Shown here piece by piece: positions 1 to 48,237 of a stretch of 48,237 nucleotides of DNA (the first letter of the stretch is position 1; every line of letters starts with the position of its first letter). A model generated the notes under the pieces. That model was given only the letters and a program-made list of their open reading frames with translations, did not search any database and was not told the origin of the DNA. The DNA is from an uncultured Campylobacterales bacterium (GTDB taxonomy: Bacteria > Campylobacterota > Campylobacteria > Campylobacterales > QNZT01), in NCBI GenBank assembly GCA_964447385.1, contig CAYUSV010000003.1, forward strand, positions 1 to 48,237. Direction: 5' to 3'. The position numbers were made by a program, and so were the translations under genes.

Positions 1-57
1 TTATTTTGTATAATAAAGTGTTTAATAATACAAAATATATAAAAAAACGGAGAAATA

Positions 58-1116
58 ATGAAAAGATTGATATTACTTGCTGTTATATGGGCTTTTGCTT
101 CTAGCACACTTCTAGCAGAAGGCACTTTAAAACTACTCACATGGAAAGGCTATGCACCGACCCAGCTCGTAAAGGCGTTTGAAAAAGAGACAGGGATCAA
201 GGTAAAAATCACCTACTCAAACAATGAAGAGATGATAGCGAAGCTTCGAGCTACTAGAGGTGCTGGGTTTGATTTAGCACAGCCTAGTCAAGATAGGATT
301 GTTTTTGTACAGGAGAGGTTTCCTATATATCAGGCTATTGATTTTAGTAAGATAGATACAGCCAAGATTGTGCCATCTATGCTTGATGTTGTCAAAAAAA
401 ACAGCTTTGTTGATGGCAAATCATATGGTGTGCCTTTTTGTTATGGGACAACAGGTTTGATTGTAAACAAAAAATTAGCACCAGATGCAAAAGATTGGTC
501 AGATTTGTGGAATCCAAAATATAGTGGCAAAATATCTTATAGATTAAAAAGACCACTGCTTATAGCAACAGCTTTTGGCATGGGTGAAGACCCTTTTGCG
601 CTTTATGATGATAAAAAGGCTTACAAAAAATTGATGAAAAGAGTTGAGAGTAAACTTATCAAGAGCAAAAAACTTGTCAAAAACTACTGGACAAGCGGAG
701 ATACACAGGTAAATATCATCAAAAGTGGTGATGCTGATGTTATATTGGGTTGGGATGGGAAAGGTTGGAGTCTTCACAAGATAAATCCTGATATAGATTT
801 TGTTGCACCAAAGAGTGGGGCTTTGGGCTGGATTGATACTTTTGCAATTCCTGCGAAGGCTAAAAATGTTGAAGCTGCGTATAAGTGGATTAATTTTATG
901 CTTGAACCTAAAAATGCAGCATACTTTACAAACAAAGAGGGATACGGCACAGCGTCAGTTGGAGCAGAAAAATATTTTAAAGATGAGACAAAAGATAATT
1001 TTAGCAGAACATTCTCCAAAGAGGATTTGGCAAACATCAAGTGGCATCCGCCAATTCCAGCAGGGTTTGAGAGGATTGAGTCAAAAGTCCTTGATAGAAT
1101 TAAAGCGGCAAAATAG
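58..1116 (+). CDS. potD: Polyamine-type ABC transporter periplasmic substrate-binding protein (PotD/PotF family)
   Basis: Signal peptide; LKLLTWKGY..FEKETGIKV..YSNNEEMIAKL and WIDTFAIP..AYKWINF motifs; first gene of an ABC operon; GGAG SD upstream. Confidence 0.85.
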   Translation: MKRLILLAVIWAFASSTLLAEGTLKLLTWKGYAPTQLVKAFEKETGIKVKITYSNNEEMIAKLRATRGAGFDLAQPSQDRIVFVQERFPIYQAIDFSKIDTAKIVPSMLDVVKKNSFVDGKSYGVPFCYGTTGLIVNKKLAPDAKDWSDLWNPKYSGKISYRLKRPLLIATAFGMGEDPFALYDDKKAYKKLMKRVESKLIKSKKLVKNYWTSGDTQVNIIKSGDADVILGWDGKGWSLHKINPDIDFVAPKSGALGWIDTFAIPAKAKNVEAAYKWINFMLEPKNAAYFTNKEGYGTASVGAEKYFKDETKDNFSRTFSKEDLANIKWHPPIPAGFERIESKVLDRIKAAK

Positions 1117-1118
1117 TT

Positions 1119-2177
1119 TTGAGCAATATATTAGAGATTAGAAACCTTGTAAAACATTTTCCAGATTTTACTGCGGTTGATTCGATAGATTTTTGTGTCA
1201 AAGAGGGTGGGTTTTTTTCGATTTTAGGACCTTCAGGCTGTGGAAAGACTACACTTCTTAGGATGATTTCAGGCTTTGAAAAACAAAGCAGTGGTGATAT
1301 CATCATAAAGGGAGAGTCTATGAGTGGTATCCCTCCTGAAAAGAGACCTGTAAATATCGTCTTTCAAAATTTAGCACTATTTCCTATGATGAATGTTTAT
1401 GAAAATGTTGCATTTGGATTAAAAAGACAGAAGATAAGCAAAAAAGAGATAACAAGCAGAGTTAGCGAGATGCTAGAGCGTGTCGGTCTAAATGGGTATG
1501 AAAAGAAAAAAGTTACAGAGCTTTCAGGTGGGCAGAGGCAGAGAGTTGCGATAGCTAGGTCTTTGGTTTTAAAGCCTTCTATACTGCTACTTGATGAACC
1601 GCTTGGGGCGTTAGATAGGAAACTTAGAGAGCATATGAAGATAGAGCTTAAGCTACTTCAAAAAGAGATAGGGACAACTTTTATCTATATAACGCACGAT
1701 CAATCAGAAGCACTTGTGATGAGTGACCAAGTAGCTGTTATGAATCGTGGAAAATTTGAACAGATAGATACTCCAAGAGAGCTTTATAAAAATCCAAAAA
1801 CATCGTTTGTTGCTAGTTTTGTGGGGGAGAGTAACCAGTTTGATGTGCAAAATTATCAAAATGGGGAGTTAGTGATGAAAAATGGATGGCGCTTATCTAA
1901 GCCAAATCTTGATATCAACCCAACCAAACTTTTTATCCGTCCAGAAGCTTTTATACTAAATCCTAGCGAGAAATTAAACAACATAAATAAGATAAAAGCA
2001 TCTGTAAAAACAGTGCTTTTTGATGGACAAAACACAAAGATATCAGCTCTTTTTGATAAAAGTAATGATGAAGTCTTGATATCTTTGCCACAAAATGCTG
2101 AGTTTGAAGAGTTAAAAGAGGGTGATACGATAGAGGTTGGTATCCATTTTGATGATTTGAAATGTTATGAAAAATAG
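1119..2177 (+). CDS. potA: ABC transporter ATP-binding subunit (PotA family)
   Basis: Walker A GPSGCGKT, signature LSGGQRQR, Walker B LLLLDEP, C-terminal TOBE-like region; TTG start. Confidence 0.9.
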   Translation: MSNILEIRNLVKHFPDFTAVDSIDFCVKEGGFFSILGPSGCGKTTLLRMISGFEKQSSGDIIIKGESMSGIPPEKRPVNIVFQNLALFPMMNVYENVAFGLKRQKISKKEITSRVSEMLERVGLNGYEKKKVTELSGGQRQRVAIARSLVLKPSILLLDEPLGALDRKLREHMKIELKLLQKEIGTTFIYITHDQSEALVMSDQVAVMNRGKFEQIDTPRELYKNPKTSFVASFVGESNQFDVQNYQNGELVMKNGWRLSKPNLDINPTKLFIRPEAFILNPSEKLNNINKIKASVKTVLFDGQNTKISALFDKSNDEVLISLPQNAEFEELKEGDTIEVGIHFDDLKCYEK

Positions 2178-3021
2178 TAGTTTTGCTTTTTACCTACTTT
2201 TAGCTCCTGTGCTTCTTTGGCTTTTGGTGCTTATAGTATTGCCTCATGTTGATATGTTTGTAAGTTCATTTATGTTTGAAAATGATGATGGAGATATGGT
2301 TTTGTCTCTTAACAATTATCTAGCTTTTTTTGAAGATGAGATATATTGGCTCACTTTCATAAAGACAGCTATCTACTCTATCGCTGTAACTGTATTAGCA
2401 TTTGTTGTCACTTTCCCTGTTGCTTTTTATCTTACAAAAGTGGTTGCAAGAAAATTTAGTATATTTATGACGCTTCTTTTACTCATACCTCTTTGGGTTG
2501 GGGAGCTTGTGACGATTTATGGTTGGATGATACTTTTGAGTGACAATGGTGTCATAAATAATTTTCTTATCAATATTGGGATTATCGATACACCCATAGA
2601 GATGTTATATACCGATTTTAGCATGACGATAGGGCTTTTATATATGTCTATGCTTTTTATGATAATTCCTGTCATGTCAGCACTTGATAGTTTAGATGAT
2701 TCACTTATAGAAGCAGCATGTGATCTGGGTGCGACAAAGTGGACTATTTTTACCAAGATTATCATACCTTATGCGATGCCGGGGATTGCTTCTGGTGGTA
2801 TCATAGTATTTATGTTGGTTATTGGGGATTATATCGCGCCAAATATCTTGGGTGGCAAAAGTTCTCTTTGGTTTACGGAGCAGATTTATAATCAATTTTT
2901 ATCTACATTCAACTGGAACGAGGGGGCAGCATTTGGGTTTTTGCTTCTTTTGCTCTCCTCTTTGATTATATTTACTGCACTTAAATTAACAGGACAAAAA
3001 CTTGACAAGGTTGGAAGATGA
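2167..3021 (+). CDS. potB: ABC transporter permease (PotB family)
   Basis: Multiple TM segments, EAA loop LIEAACDLGA. Confidence 0.85.
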   Translation: MKNSSFAFYLLLAPVLLWLLVLIVLPHVDMFVSSFMFENDDGDMVLSLNNYLAFFEDEIYWLTFIKTAIYSIAVTVLAFVVTFPVAFYLTKVVARKFSIFMTLLLLIPLWVGELVTIYGWMILLSDNGVINNFLINIGIIDTPIEMLYTDFSMTIGLLYMSMLFMIIPVMSALDSLDDSLIEAACDLGATKWTIFTKIIIPYAMPGIASGGIIVFMLVIGDYIAPNILGGKSSLWFTEQIYNQFLSTFNWNEGAAFGFLLLLLSSLIIFTALKLTGQKLDKVGR

Positions 3022-3866
3022 TACGAAGTTTACCAAATTCATTGGGTTACAAGATAGCTTATAGGTTCTATATAACTCTTTTTTATCTGTTTTTGGTCAT
3101 GCCACTTCTTGCTATTGCTGTGTTGTCTTTTAATGATTCAGATTTTATCTCTCTTCCGTGGATGGGATTCTCTTTGGATTGGTTTTTTGCAAATACAGAT
3201 CAGAGGGTAGGACTGTTTTTTGATGAAGGCTTACTTAATAGTATTTTGATGAGTTTAAAGACAGGCTTTATAGTTGCACTGCTTTCAACGATTGTTGGAA
3301 CTATGGCGGCACTTCTTTTTGAGGAGAATTTTAGATTTAAAGGATTGTTGTACTTTTTAGCATTAGCACCGCTTGTGATACCTGGGGTTATTTTGGGTAT
3401 ATCTATCTTGCTTGGATCTACATATGTTGGTGGAGTGATGGAGGATAAGTTTGGTTTAGATTTGGAGTTTTTAAGACCTAGCTTTTGGCTTGTTGTATTT
3501 GGGCAATTTTCATTTGGTGCGACTTATGTCTTATTGTTGGTTTCGGCAAGGCTCAAAAAGTTTGACCAGACACTCCAAGAGGCGGCGCTAAGCTTAAGGG
3601 CTAGTAGGTTAGAGGCTATTTGGTATGTCACGATACCATTTTTACGACCTGCGATGATTGGAGCTTTTGTTGTAGCATTTTTGATAAGTTTTTCAAACTT
3701 TAATACTACGATTTTTCTTGTAGGGTCAGACCCGACTCTTCCTGTTGATCTGTATTCGCGTATAAAATTTAGTTCAACCCCTGTTTTGAATGCTGTATCG
3801 TTTATGATTGTGGCTTTTATAACTGTTGTTGCGGTTTTAAATTTAGTTATAAATCGTAAAAAATAA
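3018..3866 (+). CDS. potC: ABC transporter permease (PotC family)
   Basis: LSFN..GFSLDWF N-terminal motif, EAA loop LQEAALSLRA; ATGA overlap with the upstream permease. Confidence 0.85.
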   Translation: MIRSLPNSLGYKIAYRFYITLFYLFLVMPLLAIAVLSFNDSDFISLPWMGFSLDWFFANTDQRVGLFFDEGLLNSILMSLKTGFIVALLSTIVGTMAALLFEENFRFKGLLYFLALAPLVIPGVILGISILLGSTYVGGVMEDKFGLDLEFLRPSFWLVVFGQFSFGATYVLLLVSARLKKFDQTLQEAALSLRASRLEAIWYVTIPFLRPAMIGAFVVAFLISFSNFNTTIFLVGSDPTLPVDLYSRIKFSSTPVLNAVSFMIVAFITVVAVLNLVINRKK

Positions 3867-3870
3867 AAAA

Positions 3871-3888
3871 TTGGAACAGTTTATGCTT
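3871..3888 (+). promoter_or_regulatory. sigma54 (RpoN) -24/-12 promoter
   Basis: TTGGAACAGTTTATGCTT: GG(3873-3874)-N10-GC(3885-3886), close to the epsilonproteobacterial TTGGAAC..TGCTT pattern; intergenic and oriented toward the PKD lipoprotein. Confidence 0.7.
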
Positions 3889-3963
3889 GTACTCTAAAAA
3901 TTAAGACTCATTAAATAAAAAATAGTGTATATTAATTTTGATATTATAAAAGAGGAAAGAGTT

Positions 3964-4725
3964 ATGTTGAAAAGTTTATTTATGGGTTCTGTCGTATTGT
4001 CTGTGATATTAACAGGTTGTGTAGATGATGGTGGATGTTGCGGTATTCAAGCACTACAAGAAAATAGTGTTGAACCATCTGGAAACATGACACCTATTGC
4101 AAATTTTGAAAATTTAAAAATTGTTTCAACTGATATTGGTTGTCAATTTAGTGCAGATGGATCAGCGAGTAAAGATAGTGATGGTAATATCTCCTCTTAT
4201 GTTTGGACTATAGATACAGCTGAAGTTTCAACAGTTATAAATCCAACTAATGTATCTATAGCTTGTGATATAACAACATCTGATCCAATAGTATGTTTAA
4301 GTGTTGTAGATGATAAAAATGCATCAAGTATTTCAAAATGTACAACGGTGAAAATAACTGGTAATTTAGAGCCAAAATCTGAACCAAAACCAACACTTTT
4401 TCCGCCTACTGCTGTGATTGGTTATACTAAAGCAGTTGGTGAAGAGGCGTATTATTTTAATTGTAATGAGAGTTATGATAATGATGCTATTGATAGTGAC
4501 AATAATCCTGAAAACGATAACGGAGTTATTAGTTGCCACTGGACGATATTTAAAACAGATTTTGATGGAAGTACAACAGAAATACCACATGAAGAAGATG
4601 GATTTTTAAAATGGGTTTTAACATCGCCTGACAAATACTCAGCTCTTCAAGTGACACTTAAAGTTGTTGATGATGATAATCAAAGTGGGACAATAACAAA
4701 CAGTTATAAGTTGTCTAAAGATTAA
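3964..4725 (+). CDS. Cys-rich lipoprotein with two PKD/Ig-like domains
   Basis: ATG 3964 follows GAGG; lipobox LTG-C; PKD-type motifs PIA..DGSASKDSDGNISSYVW and PPTA..SYDND..VISCHW..VTLKVVDDD; ORF track uses upstream GTG 3925. Confidence 0.65.
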   Translation: MLKSLFMGSVVLSVILTGCVDDGGCCGIQALQENSVEPSGNMTPIANFENLKIVSTDIGCQFSADGSASKDSDGNISSYVWTIDTAEVSTVINPTNVSIACDITTSDPIVCLSVVDDKNASSISKCTTVKITGNLEPKSEPKPTLFPPTAVIGYTKAVGEEAYYFNCNESYDNDAIDSDNNPENDNGVISCHWTIFKTDFDGSTTEIPHEEDGFLKWVLTSPDKYSALQVTLKVVDDDNQSGTITNSYKLSKD

Positions 4726-4751
4726 TAAGTAAAAAATTTAATAGAATTTTT

Positions 4752-5678
4752 ATGAAAAAATATCTTCTAATAGTTCTACTGTTTATTTTTGGTTCTATAA
4801 ATTTGCATGGGGAGAGGAAAAAAGTGGAGTTTAAAAAGTTAACAGCTGAGGAGGAGCAGGTTATTGTGCATAAAGATACAGAGATGCCCTATAGCGGAAA
4901 GTATGATAAATTTTATGAAAAAGGAGTATATAAGTGCAAAAGATGTGGAGTTTCACTATATAATTCATCAGACAAATTTAACTCTGGTTGTGGATGGCCT
5001 AGCTTTGATGATGAGATAGATGGTGCCATCAAAAGAGTTCCAGATGTTGACGGTAAGCGTATAGAAATCGTTTGTGCAAATTGTGATGGACATTTGGGGC
5101 ATGTGTTTGAAGGAGAACAATTTACGCCTAAAAATAGTAGACATTGTGTTAACTCTATCTCGATAGAGTTTGAATCGGCAACAAAACAAAATAGTAAAAA
5201 AACATATTTTGCCGGTGGGTGTTTTTGGGGTATTGAGTACCATTTTGAAAAAATACCAGGCGTTATCTCTGCTGATAGTGGCTACATGGGAGGGTATAAA
5301 AAAAACCCAACTTATAAAGAGGTAATTAGTGTAAATACAGGACATTTAGAAGTTGTTGAAGTGACTTACGATCCTTCAAAAGTTAGCTTTGAGACTTTAA
5401 CAAGACTATTTTTTGAGATCCACGATCCTACACAAGCAAATGGTCAAGGCCCAGATATCGGTAGTCAATACCTTTCTGCAATTTTTTATAATAATGAACA
5501 AGAAAAAGAGGTATCTAAAAAGTTGATAGATATCTTAGAGTTAAAAGGGTTGAGAATTGCTACAAATTTAATTGACGCTAAAAAACACCCATTTTATGCG
5601 GCTGAAGATTATCATCAAGATTATTATAAAAAACATAACAAAGAGCCATACTGTCATAGCTATGTTAAAAGATTTTAG
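4752..5678 (+). CDS. msrAB: Bifunctional methionine sulfoxide reductase, MsrB N-terminal and MsrA C-terminal
   Basis: MsrB motifs GCGWPSF, HLGHVF, RHCVNS plus two CxxC; MsrA motifs GGCFWG, QYLSAIF, AEDYHQDY; possible signal peptide. Confidence 0.93.
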   Translation: MKKYLLIVLLFIFGSINLHGERKKVEFKKLTAEEEQVIVHKDTEMPYSGKYDKFYEKGVYKCKRCGVSLYNSSDKFNSGCGWPSFDDEIDGAIKRVPDVDGKRIEIVCANCDGHLGHVFEGEQFTPKNSRHCVNSISIEFESATKQNSKKTYFAGGCFWGIEYHFEKIPGVISADSGYMGGYKKNPTYKEVISVNTGHLEVVEVTYDPSKVSFETLTRLFFEIHDPTQANGQGPDIGSQYLSAIFYNNEQEKEVSKKLIDILELKGLRIATNLIDAKKHPFYAAEDYHQDYYKKHNKEPYCHSYVKRF

Positions 5679-5681
5679 CAT

Positions 5682-5702
5682 GGGGAGAAATTATTTCTCC
5701 TC
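5682..5702. terminator. Hairpin between convergent genes, probable bidirectional terminator
   Basis: GGGGAGAAA-TTA-TTTCTCCTC stem-loop filling the short gap between msrAB and the minus-strand operon. Confidence 0.55.
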
Positions 5703-5703
5703 C

Positions 5704-6456
5704 TTATTGTAAAAGTTTCTCTTTGAGTTGTAGTAGTTGCGTTTTGTAGCTTTGTATCTTATCTCTATTGTCTTCTATACTTTGAACCATTGCATCATAT
5801 TGGGTTTGTAGCTTTGATCTAAGTTTCGTGATGCCCTTTGTTGTATCGGCTAATTGGGATTTTTTATCATCAATTGTTGCAGCAAGGGCTAATTTTTTTG
5901 TAGTCAATGTAAAGTTCTCTTTTTTGAGCTCTTCTGCTTCATTGTGCAATCCTTTATACGAGTCATATTTTTGTTGATACAGTATAGTTTTATCAGATAG
6001 ATCCTGTTTAAGTGTAGTTTTATAATCATCAATTTTTGTTATATCTTCTAGGTTCAACACTGTTTTGAGTGATTTTATCTCTTTTGTATTGTTGCCTAAA
6101 ATATCTGTCTGTTTTTGGTATACACTTTTAAGATCTGTGGTTTTTGTCTCTACTGTTAATTTATCTATTTCAAGCTTATTAATCTCATCTTTAAATTTTG
6201 CTATTGTTGTATCTGCGTTGTTTGATTTTTCATCATACTCTTTAATTTTAGCTATATTTTTATCTTTTTTCATCATTATGGAGTTTGAGTTTAATTTGTG
6301 AGTGTCAATTTTCTGTTTTAATCCACTGATTGCTGGTTTATGTGTTTGATAGGCTTTTAATTTGGTATATAAATAACCAAAAACAAGCCCAGCTCCAAGT
6401 GCTGTGGCCAAACAAATTTTCATATCATTTATCAAATTTATTAAGATATCAGTCAT
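5704..6456 (-). CDS. Single-pass membrane coiled-coil protein (ArfB/ArfC-like N-terminus)
   Basis: N-terminal hydrophobic helix ICLATALGAGLVFGYLY followed by ~220 aa K/E/Q/L-rich helical sequence; last gene of a tightly packed operon. Confidence 0.7.
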   Translation of the reverse strand: MTDILINLINDMKICLATALGAGLVFGYLYTKLKAYQTHKPAISGLKQKIDTHKLNSNSIMMKKDKNIAKIKEYDEKSNNADTTIAKFKDEINKLEIDKLTVETKTTDLKSVYQKQTDILGNNTKEIKSLKTVLNLEDITKIDDYKTTLKQDLSDKTILYQQKYDSYKGLHNEAEELKKENFTLTTKKLALAATIDDKKSQLADTTKGITKLRSKLQTQYDAMVQSIEDNRDKIQSYKTQLLQLKEKLLQ

Positions 6457-6458
6457 GG

Positions 6459-7295
6459 TTATCTCCCTTGTTTAATATATTTTGCACTTGCACTGAAGAG
6501 TTTCTGTTTTAAGTTGGCAAAGAAACCTTTCTCTTCATTTTTGTTGATAATTTTATCTACAACATCAAAAGCGACTTTTTCACCGGCATCTACCTTCTCA
6601 TTGATATATTTGAATGCATACTCATAGTTGAGAGCTTTTTGTTTTGTCTCTTTGATATCATTAAAAATTTCAGACTTTTTAGTATCAAACTCATCTTCAA
6701 TCTCTTTTGTTTTTTTATTCTCTATTTTGATCTCTTCTTCCATCTCATCGATACCCTTTTTAAGATTTGTTATCTTAGTTTCCAAGGAGGCTCGCTCATC
6801 GATCAATTGTGGAATCTGTTGGCTTAAAGTTTCAATCTCTCTGTTTTTATCTGTTGTTTTTTGCGCATAGTCTCTGATTTGATCTTTTTGTTCTAAAATT
6901 TCATCTCTGTTTAAGGTTAATACATTTAACTCATTTGAAGCTATTTTTATTTTTTCATCAATAGAATTGAAATTTTCTTGGAGCTTTTTTTGTACGAGGT
7001 TTAAATTTTCACAGTCAATTTTTAATCTACTGCTTTGATCTGTAAGATCTGAAATAAAGTTTTCTTTAGAGCTATTTTTATCTTTAATTTGGAAGAGTTG
7101 CTTTTCGCTGTTTTCAAAGTTAAAAGAGGCACGGTTTAACTCTTCTAATGCTATTTTGTCACTATTTACAAGTTTATAAAATTTTTCCTTATATCCTTTT
7201 CGATATGTTTGTCGTCTTAAGATCCACCCGATACTAAAACCTATCAACAGTGCAATTACCATCAACAAAATCATATATAACTCCAGTGTTGTCAT
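6459..7295 (-). CDS. Single-pass membrane coiled-coil protein (ArfB/ArfC-like N-terminus)
   Basis: TM helix LYMILLMVIALLIGFSIGWIL followed by basic RRQTYRK and a long heptad-like region; AGGAG SD within the end of the upstream gene. Confidence 0.72.
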   Translation of the reverse strand: MTTLELYMILLMVIALLIGFSIGWILRRQTYRKGYKEKFYKLVNSDKIALEELNRASFNFENSEKQLFQIKDKNSSKENFISDLTDQSSRLKIDCENLNLVQKKLQENFNSIDEKIKIASNELNVLTLNRDEILEQKDQIRDYAQKTTDKNREIETLSQQIPQLIDERASLETKITNLKKGIDEMEEEIKIENKKTKEIEDEFDTKKSEIFNDIKETKQKALNYEYAFKYINEKVDAGEKVAFDVVDKIINKNEEKGFFANLKQKLFSASAKYIKQGR

Positions 7296-7296
7296 G

Positions 7297-8331
7297 CTAC
7301 TCTCCTCTTTTTAAGTGTATTTCAACACGTCTGTTGATTGTATTACTTGGATTTTCATAGATAGGTCTCTCTTCACCATAACCTACAGCTTCAATTTGTA
7401 GACTCTGTAATTCATTGTTTAAAAGATATTTTTTGACAGCATCTGCTCTTTTTTGACTAAGTGTTTTGTTGTAGTTGGCATCTCCTCTTGAGTCTGTATG
7501 CCCTTCAATGGTAAGTGATATATTATCAAGTTTGTTAACAGTTGTGATAATTTTATCAAGGATTGCTTTACTCTTTGAAGTGATTTTATCACTATTAAAT
7601 TTAAAATAGATTGGATTAGTCTTCAAAAGTTCATTAACTTCACTCTGTGTTTTTTCTATCATTTTTGGTTCTTCTAACACTTTTTTTTCAGGTACTTCAG
7701 CTATCTCAACTTCTTGCTCTTTTTCTATTGTCTCTGGTAAGATCTTGGTAATCTTTGGTGTAATTGTTGTGAGGTTTTGTATCTCAAAAATTTTTGGGTT
7801 AAATGATTTTAAAAGAGTGATTAAAATTTTTGCCTCTTCATCATCTTTTAGTTCGCCTTCAAGTTTAACGAGATAACCATCTATCAATATAGTGCCATTT
7901 TTAATATTTTTATCTTTGAGAAATGAGGCGATTTTTATAGCATCACTTTGCCAAGTGGCATCTTTTACATTTTTATCAAACGATAAATCTTGTGTACATG
8001 TGTCACTTTGACAATACTCCAGTATAAATTTTTCTAAAATTTGATTTTTGTCACTTATAGATAGTTTGGCACTAAGTGCTTTACCGTCTTTTGTACTATA
8101 AACAAACATTGGCTGGTCAGGCTCTGCGCTCTGTATAGGCTCTGGGATTGGTACAGGTTCTGATTTGGGAGTTGGGATGGGCTTAGATTTTACTGATGCT
8201 TGTAATGGTGTAATTTTTCCTGCTAATTGGTCATATTTGGTTAAAAGATGGTCCCTGTTTTCATTGATACATTTATATGTTAAAAATGCACCTGCTAACA
8301 GACTAAGTAGTAGGATAAGTTTGCTTCCCAT
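7297..8331 (-). CDS. OmpA-family peptidoglycan-binding protein with N-terminal anchor, Pro-rich linker and BON-like middle region (ArfA/Rv0899-like architecture)
   Basis: OmpA_C motifs IYFKFNS, IEGHTD, NKTLSQKRADAV, GYGE..P, NRRVEI; middle segment ILIDGYLVKLEGEL..IQNLTTI resembles a BON lobe. Confidence 0.85.
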   Translation of the reverse strand: MGSKLILLLSLLAGAFLTYKCINENRDHLLTKYDQLAGKITPLQASVKSKPIPTPKSEPVPIPEPIQSAEPDQPMFVYSTKDGKALSAKLSISDKNQILEKFILEYCQSDTCTQDLSFDKNVKDATWQSDAIKIASFLKDKNIKNGTILIDGYLVKLEGELKDDEEAKILITLLKSFNPKIFEIQNLTTITPKITKILPETIEKEQEVEIAEVPEKKVLEEPKMIEKTQSEVNELLKTNPIYFKFNSDKITSKSKAILDKIITTVNKLDNISLTIEGHTDSRGDANYNKTLSQKRADAVKKYLLNNELQSLQIEAVGYGEERPIYENPSNTINRRVEIHLKRGE

Positions 8332-8437
8332 GGCATGCTCCTGATAGTAGTTTCAAGTTTTTGTACTAAAATTATAATGCGCAATTGTACATCATATGAC
8401 CTTTAAGTCAATAATTAAGTATTAGAAGACAACAATT

Positions 8438-8446
8438 TGGTATAAT
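8438..8446 (+). promoter_or_regulatory. Extended -10 promoter (TGnTATAAT) for pssA
   Basis: TGGTATAAT 30 nt upstream of the TTG start. Confidence 0.55.
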
Positions 8447-8476
8447 ATTTCTCAATATTTTTCAAAAGGTAAGGTT

Positions 8477-9031
8477 TTGTCATTTTTATACGATAAACAC
8501 TCACATTTTAATTTAGCCAATTTAGTGACTTTTTCAAATATAAGTGCAGGTATCATAGCTTTGTATTTTATACAAGAGGGTAATTTTTTTATAGCTATTG
8601 TGTTGGCTTGGATTGCTGGTGGACTTGATATACTTGATGGAAAGATTGCTAGAAAATACAATCTTTCATGTGAGTTTGGTATACAAATCGACTCATTCGC
8701 TGATTTTATCTCTTTTGTTGTGATGCCGTCATTTTTGCTTTTTTATGCAATACAAAAAGATAGTGGTTTTGAGACATTTGTAGTAGGTATAGTTTGTATC
8801 TACTATATAATAAGCGGTTTAAGAAGATTGATAGAATTTAATATCCAAAGTAAAGAGGGTGAAGTTGCAAAATATTTTATCGGAGTTCCAACACCCTTAG
8901 GTGCGATACTCCTATGGGTGCTTTATCTAGTCTATTCATATGATGCTATCACAAGTTTATATCTGTTGTTACCGTTAATTGCAATAGTTGCATATTTATT
9001 AAACTCAAAGGTAAAAATTCCACATCCATAA
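8477..9031 (+). CDS. pssA: CDP-alcohol phosphatidyltransferase, phosphatidylserine synthase-like
   Basis: Signature DILDGKIAR..FGIQIDSFADFISF; RL..FN and FIGVPTP motifs; TTG start after AAGG. Confidence 0.8.
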   Translation: MSFLYDKHSHFNLANLVTFSNISAGIIALYFIQEGNFFIAIVLAWIAGGLDILDGKIARKYNLSCEFGIQIDSFADFISFVVMPSFLLFYAIQKDSGFETFVVGIVCIYYIISGLRRLIEFNIQSKEGEVAKYFIGVPTPLGAILLWVLYLVYSYDAITSLYLLLPLIAIVAYLLNSKVKIPHP

Positions 9032-9082
9032 AATCAAACTTAAAAAAATTATATATTTGTTGCAATATCTTTAATTTTAAAA

Positions 9083-9117
9083 TAGTTTTTCTTCCTTGTA
9101 AAAAGGAAGAAAAACTA
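9083..9117. terminator. Perfect 15-bp inverted repeat, probable terminator downstream of pssA
   Basis: TAGTTTTTCTTCCTT-GTAAA-AAGGAAGAAAAACTA. Confidence 0.55.
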
Positions 9118-9147
9118 AGCAATTTCTTGTCAAAAGCCCAAAACTTC

Positions 9148-9176
9148 TTGACATTACAACTCTTTTTTAGTATACT
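9148..9176 (+). promoter_or_regulatory. sigma70 promoter of the S10 operon
   Basis: TTGACA(9148-9153)-17 nt-TATACT(9171-9176), 54 nt upstream of rpsJ. Confidence 0.8.
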
Positions 9177-9230
9177 CCACCTTCAAATTTATGTCAGAAT
9201 TACTTTTGACGAGTTCTTTTAAGGAAAATT

Positions 9231-9542
9231 ATGGAAAAAATTAGACTTAAGCTTAAGGCTTATGATCATAGGGTTTTAGATAGATCAGTTTCGGCTATTG
9301 TCGATTCAGTGAAGAGAACCGGTGCTGAGATAAGAGGTCCAATACCTCTACCTACAAAAATCAAAAAGTACACTGTACTTAGATCGCCGCATGTAAACAA
9401 AGATTCAAGAGAACAATTCGAAATGAGAATGCATTCACGACTAATCGATATCGTATCTGCAACAACTGATACAGTTGATTCACTCATGAAGCTTGATCTT
9501 GCTCCAGAGGTTAATGTCGAAGTAAGAGCAATGGGTAAGTAA
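9231..9542 (+). CDS. rpsJ: 30S ribosomal protein S10
   Basis: [37 protein letters not shown]. Confidence 0.99.
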
Positions 9543-9552
9543 GGGAGAGATG

Positions 9553-10131
9553 ATGGAATTTATAGTAGAAAAAATTGGAATGAGTAGAACGATAACAGTT
9601 CCAAGTATTCCTGTAACACTTGTAAAAGTTATTGATGCTAAAGTATGCGAAGTAGATGAAAGTAAAAGAGCTATTGTTGCTTACTCTAATGGTAAGAAAA
9701 ACAATAAAACTATTAATGGACAACAAAAAAAGTATAATTTAACAGCAGAGTTTAATAGATTTATCACGCTAAGTGTGACAAATAGTGAAGCCGGTGATCT
9801 TGATGCAGCAGTTTTAAGTGACTCAAATATAGTTAAAACAACTTTTAATACAAAAGGTAGAGGTTTTACTGGCGCTATTAAAAGACACGGTTTTTCAGGA
9901 GGTCCTGGAGCTCATGGTTCTAGATTTCATAGACGAGTTGGTTCAATTGGTAATGCAGAGTGGCCAGGGCGAGTACAAAGAGGTAAAAAAATGCCAGGAC
10001 ATTATGGTAATACACAAGTAACAGTTAAAAATGAAATAGTTTCATTTGATACAGAAACAGGTGTATTAGCACTAAAAGGTGCAGTACCTGGTGCAAATGG
10101 TGCACTTGGAAAAATAAGGATTGTTAAATGA
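9553..10131 (+). CDS. rplC: 50S ribosomal protein L3
   Basis: [42 protein letters not shown]; ATG 9553 is better spaced from GGGAG than ATG 9550. Confidence 0.98.
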
Positions 10132-10742
10132 GCAAAGCAGTAGTGCTAGATAGCAAGTTTGAAAAAAGTGCAGAGATTGATTTGCCAGAGAGTTTTAGTG
10201 ATATTAATTCACATAACTTATATCTATATGTGAAGTCTTACCAAGCAGCACTTCGGGCAAATACTGCCGTAACAAAGACAAGAAGTGAAGTAAGAGGCGG
10301 TGGTAAAAAACCATTTGCACAAAAAGGTGGCGGACGAGCAAGAGCTGGATCAACTAGAAGTCCAATTTGGGTTGGCGGTGGAGTTGCACACGGACCTAAA
10401 AACAATAGAAATTATATGCAAAAAGTCAACAAAAAGCAAAAAAAACTTGCACTGAATTTTGCATTAAATGAAAAAGCAGAAGCTGGTAAGCTATTGATTG
10501 TTGATAGTATATCTATAGAATCAGGAAAGACAAAAGATGCGTTTGCATTTGTAAATGCTTTAAATGTTAGAGATGTTTTAGTGGTTAAAGATTTGGTAGA
10601 TGAGAAGAGCTTTTATGCATTTAGAAATCTTGACAATGCATATCTTGTTGAAGGTAATGAATTAAACGGATACACAGCTGCTGCTTTTGAAGCAATTGTG
10701 ATAGAAAAAAGTGTTTTTGAGACACTAACAAAAGAGGGCTAA
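10128..10742 (+). CDS. rplD: 50S ribosomal protein L4
   Basis: [26 protein letters not shown]. Confidence 0.98.
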
Positions 10743-10743
10743 G

Positions 10744-11025
10744 ATGGCAGATATTACAGATATTAAATCAATACTTTATACTGAAAAAAGTTTAACTCTT
10801 CAAGAAGATGGGGTTGTTGTAATTCAAACAAGTCCAAGAATGACAAAAAATGGTTTAAAAGAGGTTTTAAGAGAGTATTTTGGTTTTATTCCTTTGAGAG
10901 TTAATTCTATGAACCAAAAAGGTAAAGTTAAAAAGTTTAAAGGTATCCCAGGAAAAAGAGATAATTTCAAAAAATTTTATGTCACTCTTCCTGAAGGTGC
11001 AAAAATAGAAAGTTTGGAGGTATAA
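10744..11025 (+). CDS. rplW: 50S ribosomal protein L23
   Basis: TEKS, KKFYVTL; position between rplD and rplB. Confidence 0.97.
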
Positions 11026-11026
11026 G

Positions 11027-11857
11027 ATGGCAATTAAATCATATAGACCTTATACACCTAGCCGAAGATATATGACAGGGTTAGACTCTAGTGATATTAC
11101 TGCAAAAGCTAGTGTTCCGTCGCTATTAAAAAAATTACCAAGAAGTGCGGGTAGAAATAACCACGGTAGAATCACTTCAAGACATAGAGAAGCAGGGGCT
11201 AAAAAGCATTATAGAATTATCGATTTTAAAAGAAGAAAGTTTGACATCGAAGGTACTATTAGTGCAATTGAGTACGATCCATATAGAAATTGTAGAATTG
11301 CTCTTGTTACTTATGTTGATGGAGAAAAAAGATATATCATTCAGCCTTCAGGTATCAAAGTAGGTGATAAGATTCAAGCTTCTGAAAAAGGTCTTGATAT
11401 CAAGCCTGGAAATGCAATGAAGATGAAAAATATACCTATTGGAACAATTATTCATAATATTGAGATGAAACCTGGTAAGGGTGCTCAGATAGCTAGAAGT
11501 GCAGGTGGTTATGCTCAACTTATGGGTAAAGAAGAGAAATATGTAGTACTTCGTCTTCCAAGTGGTGAGATGAGGCAGATATTATCTGAGTGTATGGCAA
11601 CGATTGGTACTGTTGGTAGTGAAGATTGGGCAAATGTTGTTATCGGTAAAGCAGGACGAAATCGTCATCGTGGAATTAGACCTCAAACTAGAGGTTCTGC
11701 CATGAACCCAATCGATCACCCTCACGGTGGTGGTGAAGGTAAGACCAATGCAAGTAGACATCCTGTAAGTCCTTGGGGTATGCCTACTAAGGGTTATAAA
11801 ACTAGAAGAAAAAAAGCTAGTGATAAGTTGATTATCTCTAGAAAAAAAGGAAGATAG
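11027..11857 (+). CDS. rplB: 50S ribosomal protein L2
   Basis: [33 protein letters not shown]. Confidence 0.99.
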
Positions 11858-12136
11858 ATGGCTAGAAGTCTAAAAAAAGGTCCATTTATTGATGGTCACT
11901 TACTCAAAAAAGTAATCAAAGCCAAAGAGGGTGGAGATAAAAAACCTATCAAAACTTGGTCAAGAAGAAGTACAATCTTACCTGATATGATTGGTTTTAC
12001 TTTTTCAGTTCACAACGGAAGAAATTTTATCCCTGTATACATCACAGAGAACCACATCGGATATAAGCTTGGCGAATTTGCTCCAACAAGAACATTTAAG
12101 GGTCATAAGGGCTCTGTTCAAAAGAAAATAGGTTAA
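11858..12136 (+). CDS. rpsS: 30S ribosomal protein S19
   Basis: [24 protein letters not shown]. Confidence 0.99.
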
Positions 12137-12145
12137 GGGTAGAGT

Positions 12146-12793
12146 ATGAGTAAAGCAACACTAAAATTTATCCGCCTTTCACCTACAAAAGCAAGGTTAA
12201 TTACTAGAGAAGTTCAAGGTATGAATGCAGAACTAGCACTTGCAAGTTTAGAATTTATGCCAAACAAAGCTGCTGGAATTATCGCTAAAGTTATTGCATC
12301 TGCAGTTGCAAATGGTGATTATGAGCCAGAGGAAGTTACAATACTCTCATGTAGAGTAGATAAAGGTCCAGTTCTTAAAAGATTTAGACCAAGAGCTAGA
12401 GGTTCGGCTTCTAGGATTTTAAAACCAACTTCACATATTTTCGTAGAGGTGGGAACAGCTTCTGTAGAAGATGAAAAACCAAAAAAAGAGCAAAAATCAG
12501 AGCCTATAAAAAAAGAGCAAAAACCTCTCAAAGAAGAAGTAAAAAAAGAGGCACCTAAAAGTGTATCAAAAGAGGTTGACTTAAATGACCTTAAACTTCT
12601 CTCTGGTGTTGGACCTGCTATGGAGAAAAAACTTCATGCTGAGGGTATCAAAACTATAAACCAAATTGCAGATATGAGTTCTGAGGAGATTGCCAAACTA
12701 GATGAAAAAATTGGTATAAAAGGCAAAATAGAAGATACTTGGATGGCTGAAGCTAAAGAGCTAATAAATCAAAATAATAAGAAGGAGTCTTAA
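12146..12793 (+). CDS. rplV: 50S ribosomal protein L22 with C-terminal K/E/P linker and helix-hairpin-helix domain
   Basis: L22 core residues 1-103 (SPTKARL, SAVAN, RPRARG, TSHIFV); extra residues ~147-207 [27 protein letters not shown]. Confidence 0.97.
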
Positions 12794-12795
12794 AG

Positions 12796-13485
12796 ATGGG
12801 TCAAAAAGTTAATCCTATTGGTCTTAGATTGGGTCTAAATAGAAATTGGGACTCAAGATGGTACCCATCTTCTGAGTCCACTGTTACAAATATTGGCGAA
12901 GATCACAAAATCAGAACTTTTATAAAAAAAGAGCTCTATTATGCAGGTGTTAGTCAAATTATTATAGAGAGAACTGCAAAAAAACTTAGAGTTACTATAG
13001 TTTCTGCGCGTCCTGGAATTATCATTGGTAAAAAGGGTGCAGATATTGAGAAGCTTAGAGTTAAGCTTGATAAACTTGTTGGAAAGCCAGTTAATGTAAA
13101 TATCAAAGAAGAGAGAAAACCTCAAGCTTCAGCACAACTTGCAGCTGAAAATGTTGCAACACAACTAGAGAGAAGAGTTGCATTTAGAAGAGCTATGAAA
13201 AAAGTTATTCAAGGTGCTATGAAAAGTGGTGCTAAGGGTATTAAAGTTTCAGTAGCAGGAAGACTTGGTGGAGCTGAGATGGCTAGGACTGAGTGGTATT
13301 TAGAAGGACGTGTTCCTCTTCATACCCTAAGAGCAAAAATTGATTATGGTTTTGCAGAAGCTCAAACTACTTATGGAATTATAGGTGTAAAAGTTTGGAT
13401 TTTTAAAGGTGAAGTGTTAGCTAAAGGTATTCAAGCTGAGAAAAAAGAGCCTTCAAAACCTAGAAGTAAAAGAAGAGGTGAATAA
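12796..13485 (+). CDS. rpsC: 30S ribosomal protein S3
   Basis: [41 protein letters not shown]. Confidence 0.99.
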
Positions 13486-13487
13486 CC

Positions 13488-13913
13488 ATGTTAATGCCAA
13501 AAAGAACAAAATATAGAAAGCAGATGAAAGGAAGAAATAGAGGTAAATCTTATAGAGGTAACTCTATTGCTTTTGGTGAAATTGCACTTAAAGCTACAGA
13601 AGCTGGTCGTATTGGTTCTCGTCAAATTGAAGCAGCTAGGATTGCAATGACTAGACATGTGAAAAGAGAAGCAAAATCTTGGATCAGAGTTTTTCCTGAT
13701 AAGCCTTTGACAGCTAAGCCATTAGAGACAAGAATGGGTAAAGGTAAAGGTGCAGTTGATAGATGGGTTATGAATATTAAGCCCGGTAGAATTATTTTTG
13801 AGATGGCAGGAGTTAGTGAAGAGTTAGCGCGTGAAGCGTTGACATTGGCTAAACATAAATTGCCTTTCAAGACAAAAATTGTAACTCGAGAGATAGAAAA
13901 TGAAATATACTGA
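13488..13913 (+). CDS. rplP: 50S ribosomal protein L16
   Basis: [25 protein letters not shown]. Confidence 0.99.
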
Positions 13914-14094
13914 TTTGAAAGATAAAGATACAAAAGCGTTAAGCGAATTGTTAAAAGAGAAAAAGTTACTGCTTTTTAAGTTGAAATCAAAGCTTAGAAC
14001 TATGCAGTTAAACAATCCAAATGAAATTAGAGAAGTTAAAAAAGATATAGCAAGAGTTCAAACTGCTATAACTTCAGCTTCAAGAGAGGCATAA
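13900..14094 (+). CDS. rpmC: 50S ribosomal protein L29
   Basis: [20 protein letters not shown]; position. Confidence 0.96.
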
Positions 14095-14096
14095 GT

Positions 14097-14345
14097 ATGG
14101 CTTTAAAAGAGATAACAGGAAAAGTAGTAAAAATTGCTGGTAATAAAACAGCAACTATGGTAGTTGAGAGAAGAGTTATGCATCCAAGATATCACAAAAT
14201 CGTAAAGAGATTTAAAAAGTATCTTATTCATGATGAGAATAACGAAGCAAAAGCAGGTGACATTGTAAAAGCTAAAGAGTGTAAACCATTGTCAAAAAAT
14301 AAATCTTTTACACTTACACAAGTTGTGCAAAAAGGAGTTGAGTAA
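14097..14345 (+). CDS. rpsQ: 30S ribosomal protein S17
   Basis: [22 protein letters not shown]. Confidence 0.98.
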
Positions 14346-14713
14346 TGATCCAAGGTTTTACTAGACTTGCAGTTGCTGACAATAGTGGTGCAAAAGAGAT
14401 TATGTGTATAAAAGTTCTTGGTGGTAGTAAAAGAAGATATGCAAGTGTTGGTGATGTAATCGTTGCATCAATTAAAAAAGCTACACCTAATGGAAAAGTA
14501 AAAAAAGGTCAAGTTATAAAAGCTGTTGTTGTTAGAACAAAAAAAGAGATTCAAAGAGAAAACGGCTCTTTAATTCGTTTTGATGAAAATGCTGCTGTTA
14601 TACTTGATGCAAAAAGTGAGCCTATTGGAACTCGTATTTTTGGCCCAATTGGTCGTGAAGTTAGATATGCAGGTTATATGAAAATTGTATCACTTGCACC
14701 GGAGGTTTTATAA
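14345..14713 (+). CDS. rplN: 50S ribosomal protein L14
   Basis: [32 protein letters not shown]. Confidence 0.99.
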
Positions 14714-14940
14714 TGGCTTTAAAAATTAAAAAAGGCGATACTGTTAAAATTATAGCAGGTGATGATAAAGGCAAAGAAGCAGAAGTGCTAAAAGTTATGC
14801 CTAAATCTTCACAAGTGGTAGTTTCTGGTTGTAAATTGGTTAAAAAATCGATCAAGCCAACAGAGAAAAGTCCACAGGGTGGTTTTGAGAGTAAAGAGAT
14901 GCCTATTCATATTTCAAATGTTGAAAAAGTAGAAGGTTAA
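14713..14940 (+). CDS. rplX: 50S ribosomal protein L24 (short form)
   Basis: [21 protein letters not shown] motif, EMPIHISNV. Confidence 0.98.
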
Positions 14941-14943
14941 GAG

Positions 14944-15492
14944 ATGGCTAGACTTAAAGATAAATTTATAAATGATGTAAAACCAGCTTTGGTAAAAGAG
15001 TTTGATATCAAAAATCCTATGCAAATTCCTGCATTAGAGAAGATATCAATTAGTGTTGGTGCAGGCGAAGAGGCAAAAGATAGTAAAATATTACAAAATA
15101 TTCAAGATACGATTTCATTGATTGCAGGTCAGCATGCAGTTGTTACAAAAGCTAAAAAATCAATTGCAGGTTTTAAACTTAGAGAAAACTATCCAATAGG
15201 TGTAAAAGTGACTCTTCGTGGAGAGAATATGTATACTTTTTTAGATAAGCTTATCTCTATTGCACTTCCTAGAGTGAGAGATTTTAGAGGTGTTGCTAGA
15301 AATGGATTTGATGGAAGAGGTAACTACAGTTTTGGATTGGATGAACAGCTTGTCTTTGCTGAAGTAAAATTTGATGATATTATAAAAACACATGGTATGA
15401 ACATCACAATTGTGACAACAAGTGAAGATGACAAAGAGTCTTTAAAATTGTTAGAGTTAATGGGCATGCCATTTGCAAAGGAGCGCGTGTAA
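14944..15492 (+). CDS. rplE: 50S ribosomal protein L5
   Basis: [27 protein letters not shown]. Confidence 0.99.
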
Positions 15493-15677
15493 TGGCAAAA
15501 AAATCGATGATAGCAAAAGCTAAGAGAACTCCAAAGTTTTCAAGTAGAGCTTATACAAGATGCCAAATTTGTGGTAGACCGCATTCAGTTTTAAGAGATT
15601 TTGGAATTTGTAGAATCTGTTTTAGAAAAATGGCAAATGAGGGTAAATTACCTGGCGTTAAAAAATCAAGTTGGTAG
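15492..15677 (+). CDS. rpsN: 30S ribosomal protein S14, zinc-binding (type Z)
   Basis: 61 aa, [23 protein letters not shown]. Confidence 0.98.
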
Positions 15678-15686
15678 GGGATAGAT

Positions 15687-16082
15687 ATGGTAAATGATTT
15701 AGTAGCAGATGCACTAACAAGAATTAGAAATGCCTCTATGAGAAAGTTAGAAGTGACACAGCTTTTACACTCAAAACTTGTAGAGTCAGTTGTTAAGATA
15801 ATAGCTGAAAAAGATTATATCGAAAGTTATAATGTAATTGAAAATGGCAATAAAAAATTAATCAAAGTAGTTTTAAAATATGATGAGCATGGAGAGAGAG
15901 TAATCACTGAAGTGAAGATGATTTCCAAACAAGGTCGTCGTGTTTATAAGCCATCTTCTGAAATAAAAAAGTTTAAAAATGGTTATGGAACAATAGTAGT
16001 TAGTACCTCAAAAGGTGTAATGAGTAATGAAATTGCATACAAAGAGGGTGTAGGTGGCGAACTTATCTGTAGTATATGGTAA
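15687..16082 (+). CDS. rpsH: 30S ribosomal protein S8
   Basis: [31 protein letters not shown]. Confidence 0.99.
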
Positions 16083-16136
16083 GCGTTGAACTTTACGGCA
16101 TTCGATTATATTTCGTAGACAAGTAAAAGGAAAAAA

Positions 16137-16673
16137 ATGTCAAGAATAGGAAAACAACCGGTTTTGATTCCAGCGGGGGTTGAAGTTGGTTTAAATGGTG
16201 GAATTTTATCTTTTAAAAAAGGTAATGTACAAAAAGAGTTAGATACAAAAGAGTTAGTAAATATAAAAGTAGAGAATAATGAAATCGTTTTCACTCCAAA
16301 AGGTGATGATCGAGAGAATAGAGCATTTTGGGGTACTTTTAGAGCAATAAGCAATAATATCATTGTAGGTTTAATACAAGGATATGAGAAAAAACTTGAA
16401 ATTAATGGTGTTGGATATAAAGCTGCTGTTAAAGGTAATGTGCTAGAGCTCAATCTTGGGTTTTCGCATCCAATTAATTATGACTTCCCTAAAGATATAC
16501 AAATTGCTGTAGAGAAAAATTTAGTTACTATTAAGGGCAATGACAAACAAGTCGTGGGTCAAATTGCAGCAGAGATTAGAAGTTTTAGACCACCTGAACC
16601 GTACAAAGGAAAAGGTGTTAAATATCAAGATGAGCATATTATCAGAAAAGCTGGTAAGACAGCGGCTAAGTAA
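16137..16673 (+). CDS. rplF: 50S ribosomal protein L6
   Basis: [31 protein letters not shown]. Confidence 0.99.
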
Positions 16674-16682
16674 GGGATATAA

Positions 16683-17039
16683 ATGAGATCAAAATTATTA
16701 AAACAGAAAAGTGCATTAAAAGCAAGAAGAGTAAGAAGAGTAAGAGCTAAAATTTCAGGAACGGAATCTGTTCCAAGAGTTGCATTTGTAAAATCTACTA
16801 GATATTTATATGCTCAGGCAATTGATGATGTCGCTGGAAATACACTAGCGAGTGTTGACGGGAAAAAAGAGGGTCAAAAAGCAAACAAAGAGTCAGCATC
16901 TGCTGTTGCTAAAGTATTTGCAGAAACCTTAAAAGCAAAAGGTATTGAAAAAGTTGTTCTTGATAGAAGAGGCGATAAGTATCATGGCGTGGTAGCGGCT
17001 TTTGCCGATGGACTAAGAGATAACGGAATAACACTGTAA
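16683..17039 (+). CDS. rplR: 50S ribosomal protein L18
   Basis: RVRAKISGT..PR, YAQAIDD, DR..KYHG. Confidence 0.97.
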   Translation: MRSKLLKQKSALKARRVRRVRAKISGTESVPRVAFVKSTRYLYAQAIDDVAGNTLASVDGKKEGQKANKESASAVAKVFAETLKAKGIEKVVLDRRGDKYHGVVAAFADGLRDNGITL

Positions 17040-17051
17040 GGATCAATGGAT

Positions 17052-17495
17052 ATGGAAAATATTAATAGAGAAGATTTTGAAGAGGTTATCGTTAACATCG
17101 GCAGAGTAACAAAAGTTGCAAAGGGTGGTAGAAGATTTAGATTTACTGCACTTGTCGTTGTTGGTAACAGAGAGGGAATTATTGGATTTGGTACTGGTAA
17201 AGCAAAAGAGGTTCCAAATGCAATTAAAAAAGGGGTTGATGATGCGTTTAAAAACCTGACACATGTTAATGTAAAAGGTTCAACAATAGCTCATGACATA
17301 GAAGTTAAGTTTAATTCAAGCAGAATTTTGTTAAAACCTGCATCTGAAGGTACAGGTGTAATTGCTGGTGGTGCAACAAGACCTGTTTTAGAACTTGCTG
17401 GAATTAAAGATATTTTGACAAAATCTTTAGGTTCAAATAACCCGGGAAATTTAGTAAGAGCTACTGTAAAAGCGCTTACAATGATAAAGCAATAA
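17052..17495 (+). CDS. rpsE: 30S ribosomal protein S5
   Basis: [33 protein letters not shown]; alternative ATG at 17046. Confidence 0.98.
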
Positions 17496-17509
17496 TTTAA
17501 GGATAGTTT

Positions 17510-17914
17510 ATGGGATTACATAATTTAACACCTGCACCTGGTTCGACTAAGGGCAGAAAAAGAGTAGGTCGTGGACAAGGTAGTGGTATGGGTAAAACTG
17601 CATCACGTGGGGCAAACGGTCAAAAAAGTAGATCAGGTTATAAAATAAAAAGAGGTTTTGAAGGTGGACAACAACCTTTGCAAAAAAGACTTCCAAAAGT
17701 TGGTTTTAGTTCACGCGTTGTAAAACCATATAGTATCAGTATCGATAGAGTTCCAAAAATTGCAGAGCTTGATGAGATCACAATAAAGTCAATTAAAACA
17801 GTTCATAAAATGCAAAATAGTATAAAAAAAGTAAAACTCATTGGCTTAGGTGCAAAGGAGTTAGCTTCAAAAATTAAAGATGAGAATGTACTTTATACTG
17901 GTATGAACAAATGA
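17510..17914 (+). CDS. rplO: 50S ribosomal protein L15
   Basis: [26 protein letters not shown]. Confidence 0.98.
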
Positions 17915-19170
17915 GTAAAGACTTAACAAATAAGATATTAATCACGCTTGGTTTCTTATTTGCCTATAGGATTCTCTCCTATGTGCCTGTTCCTGGTGTA
18001 AATGTTGATGTTATTAAGCAATTTTTTGATGCAAATTCTAACAATGCACTTGGAATGGTAAATATGTTTAGTGGTGATGCTGTAAGTCGTCTTAGTATCA
18101 TTTCACTAGGTATTATGCCATATATTACCGCCTCAATTATCATGGAGCTTCTTGCAGCTACCTTTCCTTCGTTAGCTCAAATGAAAAAAGAACGAGATGG
18201 CATGACAAAGTATATGCAAATTATCAGGTATGCAACTGTAGTAATTACATTTTTTCAAGCCATTGGTGTTTCGATGGGTCTTCAAAGCTTAGGAAGTGCC
18301 AGTAATCCTGCTATTATGATTGATATGAGTCTATTTATACCTATTGCGGCTTTTTCTATGTTAGCGGGTACTATGATGTTAATGTGGATAGGTGAACAGA
18401 TTACCCAGCGCGGTATTGGTAATGGTATATCGTTGATTATTTTTGCAGGTATTGTTTCAGGTATTCCTTCTGCAATTGGTGGAACTGTAAATCTTATCAA
18501 TACAGGAGAGTTAAATTTCTTGGCTGTAATTGGAATGATTGCTGTTATTTTGATTACTATTGGAGTTATTATTTATGTTGAGTTGGGCGAGAGGCGTGTA
18601 CCTATCTCTTATTCTAGAAAAACTATGATGGATAATCAAAACAAAAGAGTTATGAATTATATTCCGATAAAGGTCAATTTAAGTGGTGTAATTCCACCTA
18701 TTTTTGCCTCTGCGATATTGATGATGCCAGCAACCTTGCTTCAAGGTAGTACTAACCCTACAGTATTGGCAATTTCAGATGCATTGAGCCCTGGTGGATA
18801 TATGTTTAATATACTGATGTTTTTGTTTGTTGTATTTTTTGCGTATTTTTATGCTTCTATTGTATTTAATGCAAAAGATATATCTGAAAACTTAAAAAAG
18901 CAGGGTGGATTTATACCAGGTGTTAGACCAGGTAAAAGTACTGCTGAATTTATAAATGAAGTTGCAGGAAGACTTACTACAAGTGGAGCAATCTATCTTG
19001 GTCTTATATCTACATTGCCATTTATTATAGTAAAATCTATGGGAATACCATTTTATTTTGGTGGTGTTGCTGTACTAATTGTAGTTCAAGTTGCACTTGA
19101 TACCATGCGAAAGATTGAAGCTCAAGTTTATATGAATAAATATAACACACTAGGTAATGTTGGACTTTAA
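17911..19170 (+). CDS. secY: Preprotein translocase subunit SecY
   Basis: [43 protein letters not shown]. Confidence 0.99.
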
Positions 19171-19174
19171 TTAG

Positions 19175-19933
19175 ATGGCTATTTCTATCAAGAAACCCTT
19201 AGAGATTGATAAACTAAGGGTTTCAAACTCATATGTCGCAAAAGCCTTAAATCATCTTGAAACTTATGTTCGTAGTGGCATGACACTTAACGAAATAAAT
19301 GCTATGGGTGAAGATTTTATCTCATCACTTGATGCAAGAGCTTCATTTAAAGGTCTTTACGGATTTCCATCAGGGGTTTGTACCTCTTTAAATAGTGTTA
19401 TTATCCATGGTATTCCAAATGATGATGTTGTCAAAGATGGTGATATATTGGGACTTGATATAGGGATTGAAAAAGATGGTTGGTTTGGTGATGCTGCTAT
19501 TACGCTTCCTATTGGAGAGATAAGTGCTGAAGATGAGAAGTTGATAGCTTGCTCATATAATGCACTCAATTTTGCGATAGATATTATAAAACCAGGTATG
19601 CGTTTTAAAGAGCTTAGTTTTGAGCTTGAAAATTTTATTGTTAATGCTGGATATGTTCCTTTAAGAGGATTTTGTGGTCATGGCATAGGTAAAAAGCCTC
19701 ATGAAGAGCCTGAGATTCCAAACTATTTAGATGGGAAAAATCCAAAACAGGGTCCAAAAATAAAAAATGGTATGGTCTTTTGTATAGAGCCGATGATTTG
19801 TCAAGTTAGTGGAAAAGCAGTTATACTTGATGATAAATGGTCGGTTGTTTCAGAAGACAATTTAAGAGGTGCTCACTATGAGCATACAGTAGCTGTTATA
19901 AATAATAGAGCCGAAATTCTTTCGGTGCAATAG
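19175..19933 (+). CDS. map: Methionine aminopeptidase type I
   Basis: HGIP, GWFGD, GHGIG..HEEP, IEPM, AHYEHT. Confidence 0.98.
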
Positions 19934-19941
19934 GAGAATAT

Positions 19942-20160
19942 ATGGCAAAAGATGATGTAATTGAGATTGATGGTAAAGTTGTTGAAGTTTTACCAAATGC
20001 AACTTTTCAAGTTGAACTTGAAAACAAGCACAAGGTGCTATGTCACATAGCTGGAAAGATGCGTATGCACTATATAAAGATTATGCTTGGTGATAAAGTC
20101 AAGGTTGAGTTAACACCTTATAGTCTTGATAAAGGTAGAATCACTTTTAGATATAAGTAA
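19942..20160 (+). CDS. infA: Translation initiation factor IF-1
   Basis: [25 protein letters not shown]. Confidence 0.99.
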
Positions 20161-20179
20161 AACCTTATAATACTTAGAG

Positions 20180-20330
20180 TATAATGCGCGACTCTGTTAA
20201 TAGAATGACGGGACTATAAGAAGAATAATTGATAGAAGCCCACTGTTTTTTCAATTATTGGTTTATATTTAATTTCAATAGACCATTTCGTTCGTTATTT
20301 GAAAGTGGAAATAGAACTTAGGAGATAATG
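20180..20330 (+). promoter_or_regulatory. -10 box and long structured 5' leader of the rpmJ-rpsM-rpsK-rpsD-rpoA-rplQ unit
   Basis: TATAAT at 20180-20185; hairpins at 20224-20259 and 20283-20308; AGGAG SD at 20320-20324. Confidence 0.55.
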
Positions 20331-20444
20331 GTGAAAGTAAGACCATCAGTTAAGAAAATGTGTGATGATTGCAAAATCATTAAAAGAAGAGGTGCAGTCA
20401 GAGTGATCTGCAAAAATCCAAAACATAAACAGAGACAAGGATAA
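20331..20444 (+). CDS. rpmJ: 50S ribosomal protein L36 (zinc-binding type); absent from the ORF track because of its size
   Basis: Manual translation from GTG 20331: [37 protein letters not shown]-stop; in-frame ATG at 20328 is an alternative start. Confidence 0.98.
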
Positions 20445-20446
20445 AC

Positions 20447-20809
20447 ATGGCTAGGATTTCTGGTGTAGATTTACCAAAAAAGAAGAGAATTGAGTATGGA
20501 CTTACTTATATTTTTGGGATCGGTTTAAAAAGTTCGCGTGATATTTTGACAAAAGCTGGTATTTCGTTTGATAAAAGAGTACATGAGCTAAGTGAAGATG
20601 AAGTTGCGAGTATTCGTAAAGAGATTCAAGCGGATTATAGAGTAGAGGGTGATCTTAGAAAACAAGTTGCTATGGATATCAAAAGTCTTATGGATTTAGG
20701 TAGTTATAGAGGACTTAGACATAGAAAAGGTTTACCGGTTCGTGGACAAAAAACAAAAACAAATGCAAGAACAAGAAAAGGCAGAAAAAAGACTGTCGGC
20801 TCGGCATAG
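20447..20809 (+). CDS. rpsM: 30S ribosomal protein S13
   Basis: [36 protein letters not shown]. Confidence 0.99.
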
Positions 20810-20819
20810 GGAGTAGGGT

Positions 20820-21212
20820 ATGGCAAAAAGAAGAGTTACTAGAAAAAAAGTTGCAAAGAAAAATATAGCTAAAGGTATTGTCCATATTGCTGCTACATTT
20901 AACAATACAGTTGTTACTATTACAGATGAGATGGGCAATGTTATCGCTTGGAGTAGTGCAGGAAGTCTTGGTTTTAAGGGTAGTAAAAAATCGACTCCTT
21001 ATGCTGCACAAGAGGCGGTGGATGCAGCTATAGCAAAAGCAATGGATCATGGTATTAAAGAGGTTGGAATTAAAGTTCAAGGGCCAGGTTCTGGTCGTGA
21101 AACTGCAGTAAAAAGAGTTGGTGCTATTGAAGGTATAAGAGTTTATTTCTTTAAAGATGTAACTCCACTTCCACATAATGGCTGTAGACCGCCAAAACGA
21201 AGAAGAGTGTAG
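20820..21212 (+). CDS. rpsK: 30S ribosomal protein S11
   Basis: [33 protein letters not shown]. Confidence 0.99.
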
Positions 21213-21224
21213 GGAGGATTAGAT

Positions 21225-21851
21225 ATGTCAAGATATAGAGGACCGGTAGAAAAAATTGAGAGAAGGTTGGGTGTATCTCTTGCACTTAAAGGTGAGAGAA
21301 GATTAGCAGGTAAAAGTGCAATAGAAAAAAGACCATATGCACCAGGACAACACGGACAAAGAAGAACAAAAATTAGTGAGTATGGTTTACAACTAAGAGA
21401 AAAACAAAAAGCAAAGTTTATGTATGGTGTTAGTGAAAAACAATTTAGAAGATTGTTCCAAGATGCTAACAGAATGGAAGGAAACACAGGTGCAAATCTT
21501 ATTTCATTAATTGAAAGAAGATTGGATAATGTAGTTTATAGGATGGGTTTTGCAACTACAAGAAGTTTTGCAAGACAACTTGTAACTCACGGTCACCTTT
21601 TGGTTGATGGAAAAAAAGTTGATATACCATCGTTTAGAGTAAAACCTGGACAAAAAATAGAGATCAAAGAGAAGTCAAAAAGTAATCCACAAGTAGTAAG
21701 AGCTGGTGAGTTAACTGCTCAAACTGGAATTGTTCCTTGGGTTGATGTTGAGATTGATAAGGGATATGGAATATTTACAAGACTTCCTGAGCGCCAAGAG
21801 GTTATTATTCCTGTTGAAGAGAGATTAATCGTAGAGCTTTACTCTAAGTAA
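21225..21851 (+). CDS. rpsD: 30S ribosomal protein S4
   Basis: [32 protein letters not shown]. Confidence 0.99.
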
Positions 21852-21867
21852 GCATAAAGGAGATTTA

Positions 21868-22881
21868 ATGAAGAAGATTAGTACATCTTTGTATATGCCA
21901 CATGAGATAGAGATAGAACAAATTAGTGAAAATAGAGTTAAAATTTTTGCGTATCCTTTTCAATCAGGCTTTGCTATAACGGTTGCACATCCGCTTAGAA
22001 GGCTTTTGTATGGAAGTTCTGCTGGTTTTGCTGTAACTTCGCTAAAGATTGATGGTGTAAGTCATGAGTTTGATAGTATTAAAGGGATGGTTGAAGATGT
22101 ATCTCTGTTTATTTTAAATCTTAAAAAAATAAGATTTAAAATAAAAAATGACTCTAAAAAGGTTGAAGTTAATTACTCTTTTAGTGGACACAAAGATATA
22201 ATAGGAAGTGATCTTGAAAATGATGATGTCGAAGTAGTTACACCTGATTTTCATCTTACCACTATCAATGAAGATGCGGAATTAAACTTTTCTCTTATTA
22301 TTGAAAAAGGTATTGGTTATATTCCAAGTGAAGAGTTAAGAGATAGTGTTCCTGATGAATATATTGGTATAGATGCTTTTTTTACTCCTGTGAAAAAAGC
22401 GATATATAGTATTGAAAATATGTTGGTTGAAGATGATCCAACATATGAAAAGATTGTATTTGAAATTGAAACAGATGGTCAAATTCCGCCTGTTCAAGCT
22501 TTTAAAGAGTCTATTGAAGCGCTCAATGACCAAATTGCTATCTTTGGTAAAGCTATGGATATTGATGTTACATCACCAGAAGATGATTTTGATAATTCTG
22601 TAGATATGAGAAAATTGCTTCAAAGTGTTAATGAGATGAATTTAAGTGCAAGAAGCTTTAACTGTTTAGATCGTGCAGAGATTCGCTTTGTTGCTGAGTT
22701 ATCCACAATGAGTGAGTTGGAGCTAAAAGGACTTAAAAATTTAGGTAAAAAGTCTTTTGAAGAGATAACAAGTAAGCTTGAAGCTATAGGTTTTCCAGTA
22801 GGTAGTGAGTTTGATGAAGATTTCTTAAAAGCATTAAATAAAAATATACAAGAGCTAAAAGCTCAATCTGGGGAGATATAA
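21868..22881 (+). CDS. rpoA: DNA-directed RNA polymerase subunit alpha
   Basis: [22 protein letters not shown], alpha-[19 protein letters not shown]. Confidence 0.99.
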
Positions 22882-22882
22882 A

Positions 22883-23233
22883 ATGAGACATAAGCATGGC
22901 TATAGAAAGTTAGGGAGAACTTCATCTCATAGAAAAGCACTTTTTAAAAACATGTCAATAGCATTGATAAAAAGTGGCAAGATAGAGACAACGCTTCCAA
23001 AAGCAAAAGAGTTAAGAAGTTATTTTGAAAAATTGATTACAAAAGCAAGAGTTGGGGATTTTAATACTCATCGTACTATTTTTGCATCACTTCAAGATAA
23101 AGAGTGTACTAAGAAATTAGTAGAAGAGATAGCACCGAAGTATAAAGATAGAAATGGTGGCTATACAAGAATTACAAGAACAAGAACTAGACGCGGTGAT
23201 GCTGCTGATATGGCATTTATCGAATTAGTATAA
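22883..23233 (+). CDS. rplQ: 50S ribosomal protein L17
   Basis: [36 protein letters not shown]. Confidence 0.99.
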
Positions 23234-23241
23234 AAAATTAT

Positions 23242-23288
23242 AATATCTAAGAGAGTTAACCTCTTTTGGGTATTGCTTCTTTAATTTC
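23242..23288 (+). terminator. Probable intrinsic terminator of the ribosomal cluster
   Basis: 14-bp stem AATATCTAAGAGAG / CTCTTTTGGGTATT (3 G-U pairs), loop TTAAC, T-rich tail, 8 nt after the rplQ stop. Confidence 0.65.
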
Positions 23289-23365
23289 TAATTGATATTA
23301 GATTTAATCTTCACATTTAAACTTTTATGATACAATATCTTCATTATTTATATATAGGGGTGTAT

Positions 23366-23656
23366 ATGATTCCATTTACAGATGAGGAGCTTTTACCGGT
23401 TGTTGAAAAATCTTTAGAAAAAGTAAAACCAATGTTGGAGCTTGATGGTGGTGGCATGAAACTGTTAGATGTAAAAGGTGGAAAAGTATTTGTTCAGCTA
23501 CAAGGGGCTTGTGTTGGTTGTGGCTCTAGCAACCAAACTATAAAATACGGCATTGAAAAACAACTTAGAATGGACATACATCCTGAATTAGAAGTGATAA
23601 ATATAGCTGTTGGTATGGAAGATATGATTGATCAAATTGCAAGTGGAGGGTCATAA
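23366..23656 (+). CDS. NifU C-terminal/Nfu-domain Fe-S cluster carrier
   Basis: P.L..DGG, LQGACVGC motif; ATG 23366 preferred because TGATACAAT (extended -10, 23328-23336) overlaps the longer start. Confidence 0.88.
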   Translation: MIPFTDEELLPVVEKSLEKVKPMLELDGGGMKLLDVKGGKVFVQLQGACVGCGSSNQTIKYGIEKQLRMDIHPELEVINIAVGMEDMIDQIASGGS

Positions 23657-24226
23657 TTGATAAATTATAAAGAGTTGGCAAATAACTGTTTTTTTAAACG
23701 TGAATATAAAAAAGCACTTTTTAACTATTCATTGGCTCTTAAAGATGACCCTGAAGATAAAGAGGCACGTATAGGTGCACTTTTATCAGATATGGCAGAT
23801 GAGAGAGAAGATGAAGCAGTAGCGCTTTTTGAGTATTATGAGACAACAAAGGTTATTGATAGTGAAAATGCTAATGATAATATTGAGCAAATTATTGATG
23901 GTGTTGATTTGAGTGGTGATTATATTTTTGAGCTTCTTGATTCTCTTGAAGAGTATATAGCAAATTTTGAAGATGGAATAGAGTATCAAGATTTTTTAGA
24001 GCTTATGCAGAGAAAAGATAGCTTTAAAAGGACGCTTGAAGATATCATGTTTAGTACAAAAATTATCATTCATAAAAAAGAGGATTTTATCGATTTTGTA
24101 AATCTTTTAATTGCAAATGATTTTAAAGAGTTAGCACTAAATTACTTGGAAAATGCACTTCTTTATTATCCCAAAGAGCTTTTTTTTCAAAATAAAATTA
24201 AGCAATTGGAGCACAAAGGACATTGA
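23657..24226 (+). CDS. Conserved hypothetical protein with N-terminal TPR-like repeat
   Basis: ANNCF..EYKKALFNYSLAL..DP TPR pattern; acidic; TTG start abutting the upstream stop. Confidence 0.7.
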   Translation: MINYKELANNCFFKREYKKALFNYSLALKDDPEDKEARIGALLSDMADEREDEAVALFEYYETTKVIDSENANDNIEQIIDGVDLSGDYIFELLDSLEEYIANFEDGIEYQDFLELMQRKDSFKRTLEDIMFSTKIIIHKKEDFIDFVNLLIANDFKELALNYLENALLYYPKELFFQNKIKQLEHKGH

Positions 24227-25527
24227 AATTTCCGATAGAAAATCAAAAATACAAATTTATAACCGATAGTTCTTTAGAGTGCGATAAACATACAGCTTTT
24301 TTACATACAAAACAAAATGATTTATATCTTCAAAGTGTAGAAAAAAATGAAGTTGCTGAGATTTTAACTATTGATGAGTTAAAAGATATCTATAAAGTTG
24401 ATAGTATTAAAATCATAGGAATTACCGGTACAAATGGCAAGACAACAACAGCAGCTGCTATCTACTCAATGCTTTTGGACTTGGGTAAAAAAGTTGCATT
24501 TTCTGGTACTCGTGGACTTTATATAAATGAAGAGCGGGTTGAAAGTAAATCATTAACAACTCCTTCAATTTTAAAAACTTTACATAACATAAATCTTGCT
24601 TTAAAACAAGGATGCGAATACTATATCATGGAGGTAAGCTCCCATGCAATTGACCAAGAGAGGATTGAGGGACTTAAATATTCACTAAAAGTTTTTACTA
24701 ATATTACACAAGATCATTTGGATTATCACCAGAGTTTTTCAGAGTATTTGCGTGTAAAAAGTCTATTTTTTGAAGATGAAGGGCTAAAACTTATAAACAA
24801 AGATGCAAAAAAAATTGAGTTTAATTCCAAAAATTGTTATACATATGCTTTAGAAGTACCAGCTTCATTTAATATAATGGCTTACTCTATGAATGGTGGT
24901 TTGACTGCTGCAATTAAGCATTTTGATATTCAAGAGCAGTTTCACTCTCCTTTGTATGGATTTTTTAATCTTTACAATATAACAGCAGCAATTGCGTCGG
25001 TAAAATTGCTTACTGATTACTCTTTGGCAGATATTTGTAAAGTTTGTGAAAATTTTGCAGGTGTTAGCGGTAGAATGGAAGTTGTGAGCGAAAGACCATT
25101 GGTAATAGTTGATTTTGCACATACTCCAGATGGTATGGATAAAGTGCTTGATTGTTTTAAAGATAGAGAAATTTCTGTTGTTTTTGGTGCTGGAGGTGAT
25201 AGAGACAGCTCAAAAAGAGTTCAAATGGGTAGAGTGGCTGATAGATATGCCAAAAAAATATATCTTACAAATGATAACCCAAGAGGTGAAGAGCCATTAA
25301 AGATTTTAGAAGATATTGATAATGGGATAAAAGATAAAGAAAAAGTTACGATACTTCCCAAAAGAGAAGAGGCTATAGAAGTTGCTATTGATGAGTTAGA
25401 GGATGGTGAAGTCTTACTTATACTTGGTAAAGGTGATGAGGAGTATCAAGAAATAAAGAGTAAATTTGTCCCATTTGATGATAGAGTTGTAACAAAATCG
25501 TATTTAAAAGAAAAATTTAATCGTTAA
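24223..25527 (+). CDS. murE: UDP-N-acetylmuramoyl-L-alanyl-D-glutamate--2,6-diaminopimelate ligase
   Basis: GITGTNGKTT, MEVSSH, DHLDYH, DFAHTPDG, DNPR (DAP-specific motif), GKG.E. Confidence 0.96.
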   Translation: MKFPIENQKYKFITDSSLECDKHTAFLHTKQNDLYLQSVEKNEVAEILTIDELKDIYKVDSIKIIGITGTNGKTTTAAAIYSMLLDLGKKVAFSGTRGLYINEERVESKSLTTPSILKTLHNINLALKQGCEYYIMEVSSHAIDQERIEGLKYSLKVFTNITQDHLDYHQSFSEYLRVKSLFFEDEGLKLINKDAKKIEFNSKNCYTYALEVPASFNIMAYSMNGGLTAAIKHFDIQEQFHSPLYGFFNLYNITAAIASVKLLTDYSLADICKVCENFAGVSGRMEVVSERPLVIVDFAHTPDGMDKVLDCFKDREISVVFGAGGDRDSSKRVQMGRVADRYAKKIYLTNDNPRGEEPLKILEDIDNGIKDKEKVTILPKREEAIEVAIDELEDGEVLLILGKGDEEYQEIKSKFVPFDDRVVTKSYLKEKFNR

Positions 25528-25570
25528 TTGATTAGAATAGATGAGTAAATTATAAATATAGGGGAATTTT

Positions 25571-25945
25571 ATGGGAATACCACAACCAGCGTTTTATATC
25601 TTTAAGTGTGAGCAATCATCACCTCCGGGTATGCCAAAACCAAGTTGCGTTAATGAAATGACAAAAGATCTTTTTCAACACTTGGGAATGAAGATAATGG
25701 AAAAAGGTTTGATAGCGACTGTTGTACCTGTTAGAACAGCTTGTCTTAATCGTTGCCAATTAGGCCCTGTTATGTTAGTAGAGCCTGGACATCATATGTA
25801 TGTTGGTCTTACAAAAGAGAAGATTGATAGGATAATAGATGAGCATATAATAGGTGAGAAGCCAGTCACTGAGTATCTGATCGAAGATGAGTTTTGGGAC
25901 ACTGCGCTTTCTCCTTTGGAAGCTATGAAAATGGCAGGAAGATAA
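25571..25945 (+). CDS. Thioredoxin-fold [2Fe-2S] ferredoxin
   Basis: C-x12-C...CLNRC..GP pattern, Y.GLT..I.RII.EHI..GEKPV. Confidence 0.85.
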   Translation: MGIPQPAFYIFKCEQSSPPGMPKPSCVNEMTKDLFQHLGMKIMEKGLIATVVPVRTACLNRCQLGPVMLVEPGHHMYVGLTKEKIDRIIDEHIIGEKPVTEYLIEDEFWDTALSPLEAMKMAGR

Positions 25946-25954
25946 GGGTTCTTT

Positions 25955-26320
25955 ATGACAATCGATATGCTTTATAGCAAGCTTCACCGTGCAACTGTAA
26001 GTGATGCAAATTTAAATTATGTCGGCTCTATCACTATAGATAGAGAGCTTATGGATGCTGCAAAGCTTAGAGTAGGACAAAAAGTTGAGATTGTTAATAT
26101 AAATAATGGTGAACGATTTGCCACTTATGTGATTGAAGGCAAAAGGGGCAAGAGAGATATCTGTCTCAATGGTGCGGCTGCAAGAAAAGCTGAAATTGGT
26201 GATATAGTGATTATAATTGCTTACGCTAGTATGAGTTTAGAAGAGGCTGAAGTTTTTAAGCCTCATGTTGTCTTGCTTGATAGTGAAAATAATATAGATG
26301 AAACGAGAGATTATGTTTGA
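25955..26320 (+). CDS. panD: Aspartate 1-decarboxylase
   Basis: [16 protein letters not shown] self-cleavage site, NGERF.TY, LNGAAAR. Confidence 0.98.
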
Positions 26321-26627
26321 AAATATGGACTTTAGTAAAATGGGTGAGATGCTTCAAAAAGCCCAAGAGAGTGCAAAAAAGATGCAAGAGGAGAGTGCTA
26401 ACAAAGAGTTCACCTCTAAAAGTGGCGGTGGCATGATAAAAGTGACTGGAAACGGCAGTGGTGAAATTATTGATATCGATATCGATAATTCACTATTAGA
26501 AGATAAAGAGTCACTTCAAATTTTGCTAATTTCTGCTGTTAACGATGTTAATAAAATGATCGAAGAGGATCGAAAACTCGCTACAACTTCTATGTTAGGC
26601 GGACTTGGTGCCTTTGGAGGAAAATAG
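26313..26627 (+). CDS. ybaB: YbaB/EbfC family nucleoid-associated protein
   Basis: [26 protein letters not shown]; start 26313 (MFENMD) preferred over 26298. Confidence 0.9.
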
Positions 26628-27480
26628 TACAAATAGAATTCTTTTAGATTTTGAAATATTTTTGCATAAACATCTACCTGATGCCAAAAGTTTTCATCCA
26701 AGTTACAACAAAGCTCTAAAAGAGATACTAAAAGCTGGTGGTAAGAGGTTTCGTCCACTGATGCTTTTGCAAATTGTAGATGCTTATGAACCATTGTTAG
26801 TTGACAATGCTTTTTGGATTGCATCAGCTATTGAAATGCTTCATACTTATTCACTCATACACGATGATTTGCCAACCTTTGATAACTCAGATCTAAGACG
26901 CGGACATCCTACACTTCATGTTACTTATGATGAAGTGGTAGCAACACTGGTTGGGGATGCATTAAATACGCATAGTTTTTTTATGATTGCAACTGCACCG
27001 CTTGATGATGGAATTAAAATAGAGCTTATAAGAGAGTTATCACAAAATGGTGGTGTAGATGGTATGGTGCTTGGACAAGCGATTGACTGTTATTTTGAAG
27101 ATAAAAAATTGACAATTGATGAGTTAACTTTTTTGCATATCCATAAAACGGCAAAACTCATCGCTGCTAGTATGAAGATGGGTGCAATTATTGTTAACCT
27201 TGACAGACAAAAGCAAAATTTACTTTATGATATAGGTTTAAATATCGGTCTTCTATTTCAAGTACAAGATGATATTATCGATGCAACTTTTACGACAGAT
27301 GAAGCGGGTAAACCCACGGGCTTGGATGAATGTAAAAATTCATTTACAAATTTATTGGGCGTAGATGGTGCAAAAAGAGAGAAAGAGAAATTAGTGGCAC
27401 AAATTGAGCTTAAAATTGATCAGCTTGATTTGAATTTAAAAAACAGACTGCAAAAAAGTATGGATAAATATTTTAAATAG
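26605..27480 (+). CDS. ispA: Geranyltranstransferase / farnesyl diphosphate synthase
   Basis: GGKRFRP, HTYSLIHDDLP..D....RRG, GQAID, HKT, FQVQDD; exact start uncertain (TTG/GTG only). Confidence 0.92.
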   Translation: MVPLEENSTNRILLDFEIFLHKHLPDAKSFHPSYNKALKEILKAGGKRFRPLMLLQIVDAYEPLLVDNAFWIASAIEMLHTYSLIHDDLPTFDNSDLRRGHPTLHVTYDEVVATLVGDALNTHSFFMIATAPLDDGIKIELIRELSQNGGVDGMVLGQAIDCYFEDKKLTIDELTFLHIHKTAKLIAASMKMGAIIVNLDRQKQNLLYDIGLNIGLLFQVQDDIIDATFTTDEAGKPTGLDECKNSFTNLLGVDGAKREKEKLVAQIELKIDQLDLNLKNRLQKSMDKYFK

Positions 27481-27490
27481 GAAATAGATA

Positions 27491-29473
27491 ATGATAGAGA
27501 AACAGATGTTAACCAAAATGGCTAACACGATAAGATTTTTAAGTGTGGATATGATTCAAAAAGCAAATAGTGGACATCCTGGTGTTGCTATGGGACTTGC
27601 TGATGTGGTTACAGTTTTGTCTCAGCATCTGCAGCACAATCCAAAAAACCCTAAATGGCTCAATCGAGATAGGTTAGTCTTTAGTGGTGGACACGCAAGT
27701 GCTATGATATATTCACTTCTTTATCTTTGTGGTTATGATTTGAAGATGGATGATTTGAAGAAATTTAGACAATTTGGCAGTAAAACACCTGGTCATCCTG
27801 AGTATAAAGATGTACCAGGAATCGAAGTGACAACAGGACCTTTAGGGCAGGGTGTAGCAAATGCTGTTGGGTTTGCAATGTCTGCAAAATATGGTGCAAA
27901 ACTTTTAAATAGCGAAAGTGCAAAAGTTATAGATCATAAAGTCTACTGTTTGTGTGGTGATGGTGATCTTGAAGAGGGTATTAGTTATGAGGCGGCATCT
28001 ATCGCAGGACATCAAAACTTGGATAATTTGGTGCTTATTTATGACTCAAACAAGATAACAATTGAAGGGTGTCTTGATATCTCTTTTAATGAAAATGTTA
28101 AAACAAGATTTGAAGCTCAAGGTTGGAAAGTTTTTCGTATAGATGGACATGATTATGCAGAGATTGATCAAGTGCTTTCTCAAATTAGGACTAAACAGAG
28201 TCATCCTTGTTTGATAATTGCTGAGACAATTATTGCTAAAGGTGCTGATAAGATGGAGGGAAGCCATCACTCTCACGGCGCACCGCTTGGAGAGGATGAG
28301 ATCAAAAGATCAAAAATAAAAGCAGGATTTGATCCCAAAAGTGACTTTTTTGTTGATGATGAAGTTTTGAATATTTTTAGAGCTTGTTTAGAAAAAGGTG
28401 ATACGAGTGAAAGGGCGTGGAAAAAGTTAATAATTGATGCTCCATTGGTCGAGCAAAATGAGACTTTAAAGTTACTTTTAAATCCAGATTTTACTAGAGT
28501 TAGATGGCCTGTTTTTGAAGATGGTAGTGAAGTTGCTACAAGAGATAGTAACGGACAAATTTTAAATGCAATCTCAAAAGCAATACCTGGATTTATTGGA
28601 GGGAGTGCAGATCTTAGCCCTTCAAATAAGAGTTATCTAAAAGGTATGGGAGATTTTCCAAATGGTAAAAATATACATTTTGGAATTAGAGAGCACGCAA
28701 TGGCAGCAATTTGTAATGCCGTGAGTCTGTATGGATTGTTTATCCCATATAGTGCAACTTTTTTTGTTTTTAGTGATTATATGAAGCCAGCTGTGAGATT
28801 GGCTGCATTGATGAGGCTTAAAAACTATTATATTTGGACGCACGATAGTATAGGAGTAGGCGAAGATGGTCCTACTCATCAACCTATTGAGCAGTTAAGT
28901 CAATTTCGTGCATTGCCAAATTTTTATCTTTTTAGACCAGCTGATGGGCGTGAAAATGTTGCATGTTGGCAAAAAGCGTTAGAGCTTGATGCACCTTGTG
29001 GTTTTGTGCTTAGTCGTCAAAAACTCAAAACTTTGAAATCGAGTATTGATTTTGGTGATGCAAGTTTTGGAGGTTATTTAGTCAAAAAAAGAGATAATGC
29101 AACTGTAACCATTATAGCAACAGGTAGTGAAGTAATGCCATCACTTAAAGCGGCATGTCATCTTGAAATTGCAGGTATTAAAGCAAATGTTGTCTCAGTG
29201 CCTTGTTTTGAACTTTTTAATGAACAAAACAGTGAATATATAGAAAAAGTAATAGATCCAAAAACAAAAGTTTTAGCAGTGGAAGCAGCAAGTGGTATAG
29301 AGTGGTATCGCTATGCTGATGATGTTTTATGTATGAGTTCATTTGGAGCTAGTGGAGATGCTAATGTGTTGTTTGAAACCTATGGTTTTACAATTAAAGG
29401 GATTAAAAAGCGTGTATTTAAACTTTTAAACCAAGAGTATAAAGAGACAGAATTTAATAATTGTAAAATATAA
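27491..29473 (+). CDS. tkt: Transketolase
   Basis: SGHPG, TPGHPE, TTGPLGQG, GDGDLEEG, FGIREHAM, GEDGPTHQP. Confidence 0.98.
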   Translation: MIEKQMLTKMANTIRFLSVDMIQKANSGHPGVAMGLADVVTVLSQHLQHNPKNPKWLNRDRLVFSGGHASAMIYSLLYLCGYDLKMDDLKKFRQFGSKTPGHPEYKDVPGIEVTTGPLGQGVANAVGFAMSAKYGAKLLNSESAKVIDHKVYCLCGDGDLEEGISYEAASIAGHQNLDNLVLIYDSNKITIEGCLDISFNENVKTRFEAQGWKVFRIDGHDYAEIDQVLSQIRTKQSHPCLIIAETIIAKGADKMEGSHHSHGAPLGEDEIKRSKIKAGFDPKSDFFVDDEVLNIFRACLEKGDTSERAWKKLIIDAPLVEQNETLKLLLNPDFTRVRWPVFEDGSEVATRDSNGQILNAISKAIPGFIGGSADLSPSNKSYLKGMGDFPNGKNIHFGIREHAMAAICNAVSLYGLFIPYSATFFVFSDYMKPAVRLAALMRLKNYYIWTHDSIGVGEDGPTHQPIEQLSQFRALPNFYLFRPADGRENVACWQKALELDAPCGFVLSRQKLKTLKSSIDFGDASFGGYLVKKRDNATVTIIATGSEVMPSLKAACHLEIAGIKANVVSVPCFELFNEQNSEYIEKVIDPKTKVLAVEAASGIEWYRYADDVLCMSSFGASGDANVLFETYGFTIKGIKKRVFKLLNQEYKETEFNNCKI

Positions 29474-29700
29474 CATAAAGAACTTATATTGTTTTTTTTA
29501 AACTATTTTATTAAATATTAATATTTTAAATATATTAAAGTGTAATTATTTTATCTTTTTCACTATTGTTTCACAAAAATATAATATTTTCTATAAAATA
29601 ATTTGATGATTAACTGAAATTAAAGTCTAATTTTTATATTATATATTGTTTTTAAATAGGTAGTCGATCTGTTTTATACTGTAAGGATTTGTATTTTTTT

Positions 29701-30837
29701 ATGAAAACAATAAATTTTTTAACAGGCAACTTTATGCCAGAAAATTGCGCCGGGACAAATCGCATTTTGGCATTGGTTAAAGAGCTTGAAAAGAAGTATG
29801 TAATCAATATTTTTTGTATCACTGAGCGTGGAAAGCCTCAAAAAAATCAAAAAGTAGAGTACGGTCAAAATATTAATGTCTATTATATAGATCAACGCTA
29901 TTATGATGGTGAAAAATTTTATTCAAGAGCTCTTCATGAGCTCTATTATGCTATGAAATTGACTCTAAAAGCCAATAAGTATCATTCTGATATCACGATA
30001 GCAACTTCTCCTCAGATGTTTATAATACCTGCTGTTGCAATGTTGGGTCACGATAAGCGTATAATTGATGTACGCGATTTAGTGTGGGAGTATATCGAAG
30101 AGAACTCTTTATATAAGAAGATATTGAAAAAAGTTATCACCAATTTTATGAAATTTACACTTATGAGATATGACCATATCACAGTTACTAATGATCATGA
30201 GAGAGCTTGGATACAAAAGTATGTATCCAAAGAGAACATTACTAAAATTACAAACGGGATAGAGGCTCGTACATTTGAGCAGCTTAGTTCTCTAAAAAGA
30301 GATAGCGATAAAAAATTTACTGTAACTTATATAGGGAATGTTGGTATTGCACAAAATATCAAGACTTTAATTGATGTAGCTAGAACACTTAAAGATATTC
30401 AAGTCAACATAATAGGAGAGGGAAATAGATATAAACAACTCAAAACTTATGTGCACAAAAATAAAATCTTTAATGTGGAGTTTTTTGGTAGAGTTCAAAG
30501 AGAGAAGATGATTGACTTTTACCAAGAGAGTTCTGTGTTGTTTGCTCAGCTTGATAAGACATTTAAAGCAGCGATGCCATCAAAGCTGTATGAATATGCT
30601 TCAACTGGACTCCCTATTATATATGCAGGTTTAGGAGTTGCGAAAGATTTTGTGGATCAATTAGAAAATTGTACAACGATAAAACCAGGAGATACTAAAG
30701 CTTTGAAAAAAGCAATCATAAAGTATAGAGATCTTCATTGTGAGATATCAAAAAGGAATATGGAAAAAGTCTATAATAATTTTATCAGAGAGAAACAAAG
30801 TGAAAAAATGGTCGATATAGTTGACAAGTTGATATAG
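29701..30837 (+). CDS. Glycosyltransferase family 4 (GT-B)
   Basis: ATSP, DVRDLVW, YIGNVGIAQN, PSKLYEY..GLPII; ATG 29701 (ORF track uses TTG 29689). Confidence 0.85.
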   Translation: MKTINFLTGNFMPENCAGTNRILALVKELEKKYVINIFCITERGKPQKNQKVEYGQNINVYYIDQRYYDGEKFYSRALHELYYAMKLTLKANKYHSDITIATSPQMFIIPAVAMLGHDKRIIDVRDLVWEYIEENSLYKKILKKVITNFMKFTLMRYDHITVTNDHERAWIQKYVSKENITKITNGIEARTFEQLSSLKRDSDKKFTVTYIGNVGIAQNIKTLIDVARTLKDIQVNIIGEGNRYKQLKTYVHKNKIFNVEFFGRVQREKMIDFYQESSVLFAQLDKTFKAAMPSKLYEYASTGLPIIYAGLGVAKDFVDQLENCTTIKPGDTKALKKAIIKYRDLHCEISKRNMEKVYNNFIREKQSEKMVDIVDKLI

Positions 30838-30848
30838 GAGTAAAGTGT

Positions 30849-31832
30849 ATGAATATTTTAGTAACAGGTGGAGCTGGATATATTGGAGCTCATGTTGTAA
30901 AACAGTTGGGTGAACAGACTAATCACAATATCACGGTTTTGGACAGTTTAGTGACTGGTTTTGAGGATTCTATTATTTATGGGCAGTTTATAAAAGCCAA
31001 TTTGAGTGACTATGCAAAAATTGAAGAGATATTTGCGGACAATAAATTTGATGCTGTTATCCATTTTGCTGCAAGTCTTGTTGTTCCTGAAAGTGTTAGT
31101 GATCCTTTAAAATATTATCTTAACAATACTGCAAATACCGCTAATGTTATAAGACTTTGTGTAAAATATGGTGTCAATAAATTTATCTTCTCTTCAACTG
31201 CCGCTGTTTATGGTGAGCCATCTATGGATAAAATTCCTGTTGATGAATTTAGTGAAACTTCTCCTATTAATCCTTATGGAAGCAGTAAATTAATGAGTGA
31301 GACAGTGCTAAAAGATACCTCTTTTGCATTTGAAGATTTTAATTATGTGGCACTTCGTTATTTTAATGTAGCAGGTTCAAGTGTAGATGGAAAAATTGGA
31401 CAATCTACTAAAAATGCCACACTCTTGATAAAAGTTGCAGCTGAGACTGCGGTTGGTAAAAGAGATAAGATATATATTTTTGGTGATGATTATCCAACAG
31501 AGGATGGTACATGTATTAGAGATTATATACATGTTGAAGATTTGGCAAGTGCACATCTTAAAGCTTTGGAGTATCTACAAGATACAAATGAGAGCGGTGT
31601 TTTTAACTGTGGTTATGGGCATGGTTTTAGTGTTAAAGAAGTATTAGATACTATGAAAAAAGTAACTGGTGTTGATTTTGCTGTTGAAGTAAAACAAAGA
31701 AGAGCAGGCGATCCGGCTGTTCTTATCTCCAATAATAGTAAAATTACTAAGATAATGAAGTGGATACCAAAATATGATGATTTAGAACTGATCTGTAAAA
31801 CTACATATGAGTGGGAGAAAAAATTAAAATGA
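30849..31832 (+). CDS. galE: UDP-glucose 4-epimerase
   Basis: [46 protein letters not shown]. Confidence 0.96.
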
Positions 31833-32965
31833 AAAAAGTGATGCTTGTTTTTGGAACTAGACCTGAAGCTATTAAGATGGCTCCTTTGGTTAAAGAGTTT
31901 CAAAAGTATCCAAAAGATTTTGAAACTATAGTTTGTGTCACAGCACAACATAGAGAGATGCTGGATCAAGTATTAAATCTTTTTGATATAATTCCTGATT
32001 TTGATCTTGATATTATGAAGCCTGGGCAAAATTTGTATGAGGTGACTACAAATATTCTTTTAGGTTTGCAAAAAGTATTTGAGGATACAAAACCTGATTT
32101 TGTATTAGTCCACGGAGATACGACTACAACTTTGGCAACTTCACTAGCAGCATTTTATCAAAAGATTGCAGTAGGACATGTAGAAGCGGGTTTAAGAACT
32201 CACAATATCTATTCACCATGGCCTGAAGAGGGTAATCGTCAAGTAACTAGTAGATTGGCAACTTACCATTTTGCTCCGACAAAAGAGAGTGGAGATAATC
32301 TACTAAAAGAGAATATTGATATCTCAAATATGATTGTTACGGGCAATACAGTGATAGACGCACTTTTGAGGGTAGTATCAAAGATAAAATCTGATGAGGC
32401 TTTAGAAAAAGAGCTTAAATCAGTAGTTTTGCAAAAAGGTTATTGTGTTAAATGTGATAAAAAATTAGTTTTGGTAACTGGACATAGAAGAGAGAATTTT
32501 GGTCAGGGATTTTTGGATATTTGCAGTGCTTTAAAAGAGCTTGCAAAAAAGTTTCCTGATTGTGATATTGTTTATCCTGTGCATCTAAATCCAAATGTTC
32601 AAAAGCCTGTTATTGAGATATTGTCTGATGTGGATAATGTCTTTTTAATTGATCCTTTGGATTATGAGCCCTTTGTCTATTTGATGAGTAAATCTTATTT
32701 TATTTTAACCGATAGTGGTGGTATACAAGAAGAGGCTCCAAGTCTTGGAAAGCCTGTGTTGGTTATGCGAGATACAACCGAACGACCAGAAGCATTAGCA
32801 GCTGGAACGGTAAAACTTGTTGGTACTGATGTAGAGAAAATTCTTAATGAATCAATAACGCTTTTTCAAGATAAAAAGGCGTATGAGAAAATGTCAAAAT
32901 CACATAACCCTTATGGGGATGGCTTGGCATGTGAGCGTATAGTAACATATTTAAAAGGGAAATAA
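31829..32965 (+). CDS. wecB: UDP-N-acetylglucosamine 2-epimerase (non-hydrolysing)
   Basis: [43 protein letters not shown]; ATG 31829 overlaps the galE stop. Confidence 0.97.
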
Positions 32966-32969
32966 GAGT

Positions 32970-34190
32970 ATGAATATAGAAAAAATTTGTGTAATTGGTC
33001 TTGGATATATCGGACTTCCAACCGCTTCACTTTTGGCAAATCGTGGTTATAAAGTACATGGAGTAGATTTGGTTCAAGAGACTGTTGATATTATTAACCA
33101 AGGAAAAATTCATATTGTAGAACCTGATTTAGATACTTTTGTACAATCTGCTGTAAATTCCGGTAATTTGGTAGCAAATATTGTTGCAGATGAAGCTGAT
33201 ATATTTATCATCGCAGTTCCTACTCCGTTTAAGGCAAATCATGTGCCAAATATTGATTATATTATCAGTGCGACTAAAGGATTGGCACCTTTTGTAAAGT
33301 CTGGAAATATTGTAATTTTAGAGTCGACTTCTCCTGTAGGTACAACAGATATAATGGAACAAACTCTTAAAGATGAAGGTGTTGATACGAGTAAAATATA
33401 TTTTGCTCATTGCCCTGAGAGAGTGCTTCCTGGAAAAATTATGCATGAACTTGTTCATAATGATAGAATTGTTGGTGGAACGACAGATGAAGCTACGAAA
33501 AAGACGGTAGAATTTTACAAAACATTTGTTGTTGGTGAGGTTTTAGAGACTGATGCTAGAACTGCCGAGATGGCAAAATTGACTGAAAATAGTTTTCGTG
33601 ATGTAAATATTGCATTTGCAAATGAGTTATCGATGCTTAGTGGGAAATTTGGTATTGATGTGTGGGAACTTATAGATCTTGCAAATAGACACCCTCGTGT
33701 AAATATTTTACAACCTGGATGCGGTGTTGGTGGACACTGTATTGCTGTTGATCCTTGGTTTATTGTTGATGCTGCTAAAGGTGATGCAAAGCTTATTAAA
33801 CAAGCTAGAGAGGTGAATGATTATAAGACTGAATGGGTTATTGAAAAAGTTAAAAATTCTGCATTAGAGTTTGAAAAAAAGCATGGCAAAAAAGCTAGAG
33901 TTGCTTGTATGGGATTGGCGTTTAAGCCTGATATTGATGACCTTAGAGAGTCACCGGCTCTTTATATAACTAAAAGATTGGTCAATGACTCTTTTGATGT
34001 GTTGGCAGTTGAGCCCAATATTGAGAATTTTTCTGATTTTAAAATTTCAGAGTGTAAAGAGGCTGTAAAAATTGCTGATATTATTGTATTTTTAGTCAGC
34101 CATAAAGAGTTTTTGGATTTAGAAATTGATGATTCTAAAGAGATTATTAGTTATTGCAAATTGATAGATAGAAGAAAACAGAAACGATAA
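32970..34190 (+). CDS. wecC: UDP-N-acetyl-D-mannosamine dehydrogenase
   Basis: GLGYIGLP, ESTSPVGTT, CPERVLPG, KLTENSFRDVNIAFANE, GVGGHCIAVDPWF; follows wecB. Confidence 0.93.
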   Translation: MNIEKICVIGLGYIGLPTASLLANRGYKVHGVDLVQETVDIINQGKIHIVEPDLDTFVQSAVNSGNLVANIVADEADIFIIAVPTPFKANHVPNIDYIISATKGLAPFVKSGNIVILESTSPVGTTDIMEQTLKDEGVDTSKIYFAHCPERVLPGKIMHELVHNDRIVGGTTDEATKKTVEFYKTFVVGEVLETDARTAEMAKLTENSFRDVNIAFANELSMLSGKFGIDVWELIDLANRHPRVNILQPGCGVGGHCIAVDPWFIVDAAKGDAKLIKQAREVNDYKTEWVIEKVKNSALEFEKKHGKKARVACMGLAFKPDIDDLRESPALYITKRLVNDSFDVLAVEPNIENFSDFKISECKEAVKIADIIVFLVSHKEFLDLEIDDSKEIISYCKLIDRRKQKR

Positions 34191-34220
34191 TAGCTGTTTA
34201 ATGATAAATAAATCTGTTTT

Positions 34221-34229
34221 TGCTAAAAT
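34221..34229 (+). promoter_or_regulatory. Internal extended -10 (TGnTAAAAT) upstream of the Wzy-like gene
   Basis: TGCTAAAAT in the wecC-wzy gap, 24 nt before ATG 34254. Confidence 0.45.
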
Positions 34230-34253
34230 AGTTCTTAAAAAAGAAAGGTGGAT

Positions 34254-35444
34254 ATGAGTTTTAGAATAATTAAAGACTTTACCCTGCTTTTATTGATTTT
34301 TAGTTTTATTAATGACAACTTCTTAGTTGAAGTTGCAGGTCCAAATATACTTAAGATAATTCTTGGTCTTTTTATAGTGATAAATATACAAGATATTTCA
34401 CATGCGTTTACAAAACCATCTAGTCGTGTTATAAAATCTTTTTTTATTTTTATATCAATTATGACAATTGTGATGTTGATTACAAAAATTTTCTATTTTC
34501 ATACTACCTTAACTGATGGTTTGATAGTTATAGTACCAATGACTGTTGTATTTGCTTATCTTAGTTATTATGGAAATTTTGAGAGATTGCTCTATATTAT
34601 CTGGATAAGTGTTATAGCATCTGCTGTGATATCACTTTTTAATGAACCTGCGACTCAGTGGACGTTTAGGCGTTCTGGTGGTACAACAGATCCAAATGAG
34701 TTTTCTGTTCATCTATTAACGGCAATGGCTATAACAATTTATCTTTTTTATAAAAATAAAAATCTTATTTTTCTTATAGCATCGCAAGTATTGTTTGCTT
34801 ATACTTTGCTCTACGCAGGGTCTAGGTCAGCTATGTTGACACTTGCTATATTAGTTGTATATGCTATATTTGTCAAATTTAGATTTGTTCTTAAGAAGAT
34901 TTTTTCTTTTAAAGGATTGATTGTATTTGCTATTTTGGTTTTTGTTGCACTTCAATTTGATTTTACAAAAGTTGAAGCAGTTACAGGTATGCAAGAGCGT
35001 GCTCAAACTCATGGTACAGCTGATACTAGGTTTGTATCTTGGGAAGCTGGTTGGAGAATGGCACAAGATAACTTTTTATTAGGTGTTGGATTTGATGTGT
35101 ATGAAGATTTTGCTAGGGGTTATGCATTAGATTTTATCGCAGATGGTTCTTTGGCGCCTCACAATATATTTATCAAGCTATTAGCAGAAGCTGGTGTATT
35201 TGCTTTTGCAAGTTTTATCTTCTTTTTATATTTTCTTTTCAGTAGCAAGTATAAGGAGATAGTTAGTGGGGAATATTATTGGATCTATGTAGCAGCTTTG
35301 TCAAATATACTGATGGGGCTTACACTTTCAAGTACTTATGAGAAATATTCTTGGATGTCTTTGGCGTTACTTTCAAATGTAATTATTGTACTGTATAATC
35401 AACAAAAAGAGGTAAAAAGTGAAAATACTCCACATTATACCTAA
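34254..35444 (+). CDS. O-antigen ligase / Wzy polymerase family membrane protein
   Basis: About 10-12 TM segments; R.G...DPN, GSRS, R...W......LLGVG, PHN...L.E.G motifs; context with wza/wzc favours a polymerase; alternative GTG at 34248. Confidence 0.8.
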   Translation: MSFRIIKDFTLLLLIFSFINDNFLVEVAGPNILKIILGLFIVINIQDISHAFTKPSSRVIKSFFIFISIMTIVMLITKIFYFHTTLTDGLIVIVPMTVVFAYLSYYGNFERLLYIIWISVIASAVISLFNEPATQWTFRRSGGTTDPNEFSVHLLTAMAITIYLFYKNKNLIFLIASQVLFAYTLLYAGSRSAMLTLAILVVYAIFVKFRFVLKKIFSFKGLIVFAILVFVALQFDFTKVEAVTGMQERAQTHGTADTRFVSWEAGWRMAQDNFLLGVGFDVYEDFARGYALDFIADGSLAPHNIFIKLLAEAGVFAFASFIFFLYFLFSSKYKEIVSGEYYWIYVAALSNILMGLTLSSTYEKYSWMSLALLSNVIIVLYNQQKEVKSENTPHYT

Positions 35445-36516
35445 CATGTATACAGGCGGTGCAGAGAAATTTTGTATTGATATATGTAATGAGTTGGCAA
35501 AAAATAGCAAACTTGATGTAACAATTTGTTCGGTTGAGAAATTAAATGATAAGCAACAGATTATGTATAAAAAAATCAACTCCAATGTAAAATTTATCTC
35601 ACTAAATAAAGAGGGTAAAAATCCTATTTTTATGCTTAAAATTATAAAAATGTTATTTACGTTAAAGCCTGATGTGACCCATACTCATCTTAGGGCACAG
35701 ATGTTTGCAGCACTTGGTTTGATTCTTTATAGAAAAGCAAACATACATACAATTCATAGTGTAGCAGATAAAGAGACAACAAAAGGACGGTTAAAGTTTT
35801 ATAAGTTTTTATATGATTATTTTAATTTTACTCCGGTCTCTATAAGTAATCAAGTCTTAAAATCAGCACAAAAGCTTTATGGTCAAAAACAGAGTGTGAT
35901 GATAAATAATGGTGCACAAAAGTTACAAAAAACAGATAAATATGAAGAGACAAAAAAATTTATTGATTCACTAAAGAGTGATCAAGATAGTAAAATATTT
36001 GTAAGTGTTGGTAGATTTTACAGTGTTAAAAATCAAGAGCTTTTAATCGAAGCTTTTGAGAAGTTACTTGAAGAAGGATTTGATGTTCATCTTTTAATTT
36101 TAGGTGCTTTAGATGTAGTTCCAGAGTATGCTAAAAAGTGCACGCAGATGATTAAAAGAGATGATCGTATACATGTTATGGGTGAAGTATCAAATGTATC
36201 TGATTATCTGTTAGAGTCTGATGTATTATGTTTTTCATCAATTTATGAGGGGTTTCCTATATCTATTATTGAAGCTATGTCAATTGGCGTTTCTACTATC
36301 TCAACACCAGTTGGTGGTATACCTGATGTTATAAAAGATGGCAAAAATGGTTATCTTTCAAAAGATATGAGTGTAGAGTCTTATAAAGAGGCACTTAAAA
36401 GAGTAATTGTAGGGGATACAATTGATAAAAATACTCTTATGAGTGAATATGAAGAGAAATATAGTGTTGATAAATGTGCTCAAAAGTATTTAGAACTTTA
36501 TAGTGAAAAGTTTTAG
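35419..36516 (+). CDS. Glycosyltransferase family 4 (GT-B)
   Basis: GGAE, HTH, VGRF..VKN, SIYEGFPISIIEAM, TPVGGIPDVI..GKNG. Confidence 0.9.
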   Translation: MKILHIIPNMYTGGAEKFCIDICNELAKNSKLDVTICSVEKLNDKQQIMYKKINSNVKFISLNKEGKNPIFMLKIIKMLFTLKPDVTHTHLRAQMFAALGLILYRKANIHTIHSVADKETTKGRLKFYKFLYDYFNFTPVSISNQVLKSAQKLYGQKQSVMINNGAQKLQKTDKYEETKKFIDSLKSDQDSKIFVSVGRFYSVKNQELLIEAFEKLLEEGFDVHLLILGALDVVPEYAKKCTQMIKRDDRIHVMGEVSNVSDYLLESDVLCFSSIYEGFPISIIEAMSIGVSTISTPVGGIPDVIKDGKNGYLSKDMSVESYKEALKRVIVGDTIDKNTLMSEYEEKYSVDKCAQKYLELYSEKF

Positions 36517-36517
36517 T

Positions 36518-38104
36518 ATGGGTAAATATCTAACCTATATAAATACTTTAAAATATATGAAAGTAAAACAGATTAATTATCGGCTCTTTTATATGCTTCG
36601 ATCAAAATATAGAAAAATTACCAAATTTTCTTACTCTTTTTCTGTAAACTCTTCTGCATGTCTGTTAAAGTTAGATAAAAGTATTGATAGTTATCAAAGC
36701 TTTAATGATAAAGAGTTTATTTTTTTAAATCTTTCACATAAGTTTGAAGATGAGATTGATTGGAATTTTTTAACCCATGGTAAACTTTGGGCATATAATT
36801 TAAACTATTTTGAGTATTTAAACCAAAAAGATTTTGAAAAAGAGAGTGGTTTAAGGCTTATAAATGAATTTATAGATGCAATTAAGATAAATAAAGAGGG
36901 GCTAGAGCCTTTTCCTACCTCACTTCGTAGTATTAATTGGGTAAAATTTCTTATCTTTTATAATGTAGCAAACCAAAAGATAAATGACTCTTTATATGCA
37001 CAATATATGATATTAATGGATAATTTAGAATACCATCTTCTTGGAAATCATCTTCTTGAAAATGGATTTTCATTACTTTTTGGGGCTTACTATTTTAAAG
37101 ATGAACTATTTTATGAAAAAGCCAAAGAGATACTACAAAGTGAGTTAAAAGAGCAAATTCTTGATGATGGTGCACACTTTGAATTAGCTCCGATGTATCA
37201 TCAAATCATGCTTTATAGGGTGCTTGATTCTCTTAATCTTGTTAAGAATAATGATATTTTTGATAAGGAGCTTGAAGCAATTTTAATAGATAGAGCCAAG
37301 ATAATGCTTTGTTGGCTCTATAAAATGAGTTATCAAGATGGTTCAATCCCCCATTTTAATGATAGTACAGATGGTATTGCACCTATTTCAACTGAGTTGT
37401 TTGAATATGCAACACGATTAGGGATAGAGTTTCAAAAAGATAGTCTCTTAAATGAGAGTGGATATCGAGCAATAAACCACGAGCGCTATGAGCTAAGAGT
37501 AGATGTTGGTGAGATTGGTCCTTCATATATTCCAGGTCATGCACATAGTGATACTTTTAACTTCGAGCTTCGAATTGATGGTAAACCTTTTATTGTTGAT
37601 AGTGGCATATCTACATATGAGAGCAATAATTTACGTCTAAAACAGAGAAAAACTGAAGCTCATAATACGGTAAAAATAGGTGAGATTGATCAATCTGAAG
37701 TTTGGTCTAGTTTTAGAGTTGCAAATCGTGCTCATATTAATTTTTTAAAAGAGTACGATAATTTCATAATAGCTTCACATGATGGATATAAAAAGCTAGG
37801 TATTATTCACCAAAGAAGATTTAAGACTACCCCTAATAATATTGAGATAAAAGATATGCTTATTGGCAACTATAATGCAGGATATAAAAATATAGCTTAT
37901 ATACATTTTCATCCTAATATTAGTGATATTAAAATCATAGATGACAAGGTTTTGACAAAAAAGGTGACTTTAATTATAGAGGGTTCAAAAAATTTACAAT
38001 TGGACGATTTTACTTTTGCAAATGGTTTTAACAAAATAGTTGATGCAAAAGTATTAAAAATCAGTTTTAAAGACAAACTTTTAGTTAATTTTAGTCTTAT
38101 TTGA
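36518..38104 (+). CDS. Heparinase II/III-family (alginate lyase-like) protein
   Basis: LW.YNLNYF, LEYHLLGNHLLEN, DGAHFE..PMYH, FND, PGHAHSD, VDSG.STY, T.AHNTV; ATG 36518 follows the GT stop. Confidence 0.85.
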   Translation: MGKYLTYINTLKYMKVKQINYRLFYMLRSKYRKITKFSYSFSVNSSACLLKLDKSIDSYQSFNDKEFIFLNLSHKFEDEIDWNFLTHGKLWAYNLNYFEYLNQKDFEKESGLRLINEFIDAIKINKEGLEPFPTSLRSINWVKFLIFYNVANQKINDSLYAQYMILMDNLEYHLLGNHLLENGFSLLFGAYYFKDELFYEKAKEILQSELKEQILDDGAHFELAPMYHQIMLYRVLDSLNLVKNNDIFDKELEAILIDRAKIMLCWLYKMSYQDGSIPHFNDSTDGIAPISTELFEYATRLGIEFQKDSLLNESGYRAINHERYELRVDVGEIGPSYIPGHAHSDTFNFELRIDGKPFIVDSGISTYESNNLRLKQRKTEAHNTVKIGEIDQSEVWSSFRVANRAHINFLKEYDNFIIASHDGYKKLGIIHQRRFKTTPNNIEIKDMLIGNYNAGYKNIAYIHFHPNISDIKIIDDKVLTKKVTLIIEGSKNLQLDDFTFANGFNKIVDAKVLKISFKDKLLVNFSLI

Positions 38105-38328
38105 AAAATAATTAATGTATTTTATAAATTTAAAGTATTTGTTAATATATTTAATAATAGAATAAAGACTAATATGTATGTAAATATAAATATTATAACC
38201 AAATGTGTAGAAAGTAAAATATTTTAGAATAAAATGTTGTCGTGGTTAAAAAAACTTAATATTTTATTTTAAAATAATATTTAATGGTCTATAATGGATC
38301 AAAACTACAAAAAATAAAGGCAGTAGGT

Positions 38329-39138
38329 ATGAAATACAAACATGTAACAGTTGCATCTATATTGATAGCATCGTTTTTTATGAGTGGATGTAGTTCCAAA
38401 TCAAATCAGTATGTACTTTTTAGTGATAAAAGCAGTGAGCCGAGGGTAATGAATGGTAATGTTTCTATGGAAGACTCATATGAGTATAAACTCATTCCAA
38501 ACAATAGGCTTTCCATTTTGGTGTACAATCATCCAGAACTTAGCACTAGAGATGTAAGGGCACAAGTTGCACCTGCTGATGAGAGAGGAACACTTATTGC
38601 CAAAGATGGAACGATTAATATTCCACTTGTTGGTGTTGTGCGAGTTTCTGGATTAACTTCTAGAGAGGCGGGGGACTTGTTATCAAAAGAGTACGCACGA
38701 TATATAAGAAATGCACATGTAACACTTGAAGTTTTAAATAAAAGAGTTTTTGTGTTGGGTGAGGTTAAAAATCCTGGACGGATAAATATAGTTGAAGATA
38801 CATCAAATGTATTGGAAATTATCGCAAATAGTGGTGGTTTAACTGATGCAGCTGCGAGAGATCAAATTAAGATTATTAGAGGTACGCAAGATAGACCAAT
38901 TGTAAAAACTGTGGATTTAACAAAATTAAGCTCTTTGGGTTCAGGTAATTTATCATTGCATCCAAATGATGTAATTTATGTGATGCCAAATGAACTTAGA
39001 CAGAGAAATATGGCAATTGCACAAGCACTTCCTGGTATTAATATAGTCCAAAGTATTTTGGGAGCACTTTTTACAGGCAAACAGTTAACAAATACACGAA
39101 TATTTAATGTTAACAGTTTTACCGGTTATCAACAATAG
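38329..39138 (+). CDS. wza: Polysaccharide export outer-membrane lipoprotein (Wza/OPX)
   Basis: Lipobox MSG-C; PES motif DGTINIPLVG.V.VSGLT; SLBB VLGEVKNPG; TATAAT at 38290-38295 supports ATG 38329 over 38284. Confidence 0.88.
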   Translation: MKYKHVTVASILIASFFMSGCSSKSNQYVLFSDKSSEPRVMNGNVSMEDSYEYKLIPNNRLSILVYNHPELSTRDVRAQVAPADERGTLIAKDGTINIPLVGVVRVSGLTSREAGDLLSKEYARYIRNAHVTLEVLNKRVFVLGEVKNPGRINIVEDTSNVLEIIANSGGLTDAAARDQIKIIRGTQDRPIVKTVDLTKLSSLGSGNLSLHPNDVIYVMPNELRQRNMAIAQALPGINIVQSILGALFTGKQLTNTRIFNVNSFTGYQQ

Positions 39139-39155
39139 GAAAAGGGAGATAAGGT

Positions 39156-41498
39156 ATGCAAAATTCTCAATTAAATTTGTCAAGAGGCGATGAGAGTGGA
39201 GATTTTAAAAAAGTACTGAGTATACTTGGAAAACAGAAAACATTAAGTTTTCTTATTGTAGCTCTTTTTTTTATTGGAGGTTTGACTTATGCATATTTTG
39301 CAAAGCCAACATATGAAACTTATTCTACAATTGAAGTTAGTAATGATAATCTTGATCTTAGTCTTGATGCTGTTGTAAGAGGAGGCGGTATTGGTCAAGA
39401 TAGCACATTAATTGATACTGAAGTTGAGATTATAAAATCGCGACATTTGATAGAAAAAGCTCTTGAAAAAGTTGGATATGGTATTAGATATTTTGCAACT
39501 GCTGGTTATAAAGAGAGTGAGCTGTATAAAAACAGTCCGATTATAATAACAGAACTAAAGGTTAAAGATCCACTATTTTATGGGACAAAATTTATAATAG
39601 AGCCTATCAATGATAAAGTATATAGAATATATCCAGATTCTGGTAGTGTTCTCAGTGGTATTAAAGAATCAATTGCGTCACTGCTTGGCAAACAGATAAA
39701 TAAGATAAATTATAAGGCAAAACATGAGTTTTCAGAGAGGGTTGATAATAACTATTTTTCTCTCGTAGTTAAGAAAGTTGGAAAATTTGAGAATAAAAGA
39801 TATTCATTTGTATCATTTGACAAAGACCAAGCTATAAACTATGTCTCTAGTAATTTAAATGTTTTTTCACTTTCAAAAAATGGCTCAATTATTAAGATGG
39901 TTTATCAAGATAATAGCGCCAAAAGGGCAAAAGATTTTCTTGATAATTTAGTAAATATATATTTGGATCAAAGCGTTGAGAAAAAAACTTCCCAAGCTTC
40001 AAGTGCATTGACATTTGTTGATGAACAACTGCAAGAGGTTAGTAAAAAACTTCAAAGTTCTGCTGTGAAATTGGAGAACTTTAAAGAGGAAAATAATCTT
40101 GTAGATATAGTGACAGAATCTCAAGCTACTTTGACAAATTTAAGTAATTTTAAAGCTCAACTTTCAGAGGTAAAAATTCAAGAGAGCGCTTTTAATGCCT
40201 TATATAGCGAATTTAAAACCGGAAACTATGGAGCTGTCTCCTCTTTAGCATTGGATTATCCAGTCCTTGGGACGCTATTAAATGATTTGCAAGTTGCAAA
40301 ATCTGAGCGTATTAAATTGTTATCTATCTTTACGGAACTTCATCCTGATATTATCCAAATTGATGATAAGATTAACGATACAAAAATGGCGTTAGAGAGT
40401 GCGATAGAGAGTATTAGTGATAGTATAAGAGAGAGAAAAAGATCATTAGAAGATACACTTTACGATAGCGAAACAAAGCTTTTGAAGTTTCCTGAAAAAG
40501 AGAGAGAGTTAGCAGATCTTCAAAGAAAATATAATGTCAATGAAAAAACATATGAGTTTTTACTTCAGAAACAGGCTGAAATGTCTATCAGTAAAGCATC
40601 AACGGTATCTAGCAACAGAGTGTTAGATAGAGCGGTTGAAGAGAGTGTACCAACAAAACCAAATCTTCCTATGATTGCCGGTTCGAGTCTATTGTTTGGT
40701 TTGATCGCTGCGATGCTTTTAGCATTTTTAAGAGACTTTTTGGATCAAAAGATAAAAACGAGAGAAGATTTAGTAAGTGCTACAAAAATACCATTTTATG
40801 GCGTAGTACCACATGTTAGAAGTGTTGATAAAATGTTTACTATTGATGATCAACAGTCAGTTGCTAGTGAAGCATTAAGACTGATTAGGACAAATTTAGA
40901 ATTTATTGCAACTGAAAATAAGAGTAAGGTAATTGTTGTAACTTCAACTGTTCCACATGAGGGTAAAACAACAATTTCTACCAATTTAGCTGCGGTTTTT
41001 GGTATGGGTGACAAGAAATGTATAGTTTTATCACTTGATATGAGAAGGCCAATGCTTCATAAAGTATTTTCATTGACAAATAAAATCGGTATGAGTACAG
41101 TCCTTTCTAAAAGTAGTGTATTAAAAGAGGTTATTTGGGAGCATAAAAAAATTAAAAATCTTGATATCATTACATCTGGACCAATTCCTCCAAATCCATC
41201 TGAGTTGATGCAAGTTGGTAAAATTGAAGAGATTATAAATGAACTTAGAAAAGAGTATGATTATATTATCATAGATTCTCCTCCGATGGGGCTTGTGACC
41301 GATTCTATCTTACTGATGAAACAAGCAGATATTTCACTTATTGTATTTAGGTCAGAGTTTTCTGAAAAAGAGTATATTAAATCATTAGAAGATGTCATCG
41401 TTTCGTATAATATAAATAATGTTGGTTTAGTATTGAATGGGGTAAAACCAAAAAATATGTCACAAAGCTTTTTTAAGTATAGTTACGCATATAAATAG
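39156..41498 (+). CDS. wzc: Polysaccharide co-polymerase / BY-kinase (Wzc, PCP-2a)
   Basis: Two TM helices flanking a coiled-coil periplasmic region; EALR.IRTNL, PHEGKT, DMRRP, PPNPSEL, IIIDSPP; C-terminal KYSYAYK Tyr cluster. Confidence 0.93.
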   Translation: MQNSQLNLSRGDESGDFKKVLSILGKQKTLSFLIVALFFIGGLTYAYFAKPTYETYSTIEVSNDNLDLSLDAVVRGGGIGQDSTLIDTEVEIIKSRHLIEKALEKVGYGIRYFATAGYKESELYKNSPIIITELKVKDPLFYGTKFIIEPINDKVYRIYPDSGSVLSGIKESIASLLGKQINKINYKAKHEFSERVDNNYFSLVVKKVGKFENKRYSFVSFDKDQAINYVSSNLNVFSLSKNGSIIKMVYQDNSAKRAKDFLDNLVNIYLDQSVEKKTSQASSALTFVDEQLQEVSKKLQSSAVKLENFKEENNLVDIVTESQATLTNLSNFKAQLSEVKIQESAFNALYSEFKTGNYGAVSSLALDYPVLGTLLNDLQVAKSERIKLLSIFTELHPDIIQIDDKINDTKMALESAIESISDSIRERKRSLEDTLYDSETKLLKFPEKERELADLQRKYNVNEKTYEFLLQKQAEMSISKASTVSSNRVLDRAVEESVPTKPNLPMIAGSSLLFGLIAAMLLAFLRDFLDQKIKTREDLVSATKIPFYGVVPHVRSVDKMFTIDDQQSVASEALRLIRTNLEFIATENKSKVIVVTSTVPHEGKTTISTNLAAVFGMGDKKCIVLSLDMRRPMLHKVFSLTNKIGMSTVLSKSSVLKEVIWEHKKIKNLDIITSGPIPPNPSELMQVGKIEEIINELRKEYDYIIIDSPPMGLVTDSILLMKQADISLIVFRSEFSEKEYIKSLEDVIVSYNINNVGLVLNGVKPKNMSQSFFKYSYAYK

Positions 41499-41515
41499 AT
41501 GAAAAGTGGAATCTA

Positions 41516-42658
41516 ATGTTAGGAAGTGAACTAAATTTAGTTGATGGATTATTGATATTATTGTTAACGATGCTTTTTGTCAGTTTGGTGATTAAGTTTT
41601 CTGCGAAGATTGGAATGCTTGATATCCCCAATGATCGAAGTTCTCATGTTGCACCAACACCAAGAGGTGCTGGTGTAGCAATGTATCTGGCATACACAAT
41701 AGTCTTACTTCTGTTTCATCCTAATTTTATGTTTGAGTATTTAGGTTTTTTTCTCGCTCTGTTCTTAATTTTTGCTGTTGGTGTTTATGATGATAATAGA
41801 GGTGTTTCACCTAAGTTGAAGTTTATTACTATTATTGTTGCTTCATTGTTGCTATTTTTTATAAATGATTTTCAAATTGGTACTTTGGGAACTTGGTTTG
41901 GCTATGAGATTGGATTGCCTTGGTTGATTGCTCTTCCTATTACTATCTTTGCATTAGTTGGTTTTACTAACGCATTAAATCTTTTAGATGGTTTAGATGG
42001 TTTAGCCGGATCAGTTTCACTTGTTATATTTGTGTCATTTGCTTATATAGGATATATTTACGGTGATAGCTTTATAGCTACTGTGTCACTAATCATGGTT
42101 TTTTCATTGGTTGGTTTTCTATTTTTTAATTGGAATCCAGCGTCGATTTTTATGGGTGATAGTGGCTCTTTAGTACTTGGTTTTAGTATTGCAGCTGTTG
42201 CTGTTAAAGCTGTTGATCATATTAGTGTAACGGCTGTATTGCTGCTTACTGCTCTACCTATTATTGATACTTTAGTGGTTATGACGAGGCGGATGCAAAG
42301 AGGTTTGTCTCCGTTTAATCCCGATAAAACGCATATACACCACAAGATGCTCACATGGAGAGGTAGTGTTGATTATTCAGTGTTGATTTTGATAACTATA
42401 CAAATTGTGTTCTCTTTTATCGGACTTTTGTTTAGAGAACAGGGTGATGAAAATATAGTTTTTTTACTTTTTCTTATGATTTATCTCTTTTTTAACTTTT
42501 TAGATGAGAGAAAATTGGTGCGAGATAGACTGTTTATTACTAAAATGAAAAAAAGAGCATCGTTGATAATAAAAGAGGATATTACACATAGAGTTGCTGT
42601 AGTTGTTTTAGCTGTAGTGATTTTTATTTTGTTTGTTACAAATATTGTTGTTTTGTAG
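41516..42658 (+). CDS. wecA: Undecaprenyl-phosphate GlcNAc-1-phosphate transferase (WecA/TagO, MraY superfamily)
   Basis: D.P..RSSH..PTPRG.G, YDD, NALNLLDGLDGL, NWNPASIFMGDSG, D..HIHH. Confidence 0.87.
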   Translation: MLGSELNLVDGLLILLLTMLFVSLVIKFSAKIGMLDIPNDRSSHVAPTPRGAGVAMYLAYTIVLLLFHPNFMFEYLGFFLALFLIFAVGVYDDNRGVSPKLKFITIIVASLLLFFINDFQIGTLGTWFGYEIGLPWLIALPITIFALVGFTNALNLLDGLDGLAGSVSLVIFVSFAYIGYIYGDSFIATVSLIMVFSLVGFLFFNWNPASIFMGDSGSLVLGFSIAAVAVKAVDHISVTAVLLLTALPIIDTLVVMTRRMQRGLSPFNPDKTHIHHKMLTWRGSVDYSVLILITIQIVFSFIGLLFREQGDENIVFLLFLMIYLFFNFLDERKLVRDRLFITKMKKRASLIIKEDITHRVAVVVLAVVIFILFVTNIVVL

Positions 42659-42673
42659 CTTTTACTAAGTTTT

Positions 42674-42682
42674 TGTTATACT
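42674..42682 (+). promoter_or_regulatory. Extended -10 promoter (TGnTATACT) for the hisZ-purA unit
   Basis: TGTTATACT 37 nt upstream of ATG 42720. Confidence 0.5.
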
Positions 42683-42719
42683 AAAATCAAATGAGTGAAA
42701 ATCCACATTGGAATTATAT

Positions 42720-43562
42720 ATGATTTATGAACATGAGATACCAAGCCAAAGCCGACTCTATTTTGGCAAAAGTGCAAAATTAAAACGAACTATTGAGATG
42801 AAGGCTAGTGATATATTCTATCATGAGGCGTATGAAGAGATTGTGACACCTCTTTTTTCGTATCATCAGCACTCAAGTATTTGTGAAAAAGAGTTGGTTA
42901 GGTTTTCTGATGAGAAAAATTATATAGTCTCTCTTCGCGCAGATAGTACGCTTGATGTTGTTCGTATCATCACAAAAAGATTAGGACGAAGCGTTGCTCA
43001 AAAAAAGTGGTTTTATATACAGCCTATTTATAAATTTCCAAGTGTTGAGTCATATCAAATCGGGGCAGAACAGATTGAAAATGATGATTTATCGTTGAGT
43101 ATAAAAACAAGTGCAAAGATTTTAAATGCACTAGAGTTAAAACCATTGTTACAGATATCAAACATAAATATACCCCGTATTATAGCTAGTGAGCTTAATT
43201 TATCTATAGATATATTTAAAAATGCAAATTTAGAGGAGATTTTAAATCTTGATCTTTTGTGGCTTAGTAAATTGGCATATCTTCAAAAAGTATCACAGAT
43301 TGATGAACTTATAGATGAGATACCAACCTTTTTAAAACCTGAACTTGTAAAGATAAAACTTCTTTGTGAGTCAATAGATTATGAAGATATTGTGATTGCA
43401 CCACTTTATTATGCAAAAATGAACTATTATGATAATCTATTTTTTAGATATATTCATAAAAATGAGACACTTGGAATGGGTGGAAATTATAATCACAAAG
43501 ATTTAAATGCAACTGGGTTTGCACTATATACTGATAAAATAATAGAGGAAATGAGTAATTAA
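42720..43562 (+). CDS. hisZ: ATP phosphoribosyltransferase regulatory subunit
   Basis: HisRS-like fragments EEIVTP, LRADST, QIGAE, YY..L.F, GG.Y; directly upstream of purA. Confidence 0.85.
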   Translation: MIYEHEIPSQSRLYFGKSAKLKRTIEMKASDIFYHEAYEEIVTPLFSYHQHSSICEKELVRFSDEKNYIVSLRADSTLDVVRIITKRLGRSVAQKKWFYIQPIYKFPSVESYQIGAEQIENDDLSLSIKTSAKILNALELKPLLQISNINIPRIIASELNLSIDIFKNANLEEILNLDLLWLSKLAYLQKVSQIDELIDEIPTFLKPELVKIKLLCESIDYEDIVIAPLYYAKMNYYDNLFFRYIHKNETLGMGGNYNHKDLNATGFALYTDKIIEEMSN

Positions 43563-45237
<1,675 letters not shown>

Positions 45238-45241
<4 letters not shown>

Positions 45242-45777
45242 GAGTTTTTTTATCAATATTTCTATTTTTATCTATTGTTGAAGCTAAAGCACCTTTAGTG
45301 GATTGCAACCAAATTTTTGAACAACGAAAAGATGAAATTTTGCGAGAAATGGAACGAATCGATGAGAGACAACAAGATTTTGAAGCTTATCAAGAGGCAT
45401 CAAAATCGTTAATGGAGCAAAAAGAGAAAAAATTAACTCTTAAAATTGCAGAGCTTAATGCAACATTGACAAAGGTAGAAAATACAAAAAAAGAGATTTT
45501 AAAACTTTATAATGAAAACAGAGAGATTTTAGATAACATCAAAAAAGCAAAAGATGATAAGATTAGCAGTACCTACCTAAAGATGAAAGATAAAAAAGCG
45601 GCTACTATTTTGGATAATATGCCAAGAACAGATGCTGCAAAAATTCTTTTTAATCTTACACCAAAAAAGATCTCAAAAATCATGGCAAAGATGGATCCTC
45701 TCATCGCTTCAGAAGTAACACTACTTTTAAAAGCAGGACCGCCGTTTGATAAAAATATCACTGAGCCTGATTTTTAG
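45238..45777 (+). CDS. MotE/FlbB-like periplasmic protein (MgtE_N-like C-terminus)
   Basis: Signal peptide, DC.QIFE.RK coiled coil, Y.KMK.KKAA.IL..M...DAAKIL..L.PKKISKIMAKMDP. Confidence 0.75.
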
Positions 45778-45843
45778 AAATAGTCTAATTCACTATTTAC
45801 CAAAAATTTGCTAATATAATACAAATTTCAACAAGGCTCCTAC

Positions 45844-46395
45844 ATGAAGATTCCAGTACCACATGCACCGTACATTGCAAATAAGATTTCGATAGATTTG
45901 TTAAACTCTGGATATGCAACATTTGCTAAAGGTGTTGAGCCTATAAAAGAGTGTGCACAAAAGATATTAGAAGAGGATTTAAAGAGAGAGAGATCGTTAG
46001 AGCAGAGAGTCGAAGAGATTCTTGAAGAGAATGATGATGAGATAGAGTTTATGCAAGTTGATCGAAGAAGTATGTTTTGGATGATCAAAAAGAAAATTGC
46101 TAAAGAGTATGGTGTGATACTCTCTTATGAAGATCGCTTTAGCAATGTTGCACATCTGATCTTAAATAAGCTTTGGGAAGAGGGGCTTATGGATTATAGT
46201 GTGACTGAAAATTTGATGAAAAATGTTATTTATAGCTCTATTGAAGATTATATTCAAGGGTTTGAGGCGATTGAACAGATAGTAATTGATAAAATTGATA
46301 AAATGAAAAGAAGGTTGATCCCTGGTACTGATGAATATAGTACGGTTTTTGAGAGATTGTATCGTGAAGAGTTGCAAAGAAGAGGGATGTTTTGA
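45844..46395 (+). CDS. DUF507 family protein
   Basis: HAPYIANKI.IDL, FWMIKKK.A, LIPGTDEY..VFE.LY.EEL; upstream of carA. Confidence 0.8.
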   Translation: MKIPVPHAPYIANKISIDLLNSGYATFAKGVEPIKECAQKILEEDLKRERSLEQRVEEILEENDDEIEFMQVDRRSMFWMIKKKIAKEYGVILSYEDRFSNVAHLILNKLWEEGLMDYSVTENLMKNVIYSSIEDYIQGFEAIEQIVIDKIDKMKRRLIPGTDEYSTVFERLYREELQRRGMF

Positions 46396-47528
46396 TGGCT
46401 AATTTGACTCAAAGTATTTGGATATATTTAGAAAATGGTATATATTTAGAAGCAAAAAGTTTTGGAGCCAGTGGTACTAGAGTAGGGGAGATTGTGTTTA
46501 ACACATCAATGACTGGTTATCAAGAAATCATGAGTGATCCAAGCTATGCGGGTCAGTTTGTTGTTTTTACGATGCCTGAAATTGGAAATGTTGGATGCAA
46601 TGATGATGATATGGAGAGCAATACGGTTTTTTCAAGTGGCATGATAGTTCGCTCATATCAGGATCGTTATTCAAATTTTAGAGCTAAGAGTAGCTTATCT
46701 CAGTTTTTAAATGAGTCTGATGCGTTAGGTATATGTGATATAGATACGCGATATCTAACAAAGATAATAAGAGATAATGGTCCTCAAATGATGATAGCAT
46801 CAACTGAAATTAGCGATAAAGAGAAGCTCAAAACAAAACTTGCAAATAGTAAGAGAATTGAAGAGATAAACTATATCAAAGAAGTTAGCACAAAAGAGAC
46901 ATATATACATGAAGATGGCACATGGGATAGTGAAAACCAACAATACGCAAAGCCGTTAACGCTAGGTAAAAAGATAGTCGTTTTAGACTATGGTGTAAAA
47001 AGAAATATCTTAAATGAATTGAGACAAACAGGTCTTAGTGTCGAAGTCGTACCAAATAATACACCTGCTTTGGATTTGATAGATAGATATAAAAACAGAG
47101 AGATACATGGAGTGTTTTTATCAAATGGTCCAGGAGACCCTAAGGTGCTAAAAGATGAGATAAAAGAGATTAAAAAATTAATTGATGCTAAAATACCAAT
47201 GTTCGCAATTTGTTTAGGACATCAACTACTCTCAATCGCACACGGACACAACACATATAAACTAAAATTTGGACAACACGGAGGTAACCATCCTGTGCAA
47301 AACCAAGATAATAAGGTTGTTGAGATTACAGCCCAAAACCATAACTACAATGTTCCAGACTCTATTTGTGATATAGCAAAGATAACACATGTCAATCTTT
47401 TTGATAACACTATAGAGGGTGTTAGCTACAATGACTCACCAATATTTTCAGTCCAACATCATCCAGAAGCCAGTCCCGGTCCTCACGATAGCAAGTATAT
47501 TTTTGCAGAGTTTGCAAAAAGAGTTTGA
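46395..47528 (+). CDS. carA: Carbamoyl-phosphate synthase small subunit
   Basis: GEIVFNTSMTGYQE, LSNGPGDP, ICLGHQ, TAQNH, VQHHPEASPGPHD; TGATG overlap with the upstream gene (TTG 46392 alternative). Confidence 0.98.
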   Translation: MANLTQSIWIYLENGIYLEAKSFGASGTRVGEIVFNTSMTGYQEIMSDPSYAGQFVVFTMPEIGNVGCNDDDMESNTVFSSGMIVRSYQDRYSNFRAKSSLSQFLNESDALGICDIDTRYLTKIIRDNGPQMMIASTEISDKEKLKTKLANSKRIEEINYIKEVSTKETYIHEDGTWDSENQQYAKPLTLGKKIVVLDYGVKRNILNELRQTGLSVEVVPNNTPALDLIDRYKNREIHGVFLSNGPGDPKVLKDEIKEIKKLIDAKIPMFAICLGHQLLSIAHGHNTYKLKFGQHGGNHPVQNQDNKVVEITAQNHNYNVPDSICDIAKITHVNLFDNTIEGVSYNDSPIFSVQHHPEASPGPHDSKYIFAEFAKRV

Positions 47529-47702
47529 TACTGACAGCTTGGGTTGGCGGAAAAGGCATATATTCATTTTATGGGAAGTGGGTTTTTGCTGATAAGAGAA
47601 TGACAGTCAGAGTACACATAATGAGAGTTGCAAGGTGCCGAGAGTTTTGCGAAGTGAAGGTTTAAATTATAATTTTAATATAAATTGTAATTAGGATACA
47701 AT

Positions 47703-48237
47703 ATGAAAAAAAATAAATTAAAGTATAGCTACCTTTTGGTAGCTATATTAATCCTAATAGGGTGTGATAACAAAAAAGTATTTGTTGAGCATGAGATATC
47801 AAAAAATGGCTCTATCAGTTTAGAAAATATAGTTGAAATTCATAGCAAATATTTTCAATATGATATACTTTCAGGTGTTGGATTTAGAAAATTTTTAATA
47901 TCTCGATATAATTATACAGGTGAACTTACGCAAGAAGCTTTAGAAAAAGCATATAGATTATCATTTTATGTTAATTTTGATGGGAATCGTAAAAGTATTT
48001 ATAGTGGTGTTGAAGAAGGTAGTATCTCTGGTGTCGTTTTGTTACCTTGTGACTCAGTACTAGAGTATGATGATTATGGAAAATATCCTGCAAACACATA
48101 TGTACAACATATCGAATACCCTATTGTCAAAGAATACACATACGGTGCATATTTTAAAATTGAAGACTTAGAGGAGCTTGGCTATATAGCAAAAGATCAA
48201 AGTCAACAAAAAGATCTGTGTCTTTTTGAAAAAGCAC
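47703..48237 (+). CDS. Hypothetical lipoprotein, truncated by the window end
   Basis: Manual translation MKKNKLKYSYLLVAILILIG-CDNKK... stays open for 178 codons to the window edge; lipobox LIG-C; AGGA SD; TATAAT at 47668-47673. Confidence 0.75.
   Translation, partial: MKKNKLKYSYLLVAILILIGCDNKKVFVEHEISKNGSISLENIVEIHSKYFQYDILSGVGFRKFLISRYNYTGELTQEALEKAYRLSFYVNFDGNRKSIYSGVEEGSISGVVLLPCDSVLEYDDYGKYPANTYVQHIEYPIVKEYTYGAYFKIEDLEELGYIAKDQSQQKDLCLFEKA

Follow-up and report, generated by a model that had tools for sequence, protein, structure and literature searches.

A conserved Campylobacterales gene module encoding a predicted wall-binding OmpA_C protein and paired coiled-coil membrane proteins: a candidate tether for cytoplasmic scaffolds

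The window analysed here, a 48,237-nucleotide stretch of DNA from an uncultured Campylobacterales bacterium, contains a triad of genes that recurs in the same order in related genomes and encodes one OmpA_C protein (gene 1, the anchor) and two paralogous coiled-coil proteins with one membrane helix each (genes 2 and 3, or CC1 and CC2). We consider it an even proposition that the three products form a peptidoglycan-pinned complex of the inner membrane that would serve as a tether for cytoplasmic scaffolds; the binding, topology, disulfide and cellular role in this proposal are what we infer from the comparisons described below. The module appears uncharacterised, and no description of it was found among the papers listed by a literature search whose coverage takes in few subscription journals.

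The three minus-strand ORFs nearly abut, as had been claimed in an earlier note on this DNA, with gaps of 1 nt between genes 1 and 2 and 2 nt between genes 2 and 3 (Table 1). The ATG of each gene is preceded by a Shine-Dalgarno-like GGAG or GGGAG. Promoter-like sites in the region numbered 18, versus 15.0 ± 4.0 in shuffled sequences, and because this total is not above the shuffles the best site 5' of gene 1 is regarded as a candidate only. The hairpin beyond gene 3 gave a terminator-like score on the plus strand only; the minus-strand operon may use it. The neighbours of the triad are a convergent msrB-msrA gene and a CDP-alcohol phosphatidyltransferase gene.

Table 1. Coordinates of the three genes and of their principal features in the window.
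Feature	Position	Strand	Description
Gene 1 (anchor, 344 aa)	7297..8331	-	membrane helix, Pro-rich linker, double BON-like domain, linker, OmpA_C
Gene 1 membrane helix, aa 5-23	8263..8319	-	hydrophobic window
Gene 1 middle domain, aa 72-190	7762..8118	-	six strands and three helices, predicted model
Gene 1 OmpA_C peptidoglycan-binding domain, aa 221-342	7306..7671	-	PF00691
Gene 2 (CC1, 278 aa)	6459..7295	-	N-terminal membrane helix, coiled coil, C-terminal basic amphipathic helix
CC1 membrane helix, aa 8-26	7218-7274	-	hydrophobic window
CC1 conserved C-terminal motif and basic amphipathic helix, aa ~252-278	6462-6542	-	
Gene 3 (CC2, 250 aa)	5704..6456	-	short conserved N-terminal stub, membrane helix, coiled coil to end
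CC2 membrane helix, aa ~14-30	6367-6417	-	
CC2 Cys15	codon 6412-6414	-	predicted periplasmic start of helix
Best promoter-like site 5' of gene 1	8384..8411	-	10/12 consensus matches; candidate
G+C-rich hairpin, 9 pairs	5682..5702	.	in the 25-nt gap from gene 3 stop to msrB-msrA stop

Gene 1 shows a single hydrophobic window, with none past residue 60, and in the predicted model a continuous helix extends over residues 2–24. The membrane helix, the Pro-rich linker (residues 39–71; pLDDT below 50 at 38–51 and 54–56) and a second linker (residues 203–219, disordered in the predicted model) all agree with the earlier description. Anchor length varies from 317 to 410 aa in relatives. Cys21 (codon 8269–8271) is located at the predicted periplasmic end of the helix and is invariant in 37/37 orthologues; a Cys at the helix edge is likewise present in 33 of the 35 ORFs that match a profile of the middle domain. 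Lys and Arg residues are more numerous after the helix than in the four-residue N terminus in 34 of 37 orthologues. As this positive-inside count is weak, the orientation assigned to gene 1 rests on the need of OmpA_C for access to the wall. We rejected the assignment of gene 1 as a Pal-type outer-membrane lipoprotein. A lipobox has a small residue before the Cys, and C21 lacks one, being preceded by K, M, V, T, F, L, S or Y across orthologues; the modelled helix, in addition, spans residues 2–24.

The C-terminal domain was identified as a complete OmpA_C domain, in agreement with the earlier assignment, with the PF00691 match (E 2.8e-26; 92.2 bits, cut-off 27.2) covering profile positions 1–93 of 98. 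Its best structural match is 5wtl (Z 17.5); the C domain of Rv0899 scores Z 15.5, and ligand-bound forms of the A. baumannii OmpA-like domain, with wall peptide or diaminopimelate (3td5, 3td4), score Z 13.1–13.5. The invariant residues of this domain include T279, D280, G283, N288, L291, S292, Q293, R295 and A296. D280 and R295, which are invariant in 37 orthologues, are candidates for the Asp and Arg pair that contacts diaminopimelate in OmpA_C domains. The completeness of the domain and its invariant core residues suggest that the OmpA_C domain of gene 1 binds the cell wall. Models of MotB, MotS, ZorB and TssL match gene 1 at residues ~180–343. Stator subunits of the MotB/PomB type have a membrane helix with a conserved acidic residue and an adjacent MotA-type gene; the helix of gene 1 (residues 5–23) contains no Asp or Glu and no MotA-type neighbour is present, and this assignment was also rejected.

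The middle domain of gene 1 is confidently folded in the predicted model, with mean pLDDT of 88–97 for 10-residue blocks over residues 71–190. Its secondary structure follows the order strand-strand-helix-strand and then helix-strand-strand-helix-strand, and the elements of the second lobe (H128–140, E144–151, E154–161, H164–174 and E183–190) are arranged as in the BON fold. C107 and C112, which form a C-x4-C pair, and G159 are invariant in the orthologue alignment, with the pair absent from one orthologue (L008). A conserved glycine is a feature of BON domains, and G159 would be its counterpart. W127, just ahead of the first helix of lobe 2, is invariant in nine aligned middle domains; in DolP, BON2 binds anionic phospholipid through helix alpha1 and Trp W127 is the key interaction residue, according to PMC7806268.

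In a structure search over 48,161 solved chains, the middle domain ranked Rv0899 first (2l26, Z 8.5; rmsd 4.3 over 122 of 126 residues) and second (2ksm, Z 7.1). Scores for CdsD, DolP, YscD, OsmY and BonA were modest (Z 4.6–5.4), and the fold is a common one. A Foldseek search with the whole gene 1 model also returned 2l26, the two-domain Rv0899 structure, as its top match (E 3.5e-10); with the middle domain alone, Foldseek gave nothing at E <= 0.001, and Rv0899 entries led at 1e-2. The list from a second structural search with the whole model was filled by OmpA_C domains and did not address the middle domain. Because the best structural match is the B domain of Rv0899, the ArfA-like architecture that had been put forward for gene 1 is supported. 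The two BON-like lobes described earlier stand as to placement and fold, as judged from the predicted model and its similarity to 2l26, whereas membership of BON at the sequence level does not: Pfam BON (PF04972) has no match to gene 1 at E <= 1 and none in nine scanned middle domains at E <= 10, which gave a single BON_like match (E 0.17), and profile-profile comparison with a canonical BON-OmpA family returned a probability of 2.5%. Based on the model, we propose that the middle domain may be a diverged double BON.

Genes 2 and 3 each contain a single N-terminal hydrophobic window (residues 8–26), and heptad periodicity extends across most of their remaining length. The 15 residues after the helix contain seven (gene 2) and three (gene 3) Lys or Arg residues, with none before it, and the same excess after the helix is found in 25/25 and 10/10 partners from relatives. 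This pattern, which upholds the topology first suggested, indicates that the coiled coils are probably cytoplasmic. CC2 carries a juxtamembrane motif, Y-K/E-P-x-I-x-x-L, and in CC1 the helix edge is without a Cys. Rod length varies little, with CC1 at 277–279 aa in 8 of 10 relatives and CC2 at 249–250 aa in 7 of 10. The hydrophobic moment of the CC1 C-terminal helix, computed over 11 residues, is the maximum of the tail in 8/10 orthologues; in 14-residue windows its amphipathicity is not above background. Consistent with the absence of a recognisable catalytic domain noted previously, family-model searches with genes 2 and 3 identified no catalytic family and returned only SMC/Rad50 matches, which are compositional and reflect the coiled coil. 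CC1 has cluster matches at 0.86–0.90 in ESM Atlas, all unnamed.

The profiles of CC1 and CC2 match one another (3e-07 and 1e-07), and the single partner encoded on another contig of the same genome, C39, matches both (1e-15 and 2e-14). The N-terminal anchors of the partners are alignable; L16 and G23 do not vary among them, and 24 of 25 have C15. On sequence grounds, genes 2 and 3 are best described as diverged duplicates of one ancestral partner, and the ancestral unit is a pair, namely a TM-Cys-BON(-like)-OmpA anchor and a Cys-TM coiled-coil protein. The genome carries four paralogous modules, including the triad. The predicted cytoplasmic ends differ between modules and comprise the basic amphipathic helix, DUF2853 (E 2.5e-15) or two helix-hairpin-helix DUF4332 domains (E 4.9e-43). 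Both the paralogy of the rods and the place of the triad among four modules had been missed in the first reading.

The same components could be arranged with the coiled coils in the periplasm, where they would serve to space or link the inner membrane, the wall and the outer membrane, comparable to TolA, CpoB or Lpp, together with an OmpA-type anchor. The Tol-Pal neighbourhood pairs an OmpA_C partner with long helical proteins, and the conserved N-terminal stub, with the Cys residues, indicates that each partner has a part facing the periplasm. We judge this arrangement very unlikely. By the positive-inside counts, the tails of 35/35 partners are cytoplasmic, and paralogous tails terminate in helix-hairpin-helix domains, which are cytoplasmic nucleic-acid binders. 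A coiled coil of ~220 residues would also reach ~30 nm if straight, exceeding the width of the periplasm.

All six congeneric genomes examined have the triad in the same order, and so do additional genera of the family, in line with the co-occurrence expected of it; since the same three genes recur in this order across genomes, the arrangement is not due to chance. Flanking genes vary between genomes, and the module itself is therefore the conserved unit. Identity of CC1 among relatives is only 21–50%, and a related-locus search with CC1 as query returned one locus, from a Campylobacterales bacterium. Among distinct ORFs that match the middle-domain profile, 34/35 have an ORF with an N-terminal membrane helix directly downstream of them; for the canonical-BON paralogue this holds in 25 of 26 rows, some of which are overlapping loci of one gene. 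When 401 sampled genomes of the order were searched with the middle-domain profile, the module was almost confined to two families, f1 (28/31 genomes, with 2–3 matches per genome) and f24 (4/4). Single matches were obtained in f6 (1/39) and in f11 (1/11), the latter weak and probably false, and the 22 other families gave none. The general Campylobacterota version of the system proposed earlier is not supported by this distribution.

Conserved adjacency bears on whether the three products act together at all. If they were merely co-transcribed, gene 1 would be a general staple between wall and membrane, and the rods would be independent membrane-associated coiled-coil proteins with anchors like those of EzrA or RNase Y, and no physical complex would form. 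Small-residue N-terminal anchors followed by a coiled coil are indeed common in unrelated proteins, and the rods weakly match LapA_dom and the RNase-Y-like model PRK12705. We regard this as unlikely, because adjacency has been kept over at least three module duplications and divergence to below 25% identity, and such long retention would be difficult to account for if the genes were functionally unconnected.

A wall anchor coupled to a cytoplasmic coiled-coil tail would also suit a Zorya-like sensor of envelope stress or phage breach that signals damage to an effector. The overall logic of ZorAB is alike; ZorB models match gene 1 (best E 1.2e-11), and the coiled-coil defence models LmuB and JetC weakly match genes 2 and 3. 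We hold this to be highly improbable, since the ZorB matches (PADLOC) are confined to the generic OmpA_C part (residues 238–340), genes 2 and 3 have no ZorA match at E <= 0.1, and no MotA/ZorA-like multi-pass protein, nuclease or ATPase effector adjoins the genes. Zorya systems are recognised by a multi-pass ZorA with a tail and by ZorC/D-type effectors nearby. Housekeeping neighbours, the retention of the module across family f1 and its two to three profile matches per genome are unlike patchy defence islands, and assignment of the locus to such an island was rejected on its neighbours and the absence of an effector.

In the wall-anchored tether that we favour, gene 1 would be bitopic, with its N terminus in the cytoplasm and the diverged double BON and wall-binding OmpA_C domain in the periplasm. 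The rods would be inserted in the opposite sense, with a short N terminus outside, one helix and ~220–250 residues of cytoplasmic coiled coil, and they may have divided the ancestral features between them: CC2 would retain the Cys at the periplasmic edge and the juxtamembrane motif, and CC1 the small-residue helix motif and the basic amphipathic C-terminal helix, which probably folds back onto the membrane. The anchor would meet the rods through the membrane helices, and on the periplasmic side Cys21 of gene 1 and Cys15 of CC2 may form a disulfide that links anchor and rod. This Cys pair is not universal: the C39 partner has Tyr in place of Cys and only 113 of the 150 best anchor relatives keep a Cys within their first 30 residues. 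Complex prediction with CC1, CC2 and residues 1–200 of gene 1, run on separate alignments and without controls, gave a score of 0.02, which speaks neither for nor against an interaction. The proposed assembly would be a rod-like scaffold beneath the membrane, kept from diffusing by its attachment to the wall. It may serve to position structures that lie in the cytoplasm or are associated with the membrane, or to keep them in place, akin to PodJ, HubP and TipN but split across genes.

We further put forward, as a speculative and doubtful extension, that a Campylobacterales lineage evolved a modular tether from wall to cytoplasm. It would consist of a shared anchor, which holds a family of Cys-TM coiled-coil proteins to peptidoglycan, perhaps covalently through the periplasmic disulfide, and of interchangeable cytoplasmic ends on those proteins, with several modules pinning different structures to fixed places on the wall; one target, reached by way of the helix-hairpin-helix head, could be the nucleoid. 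To our knowledge, the spatial fixing of cytoplasmic structures is known in few model bacteria, the landmark proteins are each narrow in range, and Campylobacterales beyond Helicobacter and Campylobacter are almost unstudied for the positioning of structures. A conserved, multi-copy module composed of a wall anchor and coiled coils with exchangeable heads is a testable candidate for a positioning system. If correct, it would be a so far undescribed counterpart of the polar landmark proteins, split between genes and present in several copies. The tether reading would also place the TM-BON-OmpA architecture, which even in Mycobacterium has no clear role, in a cellular context, and DUF4332 and DUF2853 gain a first contextual clue from their membership of the module.

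Gene 1 shares its domain order with Rv0899 (ArfA/OmpATb), the best structural match for its middle domain. PMC6151718 describes a B domain, built of a six-stranded sheet packed on three helices, between a membrane anchor at the N terminus and an OmpA-like C domain, and a review adds that Rv0899 is co-transcribed with two further genes, rv0900 and rv0901, whose role it terms elusive (PMC12183614). The triad might on these parallels be a functional equivalent of ArfABC (ompATb) that acts in ammonia release and acid adaptation, with genes 2 and 3 corresponding to ArfB and ArfC, and we find this most improbable. Identity to Rv0899 is just 12–19% in structural alignments, the middle domain fails Pfam BON and is marked by the invariant C-x4-C and the helix-edge Cys, and no transporter or ammonia-related gene is kept beside the module, whose interchangeable cytoplasmic heads (DUF4332 and DUF2853) do not suggest a solute pathway. 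The partners here are coiled-coil proteins of 250–278 aa, whereas Rv0900 and Rv0901 are much shorter membrane proteins that are not known to form coiled coils; on this basis genes 2 and 3 are unlikely to be the equivalents of ArfB and ArfC. The host here has a Gram-negative-type envelope, and the link to ammonia and acid is one made for Mycobacterium.

Similarity to DolP, OsmY and BonA is localised to the second lobe, which shows the helix-strand-strand-helix-strand topology of BON given in PMC7806268, with Z 4.6–5.1 and a Trp ahead of its first helix. These proteins are outer-membrane lipoproteins or soluble in the periplasm and have no OmpA_C domain, whereas gene 1 is anchored by a helix, its Cys lies outside a lipobox context and Pfam BON is unmatched. 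MotB, ZorB and TssL resemble gene 1 in having a membrane helix at the N terminus and OmpA_C at the C terminus, but the helix of gene 1 is without an acidic residue, a BON-like domain is inserted, and the partners are single-pass coiled coils, not MotA/ZorA-type proteins. PodJ, HubP/FimV and TipN are described in PMC4085708 as integral membrane landmarks that do not form polymers and are narrow in phylogenetic range. Many join a peptidoglycan-binding domain in the periplasm, by way of one or two membrane helices, to a coiled coil or scaffold in the cytoplasm. This architecture, which defines a functional class and not a homologous family, is present here only in trans, through gene 1 together with genes 2 and 3. 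In contrast to these landmarks, the wall-binding and coiled-coil parts of the proposed tether are separate polypeptides of opposite insertion, and the wall binder is OmpA_C, not a LysM or muramidase-like domain, with no sequence relationship.

The observed locus consists of three ORFs arranged head to tail, encoding a protein with a peptidoglycan-binding OmpA_C domain (gene 1, the anchor) and two coiled-coil rods (gene 2, CC1; gene 3, CC2). Their coordinates bear out the spacing claimed in an earlier note, with intergenic gaps of 1 and 2 nt. A Shine-Dalgarno-like sequence precedes all three ORFs of this triad. The triad is one of only two minus-strand blocks of ORFs of at least 150 aa in the window, the remaining genes being on the plus strand, and the 6001–8000 bin is the only one in the window with negative GC skew. 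The other minus-strand ORF of this size (20715–21176), for which no Pfam match was found, may not be a real gene. A G+C-rich hairpin of 9 bp occupies the gap after gene 3, and the best promoter-like site corresponds to 8411–8384, although such sites are not commoner in this region than in shuffles. The convergent msrB-msrA neighbour occurs also in three loci of the same genus (L004–L006). Its product contains SelR (E 1.7e-41) and PMSR (E 8.2e-58) domains and could be a methionine sulfoxide reductase of the periplasm, because its hydrophobic N terminus resembles a signal peptide. The 266-aa ORF at 3925–4725 (plus strand) combines a lipoprotein-like N terminus with a stretch rich in Cys and two halves that resemble each other and are rich in Asp/Asn; no Pfam match was found for it at E ≤ 1e-4.

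Coordinates of the triad, its flanking genes and the four modules of the source genome (C39, C58 and C86 are other contigs; L041 and L053 are loci on them)
Feature	Location	Coordinates	Strand	Remarks
Gene 1 ORF	window	8331–7297	−	344 aa
Gene 2 ORF	window	7295–6459	−	278 aa
Gene 3 ORF	window	6456–5704	−	250 aa
msrB-msrA fusion gene	window	4752–5678	+	convergent to triad
CDP-alcohol phosphatidyltransferase gene	window	8477–9031		divergent from triad
Module 1	window	5704–8331	−	triad
Module 2	C39, L041	3156–5908	−	anchor with same middle domain; partner ending in DUF2853 (E 2.5e-15)
Module 3	C58			canonical BON-OmpA anchor; partner ending in two DUF4332 helix-hairpin-helix domains (E 4.9e-43)
Module 4	C86, L053	3216–4609	+	233-aa helix and Cys protein, then 228-aa partner

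The anchor is composed of a single hydrophobic segment (aa 5–23), a Pro-rich stretch (aa 39–71) without structure in the model, a middle domain (aa 72–190) with pLDDT above 90 over most of its length, a second linker that is disordered in the model, and a complete OmpA_C domain. Among 37 orthologues, C21 (at the helix's outer end), C107, C112 and G159 are invariant, as are the OmpA core residues T279, D280, G283, N288, L291–Q293, R295 and A296. Anchor length ranges from 317 to 410 aa among relatives because the linkers vary. In one genus, however, the anchor orthologue (G017:C14, L008, 606–1493), whose gene overlaps the next by 14 nt, does not have the C-x4-C pair that is invariant in the other middle domains.

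The proposal that gene 1 contains two BON-like lobes held at the level of fold but not of sequence. Pfam BON was matched neither in gene 1 nor in any of nine aligned middle domains, and profile-profile comparison of the middle domain with a canonical BON-OmpA family was not significant. The middle domain model contains six strands and three helices, the same make-up as is given for the B domain of Mycobacterium tuberculosis Rv0899 in PMC6151718. Its second lobe follows the helix-strand-strand-helix-strand order of BON domains, as PMC7806268 describes it. A Foldseek search with the whole gene 1 model ranked the two-domain Rv0899 structure (2l26) first (E 3.5e-10). The middle domain was also modelled separately (pLDDT 74) and aligned to 48,161 representative chains. 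The best was again 2l26 (rmsd 4.3, 122 of 126 residues, chain residues 76–208), with a Z of 8.5 that is close to the background which the aligner states for its top matches; next was the isolated B domain (2ksm, Z 7.1), followed by BON and ring-building folds matching the second lobe only (Z 4.6–5.4). Given this background, the models support assignment of an Rv0899 B-type fold, which is not proof of homology. A hint of BON nature comes independently from the C58 paralogue, which shares with gene 1 the N-terminal helix, the Cys and the type of partner encoded downstream, and in which Pfam does recognise a BON domain (E 3.8e-11). The gene 1 architecture is the one feature that speaks for an ArfABC-like role of the triad in acid adaptation, a role that we regard as very improbable.

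CC1 and CC2 each have one N-terminal helix, as the earlier note had described, followed by heptad periodicity nearly to the end, and their database matches did not extend beyond the coiled-coil arms of SMC, Rad50, JetC and LmuB. Conservation is strongest at the ends. CC2 retains a short stub at the N terminus, an invariant Cys where the helix starts and a juxtamembrane motif; in CC1, the conserved parts are the helix, which has a G-x3-G pattern of small residues, and a block at the C terminus. In an 11-residue window the amphipathicity of the tail peaks within this usually basic block in 8 of 10 orthologues; in a 14-residue window the block does not stand out. It could possibly be a membrane-binding helix of the kind found in MinD and FtsA. 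Rod lengths are strikingly constant (CC1, 277–279 aa in 8 of 10 relatives; CC2, 249–250 aa in 7 of 10), and anchor length is variable.

The two rods are paralogous: their profiles match each other (3e-07 and 1e-07), and both match the 500-aa single partner on C39 (1e-15 for CC1, 2e-14 for CC2). Alignment of the N-terminal anchor segments of 25 partners (CC2 and single partners) revealed invariant L16 and G23 and a Cys in 24, the sole exception being the source genome's own C39 partner, which has Tyr instead. Since CC2 has the Cys and juxtamembrane motif, whereas CC1 has no Cys but a C-terminal helix, the pair looks like a division of labour after duplication. The triad represents one version of a module of two genes, an anchor and a membrane-helix partner, and the source genome has four such modules. 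The C39 module lies directly downstream of nrdA (792 aa) and purB, and this placement recurs in several genera (L042, L045–L049); the context of C39-type modules is thus conserved, unlike that of the triad, whose flanking genes vary from genome to genome. The C58 partner gene (L052, 4317–6105, minus strand) contains near-identical tandem repeats of ~60 aa and is broken by an assembly gap (a run of N), with the DUF4332 pair in the part beyond it. The C86 module is reduced: neither OmpA_C nor another Pfam domain was found in the 233-aa protein, and the gene for its Cys-helix coiled-coil partner starts 5 nt downstream.

Of 41 related genomes, 18 contained a recognisable CC1, all of them from one family of the order (f1). 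Co-occurrence of the three genes was confirmed in all six other genomes of the genus, each with CC1 and the same order. When 401 genomes sampled from the order were searched with the middle-domain profile, 35 gave a match (f1, 28/31; f24, 4/4; f6, 1/39; f11, 1/11), frequently with two or three copies. There was no match in the 22 other families of this sample, where genomes are partly incomplete and "not found" does not equal absent. The f11 match (E 5e-4) looks false, its ORF having neither helix nor Cys. Within the fetched loci, 33 of 35 distinct middle-domain ORFs have a Cys at the helix edge, the two others being weak matches (L050 and L081), and 34 of 35 are directly followed by an ORF with an N-terminal helix. 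A single-protein query recovered the canonical BON paralogue in f1 only (16/31), with a Cys-helix ORF following it in 25 of 26 rows, some of which are overlapping loci representing the same gene. Interaction of the products is something we infer. That the triad genes are independent neighbours is unlikely; adjacency kept through several duplications speaks against it. A Zorya-like sensor is highly improbable, as ZorA and effectors are missing and the behaviour of the module is not that of a defence island.

A 70-residue partner anchor profile searched against 1.84 billion representative proteins returned 256 at E ≤ 0.001 (68 at E ≤ 1e-10). Among the best 150 of these 256, the match is at the extreme N terminus in nearly all, 113 have a Cys within the first 30 residues and 44 are at least 280 aa long. 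Of these 44, six carry DUF2853 at the C terminus, 36 gave no Pfam match at E ≤ 1e-6, one is a coiled-coil protein of 2,976 aa whose matches are compositional, and one has a DUF4407 match below its cut-off. As far as these tools show, the partner family is small and unnamed.

The rod tails are predicted to be cytoplasmic, as proposed earlier from the positive-inside pattern, because K/R are more numerous in the 15 residues after the helix than before it in 25/25 Cys-anchor partners and 10/10 CC1 orthologues. The helix-hairpin-helix heads of the C58 paralogue fit this orientation. Both the charge pattern and these paralogous heads contradict periplasmic rods, which we consider hardly probable. 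Charge counts leave the orientation of gene 1 undecided; an N-in arrangement is presumed since OmpA_C must reach the wall. This predicted topology would place both C21 (anchor) and C15 (CC2) at the periplasmic face, where they may form a disulfide. As some partners lack the Cys, such a bond could be no more than an optional reinforcement.

Beside the observed gene order, domains and paralogy, we envisage a putative role in which OmpA_C binds peptidoglycan and the anchor helix is packed against the CC1 and CC2 helices. Contact of the BON-like domain with the outer leaflet is possible, by analogy with BON2 of DolP, which uses its first helix and a Trp for this (PMC7806268); a Trp just before the matching lobe-2 helix is invariant in the nine aligned middle domains. 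The paired rods would give a submembrane scaffold with an estimated length, if straight, of ~30 nm (from ~220 residues of coiled coil), and the CC1 C-terminal helix would return to the bilayer. Unable to diffuse, a complex of this kind could keep other components in position. By analogy, its closest functional counterparts may be the integral-membrane landmark proteins, which PMC4085708 describes as combining coiled coil, helix and wall-binding domain (PodJ), LysM, helix and cytoplasmic scaffold (HubP), or helices and coiled coil (TipN).
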